Source: a virus
Length of the DNA stretch: 64,000 bases
Strand: one strand, 5' to 3'
IMG/VR virus record: IMGVR_UViG_2974600762_000001
Location: 39,688-103,687 of that record
Positions 1 through 64,000 of the stretch are shown here, in pieces. The first letter of the stretch is position 1; each line of letters opens with the position of its first letter. A program made the translations under genes and the position numbers. The notes below the pieces were generated by a model. That model was given only the letters and a program-made list of their open reading frames with translations, was not told the origin of the DNA and made no database searches.

Positions 1-2
1 GT

Positions 3-449
3 ATCTATGAATACGCTGATAGAGTGCTAGATGGTTGGTTACAGTTTGGCTATGGCCGTATGGAAGAAAAATTAGCCAGTAAGCTAAATAAGTTCTTTGA
101 TGGAGTAGGGGAAGGCCATTTTGAAGATGTTATGGGGTGTGACTTTGATGAGGGCTATGTACGACCAACTGACATCACTGAGGACCAGCTAGCTCATCTA
201 GCTCAGCGAGTAATTATTAAAGTCAACGATACTAGTGATGTATTTACTGTCCTAACGGATATTATACCAGCTAGGAACATCAAGGTATATGAGAACTTAG
301 CTGGTAATTATGTATCAATTGATGCTGTCAATAAGCCAATGAATTATTATCGAGGCATCTATGGTAGCATCCAAGAATTTTTAGATGCTTACTATGGTAT
401 GACAGAAACAAATTTACTTGGGGGTGACAAAGTTGGACAAAACTTATAG
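3..449 (+). CDS. hypothetical protein, 5' end outside the window
   Basis: Frame is open from base 3 (IYEYADRVLDGW...), so the ORF-track start at 24 is probably internal. Confidence 0.6.
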   Translation: MYEYADRVLDGWLQFGYGRMEEKLASKLNKFFDGVGEGHFEDVMGCDFDEGYVRPTDITEDQLAHLAQRVIIKVNDTSDVFTVLTDIIPARNIKVYENLAGNYVSIDAVNKPMNYYRGIYGSIQEFLDAYYGMTETNLLGGDKVGQNL

Positions 450-1038
450 CAAACAGTTAGATGAATTTAAGCGTCTTCACCATGAATTGTCTGAGGCCGT
501 TAATAAATTCAATGCATCATTCAGTAAGATTGAAGAACTAATTGGTGAAATATCTAAACGAGAGCTTGGACTAGACTTACCTGAGATTAATCTTGGGGGA
601 GATGAACATGACCCAGCACCTTGTGATGATACTGATGTTAGTGGTATTAGCATTCGGTTAACTAATGTTAATACCGGGAAGTCAGCAACCTATAGTTCGT
701 TAGCGAAAGCTGCAAATATGAATCATATTTCTGTTAGTGCAATTAGTATTGCTAGTCGCAAGGGAAGCTTAATCTATGGTGTGCTAAAGGTTGAGCGTTT
801 AAAGGAAAAACCGTTAACGACTAATAATATGCGAAGAGTTTCGGTGTATGATGGAGATACTAATAAGGTATATAGTTCTGTTTTAGAGGCTAGTCAAGAG
901 GTAGGAGTTAACTACTCAGATTTTTCTACCGCATTAAGCTATGGTGAGATTACAAACAAGTATGGTCATCACTACCAGATTAAACGATTAGATGAACGCA
1001 AAGACGAAAATCATAGTATTGAGTTACCTAAGATTTGA
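418..1038 (+). CDS. coiled-coil protein with two NUMOD1/IENR1-like helix-turn-helix repeats
   Basis: Repeats RLTNVNTGKSATYSSLAKAANM and VYDGDTNKVYSSVLEASQEVGV resemble the intron-nuclease DNA-binding motif; no nuclease motif seen. Confidence 0.55.
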   Translation: MGVTKLDKTYSKQLDEFKRLHHELSEAVNKFNASFSKIEELIGEISKRELGLDLPEINLGGDEHDPAPCDDTDVSGISIRLTNVNTGKSATYSSLAKAANMNHISVSAISIASRKGSLIYGVLKVERLKEKPLTTNNMRRVSVYDGDTNKVYSSVLEASQEVGVNYSDFSTALSYGEITNKYGHHYQIKRLDERKDENHSIELPKI

Positions 1039-1053
1039 AGGTGGTGATAACTA

Positions 1054-1545
1054 ATGGCAATTGACATTACTAATATTGGGGAGATTGAAGAAATTTCTTA
1101 TCGTAACCAGAGAGGCGAAATTGTAACTATTGACCCCAAAAAGTTGTTAGGATTCAATCGTAATAACTTACCATTTGAAAGCCAAGCTAACACCTATTTT
1201 CTAGTAGCTAGATTAGCCGAACTAGCAAAATTAAAGGTTGAAAACTTAAAAGTTGACCAACGAAAACTAGAGGGTGAACTATATGCTAAGTATGCTAATG
1301 ATGATGGTTTAAAAGCAACAAATAATGGACGCAAGCCCACAGAAGGAACTATTAGCCATATGATAGATAGTGATGAGAGCATGGTAGAACTTAGCAAGAA
1401 GCTTAACATTAACAACTATAAGGCTCAGCTACTTAATCGTCTAGTAAAGGCGTTTGAACAACGTAAAGACCTAATGCAATCACTCTCTGCACAAATGAGA
1501 CAAGAAAATTCATTTGGTGTACCAAGTAATCCTGATAAACAGTAA
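1054..1545 (+). CDS. uvsY: UvsY-like recombination mediator
   Basis: Helical 163 aa with KPTE..I..D and LVKAFEQRKDLMQSL pattern; position directly before ssb and recA as in Herelleviridae. Confidence 0.7.
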   Translation: MAIDITNIGEIEEISYRNQRGEIVTIDPKKLLGFNRNNLPFESQANTYFLVARLAELAKLKVENLKVDQRKLEGELYAKYANDDGLKATNNGRKPTEGTISHMIDSDESMVELSKKLNINNYKAQLLNRLVKAFEQRKDLMQSLSAQMRQENSFGVPSNPDKQ

Positions 1546-1615
1546 TTCTACGAAAAAGTGGGATTTTTGGCATCTCGTGTTATAATGTATATATTAAGAA
1601 ATGAGGTAATTAATA

Positions 1616-2848
1616 ATGGACTTTAGTAAGAAACTCCAAGCTGAATTGAATAAAGCTAACAATGAAGGTGGCAGTAACAATCGTGATAATGGCCCACAAC
1701 GTAAGAGCAAGCAGGTATTTGTAAATGGTAAGAATGGGTTATTTGCTCGTATTTTACCATTGGGTGATAAGTGGTTCGCAGTTACTACTAAACGAGTACA
1801 AATGACCTTGCCTAAGACTAACGGCGAATATACAATGAGCCCTATCTTAGATATGGATAACAAAGACGATAAGTTAGCACAACTTATTAAGAAGGTACAA
1901 CATTTTAACTATGAATATCGTGACTCACATGATGTTGATAGCACGTATGATGCCATTGGCTTAAACAAGCAACCTTATGGTGGTGGTGAACCAAATACTA
2001 GAGTACAAACACGTGTCGAATTTGTCGGTATCCAGATGGTAACTGATGCTAATGGTAATGTAACTATGGAATCCGGCCCTAACGGACCAATCATTCGTAA
2101 CTTCTCAGCATCAGGGGCTGTATATAATAGTTTGCTTGACATCATGGCTGATAAAACCTATAAAGTTAATGGGCAACCATTTGCAGATTCATTAGGATTT
2201 GTATCTGCCCGTGATACGTTCCCGGTACAAGCAAAGTTGCATGGTAATCAATGGAGCGTTAATCCACGTCCAGACATTATTGTACCAACTATGAATTATA
2301 ACTACTTGGAAAAAGATGTTAGTGGTGAAGACTATAAATACTTCGATGACCCTTACCGGTTTAATCAACCATTGATGGTAGCCAACCCAGACTTCTACGA
2401 ACGTGTTCTCGGCCAAGTTCAGGATATCGTAGCTAAGCGTATGCTTGAATTGAAGAACCAAGATGCGGGCTATGCTGGTAATCCTTATTTACAATCAGGT
2501 GCAGAAGATAGCCAAGCATCAAATTCACCAGAACCAGACACCACTAAAACTGCTAGTGCCTATCCAGAACCATGGGCGGTATCGGGTGGAGTTCCAGAAA
2601 ACCCGGGTAAGGTAGATTTAAATGAAGAAAGTACCTCAGAATCACAGGTAGCTAACCAAGGATATACTTCACAAGGCTCTCAGACAGCGCCACAAGCTCC
2701 AGAATCAGCTAATACCCAACCACAGGTACAAACACCTCAGGCAAGTCAAGAATCAAATGACAAGGCAACTAGCGCTTCTAATGACATGGGTAACGGCATG
2801 GAAGCTGACAATAACGTTGACGACTTACTATCTAGTTTAGGATTATAA
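1616..2848 (+). CDS. ssb: single-stranded DNA-binding protein (Twort/SPO1-like)
   Basis: 410 aa, ARILP motif near N-terminus, long Q/S/E/P low-complexity linker, acidic-hydrophobic tail (DDLLSSLGL); synteny between uvsY and recA. Confidence 0.7.
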   Translation: MDFSKKLQAELNKANNEGGSNNRDNGPQRKSKQVFVNGKNGLFARILPLGDKWFAVTTKRVQMTLPKTNGEYTMSPILDMDNKDDKLAQLIKKVQHFNYEYRDSHDVDSTYDAIGLNKQPYGGGEPNTRVQTRVEFVGIQMVTDANGNVTMESGPNGPIIRNFSASGAVYNSLLDIMADKTYKVNGQPFADSLGFVSARDTFPVQAKLHGNQWSVNPRPDIIVPTMNYNYLEKDVSGEDYKYFDDPYRFNQPLMVANPDFYERVLGQVQDIVAKRMLELKNQDAGYAGNPYLQSGAEDSQASNSPEPDTTKTASAYPEPWAVSGGVPENPGKVDLNEESTSESQVANQGYTSQGSQTAPQAPESANTQPQVQTPQASQESNDKATSASNDMGNGMEADNNVDDLLSSLGL

Positions 2849-2867
2849 TAGGGGGTAATTAATTAAT

Positions 2868-4109
2868 ATGACGAAGGCTACTAAAGAAAGTTATACTGAT
2901 GAATTAGGGTCTTTGTTTGGGGATTTAGCTAAGGATGATGACTCCTTAGCTACTTTTTCAGATAACGACCTAGGAGAAACTAAGGATTGGGTACCCACTT
3001 TAATTCCGGCGCTAGATAAAAACTTAGTAGCCGGTATCCCAGCCAGTGGTGAAATTTCTGAAATATTTGGGGGACCTAGCGCCGGAAAATCAACCTTTGC
3101 TGGTTTAATTATGCACAATGCTCAAAAGATGGGTATTGTACCAATTTATTTTGACGTTGAAACTACTCAGCGTGCTTCTAGGCTAATGGAATTGGGTGTA
3201 GACCCTAGGTTTGTTTTGACTGTTAAGCCTAAGCGGTTAAAGAATAAAAAGATGATGCCTTTGTATATTGAAGATATTGGTGAAAAGATGATTGATATGG
3301 CCGCTAAAATCCATGACCGTGACAAGAATCTAATTACTATGTTCATTTGGGATTCCGTAGCTATGACTCAGCCAAAAATGGCAGCAGAAGCAGATGCAGA
3401 CCAACAACTAGTGGGTCAACAAGCTAAGGCTTTAACGGTCATTGGCCGTAAAATTCAGGTTAATTTAGCTGCAAACAATGGATTTTTGCTTGCATTTAAT
3501 CAAGCTAGGGACGATTTTAATGCCCCTAATGCAAAGTATGCACAAGTTAAAACGGTTGGTGGAAAGGGCTGGTACCACTTATTATCAACCCAAATCCTAT
3601 TTAAAAAGAGCACTAAGATTAAAGCCAAATCTTCTGACAAGGAAGCAATTGGTCAGGAAACTCGTGTATCAGTGCCAAAATCAAAGATTGGGGATAATGC
3701 TACTGATGAGGTAACTGTTGACCTAATTGGGGCGACTGGATTTGATGCTGAACGTAATTTGATTACCTCAGCAAATGACTTGGGATTAGTAGAAGGTTCA
3801 AATTGGATGACCTATGTTACTGATAATGGTGAAAAGATTAAGTTGCAAGGAAAGATTGCATGGACTGAATACTTAAAGACAGATGAAGCCAGTGAGGTTA
3901 GAACAGAATTGTGGCAGAAAGTATTACTAACCTACTTTCCAAAGTGCTACCCGCCATTATTCAACTTGCACGCTCGGTTAACTGTTGACAAATTCCCAGA
4001 GATTAAAGGGTTACGCAAATATTATTCTGACATTCAAGAAAAGCTCCCGGATAATGAGCAGGATTATAATTATCGTACCTATATGAAAGCAGGGCTGCCA
4101 CTTGACTAG
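2868..4109 (+). CDS. recA: RecA/UvsX recombinase
   Basis: Walker A GGPSAGKST, YFDVE, Walker B FIWDSVA, FNQAR, GGKG motifs. Confidence 0.95.
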   Translation: MTKATKESYTDELGSLFGDLAKDDDSLATFSDNDLGETKDWVPTLIPALDKNLVAGIPASGEISEIFGGPSAGKSTFAGLIMHNAQKMGIVPIYFDVETTQRASRLMELGVDPRFVLTVKPKRLKNKKMMPLYIEDIGEKMIDMAAKIHDRDKNLITMFIWDSVAMTQPKMAAEADADQQLVGQQAKALTVIGRKIQVNLAANNGFLLAFNQARDDFNAPNAKYAQVKTVGGKGWYHLLSTQILFKKSTKIKAKSSDKEAIGQETRVSVPKSKIGDNATDEVTVDLIGATGFDAERNLITSANDLGLVEGSNWMTYVTDNGEKIKLQGKIAWTEYLKTDEASEVRTELWQKVLLTYFPKCYPPLFNLHARLTVDKFPEIKGLRKYYSDIQEKLPDNEQDYNYRTYMKAGLPLD

Positions 4110-4425
4110 AAGAAATGAAGCAGACGTCATTTTAGACGTTATGCAGACGGGTCAGGGGGCTGGTTATTCCCCTAATTATAACCAGAAAGCAATTGTTAAA
4201 GAACGTTTGGGGATTCAGTTAAAAAAACACAAGCGAGTGCTATTGGTATATCAGGACATTTATCGTCCTCAACCAGCAGCAGTGGTTACTATCACTAAGT
4301 TATACGATAACTTTGCTTTAGGTTATGTTTATAATAAGCTAAGTGATACAAAGATACCATATACAATTAATTATACTTCTATTATTGCAAAGGATTACAG
4401 AGTAGAATCCGCTTACGAAGAATAA
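4102..4425 (+). CDS. conserved hypothetical protein between recA and sigma
   Basis: TTG start overlapping recA stop; about 110 aa gene at this position is typical of Herelleviridae. Confidence 0.7.
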   Translation: MTRRNEADVILDVMQTGQGAGYSPNYNQKAIVKERLGIQLKKHKRVLLVYQDIYRPQPAAVVTITKLYDNFALGYVYNKLSDTKIPYTINYTSIIAKDYRVESAYEE

Positions 4426-4437
4426 GGAGGAGTAACT

Positions 4438-5175
4438 ATCACTAAGAATATCACCGGTTATAACTCTGACAGTAAAAATGTATTCAATTCTGTGGGTAAT
4501 TATTATGCCCCCAAAGGTGCTTCCAACATAAAGTTTCTTAGAAGTCCTGAAAAATTACTAAAGCAGTATGATAACTTAATAAGGAGCTTAGGTAGAAAGT
4601 ATGGACGGTTCCTATCATCGGAGGCCGACCGTCAAGAGCTATATTCATTCATTCAAGATGCCTTTATCTCGTTAGTAAAAGAATACGATATCAGTAGCGA
4701 AGTAGACTTTCCGGGCTATATTGTTAAGATGCTGGAGTTCAGAGTTAGTCAATCTTATGCAAAACCTGAGCAAGAGCGTAGAGACCATATCAGCCCCCTA
4801 AAGAAAGAGACTACCACTATTGAGGGTATTATTGATAGTAAACAAATATCTGGAGATACAACTTCTATAGGGTTCAAAGGCAATGATGTTAAGAACAAAG
4901 ATGGTGATATCACCCCAAAAGCTATCAGGTCTGTTGTCCATGTTCCTAGAGACAACGAGATTGATAGTACTCTGATGGAATTAATTGATGATTTAAGCAC
5001 CAGAGCACGCCTAAGCCCGATTAAGGTTGCTTTAGTAAAAGAATTTTATGAAAATGACCCCGGTGTAATAAGGGCTAAGGAGAATGTAGCCAAGCAATTA
5101 AACGTTCCTATCAGTGATGTTAAGAAAGAGTATGCAGAGCTAAAGGAATATTTAGAAATAACATACTATGATTAA
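4438..5175 (+). CDS. phage RNA polymerase sigma factor (start probably ATC 4438; ORF track gives GTG 4492)
   Basis: Region-2-like LLKQYDNLIRSLGRKY...DRQELYSFIQDAFISLVKEYD...FPGYI and C-terminal HTH AKQLNVPISDVKK; AAGGAGG at 4424-4430 lies 7 nt before in-frame ATC. Confidence 0.8.
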   Translation: MTKNITGYNSDSKNVFNSVGNYYAPKGASNIKFLRSPEKLLKQYDNLIRSLGRKYGRFLSSEADRQELYSFIQDAFISLVKEYDISSEVDFPGYIVKMLEFRVSQSYAKPEQERRDHISPLKKETTTIEGIIDSKQISGDTTSIGFKGNDVKNKDGDITPKAIRSVVHVPRDNEIDSTLMELIDDLSTRARLSPIKVALVKEFYENDPGVIRAKENVAKQLNVPISDVKKEYAELKEYLEITYYD

Positions 5176-5190
5176 CATATTTGGTAACCC

Positions 5191-5198
5191 TTATATTA
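5191..5198 (+). promoter_or_regulatory. putative late (phage-sigma) promoter core TTATATTA
   Basis: Intergenic, upstream of 5256; same 8-mer intergenic at 25063-25070 and 27950-27957; resembles the TGTTATATTA late consensus of Twort-like phage K. Confidence 0.45.
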
Positions 5199-5255
5199 CT
5201 AGGTGTAAGGATAAGTAATATAATAAATTTAGACACGAAGAGGAGATAATCTACT

Positions 5256-5765
5256 ATGGATTTAAAAGATACGACTATGGCAAACCTAGACGGTAAATTT
5301 ATCGTCAATAACTACCCATCAGCGAGTGCTGATGTATACTTTGATGAGGGTGCAGGTCCAATTGTTTTGGCAGTTAAGTCAAACAAGGTTTATCAGGTAG
5401 GGTTAACTAAGAAAGATTTGCAAGATGTTACCAAGGGTAAGCTGATTGCTACTGTTGATGCCAGTAAGAAGAAAATTTCATGGGTTCAATATCATCATAA
5501 GGACAACCTGTATGATACCTATAATGGTGTTAGGGTAAGCGGATATGATGGTGCTGATGCGGGTGTTCCTTTAATTCAGGCTATTGGCTTATTCTTTAAA
5601 GGAATCAATGTAACTGCTTATGACCCTTATATTCTAAGCTTAGACGAAATTCTAAATGCTGTTTATAATGCTGATGGTTCTAGAGCAACTGCAACTACTG
5701 CAACTACGACTACTAAAAAAGTAGCCCCAACTACAACTACTACAACTACAGTGAGCAAGGGCTAA
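5256..5765 (+). CDS. putative virion accessory protein with poly-Thr C-terminal tail
   Basis: SD AGGAG; beta-rich body; tail RATATTATTTTKKVAPTTTTTTTVSKG; occupies the post-sigma slot that holds Ig-like tail proteins in Twort-like phages. Confidence 0.6.
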   Translation: MDLKDTTMANLDGKFIVNNYPSASADVYFDEGAGPIVLAVKSNKVYQVGLTKKDLQDVTKGKLIATVDASKKKISWVQYHHKDNLYDTYNGVRVSGYDGADAGVPLIQAIGLFFKGINVTAYDPYILSLDEILNAVYNADGSRATATTATTTTKKVAPTTTTTTTVSKG

Positions 5766-5850
5766 ACCTGTAGTGAGCAGTGTAGAAACGACAGAAGAAT
5801 CAGCGACAATTAATGCCACACTAAAATAATTATGAAGGAGAGAATTGTTA

Positions 5851-6162
5851 ATGGCAACTAAATTTGATGTATATAATGGCAACGGTACTTTAGTAGTATC
5901 TGCCCAAGAATCTCCGGTTACAGTAACTGGATTAGCTCCAGATACCACATATACCGGTTGGTATGTAACGGTATCAGGACAAACTGCTAAGACTATTATC
6001 CCTGATTTCACAACTAAGGCATCTGCTACAACAACTACAAGCACTACTTTAAAGGTAACGACAACTACTAGTACGACAACTGTAAAACCAACTACAACGA
6101 CTACTAGTACGACAACGGTAAAACCAACTACAACGACTACTAGTACGACAACGGTAGCGTAA
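5851..6162 (+). CDS. FN3-like tail-tube decoration protein (phi13 major-tail C-terminal type) with mucin-like Thr tail
   Basis: MATKFDVYNGNG..VTVTGLAPDTTYTGWYVT..IPDFTT matches the V.L..L..DTTY....Y.V....VP.F.T pattern; about 45 C-terminal residues mostly T/S. Confidence 0.7.
   Translation: MATKFDVYNGNGTLVVSAQESPVTVTGLAPDTTYTGWYVTVSGQTAKTIIPDFTTKASATTTTSTTLKVTTTTSTTTVKPTTTTTSTTTVKPTTTTTSTTTVA
6085..6156 (+). repeat. perfect 36-nt tandem repeat (2 copies) encoding KPTTTTTSTTTV
   Basis: aaaccaactacaacgactactagtacgacaacggta at 6085-6120 and 6121-6156. Confidence 0.95.
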
Positions 6163-6166
6163 GTAA

Positions 6167-7045
6167 ATGAAGTATCTATCAAGCCAGAACGCAACTGTTA
6201 AGTTTAAATGGCAATTGTCTGTTTATATCACTAGTTTGTTAGAAATTGGGATTAACCCCGATGACATTGTAGTGCTGTTCTCGGACAGTGATAGCCATAT
6301 CCCTAAATATATTAGAGACCATTACCATGTAGATGTACATGTATATGAGGATAATCGAGAAGACAAAAGCTATATTCCTAGTATAAAGCCTTACTTGGTT
6401 TATCGTTATTTAGACGAGAATCCTTCTGCTAGACTAGAGGATTATGTCTATACAGATTCTGATATAATTATCAGGGAACCACTTGATTTTAGTCTGCTAC
6501 CAGCTGACCGTAAAAATTGGTATGGTTCAGATTGTGGTGGATACCTCGATATGGGATATTTAAATTATGTTGATAATTCTGAAAAGATTATTAATGCTAT
6601 GCTAGAAACAGTTGGAATTACAATTGATGATGTTAAGAGTATTGATGCTAATTGTATTGGTGCTCAGTATATCCTGTCAAACCCTAGTCCTGAATACTTT
6701 AAGAAAGTATATCAAGACTCTTACAAACTATACCACGCAACCACAAGGATTGAGTCTAATTTTCAAAATTGGGTAGCAGAGATGTATGCTACTTTATGGA
6801 ATATGCCTCTATTTGGTATTAACCCCTATATTAGTGATGAGTTGGCCTTCACGTGGGGAACTGATAGTGCGGAGACATTCAAAGAGAACAAGATTTATCA
6901 TGATGCTGGCGTAGTTGATGGTAACCAAGGGTTATTCTACAAAGGTAATTATAATATGAGAGAGCCTTTTGATGATGATTTTAGTTTCATCAGCAAAGAT
7001 AAAGCATCTTATTATTATACTAAGTATATTAAAGCAACTAAGTAA
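6167..7045 (+). CDS. GT-A fold glycosyltransferase, possible protein O-glycosyltransferase
   Basis: Y..SIKPY motif, DxD motif in YVYTDSDII, W.AEMY, C-terminal IYHDAG; start codon 4 nt after the Thr-tail gene. Confidence 0.75.
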   Translation: MKYLSSQNATVKFKWQLSVYITSLLEIGINPDDIVVLFSDSDSHIPKYIRDHYHVDVHVYEDNREDKSYIPSIKPYLVYRYLDENPSARLEDYVYTDSDIIIREPLDFSLLPADRKNWYGSDCGGYLDMGYLNYVDNSEKIINAMLETVGITIDDVKSIDANCIGAQYILSNPSPEYFKKVYQDSYKLYHATTRIESNFQNWVAEMYATLWNMPLFGINPYISDELAFTWGTDSAETFKENKIYHDAGVVDGNQGLFYKGNYNMREPFDDDFSFISKDKASYYYTKYIKATK

Positions 7046-7055
7046 TACTCATAAG

Positions 7056-7083
7056 AGGCCGCCTTCAATAGGTGGTCTTTTTG
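7056..7083 (+). terminator. intrinsic terminator after the glycosyltransferase
   Basis: AGGCCGCC-ttcaata-GGTGGTCT followed by T-run. Confidence 0.85.
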
Positions 7084-7128
7084 TTACAAACATGGTATAA
7101 TATAAATAATTAAGAAAGAGGTAATAAT

Positions 7129-7209
7129 ATGGCTTATTATGATAAAGCAACAAGCGATAAATTAAAAGATAAATTTACAGAGGAGACTGACAATGGATAT
7201 TTTAATTAA
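7129..7209 (+). CDS. 26-aa leader ORF (MAYYDKATSDKLKDKFTEETDNGYFN)
   Basis: SD AAGAGG and TG-TATAAT upstream; overlaps SD and start of next gene. Confidence 0.4.
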   Translation: MAYYDKATSDKLKDKFTEETDNGYFN

Positions 7210-7690
7210 TAAATGGTTCTTAATTGTAGAAATAACCTATATCTTAACAGTATTCTTTGAATACTTGTCTACAATTACTGCTGTCAGAAATGCTGATAGC
7301 TATGCTAGGCAAGTGGGTAATGAACTTACTAGTGATGTCATTAAGAAAGGTATTAAGTTTGGCTTTATAATGGAAGGGTTAGTAGGAGCAATTTTATCTG
7401 GTGGGCTAGCTGCTTTTATTATTGCTGAGAAAGGCACTTTTACTTCCTTTGAATACGTGGTATTTTATTTTATGGGATTATTTATATCATTATTTATTCG
7501 TAACTATATTTATTCTTGGGTAACAAATACTTATTCAGATAGACAAGTTAAACGAATGAAGAATGCACAGGCTAAGATTATCAAGGAAGCCCAGAAAGAC
7601 GTTGCTAATGGGTCTTTATCACCTGAACAGTTAGAACATCTTATGGACTTAACTTCTGGGAAGGCACGTGATAATCAATGGCGGAAATAA
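7193..7690 (+). CDS. membrane protein (about 3 TM segments)
   Basis: Hydrophobic stretches; SD GAGGAG. Confidence 0.7.
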   Translation: MDILINKWFLIVEITYILTVFFEYLSTITAVRNADSYARQVGNELTSDVIKKGIKFGFIMEGLVGAILSGGLAAFIIAEKGTFTSFEYVVFYFMGLFISLFIRNYIYSWVTNTYSDRQVKRMKNAQAKIIKEAQKDVANGSLSPEQLEHLMDLTSGKARDNQWRK

Positions 7691-8256
7691 GCACAGTCAA
7701 AGCAGGAGTAGTAATGATAAAGTCTAATCCTTACTATTATGTGGAGGAAATTAGTGTACAAGGTGCTAGTGTTCCTTATTTAGCAGTTTATGAAATTAGT
7801 AAGGAGTCTTTGTCTCAGTATGCCATAAGTAAAGACCTATCAGTGATATATAAGAAAGTTGCCCATCGTCAGGTTGAAAAAACTAGAGTTATTGGTCTAA
7901 CAAAATTATCAAAGTTAGTTACTAAGGGTAAAGATAAGGTTACTGAAAAGCATACACAAACTCTGGTAGCAAAACCTCTTTTCCTAGCAGAGGAAGAACC
8001 CGGAATTGATTCATTTACTAATGAATATGGAATGGGATTTATGGAATACGTGAAGAACCCCGATGAAATTCTAAAAGCAAACATAAGTAATCACAAAGAT
8101 ATGCCACCAGCAACAGTTCCTACTGGAGTATTTATCAGTGTAAAGCATATTGCATGGCAGAAACAGTATATTCCAATTGCAGGACTAGTTGGTTATTTAT
8201 CAGACTTGATTGATAATACTTTTGGGATGCCTTCAATTGATGTATTTGGGGGCTAG
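7678..8256 (+). CDS. hypothetical protein
   Basis: 192-aa ORF coupled to neighbours. Confidence 0.7.
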   Translation: MAEISTVKAGVVMIKSNPYYYVEEISVQGASVPYLAVYEISKESLSQYAISKDLSVIYKKVAHRQVEKTRVIGLTKLSKLVTKGKDKVTEKHTQTLVAKPLFLAEEEPGIDSFTNEYGMGFMEYVKNPDEILKANISNHKDMPPATVPTGVFISVKHIAWQKQYIPIAGLVGYLSDLIDNTFGMPSIDVFGG

Positions 8257-8259
8257 ATT

Positions 8260-9030
8260 ATGGCTCGTGTTATGGAAGATGATGTTAAACAAGCTATCCT
8301 TAGCAACCGTCATCTCTTATCTGGATTAGGAGAATTAGGGAAGACCAAAGTTATATTTGAAAAGGGTATGAACTATGGTAACTTAATAGCCGATGCTATC
8401 GCTTTTACTCAAAGACAAGGAATCATTGGTTATGAGATTAAGACAGAGTATGATACGTTAAAGAGACTACCAAAACAATTGGATAGCTATGTTAGAGTAT
8501 GCAACTATGTTATTGTTTTCTGTCATGATTCTAAGTTAGAAGAAGTAGAAGAATTATTGGCTAGTAAGAACTATCCATTTGTCGGAATCATTAGTTATTC
8601 AGAATTTAATGATGATATTATTACTGGCATGTATCGAGCCCCTCAAATTAACCCTTTATTTAAGATGAAAGCCTGCCTGTCGATGCTTTGGAAAAACGAA
8701 ATATATGCCATTTTGTCTGCCTATGTTAATCATCCGAGCAACGTGGTTAAGAATACCTATAATGAGAAGGCTACTAATGTTCATACAGCTATGCTAAGCA
8801 GAAATTCTCAGTATGGCGTGTTAAGGCGTGATATGACCAAGAGAGCAATGATTGCGCTGTATGACAATCTAATTCCAGAGAATGAAGGTATCCGAATTAT
8901 TTGTGAGATGTTTATCACTGAAAAATTTGACCCCAATAAAAACTTGCAGTTATATAATTATGGTGACCAGTTTACTCATGATGTAACCTTTAAAGATGGC
9001 TACAATAAGCATAACAGAAGAAGACATTAA
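8260..9030 (+). CDS. PD-(D/E)xK nuclease-like protein (sce7726/MmcB-like)
   Basis: IADAIAF...IGYEIKTEYDTLKRLPKQLDSY motif. Confidence 0.7.
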   Translation: MARVMEDDVKQAILSNRHLLSGLGELGKTKVIFEKGMNYGNLIADAIAFTQRQGIIGYEIKTEYDTLKRLPKQLDSYVRVCNYVIVFCHDSKLEEVEELLASKNYPFVGIISYSEFNDDIITGMYRAPQINPLFKMKACLSMLWKNEIYAILSAYVNHPSNVVKNTYNEKATNVHTAMLSRNSQYGVLRRDMTKRAMIALYDNLIPENEGIRIICEMFITEKFDPNKNLQLYNYGDQFTHDVTFKDGYNKHNRRRH

Positions 9031-9047
9031 GTTGTCTTCTTTTTTAT
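9017..9047 (+). terminator. intrinsic terminator
   Basis: AAGAAGAC-attaagtt-GTCTTCTT plus T-run. Confidence 0.7.
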
Positions 9048-9122
9048 TTGATATAAGTGTTGACATTGGTGTTATTTAACTGTATACTAAGCTTATTCAA
9101 TAAAGGAAGAGGTAAACCTAAC

Positions 9123-10745
9123 ATGAAAAAATTTGATACACAAAACAATAAGCGAGCATACATTAATTCATTGATTGAACAGCAAGACTACATTGACCCT
9201 GGGTACAATATTCATCTGTTTTCTAAGGAACGTGGTGTCTACTCTGGAGTTGTCCGTTCAGTAGAGTCACATTCAGGCCGAGCAGACCAATTTAAGTATT
9301 ACGGGTTTATTATTAACTTTCCAGAAACTTACTTTAGCTTAGAAGGTATCTCAGGGAAGAAATTGGCTAATAGTGCTAAGAACTTAGGTGACGTATTCAG
9401 TAACTCCGAAGCTTTATCAGAACAGGGGCTAAACATGTTAGTAGTTGTTGGTAATTGTCTGGCTAATATGGGTGATGAATACAGTGATAACTTAGGACGA
9501 GGCATTTACCGAGCAATTAAGAAATACCCATCTTCTGAACAAGTCTATATCAATTTCAAGGAGCATACTAATTCTTACCTTATTCGTAGTGTACAATCAT
9601 TAGATAATGCTAAGCGCCGGGAATATATTAGTGACAATGGCGATGATAGGGGCTATACTTTTAATCTGCGTAAAGCGTGGGGAGTTAGTAAAGGTAACTT
9701 TAAACTGCTAAAGGATATGGGATATCATGGTGGTGTAGAGAGCTTAGGTGACAATACCAATAATTTTAACCAGCGGTTATCATTACTACGATTAGCACGT
9801 ACTTATGTTCATGAAGTAGACGATGAACGGGGTTACCATGATGCTGATAAGTGGTTTAAACAATTGTATAATGATTTCATGGATAATCCTTATAGCACGC
9901 TAAACCAGCATGACGATAGATTCTACTGGTACAATGTACCATATATCTATCAAGCTTCGCTGCTATCTACTAATGATAAACAAGCGTGGATGCATACGGT
10001 TAAATATTTTTATGGTAGCTTATACCATCAACAGGCAATGGATGGTATTAAATATGCTGGGCGTTTGTATTTAGACTATGCTAACCTAGTTAAAGATTTC
10101 GATAGTTGGGTGCGCTACCCTCGTTACTTAGAAGTAGCTCATGCTATTGCTATCCGTAACACAAAGGCTTTAAAAAACTTCGAAGACAATCATGGTATTA
10201 TCAATAAGTACCGCAAGTATAATCATCTTGAAGGGACTAACGGTGACTATAGCTTTATGCTAGCTTATGATGCGAAAGAGATTGTTGATGAAGGCCAACA
10301 ACAAAGTAACTGTGTGGCAGGTTATGTTGATAGTGTTGCTACCGGTCAATCGTTAATTATGTTTTTGCGTAAGGAACAGGCTAAGTCTTGGGTAACCATT
10401 GAGTTGCGACAAAATATTGATGGTACTCTGACTATGTGCCAAGTGTTTGAACCATTTAATGCAGCGTTGCATGATGAATCAAAACAGGCTTTACATGCAT
10501 GGGCTAAGTTAAACAATATTAATATTGCCAAGAACATTGGTGGCTGCAATGATACTACTGGATGGGATAAGCAATATAAAAAGCAATTCCGTGTAATGCA
10601 ACCTTTAGCTGATAGCCCCCGTATGGATAAGGTTAAAAAAGAGATGGCTGAATACCAGAAGCAAGTAGAAGCTAATAAGGACGAAAAGGCTAAGTTAACC
10701 AGTAAGTTTGAAGAAGCTAATGCGACAATTAAAAAAGCAGTTTAA
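9123..10745 (+). CDS. PcfJ-like domain protein
   Basis: YLDY....YPRYLEVAH and EIVDEGQQQSNCVAGY...SLIMFLRK...WVTIEL motifs; ATG 9123 has SD GAGG. Confidence 0.8.
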   Translation: MKKFDTQNNKRAYINSLIEQQDYIDPGYNIHLFSKERGVYSGVVRSVESHSGRADQFKYYGFIINFPETYFSLEGISGKKLANSAKNLGDVFSNSEALSEQGLNMLVVVGNCLANMGDEYSDNLGRGIYRAIKKYPSSEQVYINFKEHTNSYLIRSVQSLDNAKRREYISDNGDDRGYTFNLRKAWGVSKGNFKLLKDMGYHGGVESLGDNTNNFNQRLSLLRLARTYVHEVDDERGYHDADKWFKQLYNDFMDNPYSTLNQHDDRFYWYNVPYIYQASLLSTNDKQAWMHTVKYFYGSLYHQQAMDGIKYAGRLYLDYANLVKDFDSWVRYPRYLEVAHAIAIRNTKALKNFEDNHGIINKYRKYNHLEGTNGDYSFMLAYDAKEIVDEGQQQSNCVAGYVDSVATGQSLIMFLRKEQAKSWVTIELRQNIDGTLTMCQVFEPFNAALHDESKQALHAWAKLNNINIAKNIGGCNDTTGWDKQYKKQFRVMQPLADSPRMDKVKKEMAEYQKQVEANKDEKAKLTSKFEEANATIKKAV

Positions 10746-10808
10746 GCTTGCATTATCTATAATAGTATGTTATGATTAGTTTATAAAATAAAAAGGAGAT
10801 TTCAAATT

Positions 10809-12125
10809 ATGAAATTTGTTAATCAAAGTAAACCAGTAGCACTAAAGAAGTTGGCTGTAGGGTCATTAGTTATTGAAAATATTGGAAAACGTTTGTCACC
10901 GGATTCAGTAGCCGGGCTAAAGGTAGATGACTACCATGTACTAGCATTGGGCGATGATGAAGCCAAGTTAGTAAAAATTGAAGATGGCGTTGACAATCAC
11001 TTTAAGGTAACCGTAGCCCCTAACCGAGTAGGTATCGGTTTAGAACCATCAGTTATGGATATTATCAATAATCGCATGGCAACGTCTAATTATACAGACC
11101 ATGACTTAGATTTTCCAGACACTGATGATGACTTGTACACACAAGTAAAGGATTCAGTACCAATGCCAATTGATAAGGAACCTTCAACCCTAGACAAATT
11201 AGTAGCTATTGTTAGTGATTTTTCAATTACCAAAAAGGGACGGGTGGAAAAAATTAAAAAGTTACTACAGTCCTCTAAATCACTTGCTGAACAGCTTGTA
11301 GTTAGCGAAGCTATTAAAGACTTAGAAGGTAAACATATGAGTGCCAGTGATATTGCTGATAAGTACAAGGCATGGGCTAATGACTTACAAGCTAGCTACA
11401 GTGATAATGATAGCGATGATGAACCCGTAGCTAAATCTAATTATAAGAGAGCTCTTCACTCAGCAGGGGGCGCAATTGCTAAGGCTGTATCTAGTCTTAA
11501 TACGTCTAAGGTGAGCGAAACCTTATCTAAGCTAGCCGAAGAAGCTAAGACTATCAAATTAGACGCTAAAAACCCAGATAATGATGATTACTTAAAATTC
11601 TTAGATAAGTATTTTTCAGAATTAAAGAATAATAAGTTATCTGATAGCGAAATTGTGGCCTATCTTGATAAGTTGCATTTAGATGATAAATACTTGCAAG
11701 ACGGTATTAGTACACTAAAAGGTAAGATTAAAGAAGGTACCGAAGACGCTGGTAAGGTATTAGACTTGGCTAAAGATGAATTAGAATCTCAATTCCAATT
11801 ACGATTAGGACTAAGCAAGCTAATGTCTTTATTTGGGTATGAAGAAGATGATGAGTCCAAAGATGACGATGACGACTTCACTAATGATGATGCCTTATTA
11901 GAGTTGCTTGATGAAGTTTTTGACTCGTACTACAAAGAAGGCGCTCCTAGTGATGAAGATGCCAAGCTGCTTGTTCAGGTACTAAAGTCCGTTGGGCATA
12001 TCGAAGATGAAGACTTATACAAGTTTGCTAAGAAAGTTATGTATAAGCTTACCGAAGATGATTACAAAGATAATGCTGAAAAGGTAATGGCTGATTTGGC
12101 AGAGGAATACGAACAAAAGTTTTAA
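10809..12125 (+). CDS. large acidic hypothetical protein
   Basis: 438 aa, D/E-rich C-terminal half; SD AAGGAG. Confidence 0.75.
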   Translation: MKFVNQSKPVALKKLAVGSLVIENIGKRLSPDSVAGLKVDDYHVLALGDDEAKLVKIEDGVDNHFKVTVAPNRVGIGLEPSVMDIINNRMATSNYTDHDLDFPDTDDDLYTQVKDSVPMPIDKEPSTLDKLVAIVSDFSITKKGRVEKIKKLLQSSKSLAEQLVVSEAIKDLEGKHMSASDIADKYKAWANDLQASYSDNDSDDEPVAKSNYKRALHSAGGAIAKAVSSLNTSKVSETLSKLAEEAKTIKLDAKNPDNDDYLKFLDKYFSELKNNKLSDSEIVAYLDKLHLDDKYLQDGISTLKGKIKEGTEDAGKVLDLAKDELESQFQLRLGLSKLMSLFGYEEDDESKDDDDDFTNDDALLELLDEVFDSYYKEGAPSDEDAKLLVQVLKSVGHIEDEDLYKFAKKVMYKLTEDDYKDNAEKVMADLAEEYEQKF

Positions 12126-12132
12126 TTAAATT

Positions 12133-12153
12133 GAGCCTGATGAGGGCTCTTTT
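12133..12153 (+). terminator. intrinsic terminator
   Basis: GAGCCT-gatga-GGGCTC followed by TTTT. Confidence 0.6.
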
Positions 12154-12224
12154 TAATACATATAGTATTGACACTAATATCTTAGTATGGTATGATATAC
12201 CTATAAACAATAGGAGGAATTAAT

Positions 12225-12827
12225 GTGAAATTGAATTTGGAAACTGAGGAGCTAAAACCATTATTACCGCATTGCAAAGTAACTGATGATTATGTTGCTT
12301 TCTTCTCAGATAAAAGTGTGTTTAGCAATGGGTATGATTGTGAGTTTAACTATGATGACAAGGGCGTACATAGCGCTCAACAAGCCTTAGTATATGGAAA
12401 AGCTTTATTGTTGGGAGATTACTCTATAGCAGAAAAGGTGTTGGATACCAAGAATGCCCCTATGGCCTATCACAAACTAAACAAGCAGATTAATGGTGAC
12501 GTTAACTTATGGGAAAATTATCGTAGTCGAGTAATGATTTCTATTTTAGACGATAAGTTTAATGATAGTGAACGTCTATACTTGCTAAAAGCTACTGGTA
12601 ATCGTAAGCTGTTACTAGCATCCCCTTATGATAGCATTTGGGGTATTGGTGCCGGTCTTAGCAAGGTAGATACAGTATGGAATAGCTATACTGGTAAAAA
12701 CCTATTGGGTGAATCTTTGATGAAAGTACGAAATATTAACTACAACGCATGGCCGGTATTCACTGCTCAAACACAGGAAGCTGATATTCATATTGGTAAT
12801 ATCAATGCTAGCTTGTTGTTATCCTAA
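12225..12827 (+). CDS. NADAR (YbiA-like) family protein, degenerate motifs
   Basis: FSN.Y..F, KA.L.GD, KF, LL.TG.R.L..ASPYDSIWGIG, G.NLLG..LM.VR. Confidence 0.8.
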   Translation: MKLNLETEELKPLLPHCKVTDDYVAFFSDKSVFSNGYDCEFNYDDKGVHSAQQALVYGKALLLGDYSIAEKVLDTKNAPMAYHKLNKQINGDVNLWENYRSRVMISILDDKFNDSERLYLLKATGNRKLLLASPYDSIWGIGAGLSKVDTVWNSYTGKNLLGESLMKVRNINYNAWPVFTAQTQEADIHIGNINASLLLS

Positions 12828-12837
12828 GGAGGATACT

Positions 12838-13335
12838 ATGAAACCACTCATAATTGCGGTATTGATAACCTTTTACTGTATTGCCTTAGCACTTAGCTGG
12901 TGTACAGCCCTCGAACGTTTTGCTAATCCTAATAACGAGGTAGGACAGTCGCTGTTAGACGCTTCAATAGCAATTCTCATAGCTACAATAGCAACACTGT
13001 ATCTTCTACTTGGTAACAGTGTGATATCGCCAAGAACTGTGCATACTAGTTACCCAATTGATAGGGTTGCTAGAACAGGAGACTATGTAACTGTTGCTGC
13101 TAAGGGCCATAAGGATATTAGGATTGGCCTAAGTAAGACTAAATCAGAGCCCTATAGTGATAAGGATGTTGTTAGAATTACTGATGAACAATATATCACT
13201 AGTGTTAAACTGTTCCAAGCTATGTTTGGCAGCGAGGTACTCGGGCACGATAAACATTATTCAGTATATCTAGATGGCCCAGACACTATTAGAGATTTAT
13301 ACAGCACAAACAAAGGGTTCACACATGTTAATTAG
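12838..13335 (+). CDS. membrane-anchored protein (2 N-terminal TMs)
   Basis: SD AAGGAGG before ATG 12838; paralogous to next gene. Confidence 0.7.
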   Translation: MKPLIIAVLITFYCIALALSWCTALERFANPNNEVGQSLLDASIAILIATIATLYLLLGNSVISPRTVHTSYPIDRVARTGDYVTVAAKGHKDIRIGLSKTKSEPYSDKDVVRITDEQYITSVKLFQAMFGSEVLGHDKHYSVYLDGPDTIRDLYSTNKGFTHVN

Positions 13336-13346
13336 GGGGATAAATT

Positions 13347-13823
13347 TTGGCATTTATAATTGTAGTAGCTATGATTGCATATTGTATAGTTTTATCGTTT
13401 AGTTGGTATAATGCTATTGGATATCTTAAGGACCCTCATAGCGGCGATTTTGAAGATATTCTGATTGGCTTAACAGTAGTTACATCAATAGTTTTAATGT
13501 TTGTTGTAGGTCTTTCAGTGCTTTATGACAGAGATGTTAGTACAAACATCAGAATTACTGAGGTAGCTAAAGTTGGTAATCGGGTGACTGCTATCCATAA
13601 CGGCGCTGAAATAACTAAAGTTAATATTGACAAGGTTAGGATAAGTGAGAATAATCATGACTATGTAAAGGTTGAAAATAGCCAGAAAATCATGCGGAGT
13701 AAAACGATGCAAGCTATAAAAGGTTCTAAAATACTAACACAGGATAAGGAATATACTATTTATCTAGGGAATAAAAGTACCCTAAACGAATTGGGAATAA
13801 AGGTTCATAAAAGTAACAAATAA
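13347..13823 (+). CDS. membrane-anchored protein, paralogue of 12838..13335
   Basis: Shared YCI.LS.SW, RV.R.G..VT and Y.+YL pattern. Confidence 0.7.
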   Translation: MAFIIVVAMIAYCIVLSFSWYNAIGYLKDPHSGDFEDILIGLTVVTSIVLMFVVGLSVLYDRDVSTNIRITEVAKVGNRVTAIHNGAEITKVNIDKVRISENNHDYVKVENSQKIMRSKTMQAIKGSKILTQDKEYTIYLGNKSTLNELGIKVHKSNK

Positions 13824-13826
13824 GTA

Positions 13827-13856
13827 TTGACAAAGGGTACTATAACTGGTATCCTT
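13827..13856 (+). promoter_or_regulatory. hairpin-in-spacer promoter
   Basis: TTGACA AAGGGTACTA taac TGGTATCCTT. Confidence 0.75.
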
Positions 13857-13895
13857 ATATACATAAAAATATTATTAGGAAGAAGGAAAATAATA

Positions 13896-14378
13896 ATGAC
13901 AAATCAAAAGACAGTTTATAACGGTGGAGGATGGTTTAATAGTGTACAGTGTAAACTATTATCTGATGGTAGAGAAGCTTTAATTGCTAACCCTACAATT
14001 GACTTTGACAACTCATATGTACCATTAGAGCATCAATATAAGGACTTAAATGTGGAACTTAACCCTGAATTAATGCAAGACCAAGAATGGCAAGCTGGTA
14101 CCTATTTAGGGGATGTATCAGGAATTTCTGGCACAGACTTAGTGGTAGCTTTTATTGACCCTGATGAAGTAGACCCCGGGACTACATTTGAAATGGGGTA
14201 TGGTATGGCTATTCATAAGCCAGTAGTGGTTGTCATTCCAGATAAAGCAGAAGGAGAAGTTACCGAACTTAATCTAATGGTAGCCAAAGGATGCACCCAA
14301 GTAATCACAATGAGTGAATTAGCTACTTTTAACTTTAACCTTATTCCAGCTAAGCCATATTTAGGTAAAGTATTTTAA
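13896..14378 (+). CDS. ndt: nucleoside 2-deoxyribosyltransferase
   Basis: Y.GGGWF, PLEHQ, D....D.VVA, DPGTTFEMGY..A.HKPVVVV, LNLM motifs. Confidence 0.9.
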   Translation: MTNQKTVYNGGGWFNSVQCKLLSDGREALIANPTIDFDNSYVPLEHQYKDLNVELNPELMQDQEWQAGTYLGDVSGISGTDLVVAFIDPDEVDPGTTFEMGYGMAIHKPVVVVIPDKAEGEVTELNLMVAKGCTQVITMSELATFNFNLIPAKPYLGKVF

Positions 14379-14460
14379 ATAAATATTGACAAAGCATAGC
14401 AGAAATTGTAATTTAAATTTTAGAATTGTTAAATACTATCTGAGAAAGGAACTTTAGATA

Positions 14461-15471
14461 ATGATAATTAGAATTGAAGTACCAAATAAACTATTAATAG
14501 AACATTTTAAGGATACCTTGAATAAAATAGGGCAAGTGTGTTTAAGGGACTACTATGGTAATCCTAAGAGTATTTATGTAAGCAGTGACACCTGTTTACA
14601 GTTGCATACAGGTTTTAGCTACTATAGTCCTTTTGGGGCGTATAGGGTCATCGAGGATAACAGTAAAGAGTCAGAACAACGTTCAATAGTTACTGTGACT
14701 ATAAGTGACCGTTCTTACCGTGACAATCTTTATAACTACTGGGTTAAGGGCAAAACGACTGTAAAGCTTGATGACTTTTTGAATAAAATATCTAGTAATA
14801 GTCAAGATAGCACTGACACTAGGATAGAAGAGGATTATCCAAAATACTTTGTTGAGCTAACTTTTGAGATTCCTTATGGTGGTAAAAAATTATATTCAAA
14901 GTTCTGGAGCTTTCCAAATGGTTTAAAGTTAAGTCTTTCAGATAGAACTAGAATTGCTCTGGAGCATGACATTGGAGAAGAACTAAGCAATTCGGACTAT
15001 CCTGAATTAATCCAGCTAGGTGATGACGAAGACTTTAATGAGGTACTTGATATTCAGCTATATTATGACAAAGACTGTAAAAAGTTCAGCAACGTCATTG
15101 CACATTGGCCAGTGGAGTCTATTAGTGAGTATCTAGTTGAGTCCAAGCTGCATAAAAGCTTACTAGTTATGTTAAAAGGACATGATGGCAGCTGGTTTCC
15201 TAGTCATGGGAAGACAAAACTAGACAGTGAAGACCTAGAATATATCTTAAGAAACTATCCTAAAATTGATAGTACATTTAAACTAACTTTTAATATTATG
15301 TCTAATGAAAAATATGGTGGCCCGAATAGAGTCAATAAGTTTATTAAGAACCGAAAGGAAATTATGATAGCTGATTCACAACACTACGTCGAAGAGATGA
15401 CTGGTTATACTGAGGATGACGGGAAAATATATGCTGAGCCATCCTTAATCAGTGACTTAATGTTTTACTAG
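14461..15471 (+). CDS. hypothetical protein
   Basis: 336-aa ORF with SD AAAGGA. Confidence 0.7.
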   Translation: MIIRIEVPNKLLIEHFKDTLNKIGQVCLRDYYGNPKSIYVSSDTCLQLHTGFSYYSPFGAYRVIEDNSKESEQRSIVTVTISDRSYRDNLYNYWVKGKTTVKLDDFLNKISSNSQDSTDTRIEEDYPKYFVELTFEIPYGGKKLYSKFWSFPNGLKLSLSDRTRIALEHDIGEELSNSDYPELIQLGDDEDFNEVLDIQLYYDKDCKKFSNVIAHWPVESISEYLVESKLHKSLLVMLKGHDGSWFPSHGKTKLDSEDLEYILRNYPKIDSTFKLTFNIMSNEKYGGPNRVNKFIKNRKEIMIADSQHYVEEMTGYTEDDGKIYAEPSLISDLMFY

Positions 15472-15487
15472 AAGGAGACCGAGAAGT

Positions 15488-15685
15488 ATGGATAAGTTTA
15501 ATATTGTTTCAATTAGTAATTTTGATTTAGATACCTATAACGAGCACATAGTTGCAAAGGACGTTCCTATTTATTACGCAAAAGTTATCGTTGAAGCTTT
15601 CAATAAAAAGTTTTCAGGGCCAGACTGTGCAGACTATTTCGTAATTAAACCAACAGACTATGTACCACATGTGTTTGAGCCCTAG
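15488..15685 (+). CDS. hypothetical protein
   Basis: SD AAGGAG. Confidence 0.65.
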   Translation: MDKFNIVSISNFDLDTYNEHIVAKDVPIYYAKVIVEAFNKKFSGPDCADYFVIKPTDYVPHVFEP

Positions 15686-15713
15686 CTGACAGCTGATAAG
15701 GAGGGACTAAATT

Positions 15714-16001
15714 ATGAAGTCTTTTATGACGGCCAAAGAAGCTATTACTACTAGTAATAACAACCGGAATAAAAAGATAGCATACTATTATTTCGAAATT
15801 TCTAAAGACAGAATTGTTAAGAAAATCGAGCGTGCAATAACTAAGACAGTGCTTAATGGAGAGATGAGTTGTCGTGTTGTTTGCTGGAAGACACCTAGTG
15901 ATAAAAGAGATGAAGCTATTAAAACATATTTTAGTAATCTAGGATATAACATTGATTCTTCAAACGGTATATATTACATTAGGTTTCAGCCTAGGAGATA
16001 A
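15714..16001 (+). CDS. hypothetical protein
   Basis: SD AAGGAGG. Confidence 0.65.
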   Translation: MKSFMTAKEAITTSNNNRNKKIAYYYFEISKDRIVKKIERAITKTVLNGEMSCRVVCWKTPSDKRDEAIKTYFSNLGYNIDSSNGIYYIRFQPRR

Positions 16002-16041
16002 TAGTATTGGTATATCTAGGTAAAGTGTTTTAAATAATTAG

Positions 16042-16071
16042 TTGACAAAGCATATCAGAAATGGTATGCTT
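16042..16071 (+). promoter_or_regulatory. hairpin-in-spacer promoter
   Basis: TTGACA AAGCATATCA gaaa TGGTATGCTT. Confidence 0.8.
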
Positions 16072-16096
16072 TTATTATAGAAAGAAGGAATAAAAT

Positions 16097-18490
16097 ATGA
16101 GAGTCATTTATTGCACAGTAGGAATGCCAGCATCCGGCAAGAGTACATTTTTGAAGCATTCACCATTAAAAGATTATGTGGTTGCTACTGATGAGTTACG
16201 TAAACTGGTATCAACACCACAAATTAATTATACACTTGACACTGATGCAATTACTATTGGGCTAAATAATGATATTAATAAGAAAGTTTGGGATATGACT
16301 TATACACTGGTTGAGGATAGAATGAAGAACGGTGAAACTATTGCAGTTGATGCAACTTTTCTGTTTAAGTCTCCCTTCTCAACTATTAAAAAGTTATGTA
16401 AGTTATACAATTATCGGTTAATTACGATTGATTTTATTAATACCGGATTAACTTTTGAACAATTATTAGACCGAAATAATAATATTGACCGAGTGAAAGA
16501 GCACAAGGATGTATCTTATGATACTATGAAGAAGTTCTGGAATCGCCAGCAGAATATCACTGTCCCTAATAACTGGAACATGATTAAACCAGAAGAGCTA
16601 GAACAATCATTAGCTTGGCACTGCTCCAATGTTGACAACTATAAACAAGTTATTGTTATCGGGGATACTCATAGTGGCTATACAGTGTTAACTGCTGCTC
16701 TTAAAGACAATGACCCGATTGATAACCCTGATAAGTTATATGTTTTCTTAGGGGACTACTTAGACCGAGGAACTAAACCAGCAGAAACATTCAAGTGGCT
16801 ATATGAACGCAAGGATTTACCTAATATGGTTCTGCTACGAGGTAACCATGAGTATCATTTAGAACACCACTACCAAGGACTACCCATCACTAATAGTGGT
16901 TCTCGCAAGGAAACAATCCCAGCATTATATAAAGCAGGCATCACTAAGGAAGATATTCGTAAGTTTGTCCGTAAGCTACAAGACGTTTACTATATTGAAT
17001 ATCATGGTCAAAAGTATCTATTCAGCCATGCTGGGGTTCCAACGACACCTGAGTTTTTAAAAACAACCACGGGCATTCCACTATTTGTGGATACTAAAAT
17101 TGGCTTAGAAGAAATTAACCTATTAGATGAATCTGTATTTACTAAAGGTATTGGTGGTTTTAAGATTAATCTAGAACAATATAATCATGATTATAACAAC
17201 GGAGTGGATTACCCAATTCAAATTCACGGCCACCGCAATGTTCAACTTAACAAGGCTAAGTGGGGTAATACCATTAACCTAGAGCAACAAGTAGATGCTG
17301 GGGGTAACCTAGCCATGGTAGTGCTAACAGGCGATACTCATGAGATTAAGCTGGTTAAAAATAACGACTTTGACTATGCCTACGCCACTGACAAGGCCGA
17401 TATTGATTTAAATAGTCTTAGCAATGAACAGGTTAAAGACATCATGGAAAGAACACAGGGCATTCGACAAAAACGTGACGCTAGTGGGTTAACCGCTAAT
17501 AACTTTACCCCGGAAGTGTTTTATGGGGATACCTTTAATAAGTTTAGTGTTACTGCTAGAGGATTATTTACTGATAGCAAGGGAAATGTACAACTACGTG
17601 GGTTTAATAAGTTCTTTGTTCTTGACCAGCGACCTGAGACTGAACTTGGTACAGTGCTAAAGAATGCTAAATATCCTGCGGTTGCTGCTAAAAAGTATGA
17701 CGGTCACTTATCATTGCTAGGGTGGTACGATGGGAAGCCCCGTATGTTCACGAAGAGTGGCTCAACTGAGTTAGCTAAGGTTGACTGGCACAACTTTAGT
17801 CGGTACTTGCACGATATTGATAGGTATACATTCATGGAAGACTGGCTAAAATTGCATCAGAATAAGACTATCTTAATGGAATCTCTTAATGCAGCCGAAG
17901 ACGCTCACTTGGTAGATACTCATGGTAAGGTTGGTTTTAGATTGCTAGAGGTAATTGAAAATAAGTATGAACCCACCGGTGGACATAATTTCGTAGATAC
18001 TAACTTGCTAACCGCATTATTGGGGGAAACTGACAAGTGCTACTTGAAGATGGCTGAACGTTATGAAATTGCTAATGATAAGGAATTAATGGAACTAATT
18101 AATAGTTCTAAACAAACTAACTACAAGTTACCATTGGGTAGCTACTATCAAGGGATTGACCCTACTACTTATGAAGGTTGGGTACTGACGTTTGCTAATG
18201 GGTTTAAGGTTAAGGTTAAAAATGCCTATTTCTTAGCTATTAAAGAATTTCGTAGTAAGCTAGAAGTGGCCCTAGATAACCCAATGTACTATAGTGATGC
18301 AACTAACTGGGATAATTTAATTGAACGTAGTTATAATGTCCAGTCTAAGCGATTACTAAGAGCTGTTGCTGGTAAGGAGTTTGCGCCTTTCTTTGAAAAT
18401 CGAGATAAAATGGGTAATATTGACCTACCACAGGCTTTGAAAGCTGCTGGGCTAGACCATAATAAGATTGTTGAAATTATTAGTGATTAA
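16097..18490 (+). CDS. trifunctional RNA repair enzyme: polynucleotide kinase + metallophosphoesterase + RNA ligase
   Basis: P-loop GMPASGKST with DE.R; GDTH, GDYLDRG, RGNHE, HAG, HGH phosphoesterase motifs; ligase KYDG, EG.V, KVK motifs. Confidence 0.9.
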   Translation: MRVIYCTVGMPASGKSTFLKHSPLKDYVVATDELRKLVSTPQINYTLDTDAITIGLNNDINKKVWDMTYTLVEDRMKNGETIAVDATFLFKSPFSTIKKLCKLYNYRLITIDFINTGLTFEQLLDRNNNIDRVKEHKDVSYDTMKKFWNRQQNITVPNNWNMIKPEELEQSLAWHCSNVDNYKQVIVIGDTHSGYTVLTAALKDNDPIDNPDKLYVFLGDYLDRGTKPAETFKWLYERKDLPNMVLLRGNHEYHLEHHYQGLPITNSGSRKETIPALYKAGITKEDIRKFVRKLQDVYYIEYHGQKYLFSHAGVPTTPEFLKTTTGIPLFVDTKIGLEEINLLDESVFTKGIGGFKINLEQYNHDYNNGVDYPIQIHGHRNVQLNKAKWGNTINLEQQVDAGGNLAMVVLTGDTHEIKLVKNNDFDYAYATDKADIDLNSLSNEQVKDIMERTQGIRQKRDASGLTANNFTPEVFYGDTFNKFSVTARGLFTDSKGNVQLRGFNKFFVLDQRPETELGTVLKNAKYPAVAAKKYDGHLSLLGWYDGKPRMFTKSGSTELAKVDWHNFSRYLHDIDRYTFMEDWLKLHQNKTILMESLNAAEDAHLVDTHGKVGFRLLEVIENKYEPTGGHNFVDTNLLTALLGETDKCYLKMAERYEIANDKELMELINSSKQTNYKLPLGSYYQGIDPTTYEGWVLTFANGFKVKVKNAYFLAIKEFRSKLEVALDNPMYYSDATNWDNLIERSYNVQSKRLLRAVAGKEFAPFFENRDKMGNIDLPQALKAAGLDHNKIVEIISD

Positions 18491-18504
18491 CTTAAAATAA
18501 AGTA

Positions 18505-18534
18505 TTGACAGAGGGTACCAGAGATGGTATCCTT
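18505..18534 (+). promoter_or_regulatory. hairpin-in-spacer promoter
   Basis: TTGACA GAGGGTACCA gaga TGGTATCCTT. Confidence 0.8.
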
Positions 18535-18558
18535 TTAGTATAGAAAGAAGGAAGTAAA

Positions 18559-18834
18559 ATGAAATTTGATAAGAATAGTACTACTAAATATAAAGATAAT
18601 CAAGCTTGGGAAGTTGGGGATTTGATTTATGGTGCTGAGGATGAGCTATATCTAGTGGCTGGAGTAGCTGATGTAGGTAACAGAGTAAGTGGGAATATTT
18701 TCTATACTTTGGTTAACCTAGAAGACGGTTATAGCTCAAATAGCTATAAAACTATTGCGGAGTTACAGCATCATACTGGTGATGCTAACGACAGGATTCT
18801 TACTGGGACTTTTAAATACGAGGCTGACAAGTAA
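18559..18834 (+). CDS. small beta-domain hypothetical protein
   Basis: W.VGDL....LY.V....Y.LVNL..G pattern shared with 35664..35948. Confidence 0.65.
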   Translation: MKFDKNSTTKYKDNQAWEVGDLIYGAEDELYLVAGVADVGNRVSGNIFYTLVNLEDGYSSNSYKTIAELQHHTGDANDRILTGTFKYEADK

Positions 18835-18913
18835 GTTAGTTTAATAGAACTAAAAAGTATCCGTATTACACTCAAACCATATCTTTTATGAGTAAAAAAA
18901 GGAGAAATAGTTT

Positions 18914-19303
18914 ATGGAACAACTAGACCTGTTTGCAACTACAACTACAACAACCAGTACAACTACTAGGAAAGTTACCCGTAAGCGTAAACGTAAGGTT
19001 AAGATAACTACCACCACTACCACTACACAGCCCATCAATCAGCTAATTGTTGATGAAGAGTCAAAGCTAAAAGAACTGTTATCTCAGCCCAAACAATTCG
19101 ATGCTCTGAGAGGGGCTATAAGCTGGTTTAAGTCCAAACAGTATACTTGGTACTGTAACACGGTAGAACGTCCTGAGCGAGCTCTGAGGGGTCTTCAAAG
19201 CCATTTGAACGTGTCTGACGATAAATTTTATAAGATGTTGCTTAATGACAAGGTAATGGTAGGGTTAGCAAAAGGAACCTATTTGATTTATTTTAAAAAA
19301 TAG
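18914..19303 (+). CDS. hypothetical protein with N-terminal poly-Thr/basic tract
   Basis: TTTTTTSTTTRKVTRKRKRKVKITTTTTTTQ; SD GGAG. Confidence 0.7.
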   Translation: MEQLDLFATTTTTTSTTTRKVTRKRKRKVKITTTTTTTQPINQLIVDEESKLKELLSQPKQFDALRGAISWFKSKQYTWYCNTVERPERALRGLQSHLNVSDDKFYKMLLNDKVMVGLAKGTYLIYFKK

Positions 19304-19304
19304 T

Positions 19305-19334
19305 TTGACACAGGATACTATTGATGGTATCTTG
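19305..19334 (+). promoter_or_regulatory. hairpin-in-spacer promoter
   Basis: TTGACA CAGGATACTA ttga TGGTATCTTG. Confidence 0.75.
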
Positions 19335-19362
19335 TATACATACAAAGAGGAGGAAACAAATT

Positions 19363-20046
19363 ATGTATGTTGATGATTTCATCAAGGAAGTAAAAGAGCT
19401 ATCAACTAGATACGATGTAGAGGTAACCGATGGTCAAGTAGATGTATATTACTCACGCCGGAAACATGCTAGATACCCTAAGTATCACCAAGTATTAACT
19501 GTCCCCTTACAAGCACAGTATACTTTTAGTCGTAGAATTGGGCTAGATGATTTTGAAGCACTGCCCTTTAGTCACAAGCTTTACATGCTAGGGGCAGAAC
19601 TAGCTATGACTCCACTGGATGAGCGTACTCCTGAGTCTTATAAGATAGCACGGCAAAATAAAGAAATGAATTGTCTCATGCAACACTCCAAGCACGCTCT
19701 AAGAGAGGCTAGGGTAGCGGAGCACAAGGCTAATAAGCCTAAATTTGTTGAGCTTCAGCCATTACCAAATTACACTGGTATTAATGATGCCACGGGTGAA
19801 CCAATCTATGTCGGGGATGTCGTTGAAAGAGTGCTTGATATGAGGAATGCATACTCAGCATTAGAAAACCGGGATAAAGAAAAGTTTCCGGACTTTGATA
19901 AGATGGGTGAACCATTTAAGGTTAAGCGTGATTGCTACTTGTACGGCCATTGGATTGCTAAAAGTGTAGCTGATGGCGATAAATTTGGTGTAGATGGGTT
20001 ACACTTTGGTAAAGAATTACTAAAAGTAAATGGAGGAAACAAATAA
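19363..20046 (+). CDS. hypothetical protein with partial YopX-like C-terminal motif
   Basis: YTGINDATGEPIYVGDVV; N-terminus resembles 45753..46199 (FIK.V ... A.TP..ER). Confidence 0.65.
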   Translation: MYVDDFIKEVKELSTRYDVEVTDGQVDVYYSRRKHARYPKYHQVLTVPLQAQYTFSRRIGLDDFEALPFSHKLYMLGAELAMTPLDERTPESYKIARQNKEMNCLMQHSKHALREARVAEHKANKPKFVELQPLPNYTGINDATGEPIYVGDVVERVLDMRNAYSALENRDKEKFPDFDKMGEPFKVKRDCYLYGHWIAKSVADGDKFGVDGLHFGKELLKVNGGNK

Positions 20047-21164
20047 TGAAAGTAATTAGTACAGATAAAACGACCTTTCGATTAATGGCGGGAGACGACT
20101 TAGTATTAACGAATAACTTACCAGTAGGGACATACGAAGTACAATTTTCTATGCGACAAGGGTATTGGTTAACTAAACGAGATAACTTTGCTATTGGCAA
20201 CAAGAAAGTGTATGGCAACCAACCAGAACGGATTAAGAAGATTTTCCACAATTTTAATAAGCGTGATTCTAACTTAGGCGTTATGTTATCAGGAACTAAA
20301 GGCATGGGTAAAACTTTGTTTTCTAAGATGGTAGCTCAAGAAGCTATTAAGGAGGGTATCCCAGTTATTAATGTGGGTAACAACTATCCCGGGATTACTG
20401 ATTTCTTGGATTCAATTAAGCAGGAAGCATTGGTTTTGATTGATGAATTTGAAAAGCGTTTCCCAGCTAATAGTGGTGATAGTGATGGTCCTACTCAAAA
20501 TGACTTCTTAACATTGTTAGATGGGACAGCATCTGCTAAGCATCTCTATGTAGCAACTGTGAACAAGTTGCAACAGATTAATGAGTATTTAATTAATCGT
20601 CCGGGTCGTTTTTACTATCATTTCCGATTCAACTACCCTAACTACGAAGAAGTTACCGCTCTATTAAATGATGCCATCTCTGATGAAAATAAATATAGAA
20701 TCCCTGAGATTCAACGATTGACCTCTAGCGTTAGTCTAAACTATGATGCTTTGTTAGCAATTGCTAATGAAATTAATGAAGGCTATGGTGTTAAAGACAC
20801 TATCAGTGACTTAAACATTCAAGCTGATGGTAATTACGAAAGCTACAAAGCTATGGTTACTTTCAAGAATGGCGAAACGGTTACTGTAAAGGCTTCTACT
20901 TCTAATGATGAAAGCACTATGTCAGTTCGTGGGGACAGCAAGCAAACACCTAGGGAATGGTATGTTAAACTTGAATTAGGAAAAGGAACTGTTAAATCAG
21001 ATGGGACTATTGTATTTCTAAACAATGGTAAGGGTATTATAAGCGCTAATTATGATGATGCAGGTAATAGTGATGACTGGAATAATACTTCCGAGAACCC
21101 AATTACTAAGGTTTTATTAAAGCGGGATGTCAGGGATAATTATGCGTTCAATCAGTTTTATTAA
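20046..21164 (+). CDS. AAA+ ATPase
   Basis: Walker A GTKGMGKT, Walker B LIDEFEK, LLDG, NRPGRF. Confidence 0.9.
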   Translation: MKVISTDKTTFRLMAGDDLVLTNNLPVGTYEVQFSMRQGYWLTKRDNFAIGNKKVYGNQPERIKKIFHNFNKRDSNLGVMLSGTKGMGKTLFSKMVAQEAIKEGIPVINVGNNYPGITDFLDSIKQEALVLIDEFEKRFPANSGDSDGPTQNDFLTLLDGTASAKHLYVATVNKLQQINEYLINRPGRFYYHFRFNYPNYEEVTALLNDAISDENKYRIPEIQRLTSSVSLNYDALLAIANEINEGYGVKDTISDLNIQADGNYESYKAMVTFKNGETVTVKASTSNDESTMSVRGDSKQTPREWYVKLELGKGTVKSDGTIVFLNNGKGIISANYDDAGNSDDWNNTSENPITKVLLKRDVRDNYAFNQFY

Positions 21165-21179
21165 AATTTAGGATAAGTG

Positions 21180-21209
21180 TTGACAAGGGATATCAGAGAT
21201 GGTATCCTT
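21180..21209 (+). promoter_or_regulatory. hairpin-in-spacer promoter
   Basis: TTGACA AGGGATATCA gaga TGGTATCCTT. Confidence 0.8.
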
Positions 21210-21235
21210 TTAATATAGAAGGAAGGTATTAGTTA

Positions 21236-21982
21236 ATGTTTAAATGGATTAAGAAAGTAATGAATATTGGTGACACTAGCAGCAATAACGATTTAAATGA
21301 TAAAGGCTTACAGATTGACTTGAATGACTTATATATTGTCTACACTAAAGTGATTAACGACAAGCGCTTTGGTACTTGGGAAGGCTCTTATGACTACCTA
21401 GATTCGTATAATATTAAGAGCATTATCTCTGATACTATGAAGCTCACTAGTAACCACCCAGAACTGTTATTGCATTTGGGTAAGCTTAATGAGTCTGTAT
21501 TTCAACTAAAGATGGCTACTACTGCTTTACTAGACATTTATGATAATAAGGATAGTCTAGCTAAAGAGGTGTATAAGCAACAGAAAAATGATGCAAAAGA
21601 TGTTATTAACAAATTAGTACAGCGGATTGTAGGTATTAATAAGACACTTTCTGATATGTATCGAGATGATAACTCGTCTACCATTAGATTTTTAAAGAAA
21701 CAGATGGGTATAACTGTTGACAACCCCCAAGAAGAATATGATAAATTTAATGACTGGTTAGTTGTTGAGAAGTACCCCCGCCAGAACCCAGTTATTAAGT
21801 ATTTATTGTTAGGAGCTAAGAAGGGTTACTATAGTGCAGATACACTAGAATCTGTCTTGTCAAATAACCCTACAATAGATGACCTAAAGAAAATAGTGGA
21901 CTATCTTATTAATACTGATAATGACAATGAATTGCGTATTAAGCTAAGAGACAAGGATTATGACGAGATTGTAAATTTTTAA
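21236..21982 (+). CDS. helical hypothetical protein, possible N-terminal part of a -1 frameshift fusion
   Basis: SD GGAAGG; ends on A-AAT-TTT-TAA. Confidence 0.7.
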   Translation: MFKWIKKVMNIGDTSSNNDLNDKGLQIDLNDLYIVYTKVINDKRFGTWEGSYDYLDSYNIKSIISDTMKLTSNHPELLLHLGKLNESVFQLKMATTALLDIYDNKDSLAKEVYKQQKNDAKDVINKLVQRIVGINKTLSDMYRDDNSSTIRFLKKQMGITVDNPQEEYDKFNDWLVVEKYPRQNPVIKYLLLGAKKGYYSADTLESVLSNNPTIDDLKKIVDYLINTDNDNELRIKLRDKDYDEIVNF

Positions 21983-22014
21983 CTAAGGGAAGACGAGCTA
22001 TCTTCACTAAGCTT
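21973..22014 (+). other. candidate -1 ribosomal frameshift signal (slippery heptamer + H-type pseudoknot)
   Basis: A AAT TTT at 21973-21979; stems GAAGA 21989-93/TCTTC 22001-05 and GAGCT 21995-99/AGCTT 22010-14. Confidence 0.5.
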
Positions 22015-22053
22015 AATGGTACTGGTGTATTCCCTACAGTAACGCCTACCTTA

Positions 22054-22881
22054 GTGCCTGATAGCTTCTTAGCCTTTGACGAGGCTAACAGTTACTTAGA
22101 TAAACAGCAACGCTCATTAGACTATTTAGACCGTATTCAAAAATTGTCAGTAATTGCTAAAAATAACATTGACATCAAGGATACACATGGCTATAATAGA
22201 GCAGAATATATTGATAAATTAAACCATCTTGAAAAGCTACCAACAACTAGTATTGCGCTTACTAAGTTAGCTCTTAGAGATAATGTGGCTAAGCCTATAA
22301 GTTTAGCTGAGTTTAAGGACTTAGTCGATGAGATGAACAATGATGATGACAATATGCAGGTAGAAAGTCAAGTTGGAGTACTAATAGTAGAAACACAAGC
22401 CCCAGTAGAAGCTATGCGTAAAACTATTCGGAAATTTTTGGACCAAGGTTATCCCCTGAGTGGCGCTTGGAAGGTTCCAATTGTTTCTAGTGAAGATGCA
22501 AAGTTTATTAATATAAGTAGTGCAAACGAGTCGAATGGGGAAACTAATGACCAAGCCGAAGACCTCTATGAGCAAGTAAAGAAAGCAACTAATGACCCGG
22601 AGTATGAAAGAAAACTTGATGCTAGGATTGAAAAAGCATATGTCAATAAAATGCGTTCTGGTAATATTGATGATGAGGATGACCAAGATTCCGATAATCT
22701 TTTTAGAGCGGAAGACTTTATGGTATACCCTGAGCTCATGGATGACACAAATAAGCAGATAGAGCGTGCAGCACAACACAATATTGATGTTATTAATAGT
22801 GTATTCCATACTAATACTGCCAGATTTATGTCAACTACAATTACTACTACTACAACAACTGTACCTGAGAAAGGAAGATAA
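22054..22881 (+). CDS. acidic hypothetical protein with C-terminal poly-Thr tract (frame open from 21964)
   Basis: Ends MSTTITTTTTTVPEKGR; GTG 22054 has no visible SD. Confidence 0.7.
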   Translation: MPDSFLAFDEANSYLDKQQRSLDYLDRIQKLSVIAKNNIDIKDTHGYNRAEYIDKLNHLEKLPTTSIALTKLALRDNVAKPISLAEFKDLVDEMNNDDDNMQVESQVGVLIVETQAPVEAMRKTIRKFLDQGYPLSGAWKVPIVSSEDAKFINISSANESNGETNDQAEDLYEQVKKATNDPEYERKLDARIEKAYVNKMRSGNIDDEDDQDSDNLFRAEDFMVYPELMDDTNKQIERAAQHNIDVINSVFHTNTARFMSTTITTTTTTVPEKGR

Positions 22882-22883
22882 TA

Positions 22884-23984
22884 ATGAATAATACTTTTAT
22901 CCAAGAAAATTTTGATGTAGCCCCTGTTCAAGCAAACACTAATGCTAATAATGGGGTTAGTACCCAAGTAGACAGCTTAGAATTGACTGATGACAGTATT
23001 GCTAAGTTTGGCTTAGATGTCCAACGTGGCGTTGGCGAATTAACTAATGAAATCACTCAAAGTACCAAGAATAAGAATGCAGGGGAAACTGGCGAGGCAA
23101 TCACTGCATTAATGAAAATTATTCGTGAAAATGGCAAAGATGAAGACCAGGGCGGTAACATTATTACCCGTTTGTTCCGCAAGGGTAAGAACTCTGTATA
23201 TAATATCCAAGCTAAGAACCAAGCGGTAGACAAGTCTATTGACACTATTTCTGCCAAACTATCGGATTCCCAGACTGAGCTAAGCCATGACAACGAAACA
23301 CTGGACAAGATGTATGAACAGAATAAGCAACAGTTTCAAGCCTTGAATGAACTAGTTGATATTGCTCAGGATAAATTAAATGAGCTAGAATCGTCTATTA
23401 TTCCAGAGTTAGATAACTACATTAAAACAACTAAGGATGGCGAGGATAAAATTAATGAGGCTACAATTAAGCTTAATGAATACCAGAACATGCAATCAGC
23501 TTTGAGTCGTAAACTTAATAATCTAATTGCTTCTCGCCAACTAGCATTATTACGGGCACCTAAGCTAAAGACTTTAAAACAAACTAACTTAACAGTCATT
23601 GATAACTTACAGAGTTCGATTAACTTTGCTATTCCGCTATGGAAACAGCAAGCAGCCGATGCTATCTTGGCTAGTCGCCAACAACAGGCTATTGAGGTTC
23701 AGAAGTTCATGACTGAGCAGACTAATAAGATGATTGTATCTGGCGCCGATAATGTTCGTAAGGCTACTTTAGAAGCTCAAAAGCAGAGCAATGAATCCTT
23801 TGTATCTGCATCTAAATTAACTCAGGCTACTGATATCTTACGAGATACCCTTGTACAAGTACAAAGCTTACAAAAGCAAGGGGACTCTTTACGCAAGCAG
23901 GAAGCTAAGGACTTACTACAGTCTGGAGAACATATGAAAAGTGTAGCGTTAGACTTGATGAAGAATAACAAAATGATTGAATAA
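22884..23984 (+). CDS. telA: TelA/YaaN toxic anion resistance family protein
   Basis: I.KFG..VQ, L.HDN..L..MYE.N, L..RQ.A...AP.L..L..TN, IPLWKQQ motifs. Confidence 0.9.
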   Translation: MNNTFIQENFDVAPVQANTNANNGVSTQVDSLELTDDSIAKFGLDVQRGVGELTNEITQSTKNKNAGETGEAITALMKIIRENGKDEDQGGNIITRLFRKGKNSVYNIQAKNQAVDKSIDTISAKLSDSQTELSHDNETLDKMYEQNKQQFQALNELVDIAQDKLNELESSIIPELDNYIKTTKDGEDKINEATIKLNEYQNMQSALSRKLNNLIASRQLALLRAPKLKTLKQTNLTVIDNLQSSINFAIPLWKQQAADAILASRQQQAIEVQKFMTEQTNKMIVSGADNVRKATLEAQKQSNESFVSASKLTQATDILRDTLVQVQSLQKQGDSLRKQEAKDLLQSGEHMKSVALDLMKNNKMIE

Positions 23985-23996
23985 ACTATATTAAGC

Positions 23997-24026
23997 TTGA
24001 CAATTAGGGTACCAGTATGGTATCCT
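23997..24026 (+). promoter_or_regulatory. hairpin-in-spacer promoter (18-nt spacer variant)
   Basis: TTGACA att AGGGTACCA gta TGGTATCCT. Confidence 0.7.
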
Positions 24027-24058
24027 TATACCATGGAAAAAGAAAGAAGGAGTTAAGC

Positions 24059-24535
24059 ATGAGTGCTGAAACTTGCGCATATTTAAACACTGATTTAACA
24101 AGTCTATTAGAATATCTTATTAATAAATACAATTTGGTTGCAGAAGATGACTGGGAAATTAGTGCCGAAGATAAAAACCATAATCCAGTTAGTATTGATG
24201 AGGAAGATAACCGACTTACTTATGATAATTCGACTATATATGATATTATGCACTATTCATATCATGGTTTTGTATCCCTGAATAAAGCGGATGGCGGGCG
24301 AGCATTGTTTGTTTTAGAGTGTAGTTTAGACGACGATTGTACTGTTAAAGGCTTCAAACCATTATGGGATGATGATGCGGGGTGTATCTATGTTAGCCTA
24401 GCTCACTATGGTAGCTCTGTTAGCATTATCAAGGACTTAGCTTATGAGTTCGGTGGTCTTATTGATGAGGACGATTGTGATGATGAACCCTACTACTATG
24501 TTAGTCCAGCACTAGACGATGCAAAAGACAACTAG
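24059..24535 (+). CDS. acidic hypothetical protein
   Basis: SD AAGGAG before ATG 24059. Confidence 0.7.
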   Translation: MSAETCAYLNTDLTSLLEYLINKYNLVAEDDWEISAEDKNHNPVSIDEEDNRLTYDNSTIYDIMHYSYHGFVSLNKADGGRALFVLECSLDDDCTVKGFKPLWDDDAGCIYVSLAHYGSSVSIIKDLAYEFGGLIDEDDCDDEPYYYVSPALDDAKDN

Positions 24536-24541
24536 TAAACT

Positions 24542-24568
24542 AAAAGGGTACTAATATGGTATCCTTTT
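24542..24568 (+). terminator. same hairpin family, no TTGACA upstream; likely terminator
   Basis: AAAAGGGTACTA ata TGGTATCCTTTT, 7 nt after a stop codon. Confidence 0.6.
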
Positions 24569-24586
24569 AATATGGGGGCGAGCATC

Positions 24587-25060
24587 ATGAACGATGAACC
24601 ATTAGTTAGAATTGGCGGTAGTCAATCAGACTGGAAGAAGTGGCTAACTAAGTCCAAAGGGTTCTATCTACAGGGTTTTACCACTAAGATTAACCAAGCC
24701 ACTGACTTGGATGTCAAACAGTCTCCCTTGTACCTTACTCAGCTAATAAGTAGATACCATGACCTAGACCAAAAATTAATTGGTCTTTATCGCTCAGGAG
24801 TTGATTCAAGCGTAACTTCGGTTACGTATAATTACTGGGTTGGTATGGGTAAAATTGTTATAGGGAAAGCCACAGTGTTGATTCAATCACTCAATAATGT
24901 TAATACTATTAGTTTCACTTATCAATATCGGGTAACAGCATCCGAGTATCGAGCTAAAAATACTAACATTAAGTCCAGACATGCTGGTGGTAATAGTTTG
25001 AACGGACAACGCAAGACTATTGCTAGGTGGCGGGATTATGACAAAGAGCGCCATAACTAA
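24587..25060 (+). CDS. hypothetical protein
   Basis: ATG 24587 with GGGGG upstream. Confidence 0.65.
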   Translation: MNDEPLVRIGGSQSDWKKWLTKSKGFYLQGFTTKINQATDLDVKQSPLYLTQLISRYHDLDQKLIGLYRSGVDSSVTSVTYNYWVGMGKIVIGKATVLIQSLNNVNTISFTYQYRVTASEYRAKNTNIKSRHAGGNSLNGQRKTIARWRDYDKERHN

Positions 25061-25114
25061 CGTTATATTAATATAAGAAGAAGAAAACATTACAAGAAAG
25101 TAGGAATTTTTATT

Positions 25115-25501
25115 ATGGGATACATTCGTAAAGAAGCAGTTGAAAAGGTTCTTAAGGCACACTCTAACGATAAGGGATTTATGAACTTGTTAGAACTGGT
25201 TAGAAAAGGTAAAAATACTAACACATTGCCTCACCCAAGATTCTCTGTCAGAGACCTAAATAAGGAAATTGTTGACCTAGTAGTAGAATTTGCACAAGAC
25301 GGTAAATCACTTAATGTATACGAAGAAAGTCGAGGGTCACGTAGTTTCATCTATCAATTTCCCATTGAAGACGTTATTTCCAACAAGAAGACAACAGCTA
25401 CAACAACGACTAAAAAAGTGGTATCAACAACTACTACAACCAAGAAAGTAGTACGTAAACGCCGTACGACCACTAAGGCAACCACTAAGTCACCTAAATA
25501 A
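25115..25501 (+). CDS. hypothetical protein with Thr/Lys-rich C-terminal tail
   Basis: KKTTATTTTKKVVSTTTTTKKVVRKRRTTTKATTKSPK; GTTATATTA upstream. Confidence 0.75.
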   Translation: MGYIRKEAVEKVLKAHSNDKGFMNLLELVRKGKNTNTLPHPRFSVRDLNKEIVDLVVEFAQDGKSLNVYEESRGSRSFIYQFPIEDVISNKKTTATTTTKKVVSTTTTTKKVVRKRRTTTKATTKSPK

Positions 25502-25509
25502 TAAACTAT

Positions 25510-25540
25510 AAAGCAATCCTATATAAGGGTTGCTTTTGCT
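25510..25540 (+). terminator. intrinsic terminator
   Basis: AAAGCAATCCT-atata-AGGGTTGCTTT. Confidence 0.8.
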
Positions 25541-25582
25541 TTATATATGTGGTAAAATAATAATAACAAATTAATTAGGAGT

Positions 25583-25981
25583 GTGATAGTATTGAAACAA
25601 GAAGAAGCGGAGAAGTTAGACAAGGAAGGAAAGTCAATTGTATATTCTAAGCATCTTAGTGAAGACCAATTGGCTAGTCTCAGTCAGGAGTTCCAATTAG
25701 CAGAGTTAGAAGAGGTAGCAATTTTCTCTGTGTTATCAGATGATGCCAAGAAGTTCTTATTAAAACTAGAACCAGCAACAGGGGTTATCGCTAACTCAAT
25801 TGTGCTACAGGCTGATGGGAAAGCTCCAAAAGAAATGATTAACATGGAAAATCCTTTACTAGCCGAGTTAGCTAAGGAGTATAATAACCGAGTTAAAAAG
25901 GATAAGTCTAATGCAACCGACTTGCTTAATGAACTTGCAGACCGATATGTAGACGAGTTATATCCAGATAGTGATGAATAA
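25583..25981 (+). CDS. hypothetical protein
   Basis: SD AGGAG. Confidence 0.7.
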   Translation: MIVLKQEEAEKLDKEGKSIVYSKHLSEDQLASLSQEFQLAELEEVAIFSVLSDDAKKFLLKLEPATGVIANSIVLQADGKAPKEMINMENPLLAELAKEYNNRVKKDKSNATDLLNELADRYVDELYPDSDE

Positions 25982-26270
25982 TTAGTCTGTTTTTGATAGG
26001 TAAAACATAACAGTTTTGTGCATATTTTTAGATATAATATTGTAATATTCACTTTAGGAATAACATAACGCCTACAATTGTTCATTATATTAATTGTGTA
26101 GCCCCAAGGAAACAGCTTATAAAATTGATTATACCAAGGGTTACATTAATATTCACAATTGTTAGCCTAATAAGGGATAACTATTCAAAAAAGACATGAA
26201 TATTATGGATATTGAACAAAACTTTTACTGGTTATCTGTTAAAAATTTATATTGATTGGAGTTTTAAAAC

Positions 26271-26996
26271 ATGGCAAAACGCAACAGCTTACTGGATTTG
26301 TATGAGAATCACCTTCTATTTACAAAGGTATATTCTTTATTGCAAGAGCATAAGCCATATGACTATATACTAAAGTTTTTAGATTCAGAAGGGTTCAAGT
26401 TATCTAAAGGCAGTTTATCCAAACTAAAAGCTAAGATTACCGAAGCTGAGGAAACGGGTGTACCTATTGATGACCTGTTAGACAAACGCCGTAAAACGAG
26501 TATTGATGATATTGATTCTGACAAGGTAGAGGGATTTGTTGGCAATCCTAATATGGATAATCCTAGAAGTACCCGTAAGGCCAACAACTTACCTAAGGAA
26601 ACTTATGACATTCCAGAAGAAGCAGTCCCAGTAGAACATGTGCATTCTAGCAGACAAGTTCTAGAAATGATAATGGATAAAGGGTTTGCAACGGCACAGG
26701 CTACACGAGTAATTGACATGCCAACGCTATTAAAAGCAGTTGAGTTGTATAATAAATGGTATTTCCAAGAGTCAAAAGGATTAACAGCAGAATCGTTGAA
26801 ACAGTATCAACTAATCAACTCATCTATAGTATCAGCAATGATTGATGTTATTCCTAAGTATGTTGAGAAAGATAAGCAAGATAAGATGATTGCTGAGATG
26901 AATGACAGAGCTGCCAAGATTATTGATAATGCTGGTGCTACCCGAGAAGGTAAAGAATTACTGAAACAATTAGAAAAGGAAGGTCTATCACTATGA
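26271..26996 (+). CDS. putative DNA-binding protein with N-terminal HTH-like region
   Basis: YDYILKFLDSEGFKLSKGSLSKLK; SD GGAG. Confidence 0.55.
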   Translation: MAKRNSLLDLYENHLLFTKVYSLLQEHKPYDYILKFLDSEGFKLSKGSLSKLKAKITEAEETGVPIDDLLDKRRKTSIDDIDSDKVEGFVGNPNMDNPRSTRKANNLPKETYDIPEEAVPVEHVHSSRQVLEMIMDKGFATAQATRVIDMPTLLKAVELYNKWYFQESKGLTAESLKQYQLINSSIVSAMIDVIPKYVEKDKQDKMIAEMNDRAAKIIDNAGATREGKELLKQLEKEGLSL

Positions 26997-27637
26997 TTGA
27001 TAAAGAAACAGTTATTCCTAGTATTGATGTTGATAACCTAGAACAACCCAAGGTATATAAGAATGCCCAATTTAGTATTGCATATGCTACTAAGTATGGT
27101 GAGATTAAATTTTGGATTAATGACAACTTTATGGTAGCAAACTATCGTGGTAAGGATTATGTTATTAGCCTACCTGTTGCAATGTTTAAACAAGCAAAGT
27201 TGGTTATTGGAGAAGTTAATCCAGAATTAGTAGGATTTATTACACCTGCTGGTTTAGGTGCTAAGCGACTAGAATTTGATAGTAATCGAGCTATTAATCA
27301 GTTAACTGATGCTTTAAATAAAACGGATAATGTCGAACTACAGACTTCTGGAGTTGTCCAACGAGTTAGTCAGTTTATTAATTCTGGCGATTTTACAGTT
27401 GATGACAAATCAGATTTTGATGACATTACCGAAGCTGCCGCAGACCTAGCTTTAGATACTGACGAAGCAAAAGAAGAACTAGCTAAAATTATAGGTGCTA
27501 AAGGCTTTGGGAAGGTCATTTCACGCCCTATTAGTGACTTGGTTATGTTATTACCACGATTACAACAGGACTTAGAGAAAAGTGGCCTATTCGATGTATT
27601 TTTGGATGGTGATAAAGTATTTAAGGAGGCTGAATAA
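26993..27637 (+). CDS. hypothetical protein
   Basis: ATGA overlap with previous gene. Confidence 0.7.
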   Translation: MIDKETVIPSIDVDNLEQPKVYKNAQFSIAYATKYGEIKFWINDNFMVANYRGKDYVISLPVAMFKQAKLVIGEVNPELVGFITPAGLGAKRLEFDSNRAINQLTDALNKTDNVELQTSGVVQRVSQFINSGDFTVDDKSDFDDITEAAADLALDTDEAKEELAKIIGAKGFGKVISRPISDLVMLLPRLQQDLEKSGLFDVFLDGDKVFKEAE

Positions 27638-27945
27638 TGGGGTTATATATTATTTTAGGTGGCTTGTGTTTAGGATTATTTATCTACTTGATTCTATATG
27701 CTCGGATGGCTAATTTGGAAGTACAACTATATGCTGACGTTGATGCTTTCCTAAGTGATTGGGTTAAAGCACAATCAGAAGTTAATCAAGTTATTAGTGT
27801 AGATTTAGATGACATTCGAGAACGAGTTAAAAATGACGATAAATTGTTATCAAAACTTGACGATATTGAGAAAAATATTAACTTTAAAACACAAATTCTT
27901 GAAGATTCAAAGAATAATGATGGAAAGGATTCTCCTACAGAATAG
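27637..27945 (+). CDS. membrane-anchored coiled-coil protein
   Basis: N-terminal TM; SD AAGGAGG. Confidence 0.7.
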   Translation: MGLYIILGGLCLGLFIYLILYARMANLEVQLYADVDAFLSDWVKAQSEVNQVISVDLDDIRERVKNDDKLLSKLDDIEKNINFKTQILEDSKNNDGKDSPTE

Positions 27946-27977
27946 TGACTTATATTAATCTGTAGGAGGTAGGGCTC

Positions 27978-28232
27978 ATGAAATCATTATGGATGGGAGC
28001 ATTGCTAGTTACAGGACTATCGTTTTATAACCCTAAGTTTATTCTAGTGTTTTCAGTTATCCTATTAATTGATTTGGTCATAGGTAGTCATAAGGACTTA
28101 ATAAAACTAGTGAGATGCTTGAAGAACAAGCAACAGTTGTTATCCTTGAAAAGGCTTAATGCTGACATTGAGGAAGAAATTAATACCTGCTACCTAGACA
28201 TTAGTAGAAATAGTAAGGACAAGTCTAAATAG
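27978..28232 (+). CDS. small membrane protein
   Basis: Hydrophobic N-terminus; SD AGGAGG. Confidence 0.65.
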   Translation: MKSLWMGALLVTGLSFYNPKFILVFSVILLIDLVIGSHKDLIKLVRCLKNKQQLLSLKRLNADIEEEINTCYLDISRNSKDKSK

Positions 28233-28245
28233 GACTTGTCTTTTT
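28217..28245 (+). terminator. intrinsic terminator
   Basis: GACAAGTC-taaatag-GACTTGTC-TTTTT. Confidence 0.85.
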
Positions 28246-28287
28246 GTTTACCATATGCTATACTAAAGATAAAGGACGTGAATTTTA

Positions 28288-29016
28288 ATGAAATATACAC
28301 AATACAAGGGCAATAATAGGTGGTTTAAGCACTTACAAGATATCAAGCAGACTAAGCCTATCAGAGCAAGCATTCAGGGGCTAGAGAGCAACCTAGTTGA
28401 TACAATTGTTGTTATTAATAGCTTGCACATGAACAAGGATTCGGCATCATGGGATATAGAGTTAAGCAAAGAGGTGTATAAGAACGTTCCGAACCCACTA
28501 AAGGAAATTGCTGGTCAAATTGAATTTGATGAAAATACAGATAGCAAGTTCTTTATGTGGACTACTAATCATAATCGTTTATATGACCTAAGTGAAGTAG
28601 GTCCTTATACCTTATTTGAATCAAAAACAGACAGCGGAGTAATTCTAAGAGTTCTCTTCACTAAAGAAACTAACATGTTGCTGCCTATCAATACCTTGGC
28701 CTTGAACGAGCATGAGCTTGGCAGAAAAGAAAGAAACACAATTAATCATCTTATCCACCATCGGCTGGCTGGTAAACTATGGCGTGCAACTATCGTCACT
28801 AATACCACCTCACAGACAACTGAGCTATCCTATAATAATCTCAGTTTAAATACTGTATTTGGAGAAGCAATCTCATTAGGAAATATATATGGAATGGTGT
28901 CTTACAATGCTAAAGGGAAATACAAGGTATTTGTAGAAGATGATAGTGCTACTATCCAAATTGTTCAGTCGTATCATACCGTTATTCTAATTAAGTTTCT
29001 ACCACTAAGATTATAG
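28288..29016 (+). CDS. hypothetical protein
   Basis: 242-aa ORF, last gene before the early region. Confidence 0.7.
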   Translation: MKYTQYKGNNRWFKHLQDIKQTKPIRASIQGLESNLVDTIVVINSLHMNKDSASWDIELSKEVYKNVPNPLKEIAGQIEFDENTDSKFFMWTTNHNRLYDLSEVGPYTLFESKTDSGVILRVLFTKETNMLLPINTLALNEHELGRKERNTINHLIHHRLAGKLWRATIVTNTTSQTTELSYNNLSLNTVFGEAISLGNIYGMVSYNAKGKYKVFVEDDSATIQIVQSYHTVILIKFLPLRL

Positions 29017-29026
29017 CAATAGTATC

Positions 29027-29056
29027 AATGACTGTCTAATAGGCGGTCATTTTTAT
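29027..29056 (+). terminator. intrinsic terminator
   Basis: AATGACTGTCT-aat-AGGCGGTCATT-TTT. Confidence 0.8.
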
Positions 29057-29137
29057 TATGCCTAAAAGGAGGTGGGTATAATACTAACCCCCACTAGGTT
29101 ATTTTAAGAACTATAATACTTAGTTGTAAACTGCCCC

Positions 29138-29260
29138 GATTTATTAGTAATTTTTTCAAAAAGTTTCCCCGAAAATTTTACCCCCACCTCAATATCTGAA
29201 ATTTGCAAATAATAAGTATAATCCTGTCCGGATTTATGAGTAATTTTTTCAAAAAGTTTC
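29138..29260 (+). repeat. 30-nt direct repeat GATTTAT(T/G)AGTAATTTTTTCAAAAAGTTTC (29138-29167, 29231-29260); partial third copy 39951-39972
   Basis: Read directly, 1 mismatch between the first two copies. Confidence 0.85.
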
Positions 29261-29455
29261 TTTTAAAAAATTTATGGGCGTGCTGGTGGGTGAGCAATGG
29301 GCGTGCTAGTGTTGTGCTTGATTGTGATACAAATACAGTTTTAACACCTTATATAGTAGGAAAAATAATTGAAACGATTTTAATAAAAAATGTTGACACT
29401 AACAACGCCTAGCTATATACTATAGTCATTCAAGTAAAGGAGAGGGCGCTACATT

Positions 29456-29653
29456 ATGAACGATAGAGAACCAGCACCAAGCAAAAAGCATAAGTTACCT
29501 AAATGGATAAAGTTACTATTATGGATTGCAGCCTTTTACATTCTATGGAATGCAGGCAAGATGATAGTTGTTTACATTCTATGGTACCCGGGACGAATGC
29601 TATTAATGATAGGGTTAGCGTTATTATTAAGTGGGCTATTCAATAGACACTAG
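29456..29653 (+). CDS. early small membrane protein
   Basis: Own promoter, SD GGAG, two hydrophobic helices. Confidence 0.7.
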   Translation: MNDREPAPSKKHKLPKWIKLLLWIAAFYILWNAGKMIVVYILWYPGRMLLMIGLALLLSGLFNRH

Positions 29654-29728
29654 AAAATAATAAAATAGATGTTGACATGATATGTAATTGATGATATTAT
29701 AAAATAAAAAGTAAAGGGGTTTTATACT

Positions 29729-29899
29729 ATGTTATTCTTTATCAAAATGGTTATTATTGGGGCAATTCTTGGGGGTGTCTTGGAAATTATTAAAGGGCTG
29801 ATTAATGCCATTGTAAAAAATGATGATACGGCTAAAACATTAAACGGGTATGTTACTGCAATCGGATGGCTTGTAATAATTTATGTATCTATCTTTTAA
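29729..29899 (+). CDS. early small membrane protein, 56 aa (not in ORF track)
   Basis: MLFFIKMVIIGAILGGVLEIIKG...; SD AAGGGG; promoter at about 29672. Confidence 0.6.
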   Translation: MLFFIKMVIIGAILGGVLEIIKGLINAIVKNDDTAKTLNGYVTAIGWLVIIYVSIF

Positions 29900-29905
29900 G
29901 GGGGT

Positions 29906-30208
29906 ATGATAATGATTATTAATAAAAGTAATACTGGAAATTTCAAGTTTCAATCCTATGACGGCCGAACATATAACCGGCCTAAAATTCTACACCGACA
30001 AGCCACAGAACTATATAATAGGGGCTTGCAGTACGTTTTAAGAGGTTTTAAACCTCTAAAGGATAACGGGGTTATAATTGCTTTCAATCCAACACCGGAA
30101 CAAGTAGTGAACTACGTTGATACTACTAATTATAGTAGCTACTGGCTAGAGATTGCACGGCCATTAGGTGGGAAAATCAAGGTTAAAAAAGTTTCATTAT
30201 ATGGTTGA
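29906..30208 (+). CDS. early hypothetical protein
   Basis: SD AAGGGG. Confidence 0.65.
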   Translation: MIMIINKSNTGNFKFQSYDGRTYNRPKILHRQATELYNRGLQYVLRGFKPLKDNGVIIAFNPTPEQVVNYVDTTNYSSYWLEIARPLGGKIKVKKVSLYG

Positions 30209-30266
30209 CTATAAAATAGTATAATGCTATGATACACATGTAACGTAATCAAGGAACAAAATAAAT

Positions 30267-30282
30267 TGTTTCACGTGAAACA
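30267..30282. promoter_or_regulatory. parS: parS site (ParB/Spo0J binding)
   Basis: TGTTTCACGTGAAACA, perfect match to TGTTNCACGTGAAACA, inside a 22-bp palindrome. Confidence 0.85.
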
Positions 30283-30303
30283 ATTGAAAGAAAGTGATAT
30301 ATT

Positions 30304-30711
30304 GTGAAATTTAAAGAATTTATGAACCATGGTAAAACTGAGAATGATATTAAGCAAGACATTTATAAGTATGGTAAACAATTGGATACGATTGGAAAGC
30401 CGGCAAACAGCTATATGCAATTATACAAGGTACAACAGTATGATAGCGGACGGCGGGCGGTGAACCTTGGTACTTATAACATGTATTTTAGAAACATTGC
30501 AGAACTAAACTTATATCGCAAACCCTTGGTCAAGTTAGTGAGTGATGGAATTGACTATGTGTTATATTTTCAGATTATTCAGCAGGCTATTTTAATGGAT
30601 AACAAGCGAAATGTAAAACTAGTAACAAAACCATCATTCTCGGACTTTTTGGGGGTTGATGATGATTTAACAAATTTATTTCAAAATACGCTTGACAAGT
30701 TGCGAGAATAA
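30304..30711 (+). CDS. early hypothetical protein
   Basis: GTG start, own promoter. Confidence 0.65.
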   Translation: MKFKEFMNHGKTENDIKQDIYKYGKQLDTIGKPANSYMQLYKVQQYDSGRRAVNLGTYNMYFRNIAELNLYRKPLVKLVSDGIDYVLYFQIIQQAILMDNKRNVKLVTKPSFSDFLGVDDDLTNLFQNTLDKLRE

Positions 30712-30750
30712 CCGTATGCTATAGTTATTCAAGTAAAGGAGGTTATAGAA

Positions 30751-30828
30751 GTGGCTACATTAAAATTAGTATTTATTATTGTAATTGCTATCTATGCTTA
30801 TAAAAAGTATAAAGACAATCAGAAATAA
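30751..30828 (+). CDS. 25-aa membrane peptide (MATLKLVFIIVIAIYAYKKYKDNQK)
   Basis: SD GGAGG, GTG start. Confidence 0.5.
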   Translation: MATLKLVFIIVIAIYAYKKYKDNQK

Positions 30829-30905
30829 AGTTTAAAAAGTTCTTGACAGGCTAGTAACTAAGGTATATAATTAAGTCATTAAACAAGAAAAGGAAGTTAT
30901 ACATT

Positions 30906-31175
30906 ATGAAAACTTTAGATACATTTGAATTACAACCACAGCTTGACAACGCACAATCATTCTACAAAAAGGCTTACACCTTGCATAATAATGACGGTAG
31001 TATTGATTTAAAGTCGTATGACACAATCGTAGCAACCTTTAAAGCTGGTATCATTACCGTTAACGACACGTATTCAGCTACCACGTTACGCCACATTAAG
31101 GAATTTATTTATCAGACTACTGGTGTTAGTGGATTATCTAAAAAGGATATTGAAAAGGATTACCAAGCAAACTAA
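30906..31175 (+). CDS. early conserved phage protein
   Basis: SFYKKA...LKSYDTIVA...YSATTLRHIKEF pattern; own promoter. Confidence 0.75.
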   Translation: MKTLDTFELQPQLDNAQSFYKKAYTLHNNDGSIDLKSYDTIVATFKAGIITVNDTYSATTLRHIKEFIYQTTGVSGLSKKDIEKDYQAN

Positions 31176-31257
31176 TAACTAATTCAAAATACTGGTTGAC
31201 AATCTGCAATAGATATGTTAAACTAATTATAACAAATAAAGAAAGAGGTTTTACATT

Positions 31258-31500
31258 ATGACAACAATTGATAACTTAGAGGATAACGCAATTACCTTAG
31301 TAGGTCGTTTGGTACAGGTTGACCAGTCTCTCGATGAGTACGCTGGCATGATTGGCCGTGTGCTAAAGCCGGATAATCTTGAAAATGAGGTTATCGTTGA
31401 CTTTACTGATAGTCCTTTTGTTAATGCACAAGTTAAGGGTGAGTACCTTGGTGAGGTTAGTGAACAGGTTATGGACTTGTTTCCCCTTGATGAGCTTTAA
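31258..31500 (+). CDS. early acidic small beta-barrel-like protein
   Basis: Own promoter, SD GAGG. Confidence 0.7.
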   Translation: MTTIDNLEDNAITLVGRLVQVDQSLDEYAGMIGRVLKPDNLENEVIVDFTDSPFVNAQVKGEYLGEVSEQVMDLFPLDEL

Positions 31501-31596
31501 AAATATGTATTGACAGTAATAACTAGACATGATACTATTAAAGAGTACCAAGATGGTAACAGAACAGAAAAACATTTAACCTTAGGGGGTTATATT

Positions 31597-31899
31597 ATGG
31601 CCGCACATTTCAGCGAATTAAATTCTTTAATTGACCTTTTGTATCATAACAACGATGTTATTGGGGACACTAAGGTAACAAGTATTCATAAAGGTAGTTT
31701 CAATGAGTATGAGGGTTACCAGTATTGTATTGGTATCAAGATTGTTACACTACCTAAGTTTAAAAACAAGCAATTTATGTGGGACACCAATTCAACATAC
31801 ATTTGTGATTTTCTACCGGATAAGGACTTAACGGAAAAGGGAGAAAAAGAGTTTATCATTGACGGGTTACAAGATGTGTTTGCAAGTGCCTTAGACTAG
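31597..31899 (+). CDS. early hypothetical protein
   Basis: SD GGGGG before ATG 31597. Confidence 0.65.
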   Translation: MAAHFSELNSLIDLLYHNNDVIGDTKVTSIHKGSFNEYEGYQYCIGIKIVTLPKFKNKQFMWDTNSTYICDFLPDKDLTEKGEKEFIIDGLQDVFASALD

Positions 31900-31926
31900 C
31901 AAGACCCGTGGGATAACTAGTATAAA

Positions 31927-31942
31927 TGTTTCACGTGAAACA
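31927..31942. promoter_or_regulatory. parS: parS site
   Basis: TGTTTCACGTGAAACA. Confidence 0.85.
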
Positions 31943-31976
31943 TTACTTGATAAAATAAATTAAGGAGATTTTAAAA

Positions 31977-32225
31977 ATGAAATTAGAAAAAGCAATTGAA
32001 CTATTACAAGGTGATACTTTTGACATGGAAGAAGCATTCTACTCTGAATTGGGTGGTGACGTAACTGCTGAATATATGCTTACAGTAACTGACGCTGAAA
32101 CCCTTATTAATGAACTTGAAATTGACTTATCAAGTATTGATGATTATAATGCCCTACATGATGAGGTTGAAGAGAGTTTGTATGATAACATGGACGGCGG
32201 TGTTGACGGTGTAAGCCGGGATTAA
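31977..32225 (+). CDS. early highly acidic protein
   Basis: 24 D/E versus 3 K/R in 82 aa by hand count; SD AAGGAG. Confidence 0.75.
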   Translation: MKLEKAIELLQGDTFDMEEAFYSELGGDVTAEYMLTVTDAETLINELEIDLSSIDDYNALHDEVEESLYDNMDGGVDGVSRD

Positions 32226-32234
32226 AGTGTAAGG

Positions 32235-32262
32235 GGCTAGCTTAATAGGCTAGTCTTTTTTA
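32235..32262 (+). terminator. intrinsic terminator; near-identical copies at 36966-36993 and 37761-37786
   Basis: G(G/A)CTAGC-ttaatag-GCTAGTC plus T-run. Confidence 0.85.
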
Positions 32263-32472
32263 TTATCTGTTTAACGTCAATACACGCCTATACTTTCAAT
32301 TCTAACTGTGATTATAGCTAGTTATACTGGATTAGCTTAAAACGTCTTAAAACGGCTTATATGGCCTTGTAGCTGTATAGCAAAATAAACTAAATTATTT
32401 TGATTTAGCTGTTGACAGCTATGGATAATATTGTTATACTTGGTTTATTCAATAAGGAGAGGTCGTTATACA

Positions 32473-32607
32473 ATGATTATTATCAGCATGGAAACATTGC
32501 CTAAAATTATCGAACTAGCACTTGCAGTCTACGGGGGTATCAAACTAGTTGACAAGTTGTTCCCTAGTATTAAGCAATCAAAATTCTTTCAAAGTTTTTT
32601 CAATTAA
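32473..32607 (+). CDS. early 44-aa peptide (not in ORF track)
   Basis: Promoter 32412, SD GGAGAGG. Confidence 0.55.
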   Translation: MIIISMETLPKIIELALAVYGGIKLVDKLFPSIKQSKFFQSFFN

Positions 32608-32670
32608 ACTATTGACATTTAAATTCACTGAGCCTATAATTAGGTTATTAAGTAAAGAGAGGTTATTATC

Positions 32671-33099
32671 ATGAAAATGGATATTACATTAAACATTGAA
32701 TTATACAAGGACGGCACGGTTATGCTAGATAATTGCAGTAGCGAACGGACTTATGAGAGTGGTACAGTTAAGTTCACGGGGACAATTGATGGGCGGCGCA
32801 AGACCTTTAACCCTATGGAAACAATGGAAAAAGCAGGACTAGTTACCACCAAGCACGATGAGAGTATGTTCCCTGATTATAAGGCTACTAGCAAGCTATA
32901 TAAGGCGTTTAATAGCACCGGCTTAGTTTTAGGCTTTACAGATAATATCAGCACTAGAGAACGCTTAAATAGCATTATAAAGGAAACTGGTGTAAGCCAA
33001 CAGCAAGCATTCACGAATTTAAAGAATGCAGGCGTTATAGCTGTAGCGGACGCATACCAGTTAAGTGATAAAGAATTAAAAACAATTATTTTAAAATAG
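32671..33099 (+). CDS. early hypothetical protein
   Basis: Own promoter, SD GAGG. Confidence 0.7.
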   Translation: MKMDITLNIELYKDGTVMLDNCSSERTYESGTVKFTGTIDGRRKTFNPMETMEKAGLVTTKHDESMFPDYKATSKLYKAFNSTGLVLGFTDNISTRERLNSIIKETGVSQQQAFTNLKNAGVIAVADAYQLSDKELKTIILK

Positions 33100-33165
33100 T
33101 TGTTGACAGACTAGCAACTAAGGTATACAATTAAGACATTAAATAAGAAAAGGAAGTTATACATT

Positions 33166-33555
33166 ATGGCAACTAAAATTAGTGAATTAGAAAGCCTTAC
33201 ACAGAAGCACTTTGATACAATCATTGACCTAGCTAACAGTTTTAAGGATAACAACCCTTACAAGCAAGAGTTTGTCAGTCATTTATTATATGATTACTTG
33301 TATGACGTTAACGCTATTTGCCGTGAAACAACAGTACAAGAGACTGCTGAGCGGTTAGGCGGATTGCGGGCGTATAGACAAGCCCTAGCGTTTGACCTAG
33401 AACATTTAGATTTAATCATTAAAATTGCTAGTCGGGTATTTGATGATAACCTTGATAGTATCATGAGCTACTCTAATAACCCTACGGAAACCATAGACAT
33501 TACACAAGACTATTTAAACGACTTTTATGAAATTTATAACGAATATTTAAAATAG
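33166..33555 (+). CDS. early hypothetical protein
   Basis: Own promoter and leader. Confidence 0.7.
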   Translation: MATKISELESLTQKHFDTIIDLANSFKDNNPYKQEFVSHLLYDYLYDVNAICRETTVQETAERLGGLRAYRQALAFDLEHLDLIIKIASRVFDDNLDSIMSYSNNPTETIDITQDYLNDFYEIYNEYLK

Positions 33556-33620
33556 TTGTTGACAAGTTAGAACATTATTGCTATAATTAAGACATTAAAT
33601 AAGAAAGAGGTATTTACATT

Positions 33621-34130
33621 ATGGGATATACAGATGGAGTAGCAAAATCAATGAGTGAAGCAAGTGCACAAGGTAAGCTGTTTTTAATTGACAGCTTTAC
33701 TTACAAGGATAGCAATTACAACCCTGATGACTTGGACGGTGAAGCATTATCAGACTTTTTAGACCAAAAAGTGGACTTAGATTATACCGATTATGTTGAG
33801 TTGCTTAGAGATGGTTACGCTTATGACGGTGAAAGTAATGAGATTAACTTAACCGAAAATAAAGATGGCTTTACAGTCAATGTATATCAATCTGCATTAG
33901 CTTTTATTGATGATAATAGTCAAGGCGGCCTGTATTATATCTTTGATGAAACTAAAGAATTGTTAGGGGCTAGAATGGGTGTTTGTGGTGAGCATATTGG
34001 AAGTGTTTCAGTATGGCTAGACACTACGACCCCACAAGCTACCTTAACACAAGGCAATGAGGTTTATCACTTAACTAGTGAAGATACTGATGATATTAAC
34101 GAGGGACTAAGCGAATTGTTTTATGATTAA
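33621..34130 (+). CDS. early acidic protein
   Basis: Own promoter, D/E-rich. Confidence 0.7.
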   Translation: MGYTDGVAKSMSEASAQGKLFLIDSFTYKDSNYNPDDLDGEALSDFLDQKVDLDYTDYVELLRDGYAYDGESNEINLTENKDGFTVNVYQSALAFIDDNSQGGLYYIFDETKELLGARMGVCGEHIGSVSVWLDTTTPQATLTQGNEVYHLTSEDTDDINEGLSELFYD

Positions 34131-34227
34131 TTTAAAATAAGTTATAAAAAGTCTTGACATAGAATAGCAGTAATGTTATTCTATATACATAAGTTAAAAC
34201 AATAAATAAGAAAAGAGATAATACATT

Positions 34228-34500
34228 ATGAAAACTGTTAATAAAGCATTGTTTACTGATGAGACGGGCCGCACGTATAGCCAGACCTTTTATGACTTAC
34301 AAGACGAAGCTGAGGGCTTAGCTATGTTACAGCACTATACAGGTACTGAAGACGAAATAGATGAGCAAGAGAATGAGTATGCTTTATCTTATTTATCTGA
34401 TTGTTATCGTGCTTGTGAAAACGTGCCAGAAATCAATGAAGATGAGTGCATTGATTTTCATCAATGGCTTGATTGGTTGCAATATGGTTATTTTAAATAA
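34228..34500 (+). CDS. early acidic protein
   Basis: Own promoter, D/E-rich. Confidence 0.7.
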   Translation: MKTVNKALFTDETGRTYSQTFYDLQDEAEGLAMLQHYTGTEDEIDEQENEYALSYLSDCYRACENVPEINEDECIDFHQWLDWLQYGYFK

Positions 34501-34571
34501 AATAACCATTGACAAGTTAAGACATTACTGCTATAATTAAGACATTAAATAAGAAGAGGAGTTAATACATT

Positions 34572-34889
34572 ATGAAAACAGTAAAAGTAGCAAACAACAT
34601 GCAGTTATTTGATGATGACGGTTACCACTATAACAGGTGCTTAACTCTTGATATTAAGTCATTTAATAAATTCTTGACCAATATTAACCAACTTTTACAA
34701 CACGAAAAGGGCTATTCTAGTGATAGAACTTGGCTAGAATGCTTGCCTACCGAGCAACTAGAAAAGGGTATCTTAACACTCACCTTAACGCAAGCACGGT
34801 ATCTAATTCAGTGGTTAAAAAGCAATGGTTATGTTTTTAAAGGACACAAAATTAAAAGTGAAGTAAACACGGTTGTAAAATTATTTTAA
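34572..34889 (+). CDS. early hypothetical protein
   Basis: Own promoter, SD GAGGAG. Confidence 0.7.
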   Translation: MKTVKVANNMQLFDDDGYHYNRCLTLDIKSFNKFLTNINQLLQHEKGYSSDRTWLECLPTEQLEKGILTLTLTQARYLIQWLKSNGYVFKGHKIKSEVNTVVKLF

Positions 34890-34960
34890 GATAATTGTTG
34901 ACAAGTTAGAGATTAAGATATATAATTAAGACATTAAATAAGAAAAGGAAGTAATACATT

Positions 34961-35254
34961 ATGACAGCAAGTGAAAAATTAGTAGAATTACTTGAAAACG
35001 ATAAATTGACTGACGACCAATTAGACAACTTGAACAGCTGGGGTATTCTAACCGTGTCAGAGTTGAGAGAGTATCTAATTGACTTAATTAGTGAATTGAA
35101 AAATGAAGCTATTAGTGTTTCATATGAAGAAGCTGTTTGTGCATTATCTGATTTACTTGATTATAGTGATGATGGTGAGTATATCATTTATGATGAAACT
35201 GGTGTAACTAAATTAGATTTTGATACCTTAGATGACGTTTTAGATGTTGATTAG
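34961..35254 (+). CDS. early highly acidic protein
   Basis: About 27 D/E versus 5 K/R in 97 aa. Confidence 0.75.
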   Translation: MTASEKLVELLENDKLTDDQLDNLNSWGILTVSELREYLIDLISELKNEAISVSYEEAVCALSDLLDYSDDGEYIIYDETGVTKLDFDTLDDVLDVD

Positions 35255-35270
35255 AGAAGAGAGAACTAAA

Positions 35271-35639
35271 ATGAAATTATATAAATTATTGATTACTATT
35301 GTTGCCGGGGTTACATTGTCCCTAGTTACTGCATATAAGGCTGATGCTAGCCGGCCTAATTATGCGTATACCTTAACACGGACTAAGCACGCTGTTAAGC
35401 TTACCAATACCGGACGAACTGAAAACATGTACCGCGTAACGGTTAAAACTGGAAAAGCTGTAAAGTGGTATTATATGGCGCTAAACGCTAAACAGTCATG
35501 GACGGTGAAACAGCCTAACAAGTATAGCGTTACTGTTCGGCGGGTTTCTAAGAATGATGAGAAGCGCAATGCAGACCCGCGCAATCACTTTACACCAGTA
35601 GGAATCCGTAGCACTCAACGAACACTATGGAATCGTTAG
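35271..35639 (+). CDS. early basic secreted protein
   Basis: Signal peptide MKLYKLLITIVAGVTLSLVTAYKADA; K/R/T-rich mature part. Confidence 0.65.
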   Translation: MKLYKLLITIVAGVTLSLVTAYKADASRPNYAYTLTRTKHAVKLTNTGRTENMYRVTVKTGKAVKWYYMALNAKQSWTVKQPNKYSVTVRRVSKNDEKRNADPRNHFTPVGIRSTQRTLWNR

Positions 35640-35663
35640 AATAGAATAATTGGGGGAATTTAA

Positions 35664-35948
35664 ATGAAAATTAATGACAACCATAATGATGACTGGAAAC
35701 TCGGGGCTGTTTTATATGATAATATTTCTAAAAATTACTATTTAATTGCAAGCTACAAGCACGAAATAGGATTAGTTAATTTAAAAAGCGGGATTTCTAT
35801 GCTATCTCATACTCATGATGAATATCGTGCTATCATTAGCTCGGATAGTTCCAATAAAAACGTGGTAAAGCAAATTTTGAAACATCACAATGGAAAAGAA
35901 GATTTAGTTAAAATTGACAGTGCTTGCTTGCATATTTATTGTATGTAA
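35664..35948 (+). CDS. early small beta-domain protein
   Basis: WKLGAVL...YYLI...IGLVNLKSG pattern; SD GGGGG. Confidence 0.65.
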   Translation: MKINDNHNDDWKLGAVLYDNISKNYYLIASYKHEIGLVNLKSGISMLSHTHDEYRAIISSDSSNKNVVKQILKHHNGKEDLVKIDSACLHIYCM

Positions 35949-35991
35949 GCTATTAGGTATTACATTAAATAATAAAAGGAAGTTATATATT

Positions 35992-36246
35992 ATGAAAAAG
36001 CAAGACGCATTAGACGCACTAGACGGCATGACTTATTTATTAGGGGACGTTGCATTCTCTGACGCACTTGGGCGTGATGTCAACTTTGAGTACACTGGAT
36101 ACGTAGACGAACCACAAGCGTTATTAGATTGTTTAGGAATTGACTATAATAACTATGAAAGTGAATCCGAGTTGTTAAACGCTGTGGAAAGTGCTGTTGA
36201 TGATTGGGATATTTCAGAACGGTTAGACGGTATGGAACTAGCATAA
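35992..36246 (+). CDS. early acidic protein
   Basis: SD AAAGGA before ATG 35992. Confidence 0.7.
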   Translation: MKKQDALDALDGMTYLLGDVAFSDALGRDVNFEYTGYVDEPQALLDCLGIDYNNYESESELLNAVESAVDDWDISERLDGMELA

Positions 36247-36263
36247 TTGGAGGAATTTAAAAA

Positions 36264-36434
36264 ATGGGATTTACTGAAGCTTTAACAATTGTATTTGTAG
36301 TATGTAAGTTATTAGGTATTATTACTTGGTCATGGTGGCTAGTATTATTACCTGAAATTATTGCCGGTGTATTTTATCTACTGTTTTTAATTGGTTTTGT
36401 TGGACTATCTATATGGGCAATTTTTAGAGATTAA
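36264..36434 (+). CDS. 56-aa phage membrane protein (not in ORF track)
   Basis: LTIVFVVCKLLGIITWSWWLVLLP motif; SD GGAGG. Confidence 0.7.
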   Translation: MGFTEALTIVFVVCKLLGIITWSWWLVLLPEIIAGVFYLLFLIGFVGLSIWAIFRD

Positions 36435-36509
36435 TTAGGTAAAAGGGGTTGACAGCTATAACCTAGTTTGCTATAATTAGGTTATTCAATCGAAAAGGGG
36501 ATTTTAAAC

Positions 36510-36947
36510 ATGGAAAATATTGAACTGAAAGACAATTTTGAGGATTATGTAGTTAACGAATTGGTGAATAAGCTACATGAAGTGAAACCAGAAGACTATG
36601 AAAGCCTTAATGGTGAACCTATTGATGTTGATGAGTTACTTGATATGTTACTTGAAGACGAATACGAAAATGGCTGTTACTACATTTATACCAAAGACAG
36701 CGAAAAGGTATTCAAAAAGTATTTCAAGGATATTTTATACATCTGTAATACTTTTGGGTATACTGATGGTTTACCAATTGAACTGGAAGCAAGCAATCTA
36801 TTATTAACAGCTATTCACTATGTTTTTGAAACCTTGCTGGAAACAACCGTAACATCTTACACCAAGTTTACCCGTGCTGGTCTTGATATGATTGCCGACC
36901 GCATTGCTGGTATTATTCATGATAACCTTACTCAATTGATTTACTAA
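36510..36947 (+). CDS. early acidic helical protein
   Basis: Own promoter, SD GGGG; D/E-rich. Confidence 0.7.
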   Translation: MENIELKDNFEDYVVNELVNKLHEVKPEDYESLNGEPIDVDELLDMLLEDEYENGCYYIYTKDSEKVFKKYFKDILYICNTFGYTDGLPIELEASNLLLTAIHYVFETLLETTVTSYTKFTRAGLDMIADRIAGIIHDNLTQLIY

Positions 36948-37061
36948 TTATGATAAGTAACTATGGACTAGTCTATCATGGCTAGTCTTTTTTGTCTATT
37001 GACAATCCATATAAAGGCTGGTATACTTTAATTATTGAGAAACAAGTAAATATCTCAAAAA

Positions 37062-37077
37062 TGTTTCACGTGAAACA
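37062..37077. promoter_or_regulatory. parS: parS site
   Basis: TGTTTCACGTGAAACA, 15 nt upstream of the -35 box at 37092. Confidence 0.85.
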
Positions 37078-37153
37078 ATTTAAAATAATGGTTGACAAGT
37101 TAGGATATAGGGTATATACTTAGGTCATTAAATAAGGAAAGAGGAATTACATT

Positions 37154-37735
37154 ATGAAATTAGAATTAAACCTTAAAAATCAGGACGCTTACACCGTTGA
37201 GGATATCCAAGCTAGTATGTTAGTTTTAGCCGGTGAACTTGGTAAGCTTGGCTACTGCTTAGATGGTCTATCATATAATACAGATACCCCGATTAACGGA
37301 TTACCACTTAAAAACGCCCGTGCTGATAAGCGTTTAAGCATTGAATCCAACCTAGATAAAAGCTTTGTTTACTCTGATAATAGGGAAATAGAGACGATAA
37401 CCATTGATGCAACGGCGGCCGGTGTTAATACACGTTTAGTTACTCTTGCCTACGTAAGATATAACCGCATGTTAACGACCAACTTTAGTTATGCTGTATC
37501 TATGGTTGAAAAGATTGCAAAGCGCCGACACAATCGCTTTAGCTATAGTAACCGCCGGCGTATTCCAGTTACCAAAAGCAATGTAAAATTAGTTCGTGGT
37601 ATTAAAGGATTTAAAACAGCTAAATTAGATGATATTGCTTTATATGTTTCTGATTTATGGGACATGGATAGCAAGCGTTATACACTGGAAAACATCAAGA
37701 CAGGAACTGAAAAGACCTTTACTTTAAACCGATAA
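37154..37735 (+). CDS. early basic hypothetical protein
   Basis: Own promoter, SD GAGG. Confidence 0.7.
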   Translation: MKLELNLKNQDAYTVEDIQASMLVLAGELGKLGYCLDGLSYNTDTPINGLPLKNARADKRLSIESNLDKSFVYSDNREIETITIDATAAGVNTRLVTLAYVRYNRMLTTNFSYAVSMVEKIAKRRHNRFSYSNRRRIPVTKSNVKLVRGIKGFKTAKLDDIALYVSDLWDMDSKRYTLENIKTGTEKTFTLNR

Positions 37736-38658
37736 AACAGGATTAATCAAGATATTTATGGACTAGCTTAATAGGCTAGTCTTTTTGTATGGTCATTAAA
37801 TAGCATGTATATAAGCCATGTATAGACAGTTACGTATATAGGGGTAGTATAGGTGCATATATAGGTAGTAGGCAATACAGGGGCAATATACATTAGTAGA
37901 CACTGTATGGATATACGTTAACGGGTAATATGCTTAGTAGCCTAAGGTTCACCTATCTTACTAATAATATTACAGTATACAGACAGCCTAGTTACTTGAC
38001 CGACTAACCAATCACGTATAATGGTAGCTGATTACTTAATCACTGTACTAACTAACCAATATGCAATTGTATCGTGCTGGTTTATATCAACTTATTATGG
38101 TTACACATATAGGCTACCTATATACGGCTTATATATGGGCGTGTAGTAATAGTTAGTCATATATAGGTGTAATTATACTGGTATCCATATAAACGGCTTA
38201 GAATGGCTGCTAGGGGCTTATATGGGAATCCTGTATTGGTAGCCTATTACTGCATACAAAAATAACCCTATATACTTTCATATAGGGGTTGACCAGTGGC
38301 TATATACATGTTATAATTAGTTATACAATAAAAGAGGGGGTAAAGATAAAACTACATAGTACGGTCAACATGGCTACATAGTCCAAAAGCCTTACTAGTT
38401 CTGTACGGGGAGTGTATACTTTTTTAAAAATTAAGACTAGACTTCCCTAATCATATCCGGTATAGCTTAGACCGTGTAGCTGTGGTGCTGTCACTATTAA
38501 GTTGTTATTAACCTCCTTTACTTTATATATTAAGTATACAGCTATATAGGGTAAATGTCAACCCTTTTAGCAAATTAAATAAACTTAATTTAGGGGTTGC
38601 ATTCTATGTCCTATCTTGGTATAATTGGGTTATTCAATAAGGAAAGAGGAATTACATT

Positions 38659-38913
38659 ATGAAATTAGATAGCAACGTATTAAGCATATTAATTGATAGA
38701 AAGGTCATTCGCTTTATTGCTCAACCTGATAAGGACGGTTTCAGTAAAGCGGTGGTCGTTAGCCCGTTTAGTCATTTATACTCAGTAGAAAGAGTAAGCA
38801 GTTTTGAACCTTGTAGCAGTATTACTAATAATAACGTTATTTTAGACGGGGTTACTAAGGAGTATAAAACCCTTATGGCTTATCTTAAAGCTAATCAATA
38901 TGAGGCTTTTTAG
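38659..38913 (+). CDS. early hypothetical protein
   Basis: Promoter TTGCAT..TATAAT, SD GAGG. Confidence 0.7.
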   Translation: MKLDSNVLSILIDRKVIRFIAQPDKDGFSKAVVVSPFSHLYSVERVSSFEPCSSITNNNVILDGVTKEYKTLMAYLKANQYEAF

Positions 38914-39104
38914 CCTAATTACAGCTATACCAATTCTAAAATAGGTCAATACTCACCATAGGCTACATCGACTATAAACGCCGGTATAATAGCATTCTTT
39001 AAAATAAAGGTAAAACTATACCAATTTATTTTAAATAGTGGTTGACAAGCTAGGGTGTAGGGTATATAATTAAGACATTAAATACGAAAAGGAAGTAATA
39101 CATT

Positions 39105-39428
39105 ATGATTTTAACAAGTGAATTAGATACAGTAAGTAGCATTAACGAAGCATGGTTACGGGAATCACTAGAACGGGAAGCACGTTCTATCAATGAACAC
39201 ACTGATACCCATATGGAAGTTTATAATAACAAACCTAACCACTTTACAGTAGTAGTTGATGACATGTTTGAATACATGTTAGACACCACCGACTACACCG
39301 CCGAGCTAACGCAACACGTACCAACCTTTCAAGATGAGACTTTACTGGTGGCCGTTGTTGATGATAGTGATACCTTTGAAGATGAACTGGCAATCATGGT
39401 TATCAGCGCTGTTTACAAAACACTATAA
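39105..39428 (+). CDS. early acidic protein
   Basis: Own promoter and leader. Confidence 0.7.
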   Translation: MILTSELDTVSSINEAWLRESLEREARSINEHTDTHMEVYNNKPNHFTVVVDDMFEYMLDTTDYTAELTQHVPTFQDETLLVAVVDDSDTFEDELAIMVISAVYKTL

Positions 39429-39649
39429 AGCAATTAGGGTTATCCATTGGGGTAGCCCTTTTATATACATCCGTCTATACACCATTATAAGCTTGTTACA
39501 GGCGTTTTATATTAGGGGCAGTATAATTACACTAGGTATAGTATAAAACGCCTTACAGGGCTTGTATGGACGTTACAGGGGTATTGACACCACCATTATA
39601 CTATGTTATGCTATATTAGAGTTGAAAGCAGTTGAAAGGCGGTACAATA

Positions 39650-39910
39650 ATGACTAATCATAACAAGCAACAACAAGCATATGCAACACCAGTTAAGGAC
39701 AAGTTACGGCTATTAACGGGTAAAGTTATCACGCTTAATACTGATGACACTAACTACCCAGTTGAATTTGTTGAACCATTGCTATTTTATATTGCTTATG
39801 GCTTACCTGATAAACTAGACACTAACACATTGACTAGCTATTTCAATCAACACTATACCAAGGGTACACCACTCAATAAAGTAGGATTGCACTTGGTTAA
39901 CCCCCACTAA
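39650..39910 (+). CDS. early hypothetical protein
   Basis: TTGACA promoter at about 39584, SD AGGCGG. Confidence 0.55.
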   Translation: MTNHNKQQQAYATPVKDKLRLLTGKVITLNTDDTNYPVEFVEPLLFYIAYGLPDKLDTNTLTSYFNQHYTKGTPLNKVGLHLVNPH

Positions 39911-40187
39911 GCTATTTAAAAAAGATTACTAACTAACTGGATTCTATCCGGATTTATTAGTAATCTTTTTGAATTATTGACCCGGCGAAACATATAAGAT
40001 TAACGCTGCGTACTATCACGGTGGTACACGGGTAGCCGTATCCTATCACGGGAACACGGGGTGCAATCGCAAGCCACCAACGAACTACTGAATAGGTAGG
40101 ATACACCGCCGCCACGTTTCAATGCTGACTATACCACAAATATAAAATAGGCGCAACCGGCAAAATTATTTAAAGTGTTGTCATTGG

Positions 40188-40318
40188 TTCAATGGTAGAC
40201 TGATTCAGTATCGAACTAGTTTAGGCTGTGTATTATATTGCCGTACTGGTTCACTGATGTATTAATTCAATGGTAGACTGATTCAGTGGTGAACTAGTTT
40301 AGCTAGTGTACCATATTG
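40188..40318 (+). repeat. two imperfect 53-nt direct repeats, period 78 nt
   Basis: TTCAATGGTAGACTGATTCAGT(ATC/GGT)GAACTAGTTTAG at 40188 and 40266. Confidence 0.85.
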
Positions 40319-40590
40319 AATCCCGCTAAATTTATTCAAAATACTTTAATAAACTGATTGACACGGCTTATTTTTTATGCTTTTCATTTTAGGCTCGATT
40401 GTGGGTAAATACACCGGGTATCCTTAAAACGGCTTAGAGGGGCTTATATGGCCATATACGGGGTATTGACAATTTGAACCAGTTGTGCATCCGTTTATAC
40501 AAAATATTTTGAGTTTATCCCCTTATATAGTAGTATTTAGTTTCCTTATATGGTATATTTAAAGAGTAGAAAAACAAGGGGGTTACTTAC

Positions 40591-40905
40591 ATGACAAAAG
40601 ATGAAATGGAAAGCTTATTTATTGATGACGGTATCGAACTAACTGACAACCTCGGTCAAGCTATTTATCTATTCAATAACGGTATAATGATATCCGGCGA
40701 ATACTGTGACGGGTTTCGTGGTACTGACCACCGTACGTTATTAGATGAGTTAGATAACTCGGCAACGTATGAGGAACTACACCAAAATTATAGGGTGGCT
40801 CGGCTAGTTCCTGAAAGTATGACGGCGCTGGTTAATGGCTTACAACTTGACGCCGATAAAATAGACATGTTAAAAGAGTACGGGTATACCATTGAAAATT
40901 ATTAA
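40591..40905 (+). CDS. early hypothetical protein
   Basis: SD AAGGGGG. Confidence 0.7.
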   Translation: MTKDEMESLFIDDGIELTDNLGQAIYLFNNGIMISGEYCDGFRGTDHRTLLDELDNSATYEELHQNYRVARLVPESMTALVNGLQLDADKIDMLKEYGYTIENY

Positions 40906-40986
40906 ATTAATTTCAATTAGGTGCTTGACAAGGATATTCTAATTCGTTATACTTAAGTCATTCAATAAGGAAAGGGCGTTATATAC

Positions 40987-41286
40987 ATGACAAAATACAC
41001 GAAAACAGAAGGCACACAAGAAATTTGGGACGCTTTAGATGATTTCTATGACTATGATTCGCTTGCAATTCGACCCGAGGTTTACAACGAGGACGGCGAA
41101 ACATTTATATACTTGAACTTGGTAATTCTAACAAGTGAGAATATTTATTCCTTTATAGAGGGTTTAAGTGTAAGTGTAGAATTAGGCCGGTACGACAACG
41201 ACGACGACGAAACCGAGGCACGGGCTTATAAGAAAGCAATGAAAGCCGCCAGAGAGTTCGATATTCATGTAACCGAGCCGGCTTAA
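40987..41286 (+). CDS. early acidic protein
   Basis: Own promoter, D/E-rich. Confidence 0.7.
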   Translation: MTKYTKTEGTQEIWDALDDFYDYDSLAIRPEVYNEDGETFIYLNLVILTSENIYSFIEGLSVSVELGRYDNDDDETEARAYKKAMKAAREFDIHVTEPA

Positions 41287-41354
41287 AATTAGTGCTTGAC
41301 ATGTTTCACCGTGTTCGTTATAATTAAGTCATTCAATTGAGAGGGGTTTTATAC

Positions 41355-41696
41355 ATGATTAAATTAAGCAATAGCATTAAAGTTTTAGTACCAGAAACGA
41401 ACAATGACGGGGTAAAGGTTGACCTATCTTCTGAGATTTCAGCAGCGGTCAAGGTTATCGGGGGTGCCACCACCTATGCGGCTCGGGGTAATTGGGTCGA
41501 AAAGGATAAGCTATACACTGATAACATTAACGTGGTACACTTCAATTGTGATGAGTTCGATAAGGATACCACTCGGGTCATTAGTGACCTAATTCGTGCA
41601 ATTTTCATCAAGGCCGAACAACTAGCCGTGAGCGTGGAAATTAACGGGACGCTTTACATTTTAGATTCATTTGACGATATTGAAGAATTATTCTAA
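41355..41696 (+). CDS. early protein with GGAT...G.W motif (possible ferredoxin-like/DUF3574-type fold)
   Basis: IGGATTYAARGNW; SD GAGGGG. Confidence 0.6.
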   Translation: MIKLSNSIKVLVPETNNDGVKVDLSSEISAAVKVIGGATTYAARGNWVEKDKLYTDNINVVHFNCDEFDKDTTRVISDLIRAIFIKAEQLAVSVEINGTLYILDSFDDIEELF

Positions 41697-41791
41697 TTAG
41701 TTATTGACGGATACTAACTCAATATAGTAGTATTAAAGAGTACCAAGTTGGTAACAGAACAGCATTCAATTAAAAAAGGGGTATATACATT

Positions 41792-42127
41792 ATGAACAAG
41801 ACAGTTTTAACTTTAATCGAACGGGCAAGTCGTAAAGGCGTGGCAAAAGCATATTCATACCGGGGATTTTACGGTGAACGTCAGCACGTTGAAAAGTACC
41901 GAGTAACTACCGAGGGCGGCAAGTGGTATCTATATCATTATGAGACATTGACGGCAACCGTGACGAACGGCGTTGGTAAAGTGGTATACGGTGAAAGCCG
42001 TTCAGACGTTGATTCAATTGAAACATTTTTGATTGAACTAACGGGACACACACCGGAATTACATTTTTACCCGTCACGGGGCGTCTTTCAAGTGGTAGAC
42101 GGTGACAAGGTAATGCAAGAATTTTAG
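41792..42127 (+). CDS. early hypothetical protein
   Basis: SD AAGGGG. Confidence 0.7.
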   Translation: MNKTVLTLIERASRKGVAKAYSYRGFYGERQHVEKYRVTTEGGKWYLYHYETLTATVTNGVGKVVYGESRSDVDSIETFLIELTGHTPELHFYPSRGVFQVVDGDKVMQEF

Positions 42128-42142
42128 AAAAGGGGTTACATT

Positions 42143-42373
42143 ATGAAAGTGAATAAAATACGATTCAATGAGGATTTTTCAAGTGAGGCCAGCAACGGCA
42201 AGGCCGTGTTCTCGGCTAGTGTTAACGGCCACATGGTCGGGACGTTTCAATTTTTAGCGGGTATGATTGTCTTTACCTCATTAGATGATAGCGTCCGAGG
42301 TAACGCCGTAACGGTTGAGTATGATGACACTAGACAATTAGTTGATGACCTTAAAGCAATGAAAATAGACTAG
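42143..42373 (+). CDS. early hypothetical protein, last + strand gene
   Basis: SD AAGGGG; terminator follows. Confidence 0.7.
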   Translation: MKVNKIRFNEDFSSEASNGKAVFSASVNGHMVGTFQFLAGMIVFTSLDDSVRGNAVTVEYDDTRQLVDDLKAMKID

Positions 42374-42394
42374 TAAACAGTATTATAATTATTA

Positions 42395-42424
42395 ACGGCT
42401 ATCCATTAGGACGGCCGTTTTTTG
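42395..42424 (+). terminator. intrinsic terminator closing the early region
   Basis: AACGGC...GCCGTT plus T-run. Confidence 0.7.
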
Positions 42425-43011
42425 TTGTCTATAATCATGCGGCCTATATAACGCACTGTAAGCCGTTCTCAGACGTTTTAAGCTAGTCCGGTATAATTAC
42501 ACTATTCTATCAATTAACACTATTACAGGCGATATATGAAGCTTACAGCTATACTCACGATATTGTTAACACGATACAACGGCCTACAATAAAATTGTAT
42601 TATCAATCATGTATAAATTAACACGATATAGGCAACCCGCTATAATGTTACATTTATATTATTTTTATAAAATTCCCTTGACATTGCCGGCGTATAGTGT
42701 TATGTATCACACCCCCTCCCCCCTGTCAAGTACCATAAATAGGGGTACCTTGTCTACCTGCCTCGCTCAACCTTAGGCACAAATATTTTAGCCCAAAAAT
42801 TTAGCATATTATACGATATACTGAACACTATAATGAACTCTCATATGTATCGCCATATACCCTCCCCCTATTAAATAAATGAACGAATATTTCCAAATTC
42901 CATTATATAAATAATTCCCAAAAACGCCCCCATAAAATTTTTGGCCTAATCAAGGCTATCGTAAACAAAAGGACTCCCATAATAGGAATCCAATATAATG
43001 ACACACCATAT

Positions 43012-43383
43012 TTAATTAATTTTATGAGTTTTAACAATATCAAAATCATAACACCAAAGGTCATGCACGAGGTTTTCCTCGGTAATGCCTTTAGCCTTTT
43101 CAATATAAGTTTCTTCATCTAGGACTGCATAGGTTCCATCAGCTTCTTTAATCAACCGATAAGATTTGCCATAGCGTGTTAGTAATGTACCTGCTGCTGG
43201 AACACTAGCAATTTCCCAATCTGCAACAAAGTCTCTCTTACTTAGAATGACTTGATTACCATTGCTATCTACAGTATCACCATCAGCATCTAGCACAATA
43301 TAGCCATAGCAAACACCTGTTGTGTTCACCCGCTTTACCTTTTTACCGTCTAGCATAGCTTGTACTGCCTCATTGAACGTCAT
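43012..43383 (-). CDS. DUF2829/Tad2-like N-domain + small beta C-domain, paralogue 4
   Basis: MTFNEAVQAMLDGKKVKR ... DFVADWEI. Confidence 0.7.
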   Translation of the reverse strand: MTFNEAVQAMLDGKKVKRVNTTGVCYGYIVLDADGDTVDSNGNQVILSKRDFVADWEIASVPAAGTLLTRYGKSYRLIKEADGTYAVLDEETYIEKAKGITEENLVHDLWCYDFDIVKTHKIN

Positions 43384-43398
43384 AAATATTTCTCCTTT

Positions 43399-43773
43399 CT
43401 AATCTAGCTTTTTAAACCCTTTGTCCCTAATTATATCTATTAGGTCGTCACTAGTGAGTTCTCCATAAACAGCATACCAGTCATCAACGTTAATCAGGCT
43501 CCACCTTGAGGGGGAGGCTGAAACTCTTGAAGGGGTTACTGATACTACTCGGTAAATTTGACCATCTTTTACAAACCTGCTACCGGACTTTAAAGAATGA
43601 TATTCTTCCCACTCACCTGTAATATCGTCTGTATTGGGGGTGAAACATTTAGAATCATTCCACACAATATAACCTGACGTAGCTAGCGTAATATAGTCTT
43701 TTTTAATAGCCCACTTAACCCTACGAACCTTTTTACCTTTAAGTAACTCTTGCAGTGCTTCACTAAAGTTCAT
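43399..43773 (-). CDS. DUF2829/Tad2-like N-domain + small beta C-domain, paralogue 3
   Basis: MNFSEALQELLKGKKVRRVKW ... TPNTDDITGEWEE. Confidence 0.75.
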   Translation of the reverse strand: MNFSEALQELLKGKKVRRVKWAIKKDYITLATSGYIVWNDSKCFTPNTDDITGEWEEYHSLKSGSRFVKDGQIYRVVSVTPSRVSASPSRWSLINVDDWYAVYGELTSDDLIDIIRDKGFKKLD

Positions 43774-43784
43774 AACTAATTCTC

Positions 43785-44150
43785 CTATTCAGATACAATT
43801 TCTAGATGATACTTATGTGCTAGGGTCTCTAGTTTATCCTCAGTTTCAACAACTCCTAGCGACACCCATGAATTAAGACTTATAACATCACTGTCACCAT
43901 GACTATTCAATACCACTCTAAAGCTATCGCCGTCCTCGTTCTTTAGCAAGGTCCCTTCTTTAATACCGTAGTATTCCCAGCTACAAGTCATAGAGTATTT
44001 ATTGAGTACATAGTGCTGAAAGCTCCCATCAGTCATTCTAATCAATACATCACCATTTTCTTTGTTAAAAAGGTAAACGCCCTTAGGCCAAGTAGTATTG
44101 CGAACTCTTTTACCCGCTAGTAACTCTTTCATTGCTTCATTGAACGTCAT
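43785..44150 (-). CDS. DUF2829/Tad2-like N-domain + small beta C-domain, paralogue 2
   Basis: MTFNEAMKELLAGKRVRNTTWPKGVYL ... SWEY. Confidence 0.7.
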   Translation of the reverse strand: MTFNEAMKELLAGKRVRNTTWPKGVYLFNKENGDVLIRMTDGSFQHYVLNKYSMTCSWEYYGIKEGTLLKNEDGDSFRVVLNSHGDSDVISLNSWVSLGVVETEDKLETLAHKYHLEIVSE

Positions 44151-44227
44151 TTTAACTTATCTCCTTTTAAGGCAGTCTTTTTACTTAGCATACTTGCTTA
44201 ATGGCCATAATATATTTTAAACATTGA

Positions 44228-44587
44228 CTACAGTTTTGCTAGGTCATAGTCTGAAATTACTTCACCTAAGTCTTTTTCATCAATACTATCTACTAAAACT
44301 ATCCACGTCTTAGTATTAACAAGACCGTATTTACCATCATGCTTAATAATGCGATATACCTTGTCTTCATAAGCTAGTAGGTCACCAACCTTATAGCTAT
44401 CCTCGAATACTTTCCAATTGTAATGATAATCAGACTCATACATTTCATAGGTATTACCGTCTTCCGTAACAATTCCTACACCAGCATCTGCACTATCTGC
44501 TAGCCGGATATAAGAGTCTTTATCCCAGCCGGGCACACACAGACGCTTTCCTTTTAGCAGTAGTCGCATCGCTTTTTCAAATGTCAT
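44228..44587 (-). CDS. DUF2829/Tad2-like N-domain + small beta C-domain, paralogue 1
   Basis: MTFEKAMRLLLKGKRLCVPGW ... DYHYNWKV. Confidence 0.7.
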   Translation of the reverse strand: MTFEKAMRLLLKGKRLCVPGWDKDSYIRLADSADAGVGIVTEDGNTYEMYESDYHYNWKVFEDSYKVGDLLAYEDKVYRIIKHDGKYGLVNTKTWIVLVDSIDEKDLGEVISDYDLAKL

Positions 44588-44640
44588 AATACTCTCTCCT
44601 TTGACTTATTATTTTTTTTTTTAATCATATATTTTTACTC

Positions 44641-45225
44641 CTACCAAAGCCCTAAGTATTCTGCATATGGATAAGGATTATTATACTTATCCTTTGAAAC
44701 ATCAACGGATTCTCCGAACTTCTCACAGCTTCTCATAATACTATCTTTTAAAAATTTCTCAAAATCACTATCATGTAAAGTAAAGTCTCTAGCTGGAAAT
44801 TCTCGGGGAATATCATACTTATTTAGCTTCTTCAAGTAATTAATAACTTGTCTAAAGTTTTCACATTTATCTACATCATCTTTAAGCTTGTTTAAATATG
44901 CTACTTGGGATTCGTGAGCCTGAAACGCTATATGCTTTAATTCTGGGATAGTCCATACATTCATAATTAAACCGTATTCATCTCTAATGTATAAGTAGGT
45001 GACCTTGCTATTATGCCTATTCATAAAATCTAAATATTTATCATTCTTGTCACCTTGAAACCAGTCTTTAGCTAGTTCTTCGTTATATCCCTGGTCAAAG
45101 TTATATATAACCCCTTGCACAGCATTCGACCAAAGACACTCTTCCCCAAATTTAGAGCGCCCTAGTACCTTTTCACCCCAATAATTTAAGCCATTAATAA
45201 GTGCTTCTTCATCTAGTTGCTTCAT
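44641..45225 (-). CDS. hypothetical protein
   Basis: SD GGAGG before ATG 45225. Confidence 0.7.
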   Translation of the reverse strand: MKQLDEEALINGLNYWGEKVLGRSKFGEECLWSNAVQGVIYNFDQGYNEELAKDWFQGDKNDKYLDFMNRHNSKVTYLYIRDEYGLIMNVWTIPELKHIAFQAHESQVAYLNKLKDDVDKCENFRQVINYLKKLNKYDIPREFPARDFTLHDSDFEKFLKDSIMRSCEKFGESVDVSKDKYNNPYPYAEYLGLW

Positions 45226-45247
45226 TTTTAGTCCTCCTAGATTAGTT

Positions 45248-45484
45248 TTATTCTTTACAAGTCCGACCATGAAACCACATGAGCGTATCTAGCTCCTCGT
45301 GGGGGCTGTCTAGCTTGGTTTCAACTATACGGATTCCAAAATATTTAGCATCTTCAAAGCAAGCAATATAACGGCTTGCCTTTTCCTTCGTAGAAAACAC
45401 ACCTAGAATGCCACACATTAGATTTGTATGCTCTTCGTTGTAACTTTCATACTCACATTTTTGATAAACAATATACACTGTCAT
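45248..45484 (-). CDS. small phage protein
   Basis: VYIVY...ILGVFSTKEKA pattern. Confidence 0.65.
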   Translation of the reverse strand: MTVYIVYQKCEYESYNEEHTNLMCGILGVFSTKEKASRYIACFEDAKYFGIRIVETKLDSPHEELDTLMWFHGRTCKE

Positions 45485-45502
45485 AATAATCCTCTTAACT
45501 TT

Positions 45503-45712
45503 CTAGTCAAACGGTCTAGCGCAAGCATCTATAAATCCGGGCAAGGTATAAATCGTAGAATTTACACCTGCTAGTCTTGCTAATCCCGCCATAATACTAA
45601 AAACTATCCATGGAATAACAGCTACTAGCCAAACTAATGAAATTCCAACTATCAAGGGTAACGACCATATTAGTAAAACCAGCCCAACAAAGAGCCTTTT
45701 TATTAACCTCAT
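45503..45712 (-). CDS. small membrane protein
   Basis: Hydrophobic; SD AGGAG. Confidence 0.6.
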   Translation of the reverse strand: MRLIKRLFVGLVLLIWSLPLIVGISLVWLVAVIPWIVFSIMAGLARLAGVNSTIYTLPGFIDACARPFD

Positions 45713-45752
45713 ATCCTGTTCTCCTAACTCTTTAACTCCATATTAAACCCTC

Positions 45753-46199
45753 CTAGTCAACATCCTCTAAAACTACTTTGCCCCAGTCAATCGCGACATC
45801 ATCACGACTTTTTAGTTGTTCAATTTGTTCGGGCGAAAAATCATCTATAACAGAAGTTAAATCCTCATCTACTAAGCGCCCTAAATATGCCCGTTGACCC
45901 CAACTAAAAACATCAACATGCAGGTAACTGTTTTCATCCGTTGAAACTACCTTTACTCGCTTTCTAATAACACCCTTACGCTCTGAAATAGGTGTTTTAG
46001 CATAGGATACAATAGTATCAAACAAGTCGTCACTTACACCAGACATATAGTGTAAGTCAACCATATTCTGATATTCTTCACTAATTACTGCCACTGTAGC
46101 ACCGCCGATTTCAAAAGATATCCTAGTTTCACGTTCTCCTACTTTTACAATATGGCCATGCATATTAGATACTCTTTTAATAAATTCTTCTGTCTTCAT
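45753..46199 (-). CDS. phage hypothetical protein
   Basis: MKTEEFIKRV ... AKTPISER; SD AGGAGG. Confidence 0.7.
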   Translation of the reverse strand: MKTEEFIKRVSNMHGHIVKVGERETRISFEIGGATVAVISEEYQNMVDLHYMSGVSDDLFDTIVSYAKTPISERKGVIRKRVKVVSTDENSYLHVDVFSWGQRAYLGRLVDEDLTSVIDDFSPEQIEQLKSRDDVAIDWGKVVLEDVD

Positions 46200-46283
46200 A
46201 CTATCCTCCTATTGCTTTAGTTACTCCACTATATTTCATAATTTACTTCTCCTTTTTCCATATAAAATAGAAATTTTAATTCA

Positions 46284-46490
46284 TTACTTACCAGTAATGA
46301 ATACAGTACCTGATGGTAACTCATACTCTTCTGCAAATTCATCATCTGGTGAAATAGTAGTATCTGGGTCATAATTTGGAATCCATAGTGCACTGCCTGT
46401 TGAACGATTATAGATAGCAACTTCTGTTTCTCCATCATACTTTTGTAGTTCATGAATTAAATCTTTGATTTTCATTTTTATCTCCCTCAT
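46284..46490 (-). CDS. small acidic protein
   Basis: KIKDLIHELQKYDGETEV pattern. Confidence 0.6.
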   Translation of the reverse strand: MREIKMKIKDLIHELQKYDGETEVAIYNRSTGSALWIPNYDPDTTISPDDEFAEEYELPSGTVFITGK

Positions 46491-46517
46491 AAAGAATGGC
46501 TGATGTATGTGTCAAGT

Positions 46518-46802
46518 CTAAAATAGCTTTCTACCACACTTAGGGCAATAGTTAGCTGGAGTACTAGCGAACCCCTTGCTAGTAGACATTACTAAGTCAA
46601 AGTATTTAATACCACAACTTGTATCTGAGTCTATCCCGAGGTCCCAACCTGCTTCATCAATCATATTCTTGTAAGGATTATGACAAAACTCACATGTTTC
46701 TTGTTCTAGAACATTCAATTGCTTTATCAAAAGAGACTTATATGGATTATCATCATTGGCGGCTTCAATCTTAGCTTTTAAATCAGCAATACTACTTGTC
46801 AT
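46518..46802 (-). CDS. zinc-finger protein
   Basis: CEFCH and YCPKCGRKL. Confidence 0.7.
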   Translation of the reverse strand: MTSSIADLKAKIEAANDDNPYKSLLIKQLNVLEQETCEFCHNPYKNMIDEAGWDLGIDSDTSCGIKYFDLVMSTSKGFASTPANYCPKCGRKLF

Positions 46803-47166
46803 TTTCTTCACCAGTATTATCAATCTTAACATCATAGCCATGCTTCTTAACTAGTTCAATATCACTAGCATCATACAGCTCATAACCTTTAGCTAGCAAG
46901 CGTGAAACGTAGATATAGTTATAGAATACTGCCACAGCGATTTGAATAATCAATACTGTAATTGGACTAACAGCATAACCGGCTACACTTAATACACAGA
47001 ATACGCCAAATGCCCCTAGCCAATCTCCCCGAAATAATGGTGCAAATACACCAAAGAAGAATGTCGTCCATGACACACCTAGTGGGGATGATTTAATCTT
47101 ACCATTCTTCTTGTCAATAAATTTAACCTTGTGTCCTGTGTCTTCAAATAATGTTGTAAAGTTCAT
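46792..47166 (-). CDS. DUF2628-like membrane protein
   Basis: GVSWTTFFFGVFAPLFRGDW ... YNYIY..LL.KGY; own promoter at about 47195-47228. Confidence 0.7.
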   Translation of the reverse strand: MNFTTLFEDTGHKVKFIDKKNGKIKSSPLGVSWTTFFFGVFAPLFRGDWLGAFGVFCVLSVAGYAVSPITVLIIQIAVAVFYNYIYVSRLLAKGYELYDASDIELVKKHGYDVKIDNTGEENDK

Positions 47167-47273
47167 AATGTTTTGCCTCTTTCTTTATTTAATAACCTAA
47201 TTTTACATCTATTGTTGCTGCTTGTCAACCCTAAACTAGGGTTCAAATACAAATGGTACATAGTTGCCTTCTA

Positions 47274-47603
47274 TTATTTAACAGAAATCCATACTCCAGT
47301 ATTATCCATCTTAACATTATATCCTAATGCATGGAATATCCTAATAATCCATCCTACATTAGTTTTATGGTTCAACTTATCAATATTTACTAACGTCACA
47401 GGGTTACCCTGAAAAACAGAATTATCAATAACCTTCTTCATGATGTCGCTAAAATCGGACTTAGTTTCATCGCAAGGACTTTTTTCAATTAGGCTCTTGG
47501 CGTATTTGTTCAGATACTCACGAGCCTCAGCATTAGACATGATTGAACTAATTCCCTTATAAAGCACACTGTCGTCAAACTCGACTTCTTTATATTCTCG
47601 CAT
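47274..47603 (-). CDS. hypothetical protein
   Basis: SD GGAGGA upstream. Confidence 0.65.
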   Translation of the reverse strand: MREYKEVEFDDSVLYKGISSIMSNAEAREYLNKYAKSLIEKSPCDETKSDFSDIMKKVIDNSVFQGNPVTLVNIDKLNHKTNVGWIIRIFHALGYNVKMDNTGVWISVK

Positions 47604-47608
47604 ATATC

Positions 47609-48046
47609 TTAGTCCTCCTCCACAACGTACCCATCTAACCAAGCACGGACAAAATTATCTTGAATCGTAATCCATTGGTCACGTGTATAGTAAGTTCTAA
47701 AATAGTCTGCTACCTTTTCTGGAAATTTATCCTTGTCCATCGCGCTTGCAATTGCAATTCCGTCATGCTTACACTTCTTAATCCAATCAGCTACTGCTTT
47801 CGGGATAACTGGCAGTTCGGAATAAGTTTTATTGAACACATCCTCCACAATCGCCCAGTGTTCGCCGTTAACACCGGTTGCAATCCAGTCGCCAACTCCT
47901 AGCACCATATCCCCCTCCAACGTATTAATAGTGTAATCTGGGTCTAGTGGCATGGGCGGCGTGATATTGTATTTTTCAATCATCTCGTCGCTTCCGTCAA
48001 ACTGCTCAGCCTTGATAGTAGTGGTTTTACGATAAATTTTAATCAT
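47609..48046 (-). CDS. phage protein with DUF1642-like C-terminus
   Basis: YRKTTTIKAEQFDGS, TLEG.M....GDWI.TGV.GE.W, PVIPKAVADWI ... AWLDGY.VE. Confidence 0.75.
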   Translation of the reverse strand: MIKIYRKTTTIKAEQFDGSDEMIEKYNITPPMPLDPDYTINTLEGDMVLGVGDWIATGVNGEHWAIVEDVFNKTYSELPVIPKAVADWIKKCKHDGIAIASAMDKDKFPEKVADYFRTYYTRDQWITIQDNFVRAWLDGYVVEED

Positions 48047-48065
48047 TTGCTTTCCTCCATTTTAA

Positions 48066-48344
48066 TTAACTTATTGACCAACTTGGCTTTACTCCATATA
48101 GGGTAAAACAGTACACATTAGTGATTGCTGTTCTTTGCTTTAGAGTAGGATGCCACCCATTGTGCTTAATTCTTTTGGCAATTGTCCATGCCTTAAACCC
48201 TTTGACAGCATAGTCACAATCAATACCATTTTCAATGATATAGTCTAAGAAATCTTCGTCTGACAGTAGCCATAATTCTTCTGCCTTACCATTTGAGTCT
48301 ACTTGGGCAATCACGGCGTCAGCATATTCAAAATCATCGTCCAT
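48066..48344 (-). CDS. hypothetical protein
   Basis: SD GGAGGA. Confidence 0.65.
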   Translation of the reverse strand: MDDDFEYADAVIAQVDSNGKAEELWLLSDEDFLDYIIENGIDCDYAVKGFKAWTIAKRIKHNGWHPTLKQRTAITNVYCFTLYGVKPSWSIS

Positions 48345-48346
48345 TT

Positions 48347-48775
48347 TCAGTCCTCCAGTAATTCCGGGTTCTCATACACGTTTCCAATAACTTCAAATTG
48401 ATTACTCCAATAGTCATGCAGACATGGTTCAATAAAATGTGCCTTTAATGATTTCAAAAACATACCGGGTGTCCCGAACAAGTCTTCTGAAACGATTTCA
48501 TTAACTTTTGGCTCCATTTTTAATTCACTCATATTAGACCACACATTTACAATATCACCTACATAGATATTCTTACCGTTTACGTCTTTTAGACCGGTAA
48601 ACTGTAACAGTTCAACATTATCATTCTTAATGTCCCAAGTTTCGTTTTTTCTATTCACAATAACGTTAACAGAGCTTGGTGTCCCTTGGGTATCGCCATT
48701 CTGGATTGCTGATACATAGTCAGCCATTATCTTCCTGTACCCGTTCCAAGCTTTGAACCTAATTACTCTCGTCAT
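48347..48775 (-). CDS. YopX family protein
   Basis: IRFKAW, LQFTGLKDVNGKNIYVGDIV, EVIGNVYENPELL. Confidence 0.9.
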   Translation of the reverse strand: MTRVIRFKAWNGYRKIMADYVSAIQNGDTQGTPSSVNVIVNRKNETWDIKNDNVELLQFTGLKDVNGKNIYVGDIVNVWSNMSELKMEPKVNEIVSEDLFGTPGMFLKSLKAHFIEPCLHDYWSNQFEVIGNVYENPELLED

Positions 48776-48834
48776 ATTAAACGCCTCTTTCTTTTCTATA
48801 ATAAAATTATATCATATATGACATGCTTTGTCAA

Positions 48835-49254
48835 CTAGCTAACATATCTTTTACCATCTAGCGTGCTGTGACGGTCAGAAATGTTATTCTCGTAGACAGT
48901 CACTATGCATTGGCCTGTTATAGAAACTACTAGACATAAGTTAACATTACATTCTCTTTTAACGCTGTAATAATGTCTATCACTTCTAATTAATGCTCTT
49001 AACTCTTTACCACGTACAATATTAGCTTCAATTACGCTATATTCCCCTCTCTCTATACTCTTAACAACGTCATATGTAGGCTTTATTTGCTTCGCTATAG
49101 CCGTATGAGCAGCATGGTATACCAAAGGAAAATTATCATCAAGCATTGAAGTAATACAATTTATCAGTCTTTCCTGTAGGTTACTGGGTAAATCATTGAA
49201 AAGTTTCTTTGTTTGTCCCACAGTTCTCCTAACATTACCCTCTACAATAATCAT
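48835..49254 (-). CDS. hypothetical protein
   Basis: SD AAGGAGG before ATG 49254; CIVTVYEN..D.H.TLD motif. Confidence 0.65.
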   Translation of the reverse strand: MIIVEGNVRRTVGQTKKLFNDLPSNLQERLINCITSMLDDNFPLVYHAAHTAIAKQIKPTYDVVKSIERGEYSVIEANIVRGKELRALIRSDRHYYSVKRECNVNLCLVVSITGQCIVTVYENNISDRHSTLDGKRYVS

Positions 49255-49287
49255 TTTAGTTAACCTCCTTAGTTGATTTAATAATAA

Positions 49288-49317
49288 AAGCATACCACTA
49301 AAGGTATGCTCTGTCAA
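49288..49317 (-). promoter_or_regulatory. hairpin-in-spacer promoter
   Basis: Minus strand TTGACA GAGCATACCT ttag TGGTATGCTT. Confidence 0.75.
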
Positions 49318-49325
49318 ATACTATT

Positions 49326-50426
49326 TTAAATATTAAACCCAAAATTATCTGAACGTGTTGGCTTAATAATGATTTTAACAACCTCTTTCGGCCGTAACCC
49401 AGATTGGACTTTATCCTTTAAAGAGCCCTCAACCTTAACTCGATTAATATTTTCCCCGTGAACAGTTAGATATAAGTCTTCAACTTTTAAATCATCAGAA
49501 CGAAAATCAAAGCTAATTTCGTCATCGGATAGCCTAATAGTATCCTTAAACAAGTCAATATTAGATTGTTGAACTGAGTAGATATAGCCACCTTCAAATT
49601 CAATATCAACATTATAATCAATGTCACCAAAGTTCATTAGATTAAGCGAAGGTAATACTCCCTTGAATTGCTTTCCTGCATTCAATTGGAATACTAAGGT
49701 ATCCAGAATATCGTAGCTTAATGGAAATTTGAAGCTAAACCGGATAATATCGTTAATCTGATTGTCACGATTATCTAAGCCTTTTTCTAGTTTGTCATCC
49801 AAGTAATCTTTAATATTACTGGGGCTAGGCTCATTCATACGAATAGAATACATGAAGCGACCGGGACGATTTAACAAATAAGGAGACAAATCCACAATAT
49901 CATTGACTGTCAACACATAAAGGTTCTTACCGCCCATAACACCATCAAACAAGCTAAGCATATCACTCTGGGAATCTTCACCCCTACTGCCCTGTAAAGA
50001 ATCTTGAAATTTCTTTTCAAATTCGTCAAACATAATTAAAGTTGGTTCATCAATCCGGGCTAAGAAATTTGATACACCACTAACGTTGTTATTAACTAAA
50101 ATTGTAGGCAATCCCTTTTCATTAGCTTTAGCAGATAGCATCTTGGAGAAAACAGTTTTACCTGTCCCCTTAGCCCCAGATAGGATAACACCAATGCTTT
50201 TATCAGACCGTTCAAAAGCGTCTAATACATCATCAACCAAGTTTAACTGATTCCCATACAGCTTAAAAGTAGGTTTCTTAAATTTTTTCTTTTGTGATAA
50301 ATAAAATCCGACTCCCGGAGCGGGTTCATATTCAACTGAGTAGTTACTATTAATTGGTAGTTTTTTATAAGCCTTAATTCCATTTGAATAAATTAGTAAG
50401 TGAGTACCATCATCCATAATTTGCAT
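49326..50426 (-). CDS. AAA+ ATPase, paralogue of 20046..21164
   Basis: GAKGTGKT, FDEFEK, LFDG, YLLNRPGRF. Confidence 0.9.
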   Translation of the reverse strand: MQIMDDGTHLLIYSNGIKAYKKLPINSNYSVEYEPAPGVGFYLSQKKKFKKPTFKLYGNQLNLVDDVLDAFERSDKSIGVILSGAKGTGKTVFSKMLSAKANEKGLPTILVNNNVSGVSNFLARIDEPTLIMFDEFEKKFQDSLQGSRGEDSQSDMLSLFDGVMGGKNLYVLTVNDIVDLSPYLLNRPGRFMYSIRMNEPSPSNIKDYLDDKLEKGLDNRDNQINDIIRFSFKFPLSYDILDTLVFQLNAGKQFKGVLPSLNLMNFGDIDYNVDIEFEGGYIYSVQQSNIDLFKDTIRLSDDEISFDFRSDDLKVEDLYLTVHGENINRVKVEGSLKDKVQSGLRPKEVVKIIIKPTRSDNFGFNI

Positions 50427-50492
50427 TTATAATTACCTCTTTCTTTATTTAATGATTTTATTTTAGCATTTAAGCTTTAGAATGTCAACACG

Positions 50493-50960
50493 TTACTTAT
50501 AAATATTGGTGTTATGAGAATGTTTTAAAAGCCTTTTGTACTCAATACTTCCCCTTTTGTATTGTTTTGGCTCTTTATAATGCCAATGGCTAGCTACGGA
50601 CATAGCTTTGAGTATACTTAGTGCTTTGTTCCTTGAAATAATAGTAAATTTAACCTTATGGGAGTTTCTATATTTCTCTCTTATTTTTCTTAAATCATTC
50701 TTTTGAAAATCACTAGCTGCCTTAAGTGAATCCACAGCAGATTTATAAGTAAGGCCCCTGTTGAGTAACTCTCTTTTTATTCTGTTAAACCCTTTAATTG
50801 TTGGACTAAAATCACTATTAGCATATGGGTATACTAATTCATTTTCTAAAATAGATATACTTCCGCTAAATCTAGAATAAAGGTTCCAGTGCCAGAAATC
50901 CTCTGTAAATATTGCCCAATTTCCATGAGAGTCTTCTCCTAAAATGTAGTATTTAGTCAT
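50493..50960 (-). CDS. basic hypothetical protein
   Basis: MTKYYILGE...G.WAI, paralogue of next gene. Confidence 0.7.
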   Translation of the reverse strand: MTKYYILGEDSHGNWAIFTEDFWHWNLYSRFSGSISILENELVYPYANSDFSPTIKGFNRIKRELLNRGLTYKSAVDSLKAASDFQKNDLRKIREKYRNSHKVKFTIISRNKALSILKAMSVASHWHYKEPKQYKRGSIEYKRLLKHSHNTNIYK

Positions 50961-50964
50961 GTTT

Positions 50965-51444
50965 TCAGTCCTTCCAGATACTCTTTATCTTTCTAAAATT
51001 CTTTCTCCAGCGTCTTTCTTCAAGACTATTAGGATTTACTTTAACCGGGCTTCTCTCAGACTTATGGTGGTCTAAAGGTAAACTTTTAATTAGTTTTAGC
51101 GCTTTATTTTCAGATATAACAGAAAACGTTACAGTGTGCTCATTAGTATACTGAGTCTTGACATGCTTTAGTTCGGCTTTCTGGTAATTGCTTGCTTTTT
51201 TAATAGACTCTATTGCAACCCTATAGGACATCCCCCTTTTAATAACAACTGCTTTTACCTTGGCAAGTTCATTATCAGAATATGATAAACCCACATTTGA
51301 AATAGAGGCATACAAAAGATTTTTTTCCATGCATGTATGGTCAATACGACGTGCAGTAAACAAGTAGTACCAGTTCTCATAACTATTTACATATATTGCC
51401 CATTGGCCCCTATTAGTTTCTGCCAAAATATAATATTTACTCAT
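50965..51444 (-). CDS. basic hypothetical protein, paralogue of 50493..50960
   Basis: MSKYYILAE...GQWAI; SD AGGAG. Confidence 0.7.
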   Translation of the reverse strand: MSKYYILAETNRGQWAIYVNSYENWYYLFTARRIDHTCMEKNLLYASISNVGLSYSDNELAKVKAVVIKRGMSYRVAIESIKKASNYQKAELKHVKTQYTNEHTVTFSVISENKALKLIKSLPLDHHKSERSPVKVNPNSLEERRWRKNFRKIKSIWKD

Positions 51445-51445
51445 A

Positions 51446-51622
51446 TTAGCGGTCTCCTTTAATAAAGTCGTAAACAGCGTCACTAATAGTATCTAGAATG
51501 TCATCAATCAAATCATATTCAACGTTGCTAGGCGCTAAGTCTTCTTCCTCATCATAGTTCTTATAGGTTAATCCGTATTTATCAATAACGATTTGTAATT
51601 GTTCTTTTAAAGTATCATTCAT
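51446..51622 (-). CDS. small acidic protein
   Basis: SD GGGGAG/AAGGG. Confidence 0.6.
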   Translation of the reverse strand: MNDTLKEQLQIVIDKYGLTYKNYDEEEDLAPSNVEYDLIDDILDTISDAVYDFIKGDR

Positions 51623-51653
51623 GCAACTACCCTTCTCCCCTTTTCTATAATAA

Positions 51654-51683
51654 AAGCATACCATAGTTGATATGCTTTGTCAA
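51654..51683 (-). promoter_or_regulatory. hairpin-in-spacer promoter
   Basis: Minus strand TTGACA AAGCATATCA acta TGGTATGCTT. Confidence 0.75.
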
Positions 51684-51687
51684 TACT

Positions 51688-51957
51688 TTATTTATAAACT
51701 GTTAATACTTGGTAGGCGCCTTTTGAGATAACTAATGGTGAGCTTAAATGAAGATAATTTGTACCATCCTTTAGTTCATCCTTAGTAAACTCTCTAGATA
51801 CCCAAATAAGGTGCTGTTCGTTTTCTAGCGTGCTGAACACAACCAGCTTAATGCCAGTTAATAAATTGTTATTGTTAAAGTCAACCTTAAAAGGGATAGC
51901 AATTACCCCAGTGTTTCCATCACTACGCCTTGAAGCTAACTCCGTTTTATCATTCAT
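51688..51957 (-). CDS. hypothetical protein
   Basis: SD GAGG. Confidence 0.6.
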   Translation of the reverse strand: MNDKTELASRRSDGNTGVIAIPFKVDFNNNNLLTGIKLVVFSTLENEQHLIWVSREFTKDELKDGTNYLHLSSPLVISKGAYQVLTVYK

Positions 51958-51970
51958 TACGATAACCTCG

Positions 51971-52930
51971 CTAAATCATATTCTTAACTTTTAGTGCTAC
52001 ATACTTACGAGCTTGTGCCCGTGATACCCGAATTAATTGTTTAATCTCTGCTGGTAACTCCGGCGATTCTTCAATAGCATCCAGCAGCACCTCATTCGCT
52101 ACCTTATCAGTATTGCCATTACGCATCCAGTCAAATGACAACTCACTAGGAAGTTCGCCCTCATCCTGACCTTCTAATACCTTCTTAGATACTCGGGCTA
52201 AGGTTACATTATTATTAATCCACTCAGTTAAGCTAATAGACTCTGAGTGTTCCTTAACGTGCTTAGATTCTTTAAAGGTAGCATTGACTAGCTTAATCCG
52301 CAAGGGGCCTGTAGTAGTCTGTGAAGTAGGTACTGTCTTGCTTAAATCAGTAACTACAATACCTTCCATATTACCACTGGCTGAGTAATTAGACTTATCA
52401 GAATATTTAGCTTGAATCTTAGGTAAGTCGTTTAACCCGATTCCAGTAACGTTATCCTCTAATAAGGGTGCCATTTCAATCCCATCTACACCGTATAATA
52501 CATCCTTATATAGCTTTTCAGCCTCATGGTATCCTAGATACTTATGAGACGATTTATCATACACGTCAAACAGATACCACTTGTGATAGTATTCATCCTT
52601 ATACTGTACTCGGTGCTTAGTTAGCCATTCACCAAACACAATGTAGTTATTTCCAATGTGTTTTAAATACTCTGCATTATCTTTAACAAATCCATAGAAG
52701 CCGTTCAGTTTCTTGTCAGCGTCTAGTTCTCCTTTATGAGAGTAGGCTTTAACCTCACCATCAAGTACCTCTACAGACGCATTAGAGCCATCCAACTTTT
52801 CAGTAATGACTAAAGTGTCTTCTGGCTCAATAGTAATAACTTCTTTATTTTCATTTGCTAATTTATTTTCAAACAATTGTTCGTTTTCATAAGCGTTAAT
52901 TTTTTGGAATTTACGCATGGCATCCTTCAC
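51971..52930 (-). CDS. RNA ligase, Rnl2 family
   Basis: TEKLDGSN, FGEW, YLFDV, EGIVV, KLVN..FKE motifs. Confidence 0.85.
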   Translation of the reverse strand: MKDAMRKFQKINAYENEQLFENKLANENKEVITIEPEDTLVITEKLDGSNASVEVLDGEVKAYSHKGELDADKKLNGFYGFVKDNAEYLKHIGNNYIVFGEWLTKHRVQYKDEYYHKWYLFDVYDKSSHKYLGYHEAEKLYKDVLYGVDGIEMAPLLEDNVTGIGLNDLPKIQAKYSDKSNYSASGNMEGIVVTDLSKTVPTSQTTTGPLRIKLVNATFKESKHVKEHSESISLTEWINNNVTLARVSKKVLEGQDEGELPSELSFDWMRNGNTDKVANEVLLDAIEESPELPAEIKQLIRVSRAQARKYVALKVKNMI

Positions 52931-52938
52931 CTACTTTT

Positions 52939-53223
52939 CTAGCACAAGTCTACTGAAATCAACATTAATCCAGATTCATCGAACTCTTTTACAAGCTCCC
53001 CCATAGTGGCACCTTCTGGCAACTCAGCCTCAATTAACTTGTGCCAAGCTAAACTAGAAGGAATTTCTTTACAATCAACTTCATAGTCACAGTCATCAAT
53101 AACATCTTCGTAGTACTTAGCAATAGCGTACTCTTTATTATCAGCAGCTATTAAAGCATAATATTCGTTCTCTGGTACCTTAAATTCATAATATTTATGT
53201 TTAATGTCTGTTGTCATCTTCAT
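52939..53223 (-). CDS. acidic hypothetical protein
   Basis: YYALIAA....AI..Y pattern. Confidence 0.65.
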   Translation of the reverse strand: MKMTTDIKHKYYEFKVPENEYYALIAADNKEYAIAKYYEDVIDDCDYEVDCKEIPSSLAWHKLIEAELPEGATMGELVKEFDESGLMLISVDLC

Positions 53224-53341
53224 TAGTAGTATTCCCTTCCTTATTATCTATATAGTGATATTTAGCATCAAGCCAATTCTCCCAAGCAAGCTCAGACATA
53301 ACCAGTGCTACAATGATAACAATCATTGTTGTATAGCTCAT
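53201..53341 (-). CDS. 46-aa membrane peptide (not in ORF track)
   Basis: MSYTTMIVIIVALVMSELAW...; SD GGAGG. Confidence 0.5.
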   Translation of the reverse strand: MSYTTMIVIIVALVMSELAWENWLDAKYHYIDNKEGNTTNEDDNRH

Positions 53342-53352
53342 AGTGTGCCTCC

Positions 53353-53655
53353 TTATTTATCAAGCAAACCATTAACATAATTTATATTTACCTTTAGCTG
53401 GTCAATATATTTTTGTATGCGGATTACTTTGTCCTTGTTCTTATAAATAACCTCTTCTTTAGTATATGAATTTAGGGCATCTTTTAAACTCGGATAGTAC
53501 CCAACAGTAATTGGGCTAGGTTTTTCAATCTTAGTCTTAGAGTCTAGCGTTGTCATTACCTTACCATCATTATCTAGTCTGCGCTGTAGCATCCAATTAC
53601 TGTGGTTGGCAACAACAACTTGGTAGTTTCCGTCAATATCAATAGTGGTAGCCAT
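53353..53655 (-). CDS. hypothetical protein
   Basis: SD GGGAG; GYYPSLKDAL motif. Confidence 0.65.
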   Translation of the reverse strand: MATTIDIDGNYQVVVANHSNWMLQRRLDNDGKVMTTLDSKTKIEKPSPITVGYYPSLKDALNSYTKEEVIYKNKDKVIRIQKYIDQLKVNINYVNGLLDK

Positions 53656-53956
53656 TATTAAGCATCTCCCTTTCAATTTGTTTACGGTTAACAGTATCAA
53701 CAGTATAACTTCCGTTAATGACAACTAGCATCCCACCAAACATACTCATTAACTTATTGGCAACTTCAATTTCACTGTCAGTCAGTGACTTTAATCTAAT
53801 TGCATCCAGCGGGTTACTAGATAGATATTCAGGAGCCAGCGAAGATGTATAAATCGCTTGCATCTCAGATAAGTATCCTCCCGGGAACTTGATAGCATGT
53901 CTCATAATCGCACTCTTATCATAGTGAGAATCGTTAAATTCATTCATTGTCATCAC
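53639..53956 (-). CDS. hypothetical protein
   Basis: Coupled ORF. Confidence 0.6.
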   Translation of the reverse strand: MMTMNEFNDSHYDKSAIMRHAIKFPGGYLSEMQAIYTSSLAPEYLSSNPLDAIRLKSLTDSEIEVANKLMSMFGGMLVVINGSYTVDTVNRKQIEREMLNNGYHY

Positions 53957-54179
53957 TCTTTTCCAATAGCTTAATCCATCGTTCTAAATACCATTTAGCC
54001 TTGTTCAAATCTTCTATCTTGTTTTTCTTATAAGGTGCTCGCAAGATATACTTAACAACGTTGAAGAATAGGCCGCCTTCAAACGGCTTAATGGGTGCTC
54101 CTTCTAGTTGGTCTTTAATAATATCAATTACTTCTAACTTTCCGTGATTATAATGCTCTGGGTGGTTTACCATGCTCAT
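53940..54179 (-). CDS. DUF3310 (gp1.7-like nucleotide kinase) family protein
   Basis: VNHPEHY..G.LEVID.I, NVVKY..RA..K...EDL.KA.WYL. Confidence 0.85.
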   Translation of the reverse strand: MSMVNHPEHYNHGKLEVIDIIKDQLEGAPIKPFEGGLFFNVVKYILRAPYKKNKIEDLNKAKWYLERWIKLLEKSDDNE

Positions 54180-54182
54180 GAC

Positions 54183-54431
54183 TTATTCTCCTTCTCCAGA
54201 TTCAATAATACTTGTCATTGCTTCAATTTTGTTTTTTAGTGAATTGATACTTAGCGCTTGCTCTCGCTTAGAATCACTACTTCGTGGTCGATGACGTTGT
54301 ACATCTACTAATTGCCACTCAGTCAATTTTAGTAGTACCTTAGCTTGACCAATATTGTCAAAAACTACTTGACCATTTTTAATCAAACTGTTTTCATATT
54401 TAGCCATATAGTCCATATAGTTAATTACCAT
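54183..54431 (-). CDS. hypothetical protein
   Basis: Coupled ORF. Confidence 0.6.
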   Translation of the reverse strand: MVINYMDYMAKYENSLIKNGQVVFDNIGQAKVLLKLTEWQLVDVQRHRPRSSDSKREQALSINSLKNKIEAMTSIIESGEGE

Positions 54432-54652
54432 TTGTTTGTGTCCCTCTTTCGGTTGTGAGTTACAACTAGTGTAATACTGTTTGGAATGGTTACTAGCTCA
54501 GTTATTACTATTAACTCCCAGACGAAGTCAGTTTTCATAAATAGTAGAAATAGGACTAACATAATAATTAAATTAATACCAACAACCTCTCCTAATAATG
54601 ATAAAGGCCCCTGATACCTTTTGCGCTTATACTTCTTAATATATTTATCCAT
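54425..54652 (-). CDS. small membrane protein
   Basis: Two hydrophobic segments. Confidence 0.6.
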   Translation of the reverse strand: MDKYIKKYKRKRYQGPLSLLGEVVGINLIIMLVLFLLFMKTDFVWELIVITELVTIPNSITLVVTHNRKRDTNKW

Positions 54653-54654
54653 AA

Positions 54655-55002
54655 TTAGTACCCGTATACATTACTGATAAACAGCTTATTTGACAGATTT
54701 ACTCGGCTTTCATTAATATTCTTTAAGTAGTAGTCCTTGATAGTAGATAATAATGATTCTAAATTTTCAAGTTTGTCAAAACGAGTTACAGCCGAACCCA
54801 GCATACGGTGGTTGTAAACACTGACTTGCACTTTATCTTTTGATTTGTAGACTTTTAACCCTTCATAATTAGGGTCAATACTCAAAGCATCTGATAGGAA
54901 AGCACATTGTGTAGTCTCATCAATTGTTAACCCGGTTGTTTCCAGATACCGCTTGCTTTCCTTACCGTTAACCGATTTTGCTAATTTACTTAATTTAATC
55001 AT
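54655..55002 (-). CDS. hypothetical protein
   Basis: SD AGGAG. Confidence 0.65.
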   Translation of the reverse strand: MIKLSKLAKSVNGKESKRYLETTGLTIDETTQCAFLSDALSIDPNYEGLKVYKSKDKVQVSVYNHRMLGSAVTRFDKLENLESLLSTIKDYYLKNINESRVNLSNKLFISNVYGY

Positions 55003-55068
55003 ATTAATATATCTCCTTTTATCTTTAATAAGTTAATATTATCACTGTTATTTATTGGTGTCAACCTT

Positions 55069-55236
55069 TTATCTTAATGTTTCAATCAAAAACATTATTA
55101 ATACAAACAGTAGAATAGCCACTAATACGAAGGCTAATCCACATATCATAGCAAACATTAGGGAACCCCATCCTAGCTGTGCAAACAAAATAATTAAGGC
55201 AAGCCATAATATTGCGATAATCGTTACAGTCTCCAT
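55069..55236 (-). CDS. 55-aa membrane peptide (not in ORF track)
   Basis: METVTIIAILWLALIILFAQLGWGSL...; SD AAGGA; behind hairpin promoter. Confidence 0.55.
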   Translation of the reverse strand: METVTIIAILWLALIILFAQLGWGSLMFAMICGLAFVLVAILLFVLIMFLIETLR

Positions 55237-55268
55237 GTGTATTTCCTTCTTTCCTTTTGTATATTAAA

Positions 55269-55298
55269 AAGGATACCATTTCTGGTATCCTATGTCAA
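55269..55298 (-). promoter_or_regulatory. hairpin-in-spacer promoter
   Basis: Minus strand TTGACA TAGGATACCA gaaa TGGTATCCTT. Confidence 0.8.
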
Positions 55299-55302
55299 CA
55301 TA

Positions 55303-55617
55303 TTATCTAAATGTTTTTAAAAGTATTTTATCAATCATCTGTGGAGAAGGTTTATCATCTAGTATTCTGACAATTACATATGGTAGCTGTCTACGCTTTT
55401 CAATGTTTGGAATATTAAGGTTAGCTCTAAAGGGGTCTAAGCATAAATCATAATAAGTTTCTGTACAATAGAACACCTTCTCTAATTCATCTTTATCATC
55501 ACTATAGTTAGTTGGTAAATCATTTACATAGGTATCAAATGGTTCAATCTTGTCAAAATAAGCTCTTAATGCTGGCAATTCCACATCGCCAGTAGTTAAT
55601 ATTAAAATAGGTTTCAT
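55303..55617 (-). CDS. hypothetical protein
   Basis: SD GGAGG. Confidence 0.65.
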   Translation of the reverse strand: MKPILILTTGDVELPALRAYFDKIEPFDTYVNDLPTNYSDDKDELEKVFYCTETYYDLCLDPFRANLNIPNIEKRRQLPYVIVRILDDKPSPQMIDKILLKTFR

Positions 55618-55630
55618 CACTGGACCTCCT

Positions 55631-57427
55631 TTACTTAACTTCAAATTTTTGGTCTTTATAATATTTAACACGTTGTTTAGCCTGATTAAATAAATATTCA
55701 GCGTTCCTATCAATGATATCAAATATATATACTTCATGCTTATCTGCTGATATACGGAGTAAACGGCCAATTCTTTGAAGAGTCTGAACAAATGATTTTC
55801 CGGCACTAGCATAAATCATATAACGAATATTTGGGATGTCGATACCTTCGTCCATCACTTTAGTACCAATAAGAACTTTTAATTCTCCAGAGCGAACCCG
55901 GTTTAATATGTCGGTGCGCTCCTCTGTAGTATTTTTCCCTTGAATGAAAGCATACTCGGTATCAGTTTTTCCTAAATATTCAGCGATGTTCTCTCCGTGT
56001 TCAATAGAGTTAACTACAATAAGTACAGCTCCATTATCAAGGCTAGACAACTTACTTCCTAGTTCAGCTATCAGCTTATTCCTGTCTTCATTATTAGTTA
56101 TACCTATTTGGTAAGTCAGCTGGTATTTAACTAGACTCTCTTGGTTGCTTGGGGTCCCTTTTGGAATGCTACGATTGACTTGTTTTTCTAAATCGACTGG
56201 TTTATTAAAGTCAACTAGCTTGATATGAGGTCTTGCAGATACCCCTTGCTCAATCATTTGGTGATTATCAATATCATATATAATATCCCCAAGAACGCTT
56301 TTAATCTTAGCCATCTCTACCTTTTTACCTTTATCTAAGGTACCGGTCAACCCAATTCTCAAACGAGCATTAGGTAAGAATTTAAAGGTTTCCTGATATG
56401 AGTCAGATGAAGCGTGTTGGCATTCGTCAACCATAACAATCTTTACATGTGATAAGTATTCTACTGCCACATTATATTTGTCAAATCCTTTGGCGTTCTT
56501 CTTAGAAATTAATTTATTGTATCGCTTTTTAAAGTTTTCAAAATATTTGATGACAGCTTTATCAGAATCCAAAGAAACTGCAAGTGAAGCTAGCTCTTGT
56601 TTGTCATCTATTTCATACTTATACTTAGGTTTAAAATTCTTAGCGTATCCCTTTAATGACTGCCTAGGATTAACCGAATCAAGAATATCTTTAGCATACA
56701 CAGTTGCCATTCGCTTTAGTAACTTGTCTTTGGCAGAAGTTAGCTTAACAGCATCCTCGGGGTTCTTAAGGGCTTTATTAAGCGTCTGAATAGTAGCACA
56801 GGTAACTTGCTTAAGGTCACGATTACCGTCTCCCCATAGACCCACAGGCACTCCTAAATACCCTTCCATATTCTTGTGAACTTGATTCATAATAGAAGTA
56901 TTAGGTGCAATAAACAAAACATTGTCAGTGCTATCTAATTCTGGTAAAACTTTAGCAATAGATGTAATAGAAATTAATGTCTTACCGGCGTTAGTTGCAG
57001 CTAGTACAATCCCTGTTTGATTAGCATAAACAGACTTAATTGCTTCTAGCTGATAATCACGAATAGTTACTTTTCTAACCCCTTCACCCTGCATCACAAC
57101 TTCTTCTGGTAGAGATTTGCTAGGTGCAATCTTTATTCCTCTAACATCCTCTAATGAATACTTGATATAGGCATTCTTATTCTGCTCCCGCTGTAATAAC
57201 AATAGTAAGTCACTTACTAGCCCCGTAGGTACTAAGTTATTATCTAAATCACATAAGTTAACCCGACCATCCCATGTATGATACTTTCTAAAAGAAGCCT
57301 TCCTAAACCGGTTAGGGTCTAATGGGTCTAACTCTTCATGGATTCTATCTTTTATATATTTTATAAATCTATCAGTTTCGGTATCAAAATAAATTTTGGC
57401 ATAGCTATTACCTATGGTTATCTTCAA
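55631..57427 (-). CDS. superfamily 2 DEAD/DEAH-box DNA helicase (UvsW-like)
   Basis: RDYQ, ATNAGKT, DECQH, GLTGT, EGIDIP, QRIGR motifs. Confidence 0.95.
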   Translation of the reverse strand: MKITIGNSYAKIYFDTETDRFIKYIKDRIHEELDPLDPNRFRKASFRKYHTWDGRVNLCDLDNNLVPTGLVSDLLLLLQREQNKNAYIKYSLEDVRGIKIAPSKSLPEEVVMQGEGVRKVTIRDYQLEAIKSVYANQTGIVLAATNAGKTLISITSIAKVLPELDSTDNVLFIAPNTSIMNQVHKNMEGYLGVPVGLWGDGNRDLKQVTCATIQTLNKALKNPEDAVKLTSAKDKLLKRMATVYAKDILDSVNPRQSLKGYAKNFKPKYKYEIDDKQELASLAVSLDSDKAVIKYFENFKKRYNKLISKKNAKGFDKYNVAVEYLSHVKIVMVDECQHASSDSYQETFKFLPNARLRIGLTGTLDKGKKVEMAKIKSVLGDIIYDIDNHQMIEQGVSARPHIKLVDFNKPVDLEKQVNRSIPKGTPSNQESLVKYQLTYQIGITNNEDRNKLIAELGSKLSSLDNGAVLIVVNSIEHGENIAEYLGKTDTEYAFIQGKNTTEERTDILNRVRSGELKVLIGTKVMDEGIDIPNIRYMIYASAGKSFVQTLQRIGRLLRISADKHEVYIFDIIDRNAEYLFNQAKQRVKYYKDQKFEVK

Positions 57428-57812
57428 CAGATGATGCCTCCAATTCTAATCCTAAATCATTAATGATAGCTGTAGCTTGACTATCTGATAAGTATAAAAC
57501 TTTATCCATCAGCTTCCTCTTAAGATTGATGCGTTTAGCTACCATTAAATTTAGCCCAATATACGTTCGTGCCGAGCTGTACTTATCTTGCTCAAACTTA
57601 TAACTCTCAAAAGGCCAATTATTATAAATTTCCTGTTTGTTAACACTTTGGCTTACTATTAATGGAACTATTATATTAACTATCAAATCCTCAGGGTCCG
57701 AGGAAGCTCCTATAAATTTATCTGATAGTCCATCTCGATTACAGTATAGTAATTTATTAGGAGTATCTGTAAAATAATACTCACCTGCATGGTCTTTATA
57801 TAAATAAAACAA
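57408..57812 (-). CDS. hypothetical protein
   Basis: TTG 57812 with GGGGTG SD (ATG 57830 is an alternative). Confidence 0.6.
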   Translation of the reverse strand: MFYLYKDHAGEYYFTDTPNKLLYCNRDGLSDKFIGASSDPEDLIVNIIVPLIVSQSVNKQEIYNNWPFESYKFEQDKYSSARTYIGLNLMVAKRINLKRKLMDKVLYLSDSQATAIINDLGLELEASSVEDNHR

Positions 57813-57901
57813 CTTGGCTACACCCCACATTTTAATCAATACTATATTATAACACAGTATTAGCAGGTTTGCAACCAAATTGTTTAATTTTAACTAAATT
57901 T

Positions 57902-58240
57902 TTATAAAGCTAAGCATACTTTTAAAGCATGTTCCATCTTACTTTCTTCCTCTTTGCTAATATGACCAATATATTCAACTAAATCAGCTTTATTAACGGT
58001 AACAATAGCTTCAGTTAGCCCCAAACTTTTCTTAGGTGTTTCTGTGACAATAAAGTGTGTTGGCAACGGAACTTTGTGTTGGGTCGTTAGTGGTACTACA
58101 ATTGTGTTGGGGCTATGCAGGTTTCCTAAATTATTTTGCACAACTACACAAGGCCGTCTCCCAGATTGGATATGGCTCCATGATGGTTGTTCTGGTAAAT
58201 TAATGTAGTAAATATCCCCACGTTCTAAATCGTTATTCAT
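57902..58240 (-). CDS. mazF: MazF/PemK-family endoribonuclease, no adjacent antitoxin
   Basis: RGDIYY.NL, QSGRRPCVVVQN..GN.HSPNTIVVPLTT, E.I.TV.K..L..YIG motifs. Confidence 0.9.
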   Translation of the reverse strand: MNNDLERGDIYYINLPEQPSWSHIQSGRRPCVVVQNNLGNLHSPNTIVVPLTTQHKVPLPTHFIVTETPKKSLGLTEAIVTVNKADLVEYIGHISKEEESKMEHALKVCLAL

Positions 58241-58271
58241 TATGATAACTTCCTTTCTTTTTCTATAATAA

Positions 58272-58301
58272 AAGGATACCATTTCTGGTATCCTTTGTCA
58301 A
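58272..58301 (-). promoter_or_regulatory. hairpin-in-spacer promoter of mazF
   Basis: Minus strand TTGACA AAGGATACCA gaaa TGGTATCCTT, perfect 10-bp stem. Confidence 0.8.
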
Positions 58302-58304
58302 CAC

Positions 58305-58484
58305 TTAATCGTGAGTTTTTTCATCGTCAAGCTCGTGTTCCATATTATCTATGTCTTCATAAGCATCTTCAAGTTCACTATTTAGAGAATCATTTTCTTC
58401 CTCTAGTTCCTCCACTCTTTGTTCCAAATAATTGATGCGGTCATACATCTCCTGATTACTTGAGAATGGTTCCTTATTGTTCAT
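58305..58484 (-). CDS. small acidic coiled-coil protein
   Basis: RINYLEQRVEELEEENDSL; SD AGGAG. Confidence 0.6.
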   Translation of the reverse strand: MNNKEPFSSNQEMYDRINYLEQRVEELEEENDSLNSELEDAYEDIDNMEHELDDEKTHD

Positions 58485-58528
58485 CAATATCATCTCCTAA
58501 GATATAATTAATTAGTTTTTGCTGTGGT

Positions 58529-59044
58529 TTATTCTTTGGAACATTCACAAAACCGATACCCGCCGTGTGTTTTTCTTCCTCCTCTTAAACAAGCACTTAT
58601 TTTTGAAGCATTAAGACCAAGTTTTCTTGCACAATCATGAACTCCAGAGTATTTAGTCTTTTTATTATCTTTAATTGCATATATCTCTCTCTGTGGGAAT
58701 CTTTTATTTCTTTCTTGTTCTAACTTGTTAGCCCATCTTAGATTAGATACTCTGTTATTGTCCTTGTTTCTATCAATATGGTCAACAGTTTCCTTGCTAT
58801 CTGGATTATCAATAAAAGCTATAGCAACTTGCCTATGAACGGTAACGTTTTTTGCTACGCCATTTTTATACAGTGTTACCATATGATACCTTCCAGTTGT
58901 GTCTTGTAATAGTATTTTAGACTTAATAGTTCTAATACCGTTTCCTCTTGTCTTTACATTTCTAGTAATTGACCTAACACGTCCAAAACTTGACACTTCA
59001 TAATTTGAATAGCCTGCTATTGGTTTCCAAACTTCTTCTTCCAA
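58529..59044 (-). CDS. NUMOD4-HNH homing endonuclease
   Basis: EEVWKPI.GYSNYEVSSFGRVRS, VHR.VA.AF, VDHIDRNK.NN..SNLRW, C-terminal NUMOD1-like HTH; TTG start with GGAGG. Confidence 0.9.
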   Translation of the reverse strand: MEEEVWKPIAGYSNYEVSSFGRVRSITRNVKTRGNGIRTIKSKILLQDTTGRYHMVTLYKNGVAKNVTVHRQVAIAFIDNPDSKETVDHIDRNKDNNRVSNLRWANKLEQERNKRFPQREIYAIKDNKKTKYSGVHDCARKLGLNASKISACLRGGRKTHGGYRFCECSKE

Positions 59045-59117
59045 AAAACAACCTCCCTTAATGTTAATATACATTATACATAGTATATTACAAAATTGGG
59101 AGATTGTCAATATTTTT

Positions 59118-59882
59118 TTATTTATTATTTGTTTTTACAAACCATTTGCTATCAAAGAAAGCGACTAAGTCATTCATAATATATAACATATAAGTGAAGA
59201 ATAAAACCCAAACAGCTTCTCCTTGCATTGCAGTTACTAACCACAATACGATGGAACTAAGACCTTGTGCAAACCAGAAGTAGTAAGAAGCACGGAAACG
59301 GCGAACGGTTAAGATTGCCCCCGTAAGACCGATAGTAGCGGCAAATGCGTCAATAAACGGACGAGGACTAGTTAAGATAACCGTATCAAGACCGTATGTC
59401 ACGATAAAGAAACCAACGAAAGTTAATGCCGTCTGCAAAGCGAACTTGGAGTTCATCTTACGAGGTTCTAAATCTTTACCATTATTCCAAGTCTTATTAA
59501 ATAGCACCGGCAAGTCCAACAGGAAGATATAGAAGCCTTGCATAACAATATCAGAGAAGTTCCCTGTCTTTAATGCCACGTAAATCAGCATAGCCGCAGA
59601 AACGAAGCCCAGAACACCGTTGATAGGACGTCCGTTCGTGATACTTAAAGTACAAGTAAAACCAATCAACCCGGCAACCGTTGAAGTTACTCCCAAACCA
59701 GTAATTCCATGACCAAGACCAACGTATAACAGGAACAGCCAACCAATTACCAGCAAGACATAGCTGGACTTTGTCCAGCCGGTCATCTGGTCTTTGTACC
59801 AACGCCAATTAAATACCCGACTAACTGATTCCGGGTTATATCCTAAATCCACCACTGTATTACCTTGTGTTTCTTGCTGCAA
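59118..59882 (-). CDS. pnuC: PnuC nicotinamide riboside transporter
   Basis: Multiple TMs; GF.CTL....G..IN...G.VS, Q.FY, DAF...IG..G..L....F...Y.FW..Q motifs. Confidence 0.85.
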   Translation of the reverse strand: MQQETQGNTVVDLGYNPESVSRVFNWRWYKDQMTGWTKSSYVLLVIGWLFLLYVGLGHGITGLGVTSTVAGLIGFTCTLSITNGRPINGVLGFVSAAMLIYVALKTGNFSDIVMQGFYIFLLDLPVLFNKTWNNGKDLEPRKMNSKFALQTALTFVGFFIVTYGLDTVILTSPRPFIDAFAATIGLTGAILTVRRFRASYYFWFAQGLSSIVLWLVTAMQGEAVWVLFFTYMLYIMNDLVAFFDSKWFVKTNNK

Positions 59883-59963
59883 AATAAAAACTTCCTTCTA
59901 TATTTATTTAGGTCAATCTATGCTTAGACTGCCTTGTCCGCCTATAATGGCATCTTTCCTATA

Positions 59964-60179
59964 TTAATCTAACCTCTTAATCAAATCACTATATGAATAA
60001 CTACCACGCAATTCTTTGTATGCATCCATGTTAGCCTTAATCCAATTACTAGCATCACCAATAGCTATATCTGATTGGTGGTCTAATAGCTCTACTTGGC
60101 TGTTATACGTTTTTAGCCATAGTTCCATATCAATAATCAACTTCAACTGCTTATCTGTAGCTAGTTTCAATAGGTTCAC
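59964..60179 (-). CDS. hypothetical protein
   Basis: ATDKQLKLI..ME motif. Confidence 0.6.
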   Translation of the reverse strand: MNLLKLATDKQLKLIIDMELWLKTYNSQVELLDHQSDIAIGDASNWIKANMDAYKELRGSYSYSDLIKRLD

Positions 60180-60185
60180 CCCAAT

Positions 60186-60695
60186 CTATTCTGAATATTG
60201 GTTCTCATCATTAGTTCTAATAATAGACTTGATTACTGGTGAATCCATACAATCTTCTAACACATGTACTGCATTTTGGTCAACGTAATACAACTCTTTA
60301 ACTTTGTTAATATATTTGCTCCAGAACACATTCATCATAGCTAACGATTTTTCTAGTTCTGGATGACCAGTTCCTAATGCAATTCCATAATCATCAGATA
60401 ATCCAGTATCAATTAAGTCAACTGCCTGTTCCATCATTGTTTCATATAAATGGTTTAGCACACTTGATGAGCTAGCCTCACAAAATCCAATTAAAGCGAA
60501 CCCACCAGAATTAGTTTTACCTAATTTTCGTTTTCCTTCGCTACTTTGGCTCATGACATAATCTTTAATCTGATTATACTGAGTAGCAGTGACATACTTA
60601 TTACGAACTACCATATGAGCAGGAAACTCTGGGTTTAAAAGCAGCGTCATCTCAATGTATGGATAGACGTCTTTACTACGCTTGATAAGGCTCAC
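60186..60695 (-). CDS. hypothetical protein
   Basis: GTG start, SD AGAGG. Confidence 0.65.
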   Translation of the reverse strand: MSLIKRSKDVYPYIEMTLLLNPEFPAHMVVRNKYVTATQYNQIKDYVMSQSSEGKRKLGKTNSGGFALIGFCEASSSSVLNHLYETMMEQAVDLIDTGLSDDYGIALGTGHPELEKSLAMMNVFWSKYINKVKELYYVDQNAVHVLEDCMDSPVIKSIIRTNDENQYSE

Positions 60696-60697
60696 CT

Positions 60698-61396
60698 CTA
60701 GTCTTCTTTTACATCAACTTTAGCAGTAGTGTCAGTAGTTTCTTCTACCTTAGCATCTACTTCCTTATCTTCGAGATTCTTAACTCTATCTGACAAAGTT
60801 GCTAATACCGCTTCTACATCAACCTTAGGCTTTGGTTCTCCTACTGTGTAATAGATATCCAAATATCCTTGTTGAGGTGTGTCAGGTTCAATCAATCGTG
60901 GGTCAATGAAAGTAGATGGATTGCTAGTATCATCTGACAAGTGTACCGTTACATAATCCGTATTGAAACGCTTGGCTACTGATTCAATAACCTTTTCTAC
61001 TAATGCATCAGACTTAATAGCATCTTCTCCATAGTTATTGTCATACAAGTTACGTTTTAAGTCTGTTACCAGTTGCTTATCAAAGATAACACGCAAGTTA
61101 CCAGTATTGCCATATCGGTGTTCTACTCGATTATCAAAGGCATTTGAGGTTAAGATAGTAGTTACTAAACCCTTTGCAATATCATCAAGCGGGTTAATGT
61201 CTACTTGCTTACCTAATTCCTTTTTAGTAAATAAGCCTACTCCTAATTCTGTAATCTTTGAGTATCCTTTATCAGATATCGTAGCCGTTAACCCTGAATC
61301 CGTAATTGTCAGCCCTTTGAAATGGATTAAATTAGCCCCATCAATAATTCCTTCTTTGTCGTCATACATTATAATATTACTTCCTTTCCTTAACAT
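60698..61396 (-). CDS. hypothetical protein with acidic tail
   Basis: 232-aa ORF, promoter at about 61412-61442. Confidence 0.65.
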   Translation of the reverse strand: MLRKGSNIIMYDDKEGIIDGANLIHFKGLTITDSGLTATISDKGYSKITELGVGLFTKKELGKQVDINPLDDIAKGLVTTILTSNAFDNRVEHRYGNTGNLRVIFDKQLVTDLKRNLYDNNYGEDAIKSDALVEKVIESVAKRFNTDYVTVHLSDDTSNPSTFIDPRLIEPDTPQQGYLDIYYTVGEPKPKVDVEAVLATLSDRVKNLEDKEVDAKVEETTDTTAKVDVKED

Positions 61397-61450
61397 GTAT
61401 TAAGAATAACATGTATAGTATTCATTGTCAACACTTACTTAAAATTAATT

Positions 61451-61945
61451 TTAGGAGTTGTCATGTGTTACTTTAGCAGCTGCCGCACTAGCAATGGCGC
61501 CAACTAAATCATCGACAAAAGTATTAATTCTGGTGTCATCTGTATCCAAATCTTTGATGACGCCCGTTTTTACTTTATCTACCATTCCAAAGGAACTCAC
61601 ACCAATTAATCCGTATAGTTGACTAATTGATACGCCCAATACTTCATCTACAGCAAAGACGCCTAAATCATTGCGAATGATAGATAATAGGGGCTCTTTA
61701 ATCAAGTTATCCTGTGCTAATCGGTCTAATTCTAAGCCAGTCATAGCTAAATTTAGTATATCACGCTTGTGCATTACTGTAGTAACTGCTGTTAAACACT
61801 CATCTACAGTCAAAGTAGGGATATACTTGTATTCTAATTGGTAGGCTATATCAGCCATGTCATTTAGAGAAACACCTAGTTCACTTAGTCTGTTGACTAC
61901 AAACTTATAAGCTTCTGTATCTTGATATTTCATTCCTTTATCCAT
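61451..61945 (-). CDS. pgpA: phosphatidylglycerophosphatase A (YpjQ/PgpA-like)
   Basis: L.E.GV...D+A.I, KRD+.N..+TG+ELD.LA, VDE.LG..I..LYG.IG...FG..DK.K.G, F.DD+VGAIA.AAA. Confidence 0.85.
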   Translation of the reverse strand: MDKGMKYQDTEAYKFVVNRLSELGVSLNDMADIAYQLEYKYIPTLTVDECLTAVTTVMHKRDILNLAMTGLELDRLAQDNLIKEPLLSIIRNDLGVFAVDEVLGVSISQLYGLIGVSSFGMVDKVKTGVIKDLDTDDTRINTFVDDLVGAIASAAAAKVTHDNS

Positions 61946-62417
61946 TAGAACCACCAGCTGCTGGCTTATTGAGTTCTGCGTTAAGCATCCAAATTGTCTT
62001 TTCAACATAACCGAGATATTGTTCTACCTGACTAGTAGTAACCACATCGCCGGCATCGCTTGCTCCGCTATGCAAGTTATTATAAGTGTCATCCAACGCT
62101 TCAAAGATATCTACTAATTGCTTTACTGAATCATTTGTGTCATCATTATATACTGATGGCACATCATTAATAGTTGTATTCTGAATAACTTGGTTTAAGC
62201 TAGTAAGAGGCATTCCCCCAACTTGGATAATTCGTTCTGCAATCCAGTCCGTTTCTTCAAATAACTCTTCCAACATCCCATCAATTAATGGGTGGTCAGT
62301 CAAGAAACGAGAGCCACGCATCAGCCAATGAATAGCCCAAGCCGTTTCATGTGCCTGTTGAAGGTTGGCTTGGGTTACTTGTAGCATATTAATATATTCA
62401 TCACTATAACTTTTCAT
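61938..62417 (-). CDS. dps: Dps ferritin-like DNA protection protein
   Basis: HW.MRG..F...H...D......D.IAERI..+GG.P; KT.WML. Confidence 0.9.
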   Translation of the reverse strand: MKSYSDEYINMLQVTQANLQQAHETAWAIHWLMRGSRFLTDHPLIDGMLEELFEETDWIAERIIQVGGMPLTSLNQVIQNTTINDVPSVYNDDTNDSVKQLVDIFEALDDTYNNLHSGASDAGDVVTTSQVEQYLGYVEKTIWMLNAELNKPAAGGSNG

Positions 62418-62658
62418 TGATTATTTTCTCCAATCTTTTAACTCTGTTCATTAAATCATTATTCTCTTGCTGTAACTTGTCTATTAAATTTAGTTTGTCT
62501 ACAACTTCTTTTGATAGGACTTTTTCTCCGATAATCCCATCTTCAAAAATGGTACTTTTGTCTATTACAGTTCGTTCTGGAATATCAGCAGTTCTTGTCG
62601 CTGCAATAATCCGTTCTGGAATACCAGCAGTTCTTGATAATATTAGTTTATTGTCCAT
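62404..62658 (-). CDS. small protein with internal RTA(G/D)IPER duplication and C-terminal coiled coil
   Basis: SD AGGGGG; repeat also visible in DNA at about 62572-62637. Confidence 0.6.
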   Translation of the reverse strand: MDNKLILSRTAGIPERIIAATRTADIPERTVIDKSTIFEDGIIGEKVLSKEVVDKLNLIDKLQQENNDLMNRVKRLEKIINEKL

Positions 62659-62758
62659 AATAACACCCCTTTTTATATCTATATGTATATAAATAGCACT
62701 TAATATGTGTATGCTATTTATATGACCAAGGTTTAGATGAGAGCTGGCTAATAGTTAA

Positions 62759-63283
62759 TTAGTTGTTGTGAATTTGATTATATGGATTATATCCAGAAAG
62801 TAAGTCTGAAATCATTTCCTTCATACCTTCTATATTACTGATAACATAGTCCATATTCATGTTATACTTAGGTTTTAAGCTATTAACTCCTACTGATGAG
62901 AGCACAGTATATATACTAATTTTAACCATATCTGCATACTTCTTAATCGGCTCCAGTAGCTCTGATTCACCAGCATCTAGCTTGTATTCCTTTGAATAGC
63001 TAAACATATTGTAAATAATATCCGACAGCCGATTCTTCTCACTGTCAGTAAAAGTAATATCATATTGACTATCAGATGTTTTCGTGTTATATGCTACTAG
63101 TGTTCTTTGCACTAGCCACCCAAAGTTATAGTATATAGCCTTCAATATGTTACAAGCACTATTTGCTTGGTCGTCGGACCTAGAGGCAACTTTGATTGCG
63201 TCTAGCTGAATATCTCTTTTTCTCGCCATTTTGAATTGAAGGCTATCTAAAATTACTGCTTTTTGCTTGGCTATTTTACTCAT
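62759..63283 (-). CDS. hypothetical protein
   Basis: 174-aa ORF, AGGTAGG upstream. Confidence 0.6.
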   Translation of the reverse strand: MSKIAKQKAVILDSLQFKMARKRDIQLDAIKVASRSDDQANSACNILKAIYYNFGWLVQRTLVAYNTKTSDSQYDITFTDSEKNRLSDIIYNMFSYSKEYKLDAGESELLEPIKKYADMVKISIYTVLSSVGVNSLKPKYNMNMDYVISNIEGMKEMISDLLSGYNPYNQIHNN

Positions 63284-63404
63284 ACTTACATGACCTACCT
63301 TTTATTTTTTTACATGCGGTACGACTCCGCTATGTATCCTCGGCATAAAAGAACATGGGAAGAAAACGCCGAGGAACGTTTTACTTTATTGAAATTAAGC
63401 TACA

Positions 63405-63477
63405 AGCTCCCAGCCGGACTTGAACCGGCATTACTAGATTGGAAATCTAGCGTGTTAGCCAATTACACTAGGGGAGC
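63405..63477 (-). tRNA. tRNA-Gly(TCC), CCA not encoded
   Basis: Cloverleaf GCTCCCC/TGGGAGC, anticodon arm CTAGA-TTTCCAA-TCTAG, T-arm GCCGG-TTCAAGT-CCGGC, U73. Confidence 0.9.
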
Positions 63478-63494
63478 ACTAAAATTATTACTTA

Positions 63495-63537
63495 TGCCTC
63501 GTTCCAGAGTTGGACTGAAATCACCTGTTTACAAGAC
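63495..63537 (-). pseudogene. 3' half remnant of a tRNA-Thr(TGT)
   Basis: CTTGTAA-ACAGG anticodon half, degenerate T-arm TTCAG-TCCAACT-CTGGA, acceptor strand ACGAGGCA; no 5' half. Confidence 0.45.
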
Positions 63538-63674
63538 GTTCCATAGATATGTCATTTAATGCGCATCTTTCAAGGGAAGTACAAGACTTGTATTTAAGGT
63601 TCTAAATATAGCGGTCTCAGTATATTTACCCCGCTTTTTAACAACTTCCGCAATGGACTTACGTAATGTCAAAA

Positions 63675-63747
63675 CATCAAAGCTAGGATTCGAACCTAGA
63701 AATCCGGATTTGGAGTCCAGCAGTTTGCCAGTTAAGCTTACTTTGAT
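63675..63747 (-). tRNA. tRNA-Trp(CCA), CCA end not encoded
   Basis: ATCAAAG/CTTTGAT acceptor, CTGGA-CTCCAAA-TCCGG anticodon arm, CTAGG-TTCGAAT-CCTAG T-arm, G73. Confidence 0.9.
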
Positions 63748-63914
63748 AAAGTCCTAGCTTGGGCCACACTGTTAGGAGGTGTGCTAGGTGCTGTTGATAG
63801 GAGTACCATAAACCACCAACTGTACCCTGTAAATCATTAGACAGCATTACCCATCTAATGTTCAAGTGTTTTTGTATGCCATAAGCTATCATCTTACGGC
63901 TATACCGGAATTTA

Positions 63915-64000
63915 TGTGCTTGGTAGGGATTTGCACCCTACATGACTTGTTATAGATGGCTTAGACACGGATATGGTCTTGCCAGACTAACTCCACGGCA
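63915..64000 (-). ncRNA. tRNA-like element cut by window edge, identity unresolved
   Basis: T-arm-like GTAGGG-TGCAAAT-CCCTAC followed by CAAGCACA; matching 5' strand not in window. Confidence 0.35.

Follow-up and report, generated by a model that had tools for sequence, protein, structure and literature searches.

The window analysed here is a stretch of 64,000 nucleotides of phage DNA, and the complete genome from which it comes has 142,567 bp (~142.6 kb). Inside an array of promoter cassettes, presumed to be the early, host-takeover block of the phage, three copies of the 16-mer TGTTTCACGTGAAACA were found, which are called sites A, B and C. The features of the locus are as follows, in window coordinates:

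29400-41360, plus strand: promoter array, in which small ORFs are driven by stereotyped cassettes of sigma-A promoter, leader and RBS; it contains all three sites
30205-30233, plus strand: promoter reading through site A, TTGACT-17-TATGAT, with an extended -10 TG
30251-30285, plus strand: 35-nt presence/absence unit, made of AAGGAACAAAATAAAT, the parS and ATT
30267-30282, no strand assigned: parS site A, perfect 16-bp palindrome; it lies in the leader preceding a 135-aa gene (30304-30711)
31927-31942, no strand assigned: parS site B, perfect, intercistronic, between a 100-aa gene (31597-31899) and an 82-aa gene (31977-32225)
36999-37027, plus strand: promoter P1, TTGACA-17-TATACT, with 34 nt from its -10 to the start of site C
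37062-37077, no strand assigned: parS site C, perfect, flanked by two tandem promoters, with a 193-aa gene (37154-37735) downstream
37092-37120, plus strand: promoter P2, TTGACA-17-TATACT; 14 nt separate site C from its -35

The array contains eight perfect (12/12) promoters and the repeat families D1-D6, with 6-10 copies, and the palindrome is carried by three of at least 12 promoter cassettes. As had been proposed from the sequence alone, the sites adjoin promoters or leaders: A lies in a leader and begins 33 nt past the -10 of its promoter, C lies between promoters, and B is intercistronic, with a stop codon 27 nt before it and the next ATG 34 nt after it. The ORFs of the array gave no Pfam match, and PHROGs matches of unknown function only. 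The 135-aa protein is basic (pI 9.2); its AlphaFold model, which has a low confidence (pLDDT 66) and no match in the PDB, consists mainly of beta structure, and its relatives in IMG/VR were found only in Bacchae and Iacchus. A DNA-binding role of the neighbouring proteins was considered, and Pfam, PHROGs, the Atlas, the AlphaFold model and Foldseek gave it no support.

A scan of the complete genome at up to two mismatches returned those three sites only, confirming the three perfect intergenic copies described in the sequence-only reading; the other matches in the window, at 33315 and 42010, have three mismatches. None of 100 shuffled sequences of the window equalled the observed parS count, and 5e-5 (0.00005) perfect copies were expected from base composition versus the three observed. 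Three random points would fall within 6.8 kb or less with P = 0.007, the intergenic location of all three sites has P ~0.02 at a coding density of 72%, and the parS was the sole palindrome of at least 12 bp that is repeated in the genome. The idea of a restriction site was rejected because CACGTG is not avoided (9 observed versus 8.2 expected).

Each copy matched all 16 positions of the 16-bp palindrome tGTTNCACGTGAAACa of chromosomal-type parS. Its earlier naming as the canonical Firmicute parS agrees with the consensus of S. pneumoniae, tGTTTCACGtGAAACa (PMC4488948), and with the identical 16-mer that serves as parS consensus in two other studies (PMC7383237, PMC10197239). The specificity for parS is conserved across 17 ParBs (PMC7383237), and L. 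reuteri, also a member of the Lactobacillaceae, has a ParABS system with three consensus parS, each one with a Hi-C signature (PMC10197239). At least 119 contigs of IMG/VR bear a perfect parS, most of them likely being elements that have their own ParB.

This phage is a Harbinvirus-like herellevirus. Its relatives are placed in the Herelleviridae, the annotation of one of them (Bromius) lacks an integrase, and all close relatives infect Lactobacillus plantarum, a lactic acid bacterium which does not sporulate. The supposition that the host is non-sporulating is in line with a virulent herellevirus whose close relatives grow in this species. The 'DTR' of the record consists of 28 bp within a tandem-repeat region and is a tandem-repeat artefact; a terminal repeat was looked for in the record of L. 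brevis phage 3-521 and none was found, and the termini are unmentioned in both the Harbinvirus paper and the L. brevis phage paper. As to other genes of the phage, its TnpB had database matches only in Flavonifractor, Chitinophagaceae and cyanobacteria, none above 44% identity, and relatives of its Dps were found only in phages. Relatives of the endolysin were found in the Lactobacillaceae contig JQBZ01, in L. plantarum CP044233.1 and in a Logan contig encoding a GH25 lysozyme, which is assigned by NCBI to Liquorilactobacillus aquaticus DSM 21051.

The profiles ParB_N (PF02195), HTH_ParB (PF17762) and AAA_31 (PF13614) had no match anywhere in the complete genome, and CbiA (PF01656) gave only a sub-threshold P-loop match (16 bits) in a 505-aa ORF. 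The ParB_N and HTH_ParB profiles were positive in the controls, Lactococcus lactis and B. subtilis. The absence of parA and parB genes noted for the window therefore extends to the complete genome by profile search, and the phage does not have the ParA and ParB on the same replicon that would define a self-encoded ParABS system. Because it has no partition protein of its own, the protein used would most likely be the ParB of the host.

The sites were conserved across relatives, a check that the sequence-only reading had proposed. In whole-record scans, Bromius, Bacchae, Semele, Iacchus and Dionysus had two to three sites (0-1 mismatch) in the same block, L. brevis phage 3-521 had two sites in the same block, and four further contigs likewise keep two to three there. 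Site A is in the same place in Bromius, Bacchae (with one mismatch), Semele, Iacchus, Dionysus and the contigs L236, L237, L238 and L242. At site B, the pairing of the 100-aa gene and the parS, with a conserved AAGACCCGTGG tail, is found in Bromius, Bacchae, L236 and L. brevis phage 3-521, while the cassette homologous to that of site C occupies another position in Iacchus, Dionysus, Semele and L238. The sites persist amid non-homologous flanks, and their positions shift while the number per genome stays at two to three; examples of this turnover are site C of Bromius, which is retained with its promoters replaced, a duplication around an inserted gene in Semele, and the cassette of Iacchus that follows window position 31977.

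Among 21 distinct contexts, 13 of the 16 positions were invariant and the flanking positions had more than 1 bit of entropy, suggesting that the 16-mer is conserved as a unit under purifying selection; this unit is exactly the ParB recognition sequence and not a longer hairpin. The only non-central variant, T5C, was found in Semele and gives TGTTCCACGTGAAACA, the form of phi29 and of B. subtilis spo0J; this is the spo0J parS of B. subtilis that has been used in vitro (PMC4333373, PMC8299390). Central CpG-to-TpG changes were present in 6 of the 21 contexts, three on each strand, as expected for a DNA site that works free of orientation; no report of these variants was found in the literature searched.

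Not every related genome has the sites. Nine of ten other herelleviruses (~140 kb) had none at up to one mismatch, and none was found in LP65, which has the same host species and shares early genes. The 35-nt unit that includes site A is cleanly missing from three metagenomic contigs (L239-L241), in which the flanks GTAATC and GAAAGAAAGTGA are otherwise kept; in this lineage site A was lost or never gained. Because LP65 has no site and one metagenomic lineage has no site A, the sites are dispensable. The sequence-only reading had set against itself the case of sites that are not conserved and whose loss is neutral, and this case is half realised, for LP65 and this one metagenomic lineage only.

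These absences would suit a (nearly) neutral 16-mer that mobile promoter cassettes have in common as their joint, the early region being one of very frequent recombination. It may once have been captured from a host chromosome or plasmid and would spread and persist by recombination, so that host ParB may bind it with no consequence for the phage. The sites do lie at mosaic junctions, in a region rich in repeated cassettes: the insertion in Semele is bounded by two copies, the position of the cassette varies, the presence or absence of the 35-nt unit is a clean polymorphism, and metagenome contigs diverge right at the edges of the sites (loose ends at 31943 and 30273). However, a neutral sequence should decay like its flanks, in place of keeping most of its positions in all contexts and two to three copies per genome despite positional turnover, and a joint of 16 bp is too short for homogenisation by gene conversion across differing flanks. 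Moreover, of the 12 or more promoter cassettes, only the parS-bearing ones have such a joint, and the joint is a known protein-binding site. We regard neutral cargo as an unlikely explanation.

Less likely still is that the palindrome is the operator of another DNA-binding protein of phage or host, for example an autoregulator encoded by the 135-aa gene, its identity to parS being coincidence or mimicry. In its favour, sites A and C occupy approximately +28 to +43 relative to promoters, where an operator or roadblock classically sits, site A wherever present precedes the gene of the basic 135-aa protein, and most of the ORFs nearby lack a known function. Nevertheless, an unrelated operator would be identical to the 16-bp parS consensus by chance with a probability of only ~4^-8, and HTH, ParB and other DNA-binding domains were not detected in the 10 neighbouring ORFs searched. 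The contigs L239-L241 retain the 135-aa gene and its promoter with no site, and the mostly beta, low-confidence model of the protein, which matched no PDB structure, also speaks against such a role. Nor are the sites linked to a single gene, B being intercistronic, site C of Bromius having no promoter and the positions turning over.

An element acting in RNA, either as a hairpin in a leader or between cistrons, with a role in processing, stability or attenuation, or as the start of a conserved mini-ORF (M-F-H-V-K...) beginning at the base before the site, is in our opinion very improbable. Sites A and C lie in transcribed leaders and B between cistrons; TG is preceded in every copy by A, T or G, which gives ATG, TTG or GTG, several copies have an AAGGA box ~10 nt upstream, and both T5C and C8T would be synonymous in the mini-ORF frame. 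However, the hairpin energies were unremarkable (z = -0.8 to -1.2), the stem had no compensatory changes, and the flanks that would extend it vary freely. G9A (Val to Met) was as frequent as the 'synonymous' C8T, a balance that fits strand-symmetric CpG decay and not coding constraint, and the putative peptides, 8-20 codons long, have only their first five residues in common. An SD sequence is missing from some copies, site C of Bromius follows a terminator and has no promoter, and in AT-rich DNA the lack of a C ahead of TG has no significance (P ~0.15).

The arrangement can be compared with several known systems. As the sequence-only reading stated, phi29 is a precedent: according to the summary of Meijer et al. 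2005 given in PMC2731898, it uses host-type parS for Spo0J-dependent entrapment in the spore. Our scan of phi29 found four strong TGTTTCACGTGGAACA sites between 10.4 and 18.8 kb, of which at least three are within genes. Like phi29 and Nf, the phage described here is virulent, infects Firmicutes, carries several copies of a host-type parS and encodes no ParB, and the TGTTCCACGTGAAACA form in its relative Semele is that of phi29. In contrast, phi29 is a 19-kb protein-primed podovirus, not a 142.6-kb herellevirus; its sites are mostly genic, whereas here all are intergenic and clustered within 6.8 kb of an early promoter array; and the function of the phi29 sites is tied to sporulation and Spo0A boxes. 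Since L. plantarum does not sporulate, the spore-forming host is missing here and the sporulation rationale does not apply as such.

The chromosomal parS-ParB(Spo0J)-SMC system of B. subtilis, S. pneumoniae and L. reuteri has a 16-bp sequence identical to that of the phage, in a few copies that are a few kb apart (four in S. pneumoniae and three in L. reuteri; PMC4488948, PMC10197239), but around oriC, whereas here the sites are on a phage with no cognate parAB operon on the same replicon. P1, N15 and RK2 KorB also have multiple palindromes of the ParB type near promoters on a mobile replicon; unlike this phage, they encode their own ParB and ParA and have their own site sequence, the site here being that of the host. 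The PeSL cassettes of T4-type phages (Arbiol et al. 2010) are reportedly promoter-early stem-loop units that mediate modular shuffling. A partial likeness may lie in a short palindrome beside early promoters, where small early genes that are shuffled meet. Yet PeSL stem-loops are phage-specific and variable in sequence, whereas here a minority of the cassettes (three of at least 12) carry the palindrome, which is the site of a host protein and whose RNA hairpin is not unusually stable.

On this evidence the palindromes are probably genuine host-type parS, selected as putative docking sites for the ParB (Spo0J) of the Lactobacillus host; binding by L. plantarum ParB, and everything downstream of it, we infer from the sequence. 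Host ParB dimers would nucleate on the 16-mers after DNA entry, close as CTP-bound clamps and slide onto the adjacent early-gene DNA, so that the phage chromosome would gain the cell's mark for ParA-driven positioning and SMC loading. The likeliest pay-off may be that a stalled genome, in starved or stationary cells or in a carrier state, is held and inherited with the host origin regions, as a non-sporulating counterpart of spore entrapment in phi29. SMC-mediated compaction and titration of ParB by the replicating phage DNA could be alternative or additional pay-offs. Several points count against docking and selection: LP65 and the L239-L241 lineage show the sites to be dispensable, the central changes in 6 of the 21 contexts may affect binding by ParB, free ends of DNA allow ParB clamps to slide off, it is not obvious why a virulent phage would need partition, and the sites could have spread partly by module exchange, site B travelling with its upstream gene into the L. 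brevis phage. The earlier suggestion that ParB spreading tunes the early promoters is weakened because in S. pneumoniae a strong constitutive promoter beside parS was unaffected by ParB (PMC4488948).

More tentatively, and as a possibility that we would not favour at present, clusters of orphan host-type parS might be a general, unrecognised device of virulent phages, by which host ParB-CTP clamps, and via them ParA and SMC, would be loaded onto the incoming genome. This could serve the partition of a silent episome (a heritable carrier state) in non-growing or slow-growing cells of a non-sporulating host, or, in the course of taking over the host, the draining of ParB away from the host origin. 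If host ParB is recruited, lytic phages that infect the lactobacilli of food fermentation would have an inbuilt means of travelling with the host chromosome, which would matter for how phages persist in starter cultures and for pseudolysogeny generally, and the phi29 paradigm would be extended beyond spore formers. With three 16-bp sites, variants in nature that possess or lack them, and a genetically tractable host, this phage may offer a test system for the action of ParB and SMC on foreign DNA.

The 16-mer TGTTTCACGTGAAACA was found without mismatches at three positions of the window. The sequence-only reading had placed it there, and this was confirmed by scanning both the window and the complete 142,567-bp virus record from which it is taken (record positions 39688-103687), where sites A, B and C were the only ones at two or fewer mismatches. 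The remaining matches in the window all had three mismatches, so the earlier statement that it holds no further copy also stands.

Perfect parS copies and their surroundings (window positions)
30267-30282: site A, 33 nt past the -10 of a TTGACT-17-TATGAT promoter and 21 nt ahead of the GTG of the gene for a 135-aa basic protein
31927-31942: site B, 27 nt past the stop of a 100-aa gene and 34 nt ahead of the next ATG
37062-37077: site C, 34 nt past the -10 of one promoter and 14 nt ahead of the -35 of a second promoter

The true start of the 100-aa gene was located at 31597, and a promoter was absent between this gene and the next ATG, the interval containing site B. The arrangement of a promoter, a 32-34-nt leader and parS is a module that was found again in relatives. 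Base composition predicts 5e-5 perfect copies of the 16-mer, and none of 100 dinucleotide-preserving shuffles of the window attained the observed count. The probability of three random points falling within 6.8 kb was P = 0.007, and that of all three sites lying outside coding DNA, which makes up 72% of the block, was P ~0.02. The parS 16-mer was the only repeated palindrome of at least 12 bp in the genome.

Five L. plantarum myoviruses, Bromius, Bacchae, Semele, Iacchus and Dionysus (Herelleviridae, Harbinvirus), share 88-92% identity with this region. The Bromius annotation, which contains no integrase, runs from a structural module through a replication module and plus-strand small hypothetical genes to a convergent minus-strand block with tRNAs, and it is the plus-strand block of small hypothetical genes that holds the parS sites. 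From ~29.4 to 41.4 kb the window is an array of stereotyped cassettes (AT-rich upstream tract, TTGACA-17-TATAAT, conserved leader and RBS), with eight promoters matching the consensus at 12 of 12 positions. The early, host-takeover region of SPO1-type phages, which depends on the host RNA polymerase, has the same look, and it is from this resemblance in anatomy that we infer the label "early".

A promoter/leader/RBS cassette of 79-91 nt (…TTGACA-17-TATAAT-TAAGACATTAAATAAGAAAAGGAAGTTATACATTATG) was observed ten or more times at 30829-41360, and the uniformity of the leader, and even of the first codons, is unusual for an early-gene array. A second promoter class with the conserved leader TACTATTAAAGAGTACCAAGATGGTAACAGAACAG (31510-31567 and 41712-41762) is also present after both parS sites of the L. 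brevis phage 3-521 and is common to phages of L. plantarum and of L. brevis. An 87-nt non-coding repeat (TAACCCCCAC…ATTTATTAGTAATTTTTTCAAAAAG) occurs three times (29085-29171, 29178-29264 and 39898-39984), bracketing the parS-bearing block; its copies are candidates for boundary elements such as those of a terminal repeat.

Scanning the full genome and its relatives, the check proposed with the sequence-only reading, gave two or three sites in the five Harbinvirus relatives and two in 3-521, every one of them in the same block.

parS sites in related phages (whole-record scans)
Bromius: three perfect sites
Bacchae: two perfect sites and one with one mismatch
Semele: three sites, each with one mismatch
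Iacchus: two perfect sites
Dionysus: two perfect sites
3-521 (L. brevis phage, Watanabevirus): two sites, each with one mismatch
LP65: no site

According to the synteny map, site A lies ahead of the 135-aa gene in every Harbinvirus, and site B lies behind the 100-aa gene wherever this gene occurs, including 3-521, whose conserved AAGACCCGTGG tail indicates that gene and site travel together. Semele and Iacchus, which lack the 100-aa gene, carry a homologue of the site C cassette, with parS between two promoters, one gene further on; in Semele a gene is inserted between two parS copies, and in Bromius site C was kept while the promoters on either side were replaced. In the window (31897-31926), the 100-aa gene stops at a TAG, and the following 27 nt (CAAGACCCGTGGGATAACTAG) would read in frame as QDPWDN*, matching the real C-terminus, EDPWSDY*, of the 3-521 homologue; this stretch immediately upstream of site B may be a tail lost by recent truncation or, alternatively, a non-coding element that has been conserved.

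Further contigs were obtained by means of variants of the 135-aa protein. Four carried parS (L236, L237, L238 and L242), and three from three samples (L239-L241) lacked it, their leader being complete but for a clean 35-nt gap that corresponds to window 30251-30285. As LP65 and the L239-L241 lineage show, the sites are dispensable in nature, so that any benefit is conditional. L236, a 51-kb Harbinvirus-like contig with two perfect sites, is filed within an NCBI assembly (GCA_000960405.1, contig JXWR01000031.1); if this assembly derives from a bacterial isolate, the culture had brought the phage DNA along with it. Comparison of the early block (29000-38900) with four metagenome runs (landfill, compost, anaerobic digester and food fermentation) revealed many diverged, recombined versions, with numerous skip or replace joints at cassette boundaries.

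Nine of ten other herelleviruses (from Bacillus, Staphylococcus, Listeria, Enterococcus and L. brevis) had no site at one or fewer mismatches; the cluster is therefore a feature of the Harbinvirus and Watanabevirus lineages in particular, not of the family as a whole. The exception was Listeria phage LP-048, with one perfect site (record 23073-23088); it extends into the first codons of a small minus-strand gene (22811-23080), immediately downstream of an RtcB-like ligase gene.

Across 21 distinct sequence contexts, 13 of the 16 parS positions were invariant and those just outside exceeded 1 bit of entropy; conservation coincides precisely with the 16-mer. Scans at two or fewer mismatches gave no further variants, so that this invariance did not stem from the pattern used for searching. 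It is unlikely that the 16-mer is simply a neutral joint between cassettes: the sites do occupy mosaic joints, with metagenome contigs diverging at the site edges, but neutral DNA would be expected to decay as the flanks did. The T5C variant (n=1) yields TGTTCCACGTGAAACA, the spo0J site of B. subtilis that has been used in vitro (PMC4333373, PMC8299390), of which our own scan found four copies in the phi29 genome. Central CpG-to-TpG changes numbered three per strand relative to transcription, a symmetry that fits an orientation-free DNA site and counts against a coding or RNA constraint. An element working in RNA was accordingly judged highly improbable, whether as a leader or intercistronic hairpin, whose stability was ordinary against shuffles (z = -0.8 to -1.2) and which showed no covariation, or as the start of a mini-ORF. 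A possible MFHVK... does begin at the base preceding each site, with an AAGGA box upstream in several copies, but the peptides differ beyond five residues, certain copies lack a Shine-Dalgarno sequence or promoter, and the variants are distributed symmetrically over the two strands.

Restriction-site avoidance was strong in the whole record: the four GATC-containing 6-mers tallied were all absent, and ATCGAT (0 observed, 13.7 expected), CTGCAG (0, 13.4), GCATGC (0, 14.1) and GAATTC (1, 30.3) were depleted. CACGTG was not avoided (9 observed, 8.2 expected), and a restriction-site reading was rejected. An IS605-type TnpB gene lies outside the window (record 106935-108203), flanked by ~245-bp repeats (106682-106927 and 108272-108517); its closest genomic relatives, at 44% identity or less, belong to Flavonifractor, Chitinophagaceae and cyanobacteria, not to lactobacilli. 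Long diverged tandem-repeat arrays extend across the record ends (138347-142567 and 1-518), and the IMG/VR label "direct terminal repeats" is a product of these arrays, not true terminal redundancy.

The sequence-only reading had seen no parA or parB gene, and profile searches of the whole phage genome likewise came up empty for ParB_N, HTH_ParB and AAA_31 (ParA), with only a sub-threshold P-loop match to the CbiA profile; the same ParB/ParA searches did give matches in the B. subtilis and Lactococcus lactis controls. The 16-mer could instead be the operator of a binding protein encoded by the phage itself, which we consider rather improbable: ten neighbouring ORFs had no Pfam domain and matched solely PHROGs of unknown function, and the 135-aa protein, whose homologues are confined to this phage group, yielded a mostly beta model of low confidence (pLDDT 66) with no PDB match.

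The sites are best regarded as real, selected, host-type parS on a virulent phage without partition proteins; our literature searches turned up no account of parS on any phage whose host is a non-sporulating Firmicute. ParB-parS specificity is conserved over 17 ParBs (PMC7383237), and S. pneumoniae ParB binds tGTTTCACGtGAAACa, spreads for over 5 kb and brings in SMC (PMC4488948). Host ParB and parS were considered here at the family level, from the literature: L. reuteri (Lactobacillaceae) possesses ParABS, and each of its three consensus parS sites shows a Hi-C signature (PMC10197239). Host ParB probably binds the phage sites. The precedent of phi29, in which Spo0J brings the genome into the spore through five parS sites, was borne out (PMC2731898), but its spore rationale is inapplicable in this host. 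The suggestion that ParB spreading tunes early promoters was weakened, since a strong constitutive promoter beside parS in S. pneumoniae is unaltered by ParB (PMC4488948), and promoter tuning appears the least likely function. Inheritance in a carrier state is favoured ahead of SMC loading or ParB titration as the role that these sites may have for the phage.
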